In this document: piece after piece, positions 1 through 13,051 of the stretch
Numbering within the stretch: position 1 is the stretch's first letter
How the letters are laid out: each line of letters begins with the position of its first letter
The notes under the pieces: generated by a model
Told to the model about the DNA's origin: nothing
Seen by the model: only the letters and a program-made list of their open reading frames with translations
Database searches by the model: none
Position numbers and translations under genes: made by a program
Assembly: GCA_027340875.1 (NCBI GenBank)
Contig: DAIENX010000013.1
Span: 1 to 13,051, forward strand
Reading direction: 5' to 3'
DNA length: 13,051 nucleotides
Source: Elusimicrobiota bacterium
Lineage (GTDB): Bacteria > Elusimicrobiota > Elusimicrobia > Elusimicrobiales > UBA9959

Positions 1-1
1 C

Positions 2-871
2 CACTACCAGTACCGCCGCGACGACGACGCCCTTCCTTCCGCCCTGGCCAAGACCAAGGGCATAGAGTCCTTCGCGATGCCCATCATCCTGGACGGCGGC
101 AACCTGATGGTGGACAGCAAGGGCGACCTGTTCATGACCAAGCGCACCTACATCTGGAACTCCGGCAAGTCGGAGTCCGAGGTCAACTCCGCGCTGAAGT
201 CCTATTTCGGCGTCAAGAACATCTACACGTTCGAGTACGCCGGCTATCCCGGCGAGCCCGCCGACGGAACCGGCCACATCGACATGTTCATGAAGCTGCT
301 CAACGACCACATCGTGCTGATAGCCACGGCCGAGACCGAGCCCTTCAAGAGCAACGCCGAGAAGGCCATGGCCTTCTTCCAGGGCCGCAAGGCGCCGGAC
401 GGGCAGATGTACAAGATCGTCACGGTGAAGGGTTGGGAGGACAACGCCTGGTTCACCTATACGAACTCCCTCATAGTTAACAACGTGGCCATCATTCCCT
501 CCTATTCCGGACATCCCGAGGGCGAAGCCGCCGCGAAGGCCGCCTATGAGTCGGCGGGCCTGACCGTGGCCCCGGTGAATTCCGACGACAGCATCATGGC
601 CGGCGGCTCCATACACTGCACCACGCAGCTGATACCGGTGCTGCCCTCCAAGGCCGCGGTGGACATGACCGACGTGCCCGAGTTCGCGGATATTCAGGTT
701 AAGAGCGAGATCCCGGGAACATACGGGGATAATGGTCCTGCTTTAAGAAGTCTGCTATCCGGCCCATGGGATACTTCAGCCGGTGTCGGCGGGTTTACGT
801 CCCGGCATCAGACGCGCGCGAATCATTTCTTTGAAGCCGGTTTCGATAAAAATGGGGGGGGGCAACAGTAA
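2..871 (+). CDS. Agmatine deiminase / Porphyromonas-type peptidyl-arginine deiminase family protein, 5'-truncated by the window edge
   Basis: Frame 2 is open from base 2 (HYQYRRDDDALP...), so ATG 77 is internal. Family motifs are present: LDGGN, DGTGHIDMF (catalytic His/Asp), YTNSLIVN and GGSIHCTTQ (catalytic Cys). About 80 aa of non-family tail follows the catalytic Cys. Confidence 0.9.
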   Translation, partial: HYQYRRDDDALPSALAKTKGIESFAMPIILDGGNLMVDSKGDLFMTKRTYIWNSGKSESEVNSALKSYFGVKNIYTFEYAGYPGEPADGTGHIDMFMKLLNDHIVLIATAETEPFKSNAEKAMAFFQGRKAPDGQMYKIVTVKGWEDNAWFTYTNSLIVNNVAIIPSYSGHPEGEAAAKAAYESAGLTVAPVNSDDSIMAGGSIHCTTQLIPVLPSKAAVDMTDVPEFADIQVKSEIPGTYGDNGPALRSLLSGPWDTSAGVGGFTSRHQTRANHFFEAGFDKNGGGQQ

Positions 872-1124
872 GCCCTTCCCGGTCCCGCACCCTGTTCCTC
901 CGTATCATCCGCCGACCCCGCCGGTTCCTGCGCCGCACCCGTCAAATCCGGATAATGGCGCGGTCGAGGAGTGTAAAAAAGGCTGCGATGGTCAGTATAG
1001 CGGCTGGGTCTCCAATTGTAATTCTAATTTCCCGGACGATGCGAAAAAAAGGAAATTATGCTATGAGGCGGCCGCGAGAGATTATGCCAGGTGTCTCCGC
1101 AACTGCGAAAACAGATGCAGATAA
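852..1124 (+). CDS. Pro-rich linker + Cys-rich helical-hairpin domain; either a separate small protein or the frameshifted C-terminal extension of the deiminase
   Basis: The frame 3 ORF (GTG 783 or ATG 852) encodes PFPVPHPVPPYHPPTPPVPAPHP followed by Cx3Cx10C-x13-Cx10Cx3Cx3C. Its TAA (1122-1124) overlaps the next gene's SD. No clear SD precedes 852 or 783, so the start is uncertain. Confidence 0.6.
   Translation: MGGGNSKPFPVPHPVPPYHPPTPPVPAPHPSNPDNGAVEECKKGCDGQYSGWVSNCNSNFPDDAKKRKLCYEAAARDYARCLRNCENRCR
854..862 (+). repeat. G9 homopolymer tract at the junction between the deiminase frame and the Cys-rich frame
   Basis: AAT-GGGGGGGGG-CAACAG-TAA is read directly from the sequence. Confidence 0.9.
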
Positions 1125-1137
1125 GGGGGGACCGGTG

Positions 1138-1389
1138 ATGAAAAGAATTGAGTTCTTATATACAAAAGGCAATGTTAAGGAAAGCGGTTTCTTGACTATA
1201 TCCGATCCTGTTTTCGATCCCGGTATGAAAAATTGGTTTTCAGAAGTATTTTGCTCGATAGATAACAGGAATCATAAATTGTTCGGAGTTGATAAAGAGC
1301 AGGCGGTCGAACTTGCAAAGGGGTTTGTGGTTTCAAGGTATGAAAATTTCGAACTAAGAAAAAAAGATGGAACCCCCTTTGTGATCTAG
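1138..1389 (+). CDS. Small 83-aa protein, DUF6968-like; putative immunity-type protein
   Basis: SD-like AAGGGGGG (1123-1130) lies before GTG/ATG 1135/1138. The pattern I-x-x-P-x-x-D...W...GVDxxQAxxLA recalls DUF6968 (recognised by eye). Codon usage is AT-rich (18/60 GC at 1141-1200). Confidence 0.65.
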   Translation: MKRIEFLYTKGNVKESGFLTISDPVFDPGMKNWFSEVFCSIDNRNHKLFGVDKEQAVELAKGFVVSRYENFELRKKDGTPFVI

Positions 1390-1431
1390 CGGACTGACCC
1401 TTGCCAGTTTTCCCTTCTTTTCCGGAGTGTT

Positions 1432-1460
1432 CCGCCGGCCGCGAGCCGGCGGTCTTTTTT
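1432..1460 (+). terminator. Rho-independent terminator
   Basis: 8-bp stem CCGCCGGC / GCCGGCGG with a 5-nt loop, followed by TCTTTTTT. Confidence 0.85.
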
Positions 1461-1478
1461 GGGGCTGGCCGGGGGGGA

Positions 1479-1506
1479 TTGCCGCGTCTTTTTGGTAAGA
1501 TATTGT
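1479..1506 (+). promoter_or_regulatory. Possible sigma70 promoter for the two-component operon
   Basis: TTGCCG-N16-TATTGT ends 18 nt before ATG 1525. The same TTGCCG -35 occurs at 9927. Confidence 0.35.
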
Positions 1507-1524
1507 AGCCTGGAACGGGCGGCT

Positions 1525-2202
1525 ATGCGCGTACTTGTAATAGAGGACGAGGAAAAACTTTCGGCCTTCATAACCAAGGGGCTTTCGCAGGAAGGCTTCT
1601 CGGTGGATTCCGCGGCCAGCGCGGCCGAGGCGGACCGCCAGCTGCTCAACGGCGTTTACGACCTGGTGATCATGGACGTCAACCTGCCCGACGGGGACGG
1701 CTTCGCGCTGCTCGAGTCCATGAGGCGCGAGGGCGATCGCACCCCTGTCATAATGCTCACCGCCCGCGGTTCCGTGGACGACAAGGTCCGCGGCCTGGAA
1801 TCCGGCGCCAACGATTACCTCACCAAGCCTTTCGCCTTCCGCGAGCTGGTGGCCCGCGCCCGCGTACTGCTGCGCCCCGCCGAGAAGCCGGAGGACGTGC
1901 TGACGGCCGGCGACCTCAGCCTGGACGTGCGCTCCCGCCGCGTGACCCGCGCCGGCAGGAAGATAGAGCTAACCAACAAGGAGTTCGCGCTGCTTGAGAT
2001 GCTTTTGCGGAACTCCGGCAGGCCGGTCAGCCGGGCCGTGCTGTGGGAGCACGCCTGGGAGGGCTCCTTCGAGGTGGATTCCAACGTGCTCGACGTGCAC
2101 ATGGGGCGGCTCAGGCGCAAGGTTGACGCCGGAGCGGACGAGAAGCTCGTAAGGACCGTTTACGGCGTGGGTTACCAGATAGACGCCCCGGAGCGCGGAT
2201 GA
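1525..2202 (+). CDS. OmpR/PhoB-family DNA-binding response regulator (CusR/CzcR/QseB-like)
   Basis: MRVLVIEDE start, phospho-acceptor in VIMDVNLP, MLTAR, GANDYLTKPF, and a winged helix LTNKEFALL...SNVLDVHMGRLRRKV...RTVYGVGY. The likely start is ATG 1525 rather than TTG 1459. Confidence 0.95.
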   Translation: MRVLVIEDEEKLSAFITKGLSQEGFSVDSAASAAEADRQLLNGVYDLVIMDVNLPDGDGFALLESMRREGDRTPVIMLTARGSVDDKVRGLESGANDYLTKPFAFRELVARARVLLRPAEKPEDVLTAGDLSLDVRSRRVTRAGRKIELTNKEFALLEMLLRNSGRPVSRAVLWEHAWEGSFEVDSNVLDVHMGRLRRKVDAGADEKLVRTVYGVGYQIDAPERG

Positions 2203-3575
2203 CCCTGCGCCGCCGGCTGTCACTGCTCTATATGGCGGCTACGGCCGTCCTCCTCCTGGCGTCGGCGCTGACGGCCGTGCTGTTCTTCCAGCGCGGACTG
2301 AGGACCATCGCCGACCGCAAGCTGCTGGCCGCCGCCGATGAGGCCGCGGGCCTCCTGGAGAGCCCGGGTTCCCTCGGTCCGGAAGCCGCCAGGAGCAGGC
2401 TGAGCCGCTTCGCCGAGGGGTTGGACGGTTTCTACGTCTTCCTGCACGGGGCGGACGGGGCGCAGCTCTACGCTTCCGACCCGCAGCTGGGCGCCGTCTG
2501 GCCGGCGTCTCAGGCCGCCTATCCCCAGGAAAAGGCGGTGTTCGCCTCCCGTACGCTGCCGTCGGGAGAACGGCTGCGCACCGTCAGCCTGGGGCTGCCG
2601 GCCCCGCGCGGCGCGTTGCTGCAGCTCGGGCTGCCGGTGCCTTCCCCGCTGGCGGCCCTTTCCGCCGACAGCTGGTACCTGCTCGCAGCGCTGTCCCTTT
2701 TGCTGCTGGCCGGCGCCGGCTGGGCGGGCTGGGCCATAGCCGGCCGCGCGCTGGCCCCTATAGACCGAATTGCCGAGGTGGCGCGCAAAGCCGGGGAGGG
2801 GGCGCTGAACGGCCGCATACCCCGCCATGCGGGCGAGGACGAGCTGGGCCGCCTGGTAGACGTGCTAAACGGCATGCTGGCCTCGATAGAGGCCTATTCG
2901 CTTAAGCTGAAGCAGTTCGCTTCCAACGTCACCCACCAGTTGAAGACGCCGCTTACCGTGATGCGCGGGCAGACCGAGGTGGCGCTGCTGGGCAAGCCAG
3001 GCCGGGAAGAGGCAGTGGCGGTGCTGGAGAGCAACCTGGCCGAGCTGGAGACGATGACGAGGGTGGTCGAGGACATACTGGAGTACTCCAGGCTCGACAG
3101 CCGGGAGTCCGGCGCCGCGAAGGCGGAGCGGTTGGACAAGCTTGTCTCCGCCGTCGCCAGGAAGGCGGCCGTCCTGGCCATGCCGAAGTCGCTGAAGATC
3201 GAGACCTCGCTGGCGGAGGCGACAGCCGCCGTCCAGGCCGGCAAACTGGAACAGGCCCTGCTGAACGTCATCGACAACGCAGTCAGGCATACTCCCGCGG
3301 GAGGCCGGATAATCCTTGCCGTCTCTCCGGAGGGAGGGGGAGCTGCCGTTACCGTAAGCGATACCGGCCCCGGCGTTCCGGAGGCGGATCTGCCACGGCT
3401 CTTCGAGCGCGGCTATTCCACCTCCGGTTCCGGACTGGGCCTGGGCCTGGCCAGGGCCATGCTGGAGAGCTTCGGCGGCAGGATAGAGGCTTCCTCGCCG
3501 CCGGGTTCAGGGCTCCGGGTCAGGATACTGCTGCCGGCCCCGCCTCAGAACCTTCCTTCCAGGCCCACCGAATAG
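2199..3575 (+). CDS. Membrane sensor histidine kinase (TM-periplasmic-TM, HAMP, HisKA, HATPase_c)
   Basis: ATGA overlap with the regulator. Two hydrophobic segments, HAMP (ALAPIDRI...DELGRLVDVLNGML), H-box THQLKTPLT, N-box LLNVIDNAVRH, G1 DTGPGV and G2 GSGLGLGL. Confidence 0.95.
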   Translation: MTLRRRLSLLYMAATAVLLLASALTAVLFFQRGLRTIADRKLLAAADEAAGLLESPGSLGPEAARSRLSRFAEGLDGFYVFLHGADGAQLYASDPQLGAVWPASQAAYPQEKAVFASRTLPSGERLRTVSLGLPAPRGALLQLGLPVPSPLAALSADSWYLLAALSLLLLAGAGWAGWAIAGRALAPIDRIAEVARKAGEGALNGRIPRHAGEDELGRLVDVLNGMLASIEAYSLKLKQFASNVTHQLKTPLTVMRGQTEVALLGKPGREEAVAVLESNLAELETMTRVVEDILEYSRLDSRESGAAKAERLDKLVSAVARKAAVLAMPKSLKIETSLAEATAAVQAGKLEQALLNVIDNAVRHTPAGGRIILAVSPEGGGAAVTVSDTGPGVPEADLPRLFERGYSTSGSGLGLGLARAMLESFGGRIEASSPPGSGLRVRILLPAPPQNLPSRPTE

Positions 3576-4513
3576 ACCCTGTCAGTGTAGGTCTTTAGCG
3601 ACACGTTGGAGTGGTTGTCCAGGTAGGTGAACGAGCCTTCCGCGTACAGGCCCTTGGCCAGCGTGAACACCGGCTTTATCCTGAACGAGTACGTGGCGTC
3701 GCTGCGCCGCTTCAGGAAGCGGGAATCGACGTTGTCGTAATCCTTAGCCACCAGCGACGCCGACGAGACCAGCTTGAAGCGCGACGACCACCTGCTGATC
3801 AGGCCCAGCACGGCCGAGCGGGACTTATAGTCGTAGTCCGGGCCGGCCGCGGCGTTGGTCTTGGAGCGCAGGCTGAGGAAGGCGAGGTGATTTTTCTGGA
3901 AGCGCCTGCTGGCGGACAGGTAGAGAGCGCCGGTATCGGCGTCCTTCTTCGCGTTGGTCCTGACATTGTCGCGGCCGCGCTCGTAACCGCCCTTCAACCT
4001 GAGCCCGCCGGGGCCGCGCCAGATGAGCCCGCCGTTGACCGCGCCGTCCTCGGCTATGGTCCCGGTCTTGTCGCCTATCAGGTCCAGGCTCCAGCCGAGG
4101 TCCAGGCCCCAGCCCTTGCCGAGGTCCGGAGTAAGGCCGACGGCGAAGGAATGGCCGTGGTAGCTGAAGGTCTTATGCGTGCGGTAGGCGTAGTCGTCGT
4201 AGGAATAGGATAGCTCCAGGCCCGCCTTGGAGGCGAAGGCCGGGTCCGCCGTGAACCCCGCCGAGAGATGCCGTATGTTGTCCTTCACCTTCGCGTCGCT
4301 GTTCACCGGTGAGTTGACCAGCAGGTGCGAGATGTTGGCGTCCGAGACCGTTGAGAGCCCGCCCGTGGCCTCCCAGGTCTTCGGCTCCGGCTTGCGGCGG
4401 GGGGCGGCTGCCTCCCCTCCCTGGCGCGGATATTTCTCCGAACGCACGTCCTGGGCGGCCGCTCCCGCGGCCGACAGCAGGACTATCGCGACAAGCACTT
4501 GTAGCAGTTTCAT
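3545..4513 (-). CDS. Outer-membrane beta-barrel protein, Slam/DUF560 barrel-like
   Basis: Sec signal (MKLLQVLVAIVLLSAAGAAA|Q), alternating amphipathic beta-strands, and a terminal beta-signal YSVGLEGRF. The C-terminal R-x-D...Y-x-x-N-x-SN-x4-Y pattern resembles DUF560 barrels. The barrel call is firmer than the subfamily call. Confidence 0.75.
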   Translation of the reverse strand: MKLLQVLVAIVLLSAAGAAAQDVRSEKYPRQGGEAAAPRRKPEPKTWEATGGLSTVSDANISHLLVNSPVNSDAKVKDNIRHLSAGFTADPAFASKAGLELSYSYDDYAYRTHKTFSYHGHSFAVGLTPDLGKGWGLDLGWSLDLIGDKTGTIAEDGAVNGGLIWRGPGGLRLKGGYERGRDNVRTNAKKDADTGALYLSASRRFQKNHLAFLSLRSKTNAAAGPDYDYKSRSAVLGLISRWSSRFKLVSSASLVAKDYDNVDSRFLKRRSDATYSFRIKPVFTLAKGLYAEGSFTYLDNHSNVSLKTYTDRVYSVGLEGRF

Positions 4514-4540
4514 AGGTTCTCCTTCGCCGGCTCGCCCTTT

Positions 4541-4933
4541 TTAGCCCTTTTCGGGCTCCGTGGCCGGCCTTACCCTGATGTCCAGGTCCCTGCGCGCCGA
4601 GTCCACCCTCTTTTTCACGAAGACTGGGTTAAGGCCCAGCTTCAGGCTGATGGCTCCCCAGCCGTAACCTTTCCGGTTCTCGGCCAGCAGGTCCTTCAGC
4701 TCCTGCCGGGACATTTCGGCTATAACGAAGATCTTCACGATCTCGCCGTAGCCGAACCCGGCGGCCCTGAGGTCCGCGATCTCCTCCCCTGAGCGGTTGA
4801 AGTAGAAGGAGACTGCTTTGGTCTTGGAAAGCCCGACTTCCGGGCCTTTCGGAGGAACGGCCAGGGCGTTCCCGAGGAACGCGAACGAAAAGGCCAGGGC
4901 CATCAATACGGATATGGTAGTGGTCTTTTTCAT
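4541..4933 (-). CDS. Exported 130-aa hypothetical protein with two GxG(Y/W)GxI repeats
   Basis: ATG at 4933 sits 2 nt after the upstream stop. Signal peptide MKKTTTISVLMALAFSFAFLGNALA; motifs LRAAGFGYGEI and NRKGYGWGAI. The upstream part of track ORF 4541..5410 is a shadow frame. Confidence 0.8.
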   Translation of the reverse strand: MKKTTTISVLMALAFSFAFLGNALAVPPKGPEVGLSKTKAVSFYFNRSGEEIADLRAAGFGYGEIVKIFVIAEMSRQELKDLLAENRKGYGWGAISLKLGLNPVFVKKRVDSARRDLDIRVRPATEPEKG

Positions 4934-4935
4934 AG

Positions 4936-5436
4936 TCAGTCGTCCAGCCCCGGGTCTTCCTGCTCTATCACGTCCCCCTTGTCGTCCTCCCCGTGCGCTT
5001 CGTCGGCGCCGTCTTCCTTCTCCACCTGCTCGATCTCCTTCTCGTCCTGTTCGGCTTCCTTCTCCAGACCGGCCGGGACGCCCTCTTCTTTCTCCGGAGC
5101 CTCGATCTCCTTCTCCGTCTCCTTCCAGGCCGCGTCGGCCTCCGCCGCGTCCAGCTCCGCCAGCGACTCTTTCATCTCGCGCGACCCGAACTCGGCCATG
5201 GCCAGCAGACCCTTCAGCTCGGTCTCGTCGCCGTTCCGGCCGGGAGCGTCCTGCTCGGCCGCGTCCAGCTCCAGCGCGGCCGCGGCGGCGGAGTCCTCGT
5301 TCCCGGCGCCCGCGCCTTCGTTTTCGGGCGGGGTGACGGCGCGCACCGTGCCCGACAGGGACAGCGACGCCGCGATCACCGCCGCGGAGAGGAGCGCCGT
5401 GGCGCTCCACCGGGATGTCAATTTCGAGATGCTCAT
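4936..5436 (-). CDS. Exported highly acidic low-complexity protein (166 aa)
   Basis: SD GAGG precedes ATG 5436. Signal-like N-terminus ending VRA, then an E/D/A-rich body (KETEKEIE, QDEKEIEQVEKED) with GC3-rich codons. Confidence 0.75.
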   Translation of the reverse strand: MSISKLTSRWSATALLSAAVIAASLSLSGTVRAVTPPENEGAGAGNEDSAAAAALELDAAEQDAPGRNGDETELKGLLAMAEFGSREMKESLAELDAAEADAAWKETEKEIEAPEKEEGVPAGLEKEAEQDEKEIEQVEKEDGADEAHGEDDKGDVIEQEDPGLDD

Positions 5437-5478
5437 ATTTACTGCCTCTAAGCGCTTTATCTGTTGTCTCATACCGAG

Positions 5479-5484
5479 ATTATA
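5479..5484 (-). promoter_or_regulatory. Perfect -10 box (TATAAT) upstream of 5436, with no consensus -35
   Basis: The minus strand reads TTAGTATAATCTC in an AT-rich intergenic gap. Confidence 0.45.
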
Positions 5485-5503
5485 CTAAAGCGCCGGTCCG
5501 CAT

Positions 5504-5533
5504 CGGCCGGCCCTGGCGCGTCAGGGCCGGCCG
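5504..5533. terminator. 12-bp GC hairpin after the 5542..6096 gene (terminator or mRNA-stabilising stem; no U-tract)
   Basis: CGGCCGGCCCTG - GCGCGT - CAGGGCCGGCCG is a perfect inverted repeat. Confidence 0.55.
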
Positions 5534-5541
5534 GGAAGCCG

Positions 5542-6096
5542 TCAGTCGCCCGACTCGGGCGGTTCGGCGGCCTCGTGGTCCTCCGCCTCTATCTGTTCGC
5601 CTTTGCTGTCGGCTTCCGATTCGAGATCGGAGTCGTTCTCCTTCTCGGCGCTCTCCAGCTCCTTCACGTCCGAGTCCTCGTCCTTCAGCTCTTTGCTGTC
5701 GCTCTCCTCGTCGAGGTCCTTCTCGTCCAGCTCGGAGCTCTCCTTGCTGTCGGAGGAGTCCTCGTCCAGTTCCTTCTGCTGCGCCTCATCGCTCTCCAGC
5801 TCTTTCTCGCCGGAACCGCCGGCGGACTTGACTTCCTCCTCGGCCGGCTCGGTCTCCTTCAGCTCGGTTTCGGGCGCTGAGGCCTTCTCCTTGATCTCGG
5901 CGGAGGAGCTTTCCTTCTGCTCCTTCTCCGAAGCGGAGACCGTCTTCTGCTTCTTCTGCACCACGGCGCTTTCATGCTCCTCCTGCGCCGCCTCGTCCGG
6001 GGCGGCCGCGGCCTGGCGCGCGTACGGCAGAAGCAGGGCCAGCCCCGACAGCAGTACCGCGCAGTTCCACAGGTTCTTCCTCACGTTGGTTTTCAT
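5542..6096 (-). CDS. Exported highly acidic, probably disordered protein (184 aa) with degenerate KEL(D/E) repeats
   Basis: Strong SD AAGGAG and a signal peptide ending AAA. The mature part is dominated by E/D/S/K and has no aromatic residues. Confidence 0.85.
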   Translation of the reverse strand: MKTNVRKNLWNCAVLLSGLALLLPYARQAAAAPDEAAQEEHESAVVQKKQKTVSASEKEQKESSSAEIKEKASAPETELKETEPAEEEVKSAGGSGEKELESDEAQQKELDEDSSDSKESSELDEKDLDEESDSKELKDEDSDVKELESAEKENDSDLESEADSKGEQIEAEDHEAAEPPESGD

Positions 6097-6178
6097 AAGT
6101 TTCTCCTTTCTTTCTCTTTAACGCCCCGGCCGGCTTAAGCGGGCCGGCAGAGATCTTAGTATGTCCGGCTCCCGCCGC

Positions 6179-6541
6179 TCATACGGCGGCGAGGGTTTCC
6201 ACGACCCGGAGAAGGTCCCCAAGGTCGAAAGGCTTGCCGTAGGCCCTGAGCAGTCCTTCCTTCTTTCCCAGCTCGGCCAGAGCGTCAGGCGGCATCGAGC
6301 CGGTGATCAGGATGCTGCGGCCGGAGCCCTGCTCCCTGAAGCGGCGTATCAGTTCCAGGCCGGTACCGTCCGGCAGCAGCAGATCGGAGATGAGCAGGTC
6401 GTAGACCCCTGAATCCATGAGCTTAGTGGCCTCGGCCACGTTCTCCGCCAGCGTCAGACTGTAGCGCCCCGCGGGAAAGAGCCGGCTATAGAACGTCCGC
6501 AACGCCTTTTCGTCCTCGACGGCCAGTATACGCAGTTCCAT
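6179..6541 (-). CDS. Single-domain response regulator receiver (CheY-like)
   Basis: SD AAGGAGG; motifs ILAVEDE, DLLISDLLLPDGTG, ITGS and KPF; 120 aa with no output domain. Confidence 0.92.
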   Translation of the reverse strand: MELRILAVEDEKALRTFYSRLFPAGRYSLTLAENVAEATKLMDSGVYDLLISDLLLPDGTGLELIRRFREQGSGRSILITGSMPPDALAELGKKEGLLRAYGKPFDLGDLLRVVETLAAV

Positions 6542-6578
6542 ATTGCCTCCTTCTCCGCATATAGCCTAAGAGGCCGGC

Positions 6579-6616
6579 CTGAAGGGACGGTTAAGAAAAA
6601 CTGACTTTTTCTTCAG
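6579..6616 (-). promoter_or_regulatory. Candidate OmpR-family (PmrA/QseB-like) binding site upstream of the minus-strand cluster
   Basis: The minus strand reads AGTCAG-N5-CTTAAC-N5-CTTCAG (11-bp period). It overlaps the inverted repeat AAGAAAAA-N5-TTTTTCTT (6593-6613). Confidence 0.45.
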
Positions 6617-6623
6617 GTCGAGG

Positions 6624-6701
6624 CCCCCGGCCAGGAGGCCGGGGGAGCGGTAATTAAAGAAGATGGAAAGCAGCAGACCACCCCGACACGCCCTTGTCGG
6701 G
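6624..6701. terminator. Two hairpins downstream of the MBL gene; probable transcript end
   Basis: CCCCCGGCC-AGGA-GGCCGGGGG (6624-6645) and CCCGACA-N6-TGTCGGG (6682-6701). The second is followed on the minus strand by a pyrimidine-rich run. Confidence 0.45.
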
Positions 6702-6749
6702 CAGGTGTGCTATGCTATCGGCATGGGGGAGAAGGAAAGAGGATGGCTC

Positions 6750-7748
6750 TCAATTCCCTTCGGGGGTAAGCGGCACGTTCAAAGACGAGCCGTCCATGGA
6801 GAACTCCATCGTGTCGTTGAGATCGGTGCGGAACACCCTGGCGCCTATGTCCTGCAGGCGGCCGAGAGCCTCCTGGGTGGGGTGGCCGTAGTTGTTGTCT
6901 GCGCCAACCTCAATGTAGGCGCGGGAGGGCTTCACGGCATCGAGGAAAGGCATGGTGGAGGAATACTTGCTGCCGTGGTGGCCGACCTTCAGCACGTCGG
7001 CCCTGAGCTCGGCGCCGTACTTGGCCGTTATGCCGGCCTCGGCGCTGCCCTGCACGTCTCCGGTAAAAAGGATGGAGGAGCCTTTGTAGCTCAGTTTGAA
7101 CATGATGGAGCAGTTGTTGAGCACTTCGCCCTTGTTGGTGGCCAGGGGCTGCTGGCAGGCGTTGAAGACCTTTATGTCCACCCCGGGCTCGCTCCAGTCC
7201 ATCTTCTGCCCGGCCTCGGGGTAGAAGAAGGCTACGCCCTTGTCATGCGCTGTCTGGCGGAGCTTCTCGTCGGCCTTGGTGCCGGTGTTGTCCACGCGGG
7301 TATCGTAGAAGTTCCTGACGGGGAGGTTGGAGAAGACGTACTGCAGGCCGTTATAATGGTCGCTGTGCGGATGCGTAAGCACCACGTCGTCTATCGCGGT
7401 GACGTGCTTGGCCGCCAGGAAGTGGGCCAGCGAGCTGGTGGGGTAATTGGAAGGGCCTCCGTCTATAAGGGCGTTGTGCCCGCCGGGGAGCTCTATATAT
7501 ATGGAATCACCCTGGCCCACGTTTATGAAGTAGACGTTGAGGCCGGGAGCCGCGGTGTAGAGGGTGGCGTTGGAGGGGACCGGGGCGAGGGGGACCTGGG
7601 TTTCCGGGGCGCCGAGCCTGAGCTGGTCTATGGCCCGCTCCGCATGCGCCTGGGCGGCAAAATGGAATACGGCTAGGAAGGAGAAAACGGCTGCGAACAC
7701 GGCTTTAAGGACTGCGGGTGCTGGAGAGTTCTTTCTCACGGGGTGCAT
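6750..7748 (-). CDS. Exported ComEC/Rec2-type metallo-beta-lactamase-fold hydrolase (stand-alone domain)
   Basis: SD GGAGGT before ATG 7748 and a signal peptide ending AHA. Motifs FINVGQGDS, LIDGG, LTHPHSDHYNG (HxHxDH), NNCSI, FTGD, LKVGHHGS, NNYGHP and RTD. No multi-TM Competence domain. Confidence 0.9.
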   Translation of the reverse strand: MHPVRKNSPAPAVLKAVFAAVFSFLAVFHFAAQAHAERAIDQLRLGAPETQVPLAPVPSNATLYTAAPGLNVYFINVGQGDSIYIELPGGHNALIDGGPSNYPTSSLAHFLAAKHVTAIDDVVLTHPHSDHYNGLQYVFSNLPVRNFYDTRVDNTGTKADEKLRQTAHDKGVAFFYPEAGQKMDWSEPGVDIKVFNACQQPLATNKGEVLNNCSIMFKLSYKGSSILFTGDVQGSAEAGITAKYGAELRADVLKVGHHGSKYSSTMPFLDAVKPSRAYIEVGADNNYGHPTQEALGRLQDIGARVFRTDLNDTMEFSMDGSSLNVPLTPEGN

Positions 7749-7924
7749 ATCCACCTCCCACTTGCCTGCTGCCTGGTGGCGCATTAAAAGCGAACGCGCC
7801 GCGCTTTCGGCTCAGGCCGCCTTGAGCATGGCTCATCGCGGCGCGAGCAAGGCCTAGTGGTGAATCCGGCTTACGGTCCGGAGGTGGATGCTCCCCGGCC
7901 TATCCCGGGGATTACACAGAAGCC
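7749..7924 (-). ncRNA. Candidate structured cis-regulatory 5' leader (no known family recognised)
   Basis: Nested inverted repeats: 7749-7758/7880-7889 (10 bp, SD/anti-SD), 7758-7762/7856-7860, 7764-7770/7846-7853 (one bulge) and 7795-7803/7837-7845 (9 bp). Additional hairpins at 7865-7882 and 7892-7911. Confidence 0.55.
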
Positions 7925-7930
7925 GTATAT

Positions 7931-7959
7931 ACTTTATAGGCCATATTGACTACGCTCAA
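7931..7959 (-). promoter_or_regulatory. Candidate sigma70 promoter for the MBL gene
   Basis: Minus strand TTGAGC-N17-TAAAGT in an AT-rich patch immediately upstream of the structured leader. Confidence 0.45.
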
Positions 7960-7999
7960 GGGCCAAAGGGCCTATATGAGTCTGGGCCCTAAGTCCTAT
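7960..7999. promoter_or_regulatory. Pair of quasi-palindromic 16-bp direct repeats; candidate transcription-factor sites
   Basis: GGGCCAAAGGGCCTAT (7960-7975) and GGGCCCTAAGTCCTAT (7984-7999), 24-bp period. Confidence 0.45.
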
Positions 8000-8082
8000 C
8001 CAGCGCTTATTCGCCGACGGGCGGTGTGTTGGGGTACGCAGAAAACGGTCCGGAACGGACCAATATGAGGAAATGGTAAAAT

Positions 8083-9675
8083 ATGGGTAAGATCATGTCC
8101 GAGAACGGGGAAATAGAATTTAATGAGCAGTTCTCCAGAGCCCTGCACCTGGCGCAGAGCGGCGGCCGCAATATCTTCATAACCGGCAAGGCCGGCACCG
8201 GCAAAAGTACCCTGCTGCGCTATTTCCGCGCCCATACCGCCAAGAAGATAGTGGTCCTGGCCCCTACCGGCGTTGCGGCCCTGAACGTGGCGGGGGAGAC
8301 TATACACTCTTTTTTCCGCTTCAAGCCGGGCACTACTCCGGACAAGGTGAAGCGCGCGCGCAAAAAGGACGCGGAACTGTACAAGGCGCTGGAGGCCATA
8401 GTCATAGACGAGGCCTCGATGCTGCGGGCCGACCTGCTGGACTGTGTGGACGCCTTCATGCGCATCAACGGCCCTGCGCCCGGCACCCCCTTCGGAGGGG
8501 CCCAATTGATACTTTTCGGGGACCTTTACCAGCTGCCGCCGGTGGTGACTTCCGCGGAGCGGGAGCTGTTCTCCTCCCACTACGCTGGACCCTATTTCTT
8601 CAACGCCAGGGTCTTCAAGGAAACCGCCATCGAGTACATAGAGCTGGAGAAGATCTACCGCCAGAAGGACCAGGGCTTCATAGACATCCTCAACGCCATA
8701 CGCAACAACCGCGTGAGTGCCGCGCAGCTGGCGCAGCTCAACCGGCGCGTCGGCGCGGACGTGGAATCCGGCAAGCGCGGCATCACGGTGCGGCTGATGA
8801 CCACCAACGCGGACGCCGCGGAGATGAACAACGAGCGCCTGCGGGCCATAGACGGCCGGGCCCACGTCTACCGCGCGGAGATAGACGGCGAATTCTCCCG
8901 CGATTCCTTCCCGGCCGAAGAGGAGCTGCACCTGAAGGCCGGCGCGCAGGTGATGATGCTCAATAACGACCCCGACGGCCGCTGGGTGAACGGCACGATG
9001 GCCGTGGTGCACGACATCATGAAGGGCCCTCCCGGAGAGGAGGACGTGGTGCACGTGCGTCTGGCGGACGGCTCGCTGGAGCCGGTGGCGCCGAACGCCT
9101 GGGAGCTCTTCCATTACAGCTTCGACAAGGAAGCGAAGAAGATAATCGCCGAGACCGCGGGCACGTTCAGGCAGTACCCGCTCAGGCTGGCCTGGGGCAT
9201 CACGATACACAAGAGCCAGGGCAAGACCTTCGACCGGGCCACGATAGACCTGGGGAAGCGGGCCTTCGCCGCCGGCCAGACCTACGTGGCGCTCTCGCGC
9301 TGCACCGGGCTGGAGGGGCTTTCGCTGGCCCGCCCGGTCCGCGCTTCCGACGTGATGACCGACTGGCGCATAGTCCGCTACGTGACCGGGCGCCAGTACG
9401 GCGCCAGCGAGGAGCTGCTGCCCCTGGCCGGCAAGGTGAAGCTGATAGAAGAGGCCATAAAGGCCGGAAGCCTGCTGGAGATGACCTACCTGAAGGCCTC
9501 GGACGAGAAGAGCCGGCGCGTCGTGCGGCCGCGCTCCGTGGGGGAATGCCGCTACAAGGACTTCACTTTCACCGGCCTGCAGGCCGACTGCCTTAAGCGC
9601 GGCGAGCGCCGTACCTTCAGGGTGGACAGGATCCTGGAGCTGAAGGCGGTGGAGGGACCTGCCGGTAAATCGTAG
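8083..9675 (+). CDS. Pif1/RecD-like SF1B 5'-3' DNA helicase with C-terminal WYL domain
   Basis: Walker A TGKAGTGKS, LAPTGVAA, GETIHSFF, Walker B IVIDEASM, FGG..LILFGDLYQLPPV, L..IYRQKD, QYPLRLAWGITIHKSQGKTF and GQTYVALSR. The WYL-type tail reads MTY...RRVVRP...C..RGERRTFRVDRI. The start may be ATG 8095. Confidence 0.93.
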   Translation: MGKIMSENGEIEFNEQFSRALHLAQSGGRNIFITGKAGTGKSTLLRYFRAHTAKKIVVLAPTGVAALNVAGETIHSFFRFKPGTTPDKVKRARKKDAELYKALEAIVIDEASMLRADLLDCVDAFMRINGPAPGTPFGGAQLILFGDLYQLPPVVTSAERELFSSHYAGPYFFNARVFKETAIEYIELEKIYRQKDQGFIDILNAIRNNRVSAAQLAQLNRRVGADVESGKRGITVRLMTTNADAAEMNNERLRAIDGRAHVYRAEIDGEFSRDSFPAEEELHLKAGAQVMMLNNDPDGRWVNGTMAVVHDIMKGPPGEEDVVHVRLADGSLEPVAPNAWELFHYSFDKEAKKIIAETAGTFRQYPLRLAWGITIHKSQGKTFDRATIDLGKRAFAAGQTYVALSRCTGLEGLSLARPVRASDVMTDWRIVRYVTGRQYGASEELLPLAGKVKLIEEAIKAGSLLEMTYLKASDEKSRRVVRPRSVGECRYKDFTFTGLQADCLKRGERRTFRVDRILELKAVEGPAGKS

Positions 9676-9926
9676 CTGGCTTCCTGGTTTGAAATCCCAC
9701 AACTTGACCGGACGACCTCCGCGTGGAAGAAGGCCGTGTTGCCCGTATGGGGGCCGTCCCGGTTTCCGCCAGCCTCTTTGGCGGTATGGCCGCTGTTATT
9801 TTGCTCCGGCTTGAAGGCTTTTGCCGGTTCGCCGGACATGCTGGCGTCGGGTTTATTTGAGAATTAGGTGTTTTCCCGTGTTCGGGCGCAGAGTGCCTTG
9901 TATTTTTAAATATAACTAGATGTATC

Positions 9927-9955
9927 TTGCCGTTCCTGAATAATTAGACTATACT
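9927..9955 (+). promoter_or_regulatory. sigma70-type promoter for the protease gene
   Basis: TTGCCG-N17-TATACT with an AT-rich upstream (UP-like) tract at 9899-9920. Confidence 0.65.
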
Positions 9956-9972
9956 ATAAGGCTACAACTCGG

Positions 9973-9986
9973 TTGACTTTGGTCAA
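9973..9986. promoter_or_regulatory. Palindromic operator-like site TTGAC-N4-GTCAA
   Basis: Perfect 5-bp inverted repeat with CRP/FNR-family geometry, just downstream of the predicted transcription start. Confidence 0.5.
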
Positions 9987-10016
9987 ACGGCTCATTATCA
10001 CGGGAACAAAGTGAAC

Positions 10017-13000
10017 ATGCGGGGGCACGGGGTTTATCGCGTCTTTATCCGGCGGATGTCATGTCTGGCCGCGATCATCGTTTTCGCCGCGGCGGTCCCT
10101 CCGGCCTCGGCTCAGACCACGAATACGGCCGCGGCCATCGCCCCCATAAACCCGGAGTTCAGTCCCGCCAGGAGGCCAGGGCGCATGGCGGAGGTCACCT
10201 TGAGCGGGCACGCGCTTGGTTCCATTCCGGGGCCGTTCGATTCCTCGTACATGAAGGGCATGCACCCTTCGGACGTGATCATCAGCAGCGGCGGCATGCA
10301 GACAAGGGTGCCGTTCCACGCCATTACCGGGTATGCCGTTTCGTACGATCTGAGAACCCTTGGTAAGCTTACGCCAGTAAAGGATCAGAGCACTTGCGGA
10401 GCCTGCTGGACCTTCGCCGCTATGGCCACGCTCGAGTCCAGGCTGCTTACCGGGGAGACCTGGGATTTCTCTGAGAACAACCTCAAGAACGCGAACGGTT
10501 TTGACTGGACGCCGTGTGCCGGAGGCAACCGATACCTCGCCACGGCCTACTTTTCGCGCTGGAGCGGTCCCTGGACGGAAGCCGCAGACCCGTACAGCGT
10601 GACCGAAAATAAGCAGCTGGCGACCTATCCTTCCGTCAACGCGCAGAAACATGTCCAGGACGTGATATTCCTGCCTGACCGCGCCAGCTCTATCGATAAT
10701 GACAACATAAAGTGGGCGCTTACCAATTACGGCGCGGTCCACACCGACATGCGCTGGGAGGACCCCTCCTACAATGCCACTTATAAGTCGTATATCTACA
10801 CCGGCGCCGGGGTCGTAAACCACGGGGTCACGATAGTGGGTTGGGACGACAACTTCGACAAGAACAAGTTCGCCAGTGTGCCGGCCGGCAACGGCGCATT
10901 CATAATCCGGAATTCCTGGGGCGGCGTCTGGGGGGAGGGCGGGTACTTTTATATCTCCTATTACGACACCAAATTAACGAATAACACGGTATACGCCACT
11001 CCTGACTCCAACACCAACTACTACAGGATATATCAGTACGATCCATTCGGGCAGGTCTCCGCGACCGGTTACGGCTCCACCGTGGCCTGGTTCGCGAACG
11101 TCTTCACGGCGCAGGACGCCAATACGCAAGTGGACGCCGTAAGCTTTTACGCGCTGAGCGTAGGCGCCAGCTATGAGATATACGTCTATCGCGATATGCC
11201 AACGGCCGGCAATCCGCGCTCCGGCACGCTGGTGGACAGCCAGATCGGCTCGGTGAGCTATTCCGGGTATTACACCATACCGCTCACCACCAAGGTGCCC
11301 CTGACTAACGGCCAGGTGTTCACGGTCGTGGTCAAGATGACCACCCCGGGCTACAATTATCCTATCCCTATCGAATATCCGCTAGCGAATTTTTCCAGCG
11401 CGGCTACGGCCGCGGCCGGCCAGAGCTATGTCGGTCCGGACGGTGTCTCCTGGGGCGACGCCACCACGTCCGTCGGTGCCAACACCAACGTCTGCGTAAA
11501 GGCCTTCACCTCGGTGATGAACGACTCCACGCCGCCATCCAACATCGCCACGGTCAACGACGGCAGCGCCGCCGATATCACCTATACCACCAACAGCGGC
11601 CAGCTGCAGGCCAACTGGACCGCGTCGGCGGACGCGGAGAGCGGTATCCGCCGCTACTGGTACGCCATCGGGACGACCGCCGGCGGCACCGATGTGGTGG
11701 GCTGGACGGACAACAGCACTGTCACTTCCGTTACGAAGACCGGGCTTACGTTGACCAACGGTCAGGCTTATTATTTCACGGTCAAGGCGGAGAACTGGGT
11801 GGGTCTGCAGTCGGCGGCGACGAATTCCAACGGCCAGACGGTGGACACGACGGCGCCCGGAACGCCTGGGGCGGTGAACGACGGCTCAGGAGCGGATATA
11901 GCATATACCACGTCGGGCAGTCAGTTGCAGGCCAACTGGGGTGCGGCTTCGGACGCGCAGAGCGGCATCGCGCGGTACTGGTACGCCATCGGGACGACCG
12001 CCGGCGGCACCGACGTGGTGGGCTGGACCGACAACGGGGCCGCCCTGTCCGTTACGAAGACCGGGCTTACGCTGACCAACGGTCAGGCTTATTATTTCAC
12101 GGTCAAGGCGGAGAACAACGCGGGTTTGCAGTCTGCGGCGGCCAATTCCAACGGCCAGACGGCGGACACCACGGCGCCGTCCGTTCCGGGCGCGGTGAGC
12201 GACGGCGCCGGCGCCGATATCGCGTACACGGCCTCCGCCACCCAGCTGCAGGCTAACTGGACGGCTGCCGCGGACGCGCAGAGCGGCATCGCGAAGTACT
12301 GGTATGCTATAGGAACCACCGTGGGCGGCACCGACGTGGTGGGCTGGACCGACAACGGGGCCGCCCTGTCCGTTACGAAGACCGGGCTTACGCTGACCAA
12401 CGGTCAGGCATATTATTTCACGGTCAAGGCTGAGAACGGTTCCGGGCTGCAGTCCGGCGCCGTCAATTCGAACGGCCAGACGGTGGACACTACCGCGCCG
12501 GGCAACGTCTCCGTTGTCAACGACGGCACCGGCGCGGATATCGGCTATACCACGTCGGGCAGCCAGCTGGCGGCTAACTGGACCACCTCCTCTGACGCGC
12601 AGAGCGGCATCGCGAAGTACTGGTACGCCATCGGGACGACCGCCGGCGGCACCGATGTGGTGGGCTGGACCGACAACGGCGCGGTCCTTTCCGTTACGAA
12701 GACCGGGCTTACGCTGACGGACGGGCAGGTGTATTACTTCAGTGTCAAGGCGGAGAACGGGGCCGGGCTACAGTCCGGCGCCATCAACTCCAATGGTCAG
12801 ATGGCGGATGCGTCGGCGCCGTCCGTTCCGGGCGCGGTGAGCGACGGCGCCGGCGCCGATATCGCGTACACGGCCTCCGCCACCCAACTGCAGGCTAACT
12901 GGACGGCTGCCGCGGACGCGCAGAGCGGCATCGCGAAGTACTGGTACGCCATCGGGACGACCGCCGGCGGCACCGATGTGGTGGGCTGGACCGACAACGG

Positions 13001-13051
13001 CGCGGTCCTTTCCGTTACGAAGACCGGGCTTACGCTGACCAACGGTCAGGC
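10017..13051 (+). CDS. Large secreted papain-like (peptidase C1A) cysteine protease with lectin-like domain and tandem FN3-like repeats; 3'-truncated by the window edge
   Basis: Frame 3 is open from GTG 10011/ATG 10017 to the end (>1000 codons, hand-translated). Signal peptide ending ASA|Q; SYDLR..TPVKDQSTCGACWTF (Cys 10404), NHGVTIVGWDD (His 10821) and IRNSWG..WGEGGYFYISY (Asn 10911). Then YQYD...FANVF...GYYTI...NVCVKAFT (lectin-like domain typical of prokaryotic C1A proteins), followed by repeats. Confidence 0.93.
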   Translation, partial: MRGHGVYRVFIRRMSCLAAIIVFAAAVPPASAQTTNTAAAIAPINPEFSPARRPGRMAEVTLSGHALGSIPGPFDSSYMKGMHPSDVIISSGGMQTRVPFHAITGYAVSYDLRTLGKLTPVKDQSTCGACWTFAAMATLESRLLTGETWDFSENNLKNANGFDWTPCAGGNRYLATAYFSRWSGPWTEAADPYSVTENKQLATYPSVNAQKHVQDVIFLPDRASSIDNDNIKWALTNYGAVHTDMRWEDPSYNATYKSYIYTGAGVVNHGVTIVGWDDNFDKNKFASVPAGNGAFIIRNSWGGVWGEGGYFYISYYDTKLTNNTVYATPDSNTNYYRIYQYDPFGQVSATGYGSTVAWFANVFTAQDANTQVDAVSFYALSVGASYEIYVYRDMPTAGNPRSGTLVDSQIGSVSYSGYYTIPLTTKVPLTNGQVFTVVVKMTTPGYNYPIPIEYPLANFSSAATAAAGQSYVGPDGVSWGDATTSVGANTNVCVKAFTSVMNDSTPPSNIATVNDGSAADITYTTNSGQLQANWTASADAESGIRRYWYAIGTTAGGTDVVGWTDNSTVTSVTKTGLTLTNGQAYYFTVKAENWVGLQSAATNSNGQTVDTTAPGTPGAVNDGSGADIAYTTSGSQLQANWGAASDAQSGIARYWYAIGTTAGGTDVVGWTDNGAALSVTKTGLTLTNGQAYYFTVKAENNAGLQSAAANSNGQTADTTAPSVPGAVSDGAGADIAYTASATQLQANWTAAADAQSGIAKYWYAIGTTVGGTDVVGWTDNGAALSVTKTGLTLTNGQAYYFTVKAENGSGLQSGAVNSNGQTVDTTAPGNVSVVNDGTGADIGYTTSGSQLAANWTTSSDAQSGIAKYWYAIGTTAGGTDVVGWTDNGAVLSVTKTGLTLTDGQVYYFSVKAENGAGLQSGAINSNGQMADASAPSVPGAVSDGAGADIAYTASATQLQANWTAAADAQSGIAKYWYAIGTTAGGTDVVGWTDNGAVLSVTKTGLTLTNGQ
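11523..13051 (+). repeat. Intragenic tandem repeat, 321 bp / 107 aa, about 4.8 copies visible (FN3/Ig-like)
   Basis: Units start at 11523, 11844, 12165, 12486 and 12807. Consensus DTTAP...V(N/S)DG.GADI.YT...QLQANW....DAQSGI.(K/R)YWYAIGTTAGGTDVVGWTDN...SVTKTGLTLTNGQ.YYF.VKAEN..GLQS...NSNGQ. Confidence 0.95.

Follow-up and report, generated by a model that had tools for sequence, protein, structure and literature searches.

A candidate toxin tip and its partner gene in a foreign cassette at the 3′ end of a secreted deiminase gene of an Elusimicrobiota bacterium

We analysed a 13,051-nt stretch of an Elusimicrobiota genome (contig DAIENX010000013.1), hereafter the window, which starts at a contig end within a gene for a peptidyl-arginine deiminase (Table 1). 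The deiminase frame runs from position 2 to a TAA stop, which follows a run of nine G (G9) and the letters CAACAG. A four-letter step within the tract gives DKNGGGNSKPFPVPHP, which stays open as far as the stop at 1122-1124. An earlier note on this DNA, made from the letters alone, had described the G9 tract just ahead of the deiminase stop, the shifted frame through a Pro-rich linker into a Cys-rich domain (hereafter the tip), and a tightly coupled small AT-rich gene followed by a terminator. All of these were confirmed. Precisely, the small gene has 37% GC, starts 13 nt past the tip stop behind a G-rich run resembling a ribosome site, and encodes what we call the partner protein. Apart from the frame break, neither the tip nor the partner ORF carries a lesion in the window.

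Further downstream, the window holds a two-component regulator and kinase, behind which lie three minus-strand ORFs for secreted proteins, one barrel-like (322 aa) and two very acidic (together 1525-6138). There follow a PIF1-like helicase with a C-terminal WYL domain (8083-9675, plus strand) and a secreted papain-family protease (10011-13049, plus strand) that has a lectin-like domain and repeats of about 100 aa in tandem and is truncated where the contig ends.

Table 1. Features at the deiminase-cassette locus, in window positions
Feature	Position	Strand	Basis or remark
Peptidyl-arginine deiminase, 3′ part, Porphyromonas-type, secreted	2..688	+	PF04371 and likeness to genome G023; resident DNA
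Foreign linker in deiminase frame, 60 codons	689..871	+	ends at TAA 869-871
Foreign cassette in place of the resident gene's final 97 bp and spacer	690..1431	+	synteny with G023, fall in GC3
G9 run, most likely the site of a one-base frameshift	854..862	+	base count, codon model
Pro-rich linker (tip frame)	864..962	+	common to L034, L028 and P0014
Six-Cys helical-hairpin tip, candidate toxin domain	963..1124	+	stop at 1122-1124; alignment and AlphaFold2 model
Partner protein, 83 aa, candidate immunity protein	1138..1389	+	directly 3′ of the tip; distant DUF6968-like lead
Intrinsic terminator, resident, kept from the deiminase locus	1432..1460	+	8-pair GC hairpin and T tail

The deiminase ORF matched PF04371 in a domain search with E 1.8e-28 (100 bits, against a cut-off of 25). 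Its 5′ half lies on contig C3, which overlaps the window by 141 nt and carries a start that looks by eye like a signal peptide. The orthologue in genome G023, to which positions 2-689 are 94% identical, matches the Porphyromonas gingivalis enzyme PPAD (chain 4yt9_A) with E 1.2e-19. The WxRDY, HxD, YTN and HC motifs of this enzyme align in the G023 orthologue and are kept in the window genome, where the function is predicted. The native tail is about 40 residues long, and in the window copy a foreign linker stands in its place.

Positions 690-1431 are an inserted foreign cassette. Since G023 is collinear on both flanks, matching 2-689 and 1432-4732 (89% over the latter), the cassette takes the place of 97 bp. 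GC3 is 0.91 before 689 and falls to 0.50 in the linker, 0.58 in the tip and 0.39 in the small gene; native deiminase tails have 0.72-0.96. The DNA of 2-689 is present in all 24 same-genus genomes searched and that of 700-1430 in none of them. A relative without the cassette is represented by contigs of sequencing runs X3 and X4, which join 689 directly to 1516. No flanking repeat was found around the window cassette. The terminator hairpin behind it is conserved in G023 at 91%; a terminator scan returned 3 terminator-like sites against 1.4 in shuffles, which taken alone is weak. No RNA data set was listed as carrying positions 600-1500.

We read the orthologous locus in 19 of the 24 same-genus genomes, and in 19/19 the deiminase gene has no tip at its end. 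These genes end about 40 residues past the catalytic Cys (47-55 codons counted from the CxTQ motif; the window gene has 84), mostly ahead of a terminator-like hairpin. Among the 79 other genomes of the family, 70 have the deiminase and none bears the tip on it; the only one of these 70 with a tip, G199, has it on a contig other than that of its deiminase. The deiminase is therefore not a constant body carrying variable tips, as a polymorphic-toxin carrier should be. The earlier note had cast it as an unexpected N-terminal carrier and proposed looking for fused or variable C-termini at orthologous loci; none was fused, and that role falls away. Because the cassette is missing from the orthologue loci and the tip occurs elsewhere in one of the 79 family genomes, the deiminase is, judging from these comparisons, a chance host of the cassette and not an evolved or dedicated carrier.

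As a separate observation, the native deiminase tails (L002-L020) end in a conserved A/S-[VL]-[DE]-Q-L-L motif, and a metallo-beta-lactamase-fold ORF in the window (6750-7784, minus strand) has a similar word, AIDQL, behind its signal peptide. By eye, this could be a sorting motif.

In the six aligned tips, six Cys, Arg33, Tyr37, Ala40 and Arg49 are invariant, and there is no invariant His. AlphaFold2 modelled the tip as a hairpin of two helices (residues 2-25 and 30-54, pLDDT 93). Cys positions 7 and 51, 11 and 47, and 22 and 36 fit one antiparallel register on this model, and because the three pairs share it, the model suggests three nested disulfides. The tip had no match among PDB sequences and gave nothing at cut-off in Pfam, NCBIfam or PHROGs; the fold search returned generic helical hairpins (best Z 8.0) with no fold match above background, and an atlas match at 0.76 was uninformative. 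The 90-aa tip ORF as sole query found no homologue among longer proteins, and a profile of the six tips matched only three proteins, all from known loci or near them. Neither tip nor partner was found in viral contigs, phages or plasmids. A weak plasmid match in a DUF4150 protein (E 0.5) was rejected as a tip, being mid-protein and without the Cys pattern.

The partner shows no signal peptide by eye, and its relatives are 35-48% identical. Its model (pLDDT 91) consists of strands and one helix, with a core of three strands plus the helix, and may resemble the N-terminal domain of the HicB antitoxin. In the structure search, the best rows were dsRNA-binding domains (Z 6.4; 59 residues aligned at rmsd 3.1), a Z below the level that would separate relatedness from a common arrangement; Foldseek with the same model gave no match at E 0.001. 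Sequence matches in the PDB all had E >0.1, and nothing reached the cut-off in Pfam, NCBIfam or PHROGs. By language-model features, the nearest clusters are those of DUF6968 (PF22302), a family of the same size, at 0.88-0.89, which is a lead only. Two of seven aligned partner relatives match the DUF6968 model weakly (best E 0.032) and the window protein does not; the model matched 0/301 genomes, the window genome included, in a scan in which the controls gave no match either. We found no paper with the term DUF6968. The HMM and structure searches proposed in the earlier note for both products were run, and they yielded this weak lead for the partner and no family at cut-off.

Several candidates were discarded along the way. 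The weak plasmid matches of P0005 lie within a serine-hydroxymethyltransferase-like ORF, a partner match in G325 (E 0.0098) is another gene, the genus matches L024 and L025 are chance matches of Pro/Gly-rich sequence, and P0015, a cluster mate of P0007, is ATPase-like and unrelated. Two repeat proteins, P0006 and P0009, were excluded from the alignments.

Whole tips were collected from the phylum genomes, from a metagenome scan (8 loci) and from one cluster member (P0014), which gave seven cases. In 7/7 (the window genome G000, G199, G225, G351, G384, L034 and P0014), the tip is followed directly by the partner on the same strand, which supports the polymorphic-toxin-like tip with a downstream partner proposed in the earlier note. 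This count is partly circular. Tip and partner profiles also match the same 5 of 401 phylum genomes; this overlap, too, is partly circular because the loci behind the tip profile had been reached via the partner gene, and it means only that no additional tip without a partner turned up.

The carriers vary. In 4 of the 6 other cases, the tip is the C-terminal part of a longer protein: L034 is a signal peptide, a subtilisin (PF00082), a linker and the tip in frame, the sole intact enzyme-tip fusion found; G351 has a signal and a beta-rich domain, and G384 a signal and a coiled coil; P0014 combines coiled coil, tip and, joined behind it, partner in one chain of 335 aa. The earlier note would have given way if the Cys-rich ORF always stood alone, which is not what these four show. 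G225 has a tip without a carrier. In G199, a stand-alone 118-aa tip ORF overlaps a large gene at its end, and a second remnant of a tip lies behind the G199 partner. There is also a tip remnant behind a kinase gene (L033) and a decayed copy in G003 (E 5.5e-4) with no partner match. Six subtilisin loci, two of them nearly identical, end at the L034 junction with the partner kept and the tip gone, and in 4 of these 6 the partner is frameshifted. Orphan cassettes and left-over partner genes are thus both present (the second remnant of G199, G225 and the six subtilisin loci). Starts resembling signal peptides were seen by eye on the deiminase, L034, G351 and G384, and none on P0014 or G199.

Some features of these loci are recorded here in their own right. 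P0003 and P0013, cluster mates of P0014, are separate partner proteins, and P0014 is either a natural read-through or an assembly slip. At the G199 locus (L039, the same as L028), a 56-nt direct repeat (4596-4651 and 5614-5669, 77% identity) flanks the cassette, and its exact core of about 23 nt contains the stop codon of the upstream gene, as if the cassette had integrated with a duplication; the repeat is AT-rich, and chance could also produce it. An AAA_21-type ATPase gene follows the partner gene in both L029 and L030 (G351 and G225). The decayed tip of G003 lies just upstream of a papain-like protease gene (L023:1475-2977) similar to that at 10011-13049 of the window. G384 also has an island (L045:4597-13947) in which secreted-looking proteins of low GC3 alternate with or accompany small partner genes. 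A copy of a phosphoribosyltransferase-like 3′ end stands on either side of the island, which suggests an insertion with duplication.

Over 228 aa, the carrier of the G384 tip shares 30% identity (E 1e-20) with the secreted protein that comes next. That protein has two Ntox16 domains at its end (E 1.8e-16), and a DUF6714 gene follows it. The G384 tip carrier was compared with 10 further Ntox16 loci and matches 6 of them (E 1e-14 to 1e-27). In the G384 carrier family, the C-terminal position is thus taken by this tip in one copy and by different tips in others, and one carrier family with exchangeable tip-partner pairs is the polymorphic-toxin template. Ntox16 was found in 13/401 phylum genomes; its carriers in Elusimicrobiota (L055-L069) are either of a 370-390 aa signal-peptide coiled-coil type or have frames of about 900 aa, and both types have a gene for 160-230 aa next. 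We found no paper on Ntox16 carriers in this phylum. The Ntox16 model (PF15523) matched 0/6 tips and nothing in the window genome. The possibility that the tip is itself an Ntox16 domain was rejected, with an hhalign probability of 0.1% and the signature of that family, R and [DNE]xxH (PMC3482391), missing.

On the whole, we consider it somewhat probable (roughly 0.6) that the window holds a toxin-tip and immunity cassette of an undescribed polymorphic-toxin pair of Elusimicrobiota that was recently grafted onto the deiminase, and whose tip was then cut off by a one-base slip. The data themselves establish the limits of the cassette, the pairing of tip and partner, the variety of carriers and the frameshift, and the toxicity, the immunity and a once in-frame graft are the predicted part. 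In intact homologues, a Sec-exported carrier would bear the helical hairpin behind a Pro-rich linker, its six Cys most likely pairing into three nested disulfides after export, and the small cytoplasmic protein encoded just behind would shield the producer. The exported, disulfide-stapled tip would harm related cells, most likely inside or at the inner membrane, because Ntox16 sits on the same carrier family and the partner appears cytoplasmic. Against this, an exported tip with disulfide bonds and a partner in the cytoplasm call for a route of uptake, and nothing in the data supplies one. It also counts against this reading that neither protein reaches the cut-off of a toxin or immunity family, that L034 is the sole intact fusion to an enzyme, and that the G199 tip stands alone with no signal peptide. 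The cassette would recombine into the 3′ ends of genes; in the lineage of the window, it would have replaced the native tail of the secreted deiminase in frame, after which a slip in the G run of the Gly codons would have severed the tip. The present allele would then yield a complete deiminase with a foreign tail of 60 residues and the partner protein, and no exported tip, which would be the same end state as that of the tipless subtilisin loci.

As regards the site of the break, the tip frame is open upstream to 747, so that, going by stops alone, any point within 747-868 might be the site. A codon model trained on 102 mid-GC3 ORFs of the window genome favours the deiminase frame over 747-853 (-1.5 against -8.4 bits for the tip frame) and places the best crossover at 854-860, with 845-866 flat within about 1 bit. 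A high-GC3 model, a poor fit for cassette DNA, prefers a crossover at 749 and not the tract. The chance of a 60-codon open frame is about 0.056. The linker ahead of the tract has no significant likeness to the homologue linkers (shuffle p 0.44, 0.09 and 1.0), and homology was rejected both for other linkers and for the native tail (shuffle p 0.09-1.0, with 3/19 tails <0.05). Because the codon models disagree, the open frame has p of about 0.056 and the linker lacks a homologue, we consider a former in-frame fusion of deiminase and tip likely rather than established.

The same cassette might be governed by the G run as a working phase switch between a plain deiminase and a deiminase-carried toxin, a reading that we consider unlikely. 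Slipped-strand switching is known for tracts of nine G, and runs of G or C of at least nine letters number 10 in the 2.8 Mb genome. The break maps to this tract, the deiminase domain is kept in both states, tip and partner are otherwise whole, and the cassette-less relative is present in two of the same sequencing runs. A loose precedent comes from interbacterial secretion loci, where slips within G runs have been reported and proposed as regulation (PMC9900821, as far as the accessible part of that paper goes). Yet contigs from 4/4 runs read across the tract with G9 in all, no other letter and no gap, although these runs (X1-X4) come from one study, possibly the source samples, and contigs drop rare variants. 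Moreover, the matching stretch of 5/5 homologues (L027, L028, L029, L030 and L034) holds no G-run of at least 5, the fusion of deiminase and cassette is private to the window genome among 80 family genomes, and indels land in such runs by default. A long G run at the frame break is thus present, but a tract kept in homologues is not. Of the two options of the earlier note, switchable or recently broken, the second fits better, and breakage at the G run is the simplest reading. We hold improbable the wider proposal that a carrier-promiscuous toxin cassette arms ordinary Sec-exported enzymes by taking the place of their 3′ tails, with the G run as a live deiminase/deiminase-toxin switch against the co-occurring cassette-less relative.

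It is likewise unlikely, in our estimate, that the pair is no weapon at all. The tip would then be a disulfide-stapled domain for binding, anchoring or protease inhibition, and the partner a chaperone or regulator that accompanies it. The tips differ in net charge from -5 to +3, fusions are to enzymes with jobs of their own, and no toxin family or fold matched above background. On the other side, the patchy distribution (5/401), the repeated decay, the interchange with Ntox16 and a partner that outlasts the tip form the pattern of a conflict gene.

We give little credit to the reading in which the cassette landed as an orphan, never functionally fused, with its tip silent or started separately (GTG 783 or ATG 852) and chance as the cause of the open deiminase frame. 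The tip frame open from 747, the carrier-less tips at or near gene ends in G199 and G225, the linker without a significant homologue and the high-GC3 model that does not choose the tract would all agree with it. Against this stand the low chance of the open frame, the preference of the mid-GC3 model for the deiminase frame before the tract, and the lack of a run resembling a ribosome site ahead of 783 or 852. The junction at 689 also falls within the coding tail, and so does that of L034, whose fusion is in frame.

An artefact, namely a chimeric contig or a homopolymer error, might be suspected from the contig break within the deiminase gene and the genome contamination of 5.5%, but it is very improbable, because contigs of 4/4 runs agree and G9 is thus not an error of one assembly (single contigs cover 69-2200, 1-1571 and, twice, 628-1545, crossing tract and both junctions without differences) and the contig break is explained by the co-occurring relative.

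The favoured reading, a grafted cassette later broken, would mean that a small candidate toxin-immunity pair without a family name exists in a little-studied phylum. What the locus appears to record is a new toxin architecture in the making, in which a cassette rides on a housekeeping secreted enzyme, intact on the subtilisin and broken on the deiminase. Should it prove toxic, the tip, a disulfide-stapled hairpin of 55 residues in which no catalytic motif can be recognised, would represent a new kind of antibacterial tip. Our literature search found no paper on toxin-immunity systems of Elusimicrobiota beyond the 2012 survey, and no on-topic paper on peptidylarginine deiminase in Elusimicrobia; the word deiminase was not found in the accessible part of the text of that survey (PMC3482391).

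When compared with known folds, the partner core of three strands and a helix is like that of dsRBD-like proteins, and the likeness is middling. Ntox16 (PF15523) with DUF6714 is the closer parallel at the level of organisation, being likewise a Cys-rich all-helical tip on the same signal-peptide and coiled-coil carrier family with a small gene next; in contrast, our tip has no sequence or profile likeness to Ntox16, and the partner is a different, smaller protein. Polymorphic toxins have the toxin-then-immunity order and exchange their 3′ cassettes (Zhang et al. 2012, PMC3482391), and subtilisin is listed there among the proteases of Sec-exported toxins, in the part of the survey available. 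With the Sec/T2SS polymorphic toxins described in that part (PMC3482391), the pair shares the carrier with a C-terminal tip, the gene order, the 3′ replacement, the orphan cassettes and the left-over immunity genes. It differs in that neither gene matches a described toxin or immunity family, though the survey may list the pair elsewhere under another name. The cassette is also not confined to one constant carrier: it is found on unrelated genes (deiminase and subtilisin) and beside others (a kinase gene and an outer-membrane protein gene). The polymorphic-toxin organisation is thus known, and what is new here is an unnamed candidate pair with an unusual freedom of carrier.

What the first reader, a model, noticed from the sequence alone, without database searches (positions are those of the whole stretch)
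7749..7924. Novel riboswitch/thermometer-like leader with a perfect long-range anti-Shine-Dalgarno
Seen (minus-strand RNA): AUCCACCUCC (7889-7880) is exactly complementary to GGAGGUGGAU (7758-7749), which covers the SD right up to the AUG about 130 nt downstream. Nested inside are CCACU/AGUGG, GCC(U)UGCU/AGCAGGC and a 9-bp CGCGCCGCG/CGCGGCGCG stem. That stem's 33-nt loop has mutually exclusive UGAGC/GCUCA pairings. A 5-bp hairpin (7865-7882) competes for part of the anti-SD, and a 7-bp hairpin caps the 5' end. Inference: a translational switch controlling an exported ComEC-like hydrolase or nuclease. I do not recognise it as a known Rfam family.
Basis: partly seen in the sequence, partly recalled or inferred. 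Interest (0 to 1): 0.75.

Follow-up and report, generated by a model that had tools for sequence, protein, structure and literature searches.

The report
Deoxyguanosine riboswitch masking a ribosome site
This leader is not a new RNA class but a copy of the rare, already described 2'-deoxyguanosine-II riboswitch, apparently wired so that part of its ligand pocket hides the ribosome-binding site of a secreted ComEC-like nuclease gene until the DNA breakdown product is present.

Summary
The 10-nt anti-SD/SD complement arises in 3 of 20,000 dinucleotide shuffles. The 5' half of the region (7922-7852, minus strand) is a known Rfam family, the 2'-dG-II purine riboswitch aptamer (RF03165, 63 bits against a cut-off of 60). 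The "anti-SD" is the ligand-binding strand J2/3 plus the first three bases of P3.

The gene is a secreted, stand-alone homologue of the ComEC nuclease domain. A later paper reports ComEC as a known gene association of this class.

What differs from the other copies is the expression platform. All 30 paralogous copies inspected in this Elusimicrobia genus carry a terminator overlapping P1. The 32 orthologous leaders of this gene lack one. They keep 8-12 contiguous pairs between J2/3-P3 and the SD/start region across linkers of 27-108 nt. Three sister genera do the same.

My best reading is a translational ON switch. Strict covariation in the core helix is absent because both strands are invariant, and nothing is tested experimentally. 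It is a new member of a known kind, of moderate interest. This scan has noted 2'-dG-II switches in Elusimicrobia before, on other DNA.

The parts
7931..7959 (-). Predicted promoter: -35-like TTGAGC (7959-7954), 17-nt spacer, -10-like TAAAGT (7936-7931). The inferred start is about 7925-7923.
   Evidence: The consensus CTTGAGCAAAnTCAA-N9-TA-N3-TATA is conserved in 30 orthologous upstream regions. The strict sigma-70 scan found no site. The start site is an inference, not mapped.
7851..7924 (-). 2'-dG-II riboswitch aptamer (three-way junction P1-P2-P3). The Rfam match covers 7922-7852.
   Evidence: RF03165, 63 bits (gathering 60), E 2.3e-14, model positions 1-71 of 71. Three non-canonical P1 pairs occur in the model's register. 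A 1-nt shifted P1, GGCUU[CU]GUG / CAC[U]AGGCC, is used by the constrained fold.
7892..7911 (-). P2 hairpin (UCCCCGG / CCGGGGA, loop GAUAGG).
   Evidence: 100% of cells are paired in 32 orthologues, and 2 of 7 pairs show changes on both sides.
7880..7891 (-). Anti-SD strand: J2/3 (GCAUCCACC, 7891-7883) plus the first three bases of the P3 5' strand (UCC, 7882-7880).
   Evidence: It is exactly complementary to 7758-7749. AUCCAC is upper-case consensus in the family model. Passages of PMC6847200 say J2/3 residues 47-51 contact the ligand. Mapping those residues onto this sequence is my inference.
7865..7882 (-). P3 hairpin (UCCGG[A] / [G]CCGGA, loop CCGUAA).
   Evidence: 99% of cells are paired in 32 orthologues. 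Here and in L034 the loop-closing pair is A-G.
7846..7859 (-). P1 3' strand and the bases after it (CACUAGGCCUUGCU). In the OFF fold this is a second strand that pairs with the pre-SD segment.
   Evidence: MFE. A P1-3': pre-SD duplex of 5-7 bp occurs in 13 of 32 orthologues (CCACU../..AGUGG) and in another form (CCACGGUA/UACCGGG-like) in 5 of 32.
7795..7845 (-). Linker hairpin (9-bp GC stem, structured 33-nt loop). It is a lineage-specific spacer nested inside the long-range helix.
   Evidence: It is present only here and, in altered form, in L034. Linkers in the other orthologues are 27-67 nt and unalignable. It is not repeated elsewhere in the genome.
7783..7794 (-). U-rich tract UUCGCUUUUAAU after the GC stem (a weak terminator-like feature).
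   Evidence: The consensus scan flags only a 5-bp sub-stem at 7805-7793. A run of five or more T occurs in 2 of 32 orthologous linkers, both inside hairpin loops.
7759..7770 (-). Pre-SD segment AGCAGGCAAGUG, which pairs with 7846-7859 in the OFF fold.
7746..7758 (-). Shine-Dalgarno GGAGG, spacer UGGAU and start codon AUG.
   Evidence: The 13 nt GAGGUGGAUAUGC are 97-100% identical in 32 orthologues, while the 15 nt before them are 38-72% identical. The exact 13-mer GGAGGTGGATATG occurs once in the genome.
6750..7748 (-). Regulated gene: a 332-aa exported MBL-fold protein, a stand-alone homologue of the ComEC C-terminal nuclease domain.
   Evidence: PF00753 at 1.1e-16. TIGR00361 ComEC/Rec2, profile positions 438-662 of 663, at 3.2e-31 (below its full-length cut-off, as expected for a single domain). 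PDB ComEC chains 9ic4 at 8e-35 and 30bt at 4e-33. The N-terminus reads like a signal peptide ending AQAHA (my reading).

Best explanation
The leader is a 2'-deoxyguanosine-II (2'-dG-II) purine riboswitch acting on translation as an ON switch.

Without ligand: the SD, the spacer and the start codon (7758-7746) pair with the aptamer's own J2/3 strand and the start of P3 (7891-7880). The bases just upstream of the SD pair with the 3' strand of P1. The aptamer is therefore unfolded and the ribosome site is buried. The variable linker hairpin merely bridges the two strands.

With 2'-deoxyguanosine bound: J2/3, P3 and P1 are held in the three-way junction and the SD is released. The secreted ComEC-like nuclease is then made. 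This would be a feed-forward response to DNA breakdown products.

Shown: family membership by covariance model, the complementarity, its conservation, and the absence of the terminator that the paralogues have. Inferred: the ligand, the direction of the switch, the transcription start and the nuclease activity.
For: 1. Aptamer: RF03165 at 63 bits against a cut-off of 60, full length. Orthologous copies score 61-77 bits. P1-P3 are 95.7% paired in 32 orthologues against 28-58% when the partners are slid, and P2 shows compensatory changes.

2. Complement: 3 of 20,000 shuffles reach 10 nt.

3. Conservation: 32 of 32 distinct orthologous leaders have 8-12 contiguous pairs (8 bp in 1, 9 in 3, 10 in 16, 11 in 9, 12 in 3; G-U allowed). 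Linkers run from 27 to 108 nt. RNAalifold on the 32 picks P2 plus this long-range helix as the consensus, extended over the UG of AUG and the next C.

4. Reciprocal fit: the SD core GGAGG pairs with the family-variable aptamer positions (C + UCC of P3). The otherwise free SD-AUG spacer UGGAU pairs with the family-conserved AUCCA. That spacer is 97-100% identical in 32 species. The equivalent columns in 13 orthologues of another riboswitch-controlled gene of the same genus are 54-92% identical.

5. 16S comparison: the 16S tail in 8 of 43 genus genomes ends ...GGATCACCTCC. The extra G in GGAGGUG-G-AU therefore departs from 16S complementarity but fits the aptamer's CC.

6. Platform contrast: 30 of 30 paralogous copies inspected have a stem plus T-run overlapping the P1 3' strand. 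Among the 32 leaders of this gene, only 2 have a run of five or more T, both inside loops.

7. Sister genera (g8, g11, g17; MBL gene confirmed downstream) keep a 9-11-bp J2/3: pre-start duplex even where the distance to AUG and the GGAGG core change. One compensatory difference occurs within g8: GUAUCC:GGAUAC against GCAUCC:GGAUGU.

8. Energies: the OFF fold is more stable than the aptamer fold in 27 of 32 leaders, median 6.3 kcal/mol, and 6.7 here. In my judgement ligand and tertiary contacts could plausibly cover that gap. The modelled unpaired probability of GAGGU rises when the aptamer is locked in 29 of 32 leaders.

9. Gene class: ComEC is listed among the known associations of 2'-dG-II (passage of PMC8872408).
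Against: - No strict covariation in the core helix. 7 of 11 pairs never vary and 0 show changes on both sides, so within the genus the helix rests on invariance, which shared ancestry or separate constraints could also give.
- AUCCAC is conserved for ligand binding and GGAGG for the ribosome, and the anti-SD resembles the 16S tail. Part of the match comes for free.
- In single-sequence folds the MFE holds 8 or more of these pairs in only 16 of 32 leaders, and none in 4 of 32.
- The aptamer fold is equal or better in 5 of 32.
- In the aptamer-locked model the SD is still mostly paired locally. Unpaired probability here goes from 0.04 to only 0.20; the median goes from 0.07 to 0.31.
- The P1 of this copy is weak (three non-canonical pairs in the model's register) and its score is only 3 bits above the cut-off.
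- There are no transcript, ligand-binding or reporter data.
- I could not read the paper that defined the class, so I do not know whether this platform was already described there.
Confidence: 0.7

Rival explanations
1. The aptamer is a genuine 2'-dG-II riboswitch, but the SD complementarity is a by-product: both strands resemble the 16S tail / SD pair. Control would act another way, for example Rho-dependent termination or mRNA stability coupled to P1 formation.
For: The anti-SD differs from the 16S tail found in the genus by one inserted C. The core helix shows no compensatory change. The modelled gain in SD accessibility is modest.
Against: The SD-AUG spacer fits the aptamer rather than the 16S tail and is invariant, unlike in a control gene family. 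The duplex is kept in other genera where GGAGG is lost. No terminator or other platform is visible.
Confidence: 0.15
2. The GC stem (7845-7795) followed by UUCGCUUUU is an intrinsic terminator, so the leader is a transcription attenuator.
For: A terminator-like site is flagged at 7805-7793. The paralogous copies in this genome use terminators.
Against: The stem overlaps no aptamer strand, so it would form in both states and could not be ligand-controlled. The stem and U-tract are absent from 30 of 32 orthologues. The loop is 33 nt.
Confidence: 0.05
3. The aptamer is a decaying relic (weak P1, borderline score) and the leader is a constitutive structured 5' UTR.
For: 63 bits against a cut-off of 60, with three non-canonical P1 pairs.
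Against: The junction strands are invariant and P2 covaries across 32 species. Orthologues score up to 77 bits. A shifted P1 of 3+5 pairs is available.
Confidence: 0.05
4. One reading: a new riboswitch or RNA-thermometer class.
For: SD masking by a long helix is what thermometers do. The fold z-score is -3.5.
Against: There is a full-length match to RF03165 above the gathering score. The masking strand is the ligand-binding J2/3 of that aptamer.
Confidence: 0.02

Closest known systems
2'-dG-II riboswitch class (Rfam RF03165; defined by Weinberg et al. 2017, which I could not read; env1 aptamer structure in Matyjasik & Batey 2019, PMC6847200, of which I read passages)
   Same: Three-way junction, J2/3 AUCCAC, J3/1 UCAC, a G-C pair closing P1, and a gene for a ComEC-like DNA-processing protein.
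   Different: The class was known from 12 metagenomic sequences with no host assigned (passages of PMC5473149). Here it sits in an Elusimicrobia genus in which 36 of 36 other genomes searched carry it, listed with 1-9 matches each. In this copy the expression platform is SD masking by J2/3-P3 rather than a terminator.
The paralogous 2'-dG-II copies in the same genome (L001, L002) and genus. They resemble the pbuE adenine riboswitch, a transcriptional ON switch (the pbuE comparison is recalled).
   Same: The same aptamer family and the same ON logic: ligand-stabilised aptamer strands are withheld from a repressing helix.
   Different: There the repressing helix is an intrinsic terminator sharing the P1 3' strand (30 of 30 copies). 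Here no terminator is present and the repressing helix buries the SD and start codon.
Vibrio vulnificus add adenine riboswitch, a translational ON purine riboswitch (recalled, not checked in a call)
   Same: A purine-family aptamer whose ligand-free state sequesters the SD and start codon, with the ligand turning translation on.
   Different: As I recall, in add the masking strand comes from the P1 3' side and the adjacent expression platform. Here the main masking strand is the ligand-contacting J2/3 plus the P3 5' strand, 121 nt upstream of the SD, with the P1 3' strand as a second segment.

Membership tests
2'-dG-II riboswitch (RF03165) | Covariance-model score at or above the curated gathering score, over the full length | tested here: met
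   63 bits against 60, model positions 1-71 of 71, E 2.3e-14. It is the best of its clan at this site.
2'-dG-II riboswitch (RF03165) | P1-P2-P3 three-way junction supported by comparative data | tested here: met
   95.7% of 576 cells are paired in 32 orthologues against 28-58% for slid partners. P2 has 2 pairs with changes on both sides and P1 has 1. In this copy P1 is weak.
2'-dG-II riboswitch (RF03165) | Signature junction bases: a C-rich J2/3 (AUCCAC), a J3/1 with the two-base insertion and the ligand-pairing C, and a G-C pair closing P1 | tested here: met
   GCAUCCACC, UUCAC and G7915-C7859 align without gaps to the model's upper-case positions. The roles of these bases are taken from passages of PMC6847200. 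Mapping the env1 numbers onto this sequence is my inference.
2'-dG-II riboswitch (RF03165) | Selective binding of 2'-deoxyguanosine | not testable with these tools
   This needs in-line probing or ITC.
2'-dG-II riboswitch (RF03165) | Association with genes for DNA-processing or exported proteins (ComEC, endonuclease I, phospholipase D, receiver domain) | tested here: met
   The downstream gene matches the ComEC MBL domain. A receiver-domain gene lies further downstream on the same strand at 6541-6179. The list of associations comes from a passage of PMC8872408.
Translational ON purine riboswitch (add-like mode of action) | SD and start codon paired in the ligand-free fold and released in the aptamer fold | tested here: inconclusive
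   The helix is conserved in 32 of 32 leaders and is the alifold consensus. However, 0 compensatory pairs occur in the genus, and the modelled SD opening is partial (0.04 to 0.20).
Transcriptional ON riboswitch (terminator sharing the P1 3' strand) | Intrinsic terminator overlapping an aptamer strand | tested here: not met
   The GC stem at 7845-7795 overlaps no aptamer strand. A T-run occurs in 2 of 32 orthologues, against 30 of 30 paralogues.
RNA thermometer | SD-masking helix with weak or mismatched pairs that melt with temperature, with no ligand pocket | tested here: not met
   The masking helix is 10 perfect pairs (duplex -21.9 kcal/mol), and the masking strand belongs to a ligand-binding aptamer. 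Temperature response itself was not tested.

The most novel reading that the evidence does not exclude
The strand that contacts the ligand (J2/3) is itself the anti-Shine-Dalgarno. Ligand and ribosome site would then compete directly for the same bases, and switching would not rely on P1 alone. I found no description of this platform type for purine riboswitches in the papers I could read. It is kept across at least four genera and tolerates 27-108 nt of unrelated linker. The J3/1 of this sub-type (UUCAC) also differs from the terminator-type copies of the genus, so it might have a different nucleoside selectivity.
Probability: 0.4. Interest if true: 0.5.

Novelty: new member of a known kind. 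Interest (0 to 1): 0.3.

Why it matters
2'-dG-II riboswitches were described from a dozen metagenomic fragments with no host assigned, and in the papers I could read I found no account of their regulatory logic in a host.

This locus and its orthologues and paralogues place the class in one Elusimicrobia lineage. There it sits mostly in front of genes whose products begin like exported proteins. Two different ON platforms are built on the same aptamer: terminator release and SD release.

The ComEC-like nuclease leader would be a compact natural test case for a ligand pocket strand that doubles as an anti-SD. It also fits a feed-forward model of extracellular DNA scavenging. None of this changes the verdict that the RNA family itself is known.

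Tried and rejected
- RNA evidence: the look-up of sequencing runs listed no RNA holder of the stretch, so I ran no read mapping and have no transcript start.
- Metagenome scan with a loose aptamer pattern: 119 stretches matched and 80 were returned. Only 1 of the 80 passed a filter for the upstream junction motif, and it is not a convincing aptamer. The scan gave no extra orthologues.
- Weinberg et al. 2017 is not held. Its account of expression platforms, and its supplements, may already cover this architecture.
- Search for Elusimicrobia + riboswitch + deoxyguanosine: 0 papers. The search 'dg-ii' + riboswitch found 29 papers. I read passages of five of them (PMC6847200, PMC9295807, PMC5473149, PMC8872408, PMC12342879).
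- The linker insert as a repeat or mobile element: there is only the self-match in the genome, so I rejected this.
- The in-frame upstream ATG at 7784 (the ORF start listed): I rejected it as the start because the linker that holds it is not conserved, whereas the SD and ATG at 7748 are invariant.
- The 16S tail was not found in this assembly. I took it from 8 of 43 genus genomes instead.
- Of the 24 loci from the protein-based search that I examined for the aptamer (L063-L086 of the 39), 18 duplicated loci already held and 2 added new leaders. Four showed no aptamer in the fetched DNA: two are cut at a contig end, and two are the most distant relatives at 51-52% identity.
- Earlier notes of this scan hold nothing for this place or this sequence.

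Full report
**What is in the sequence.**
On the minus strand, AUCCACCUCC (7889-7880) is the exact complement of GGAGGUGGAU (7758-7749). That 10-mer abuts AUG 7748-7746. The start opens a 332-codon frame ending at 6750. In 20,000 dinucleotide-preserving shuffles of the 172 nt upstream, a 10-nt complement arose 3 times and one of 8 nt or more arose 91 times. The 191-nt stretch folds at -89.7 kcal/mol (z = -3.5, reached by 0 of 200 shuffles), and the MFE uses the long-range helix.

One correction is needed. CCACU/AGUGG and the 10-mer share G7758, so the two helices cannot both be full length.

**What it is.**
cmscan against Rfam 15 gives one match above a gathering score in the whole 13-kb window. 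It is RF03165, the 2dG-II purine riboswitch aptamer, at 7922-7852 (-), 63 bits against a cut-off of 60, E 2.3e-14, full length. The permissive search adds only chance-level hits.

Set against that model:
- the 5-bp hairpin is P3 (7882-7865);
- the "anti-SD" is J2/3 (GCAUCCACC) plus the first three bases of P3.

P1 is poor in the model's register, with three non-canonical pairs. A 1-nt shifted P1 of 3+5 pairs is available. Passages of Matyjasik & Batey 2019 state that J2/3 residues 47-51, a C in J3/1 and the G-C pair closing P1 recognise 2'-deoxyguanosine. The corresponding bases are present here, though the mapping is my inference.

**The gene and its surroundings.**
The product is an MBL-fold protein (PF00753). 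It matches only the C-terminal part of the ComEC/Rec2 model (TIGR00361 positions 438-662 of 663, E 3e-31) and matches solved ComEC chains (9ic4 at 8e-35, 30bt at 4e-33). Its N-terminus reads like a signal peptide. [quoted passage not shown] A receiver-domain gene lies further downstream on the same strand (6541-6179). The neighbour on the other side is a divergent PIF1-like helicase.

**Distribution.**
The genome holds three copies. In a draw of 61 genomes:
- all 36 other members of the genus have the family (listed with 1-9 matches each);
- 0 of 22 genomes of a small-genome sister family have it;
- 2 of 2 genomes of a third family have it.

Record titles of relatives name Elusimicrobia metagenome-assembled genomes. 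In 2017 the class comprised 12 metagenomic sequences with no host assigned (passages of PMC5473149). A search for Elusimicrobia + riboswitch + deoxyguanosine found no paper. Earlier notes of this scan had already reported 2'-dG-II switches of the terminator type in Elusimicrobia on other DNA.

**The expression platform.**
The other two copies in this genome, and the 28 further paralogous copies fetched from the genus, all carry a GC-rich stem plus a T-run whose 5' strand overlaps the 3' strand of P1. This is the classic layout in which ligand-stabilised P1 prevents termination. A run of five or more T follows in 30 of 30.

The leader of the ComEC-like gene is different. A DNA search with the 261-nt leader found it in 40 of 43 genus genomes. 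After removing duplicates, 32 distinct orthologous leaders remain. None has such a terminator. Two have a T-run, in both cases inside a hairpin loop.

All 32 keep 8-12 contiguous pairs between J2/3-P3 and the SD/spacer (8 bp in 1, 9 in 3, 10 in 16, 11 in 9, 12 in 3). The distance from P1 to the start codon ranges from 27 to 108 nt, and the linker sequence cannot be aligned. This window and its closest relative have the longest linker.

The 9-bp stem and the UGAGC/GCUCA pairings are lineage-specific. They are altered even in the 90%-identical relative, and the insert is not repeated elsewhere in the genome.

**Is the pairing selected, or free?**
Within the genus, both strands are nearly invariant. 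Of 11 pairs, 7 never vary and none shows a change on both sides. Covariation is therefore silent. Four other observations argue for selection.

1. *Reciprocal fit.* The ribosome-constrained GGAGG pairs with aptamer positions that vary in the family (C, then UCC of P3). The normally free SD-AUG spacer UGGAU pairs with the family-constrained AUCCA.
2. *An unusually fixed spacer.* GAGGUGGAUAUGC is 97-100% identical in 32 species, while the 15 bases before it are 38-72% identical. In 13 orthologues of another riboswitch-controlled gene of the same genus, the columns between SD and start are 54-92% identical.
3. *Fit to the aptamer rather than to the ribosome.* The 16S tail in 8 of 43 genus genomes reads ...GGATCACCTCC. 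The second G of GUGGAU spoils 16S complementarity but matches the aptamer's CC.
4. *Sister genera.* The pattern search found this aptamer sub-type in 32 of 401 genomes of the phylum, all in one family, in 6 of 122 genera. Where the MBL gene is confirmed downstream (g8, g11, g17), a 9-11-bp duplex between J2/3 and the pre-start region persists. It persists although the distance to AUG shifts and GGAGG degenerates. Two g8 species differ by a compensatory pair, GUAUCC:GGAUAC against GCAUCC:GGAUGU.

A second helix, between the P1 3' strand and the bases just before the SD, occurs in two different sequence forms in 18 of 32 leaders. RNAalifold on the 32 leaders returns P2 plus the long-range helix, extended over the UG of the start codon and the next C.

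**Energetics.**
With P1-P3 enforced and the junction strands unpaired, this leader folds at -80.3 kcal/mol. With the anti-SD helix it folds at -87.0 kcal/mol. Across the 32 leaders the masked fold is more stable in 27, with a median difference of 6.3 kcal/mol and a range of -2.5 to 12.1. In my judgement, ligand binding and loop-loop contacts could plausibly cover such a gap.

The model is not clean, however:
- the MFE contains 8 or more of the pairs in only 16 of 32 leaders, and none in 4;
- when the aptamer is locked, the SD is still partly caught in a small local hairpin around the start codon;
- the unpaired probability of GAGGU goes from 0.04 to 0.20 here, and from a median of 0.07 to 0.31, rising in 29 of 32.

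**Mechanism proposed.**
Transcription probably starts at about 7925-7923, downstream of conserved -35-like and -10-like boxes. This is an inference: the strict promoter scan found nothing and no RNA run was listed.

- *Without ligand:* the SD, spacer and start codon invade J2/3 and P3, and the pre-SD bases take the P1 3' strand. Translation is off.
- *With 2'-dG:* the junction is locked, the SD is released, and the exported ComEC-like nuclease is made.

This ON logic is the same as in the terminator-type copies. It fits a response to DNA breakdown products.

**Rivals.**
- The complementarity might be a by-product of the resemblance to the 16S tail, with control exerted otherwise.
- The GC stem plus U-tract might be a terminator. 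But it overlaps no aptamer strand and is not conserved.
- The aptamer might be a relic. But its junction strands are invariant and P2 covaries.
- A new class or a thermometer is contradicted.

**Verdict.**
The claim of a new family is not. This is a new member of the known 2'-dG-II class, with a known type of target gene. The expression platform is the interesting part: SD masking by the ligand-binding strand, conserved across genera. It is a testable detail rather than a new kind of system. I could not read the paper that defined the class, so it may already be described there.

Noticed in passing
L106, L107, L109, L110, L115, L117 (genus relatives; aptamer at about 41-112 of each locus or the reverse): Six purine-riboswitch-like aptamers have the J2/3 core replaced (GUGAAACGCG instead of GUAUCCACG) and a J3/1 of GAACC/GUACC. 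They score 43-56 bits on RF03165, below the cut-off of 60, with no better Rfam family. Each is followed by a P1-overlapping terminator and an ORF whose product begins like a signal peptide (my reading). They may be a variant with a different ligand.
   Followed up: partly
L118 and L120 (genus relatives): Degenerate 2dG-II-like aptamers (37-43 bits) sit before a small ORF. The ORF encodes a repeated Cys-containing peptide (MLFEEHN...SKPHC.DMGCEG, twice), reminiscent of a modified-peptide precursor.
   Followed up: no
L104 (G002:C294): A paralogue of the SD-masking sub-type (61 bits) lies before a different exported-protein gene. There the bases between SD and AUG (GUCCGAU) are complementary to the P1 3' strand (AUCGGAC) rather than to J2/3. 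This looks like a third way of wiring the same aptamer.
   Followed up: no
window 7960-7946 and orthologues: A 15-nt block, CTTGAGCAAAnTCAA, upstream of the leader is 80-100% conserved in 30 species (apart from the one variable position). That is longer than a -35 box needs, so it might also be a regulator binding site.
   Followed up: no
window 8083-9675 (+): The divergent neighbour is a PIF1-like helicase fused to a C-terminal WYL domain (PF05970 at 7e-29, PF13280 at 1e-7).
   Followed up: no
window 10011-13049 (+): A large open-ended ORF combines a papain-family protease domain with a lectin-like domain (PF00112 at 2e-29, PF18560 at 5e-49).
   Followed up: no
window 7748-7735 and orthologues: When the aptamer is locked, a small hairpin GGUG-GAUAUG-CAYC encloses the start codon in this leader and in most orthologues. 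It may explain the near-invariant ATGCAYC, or it may just reflect a conserved Met-His.
   Followed up: partly
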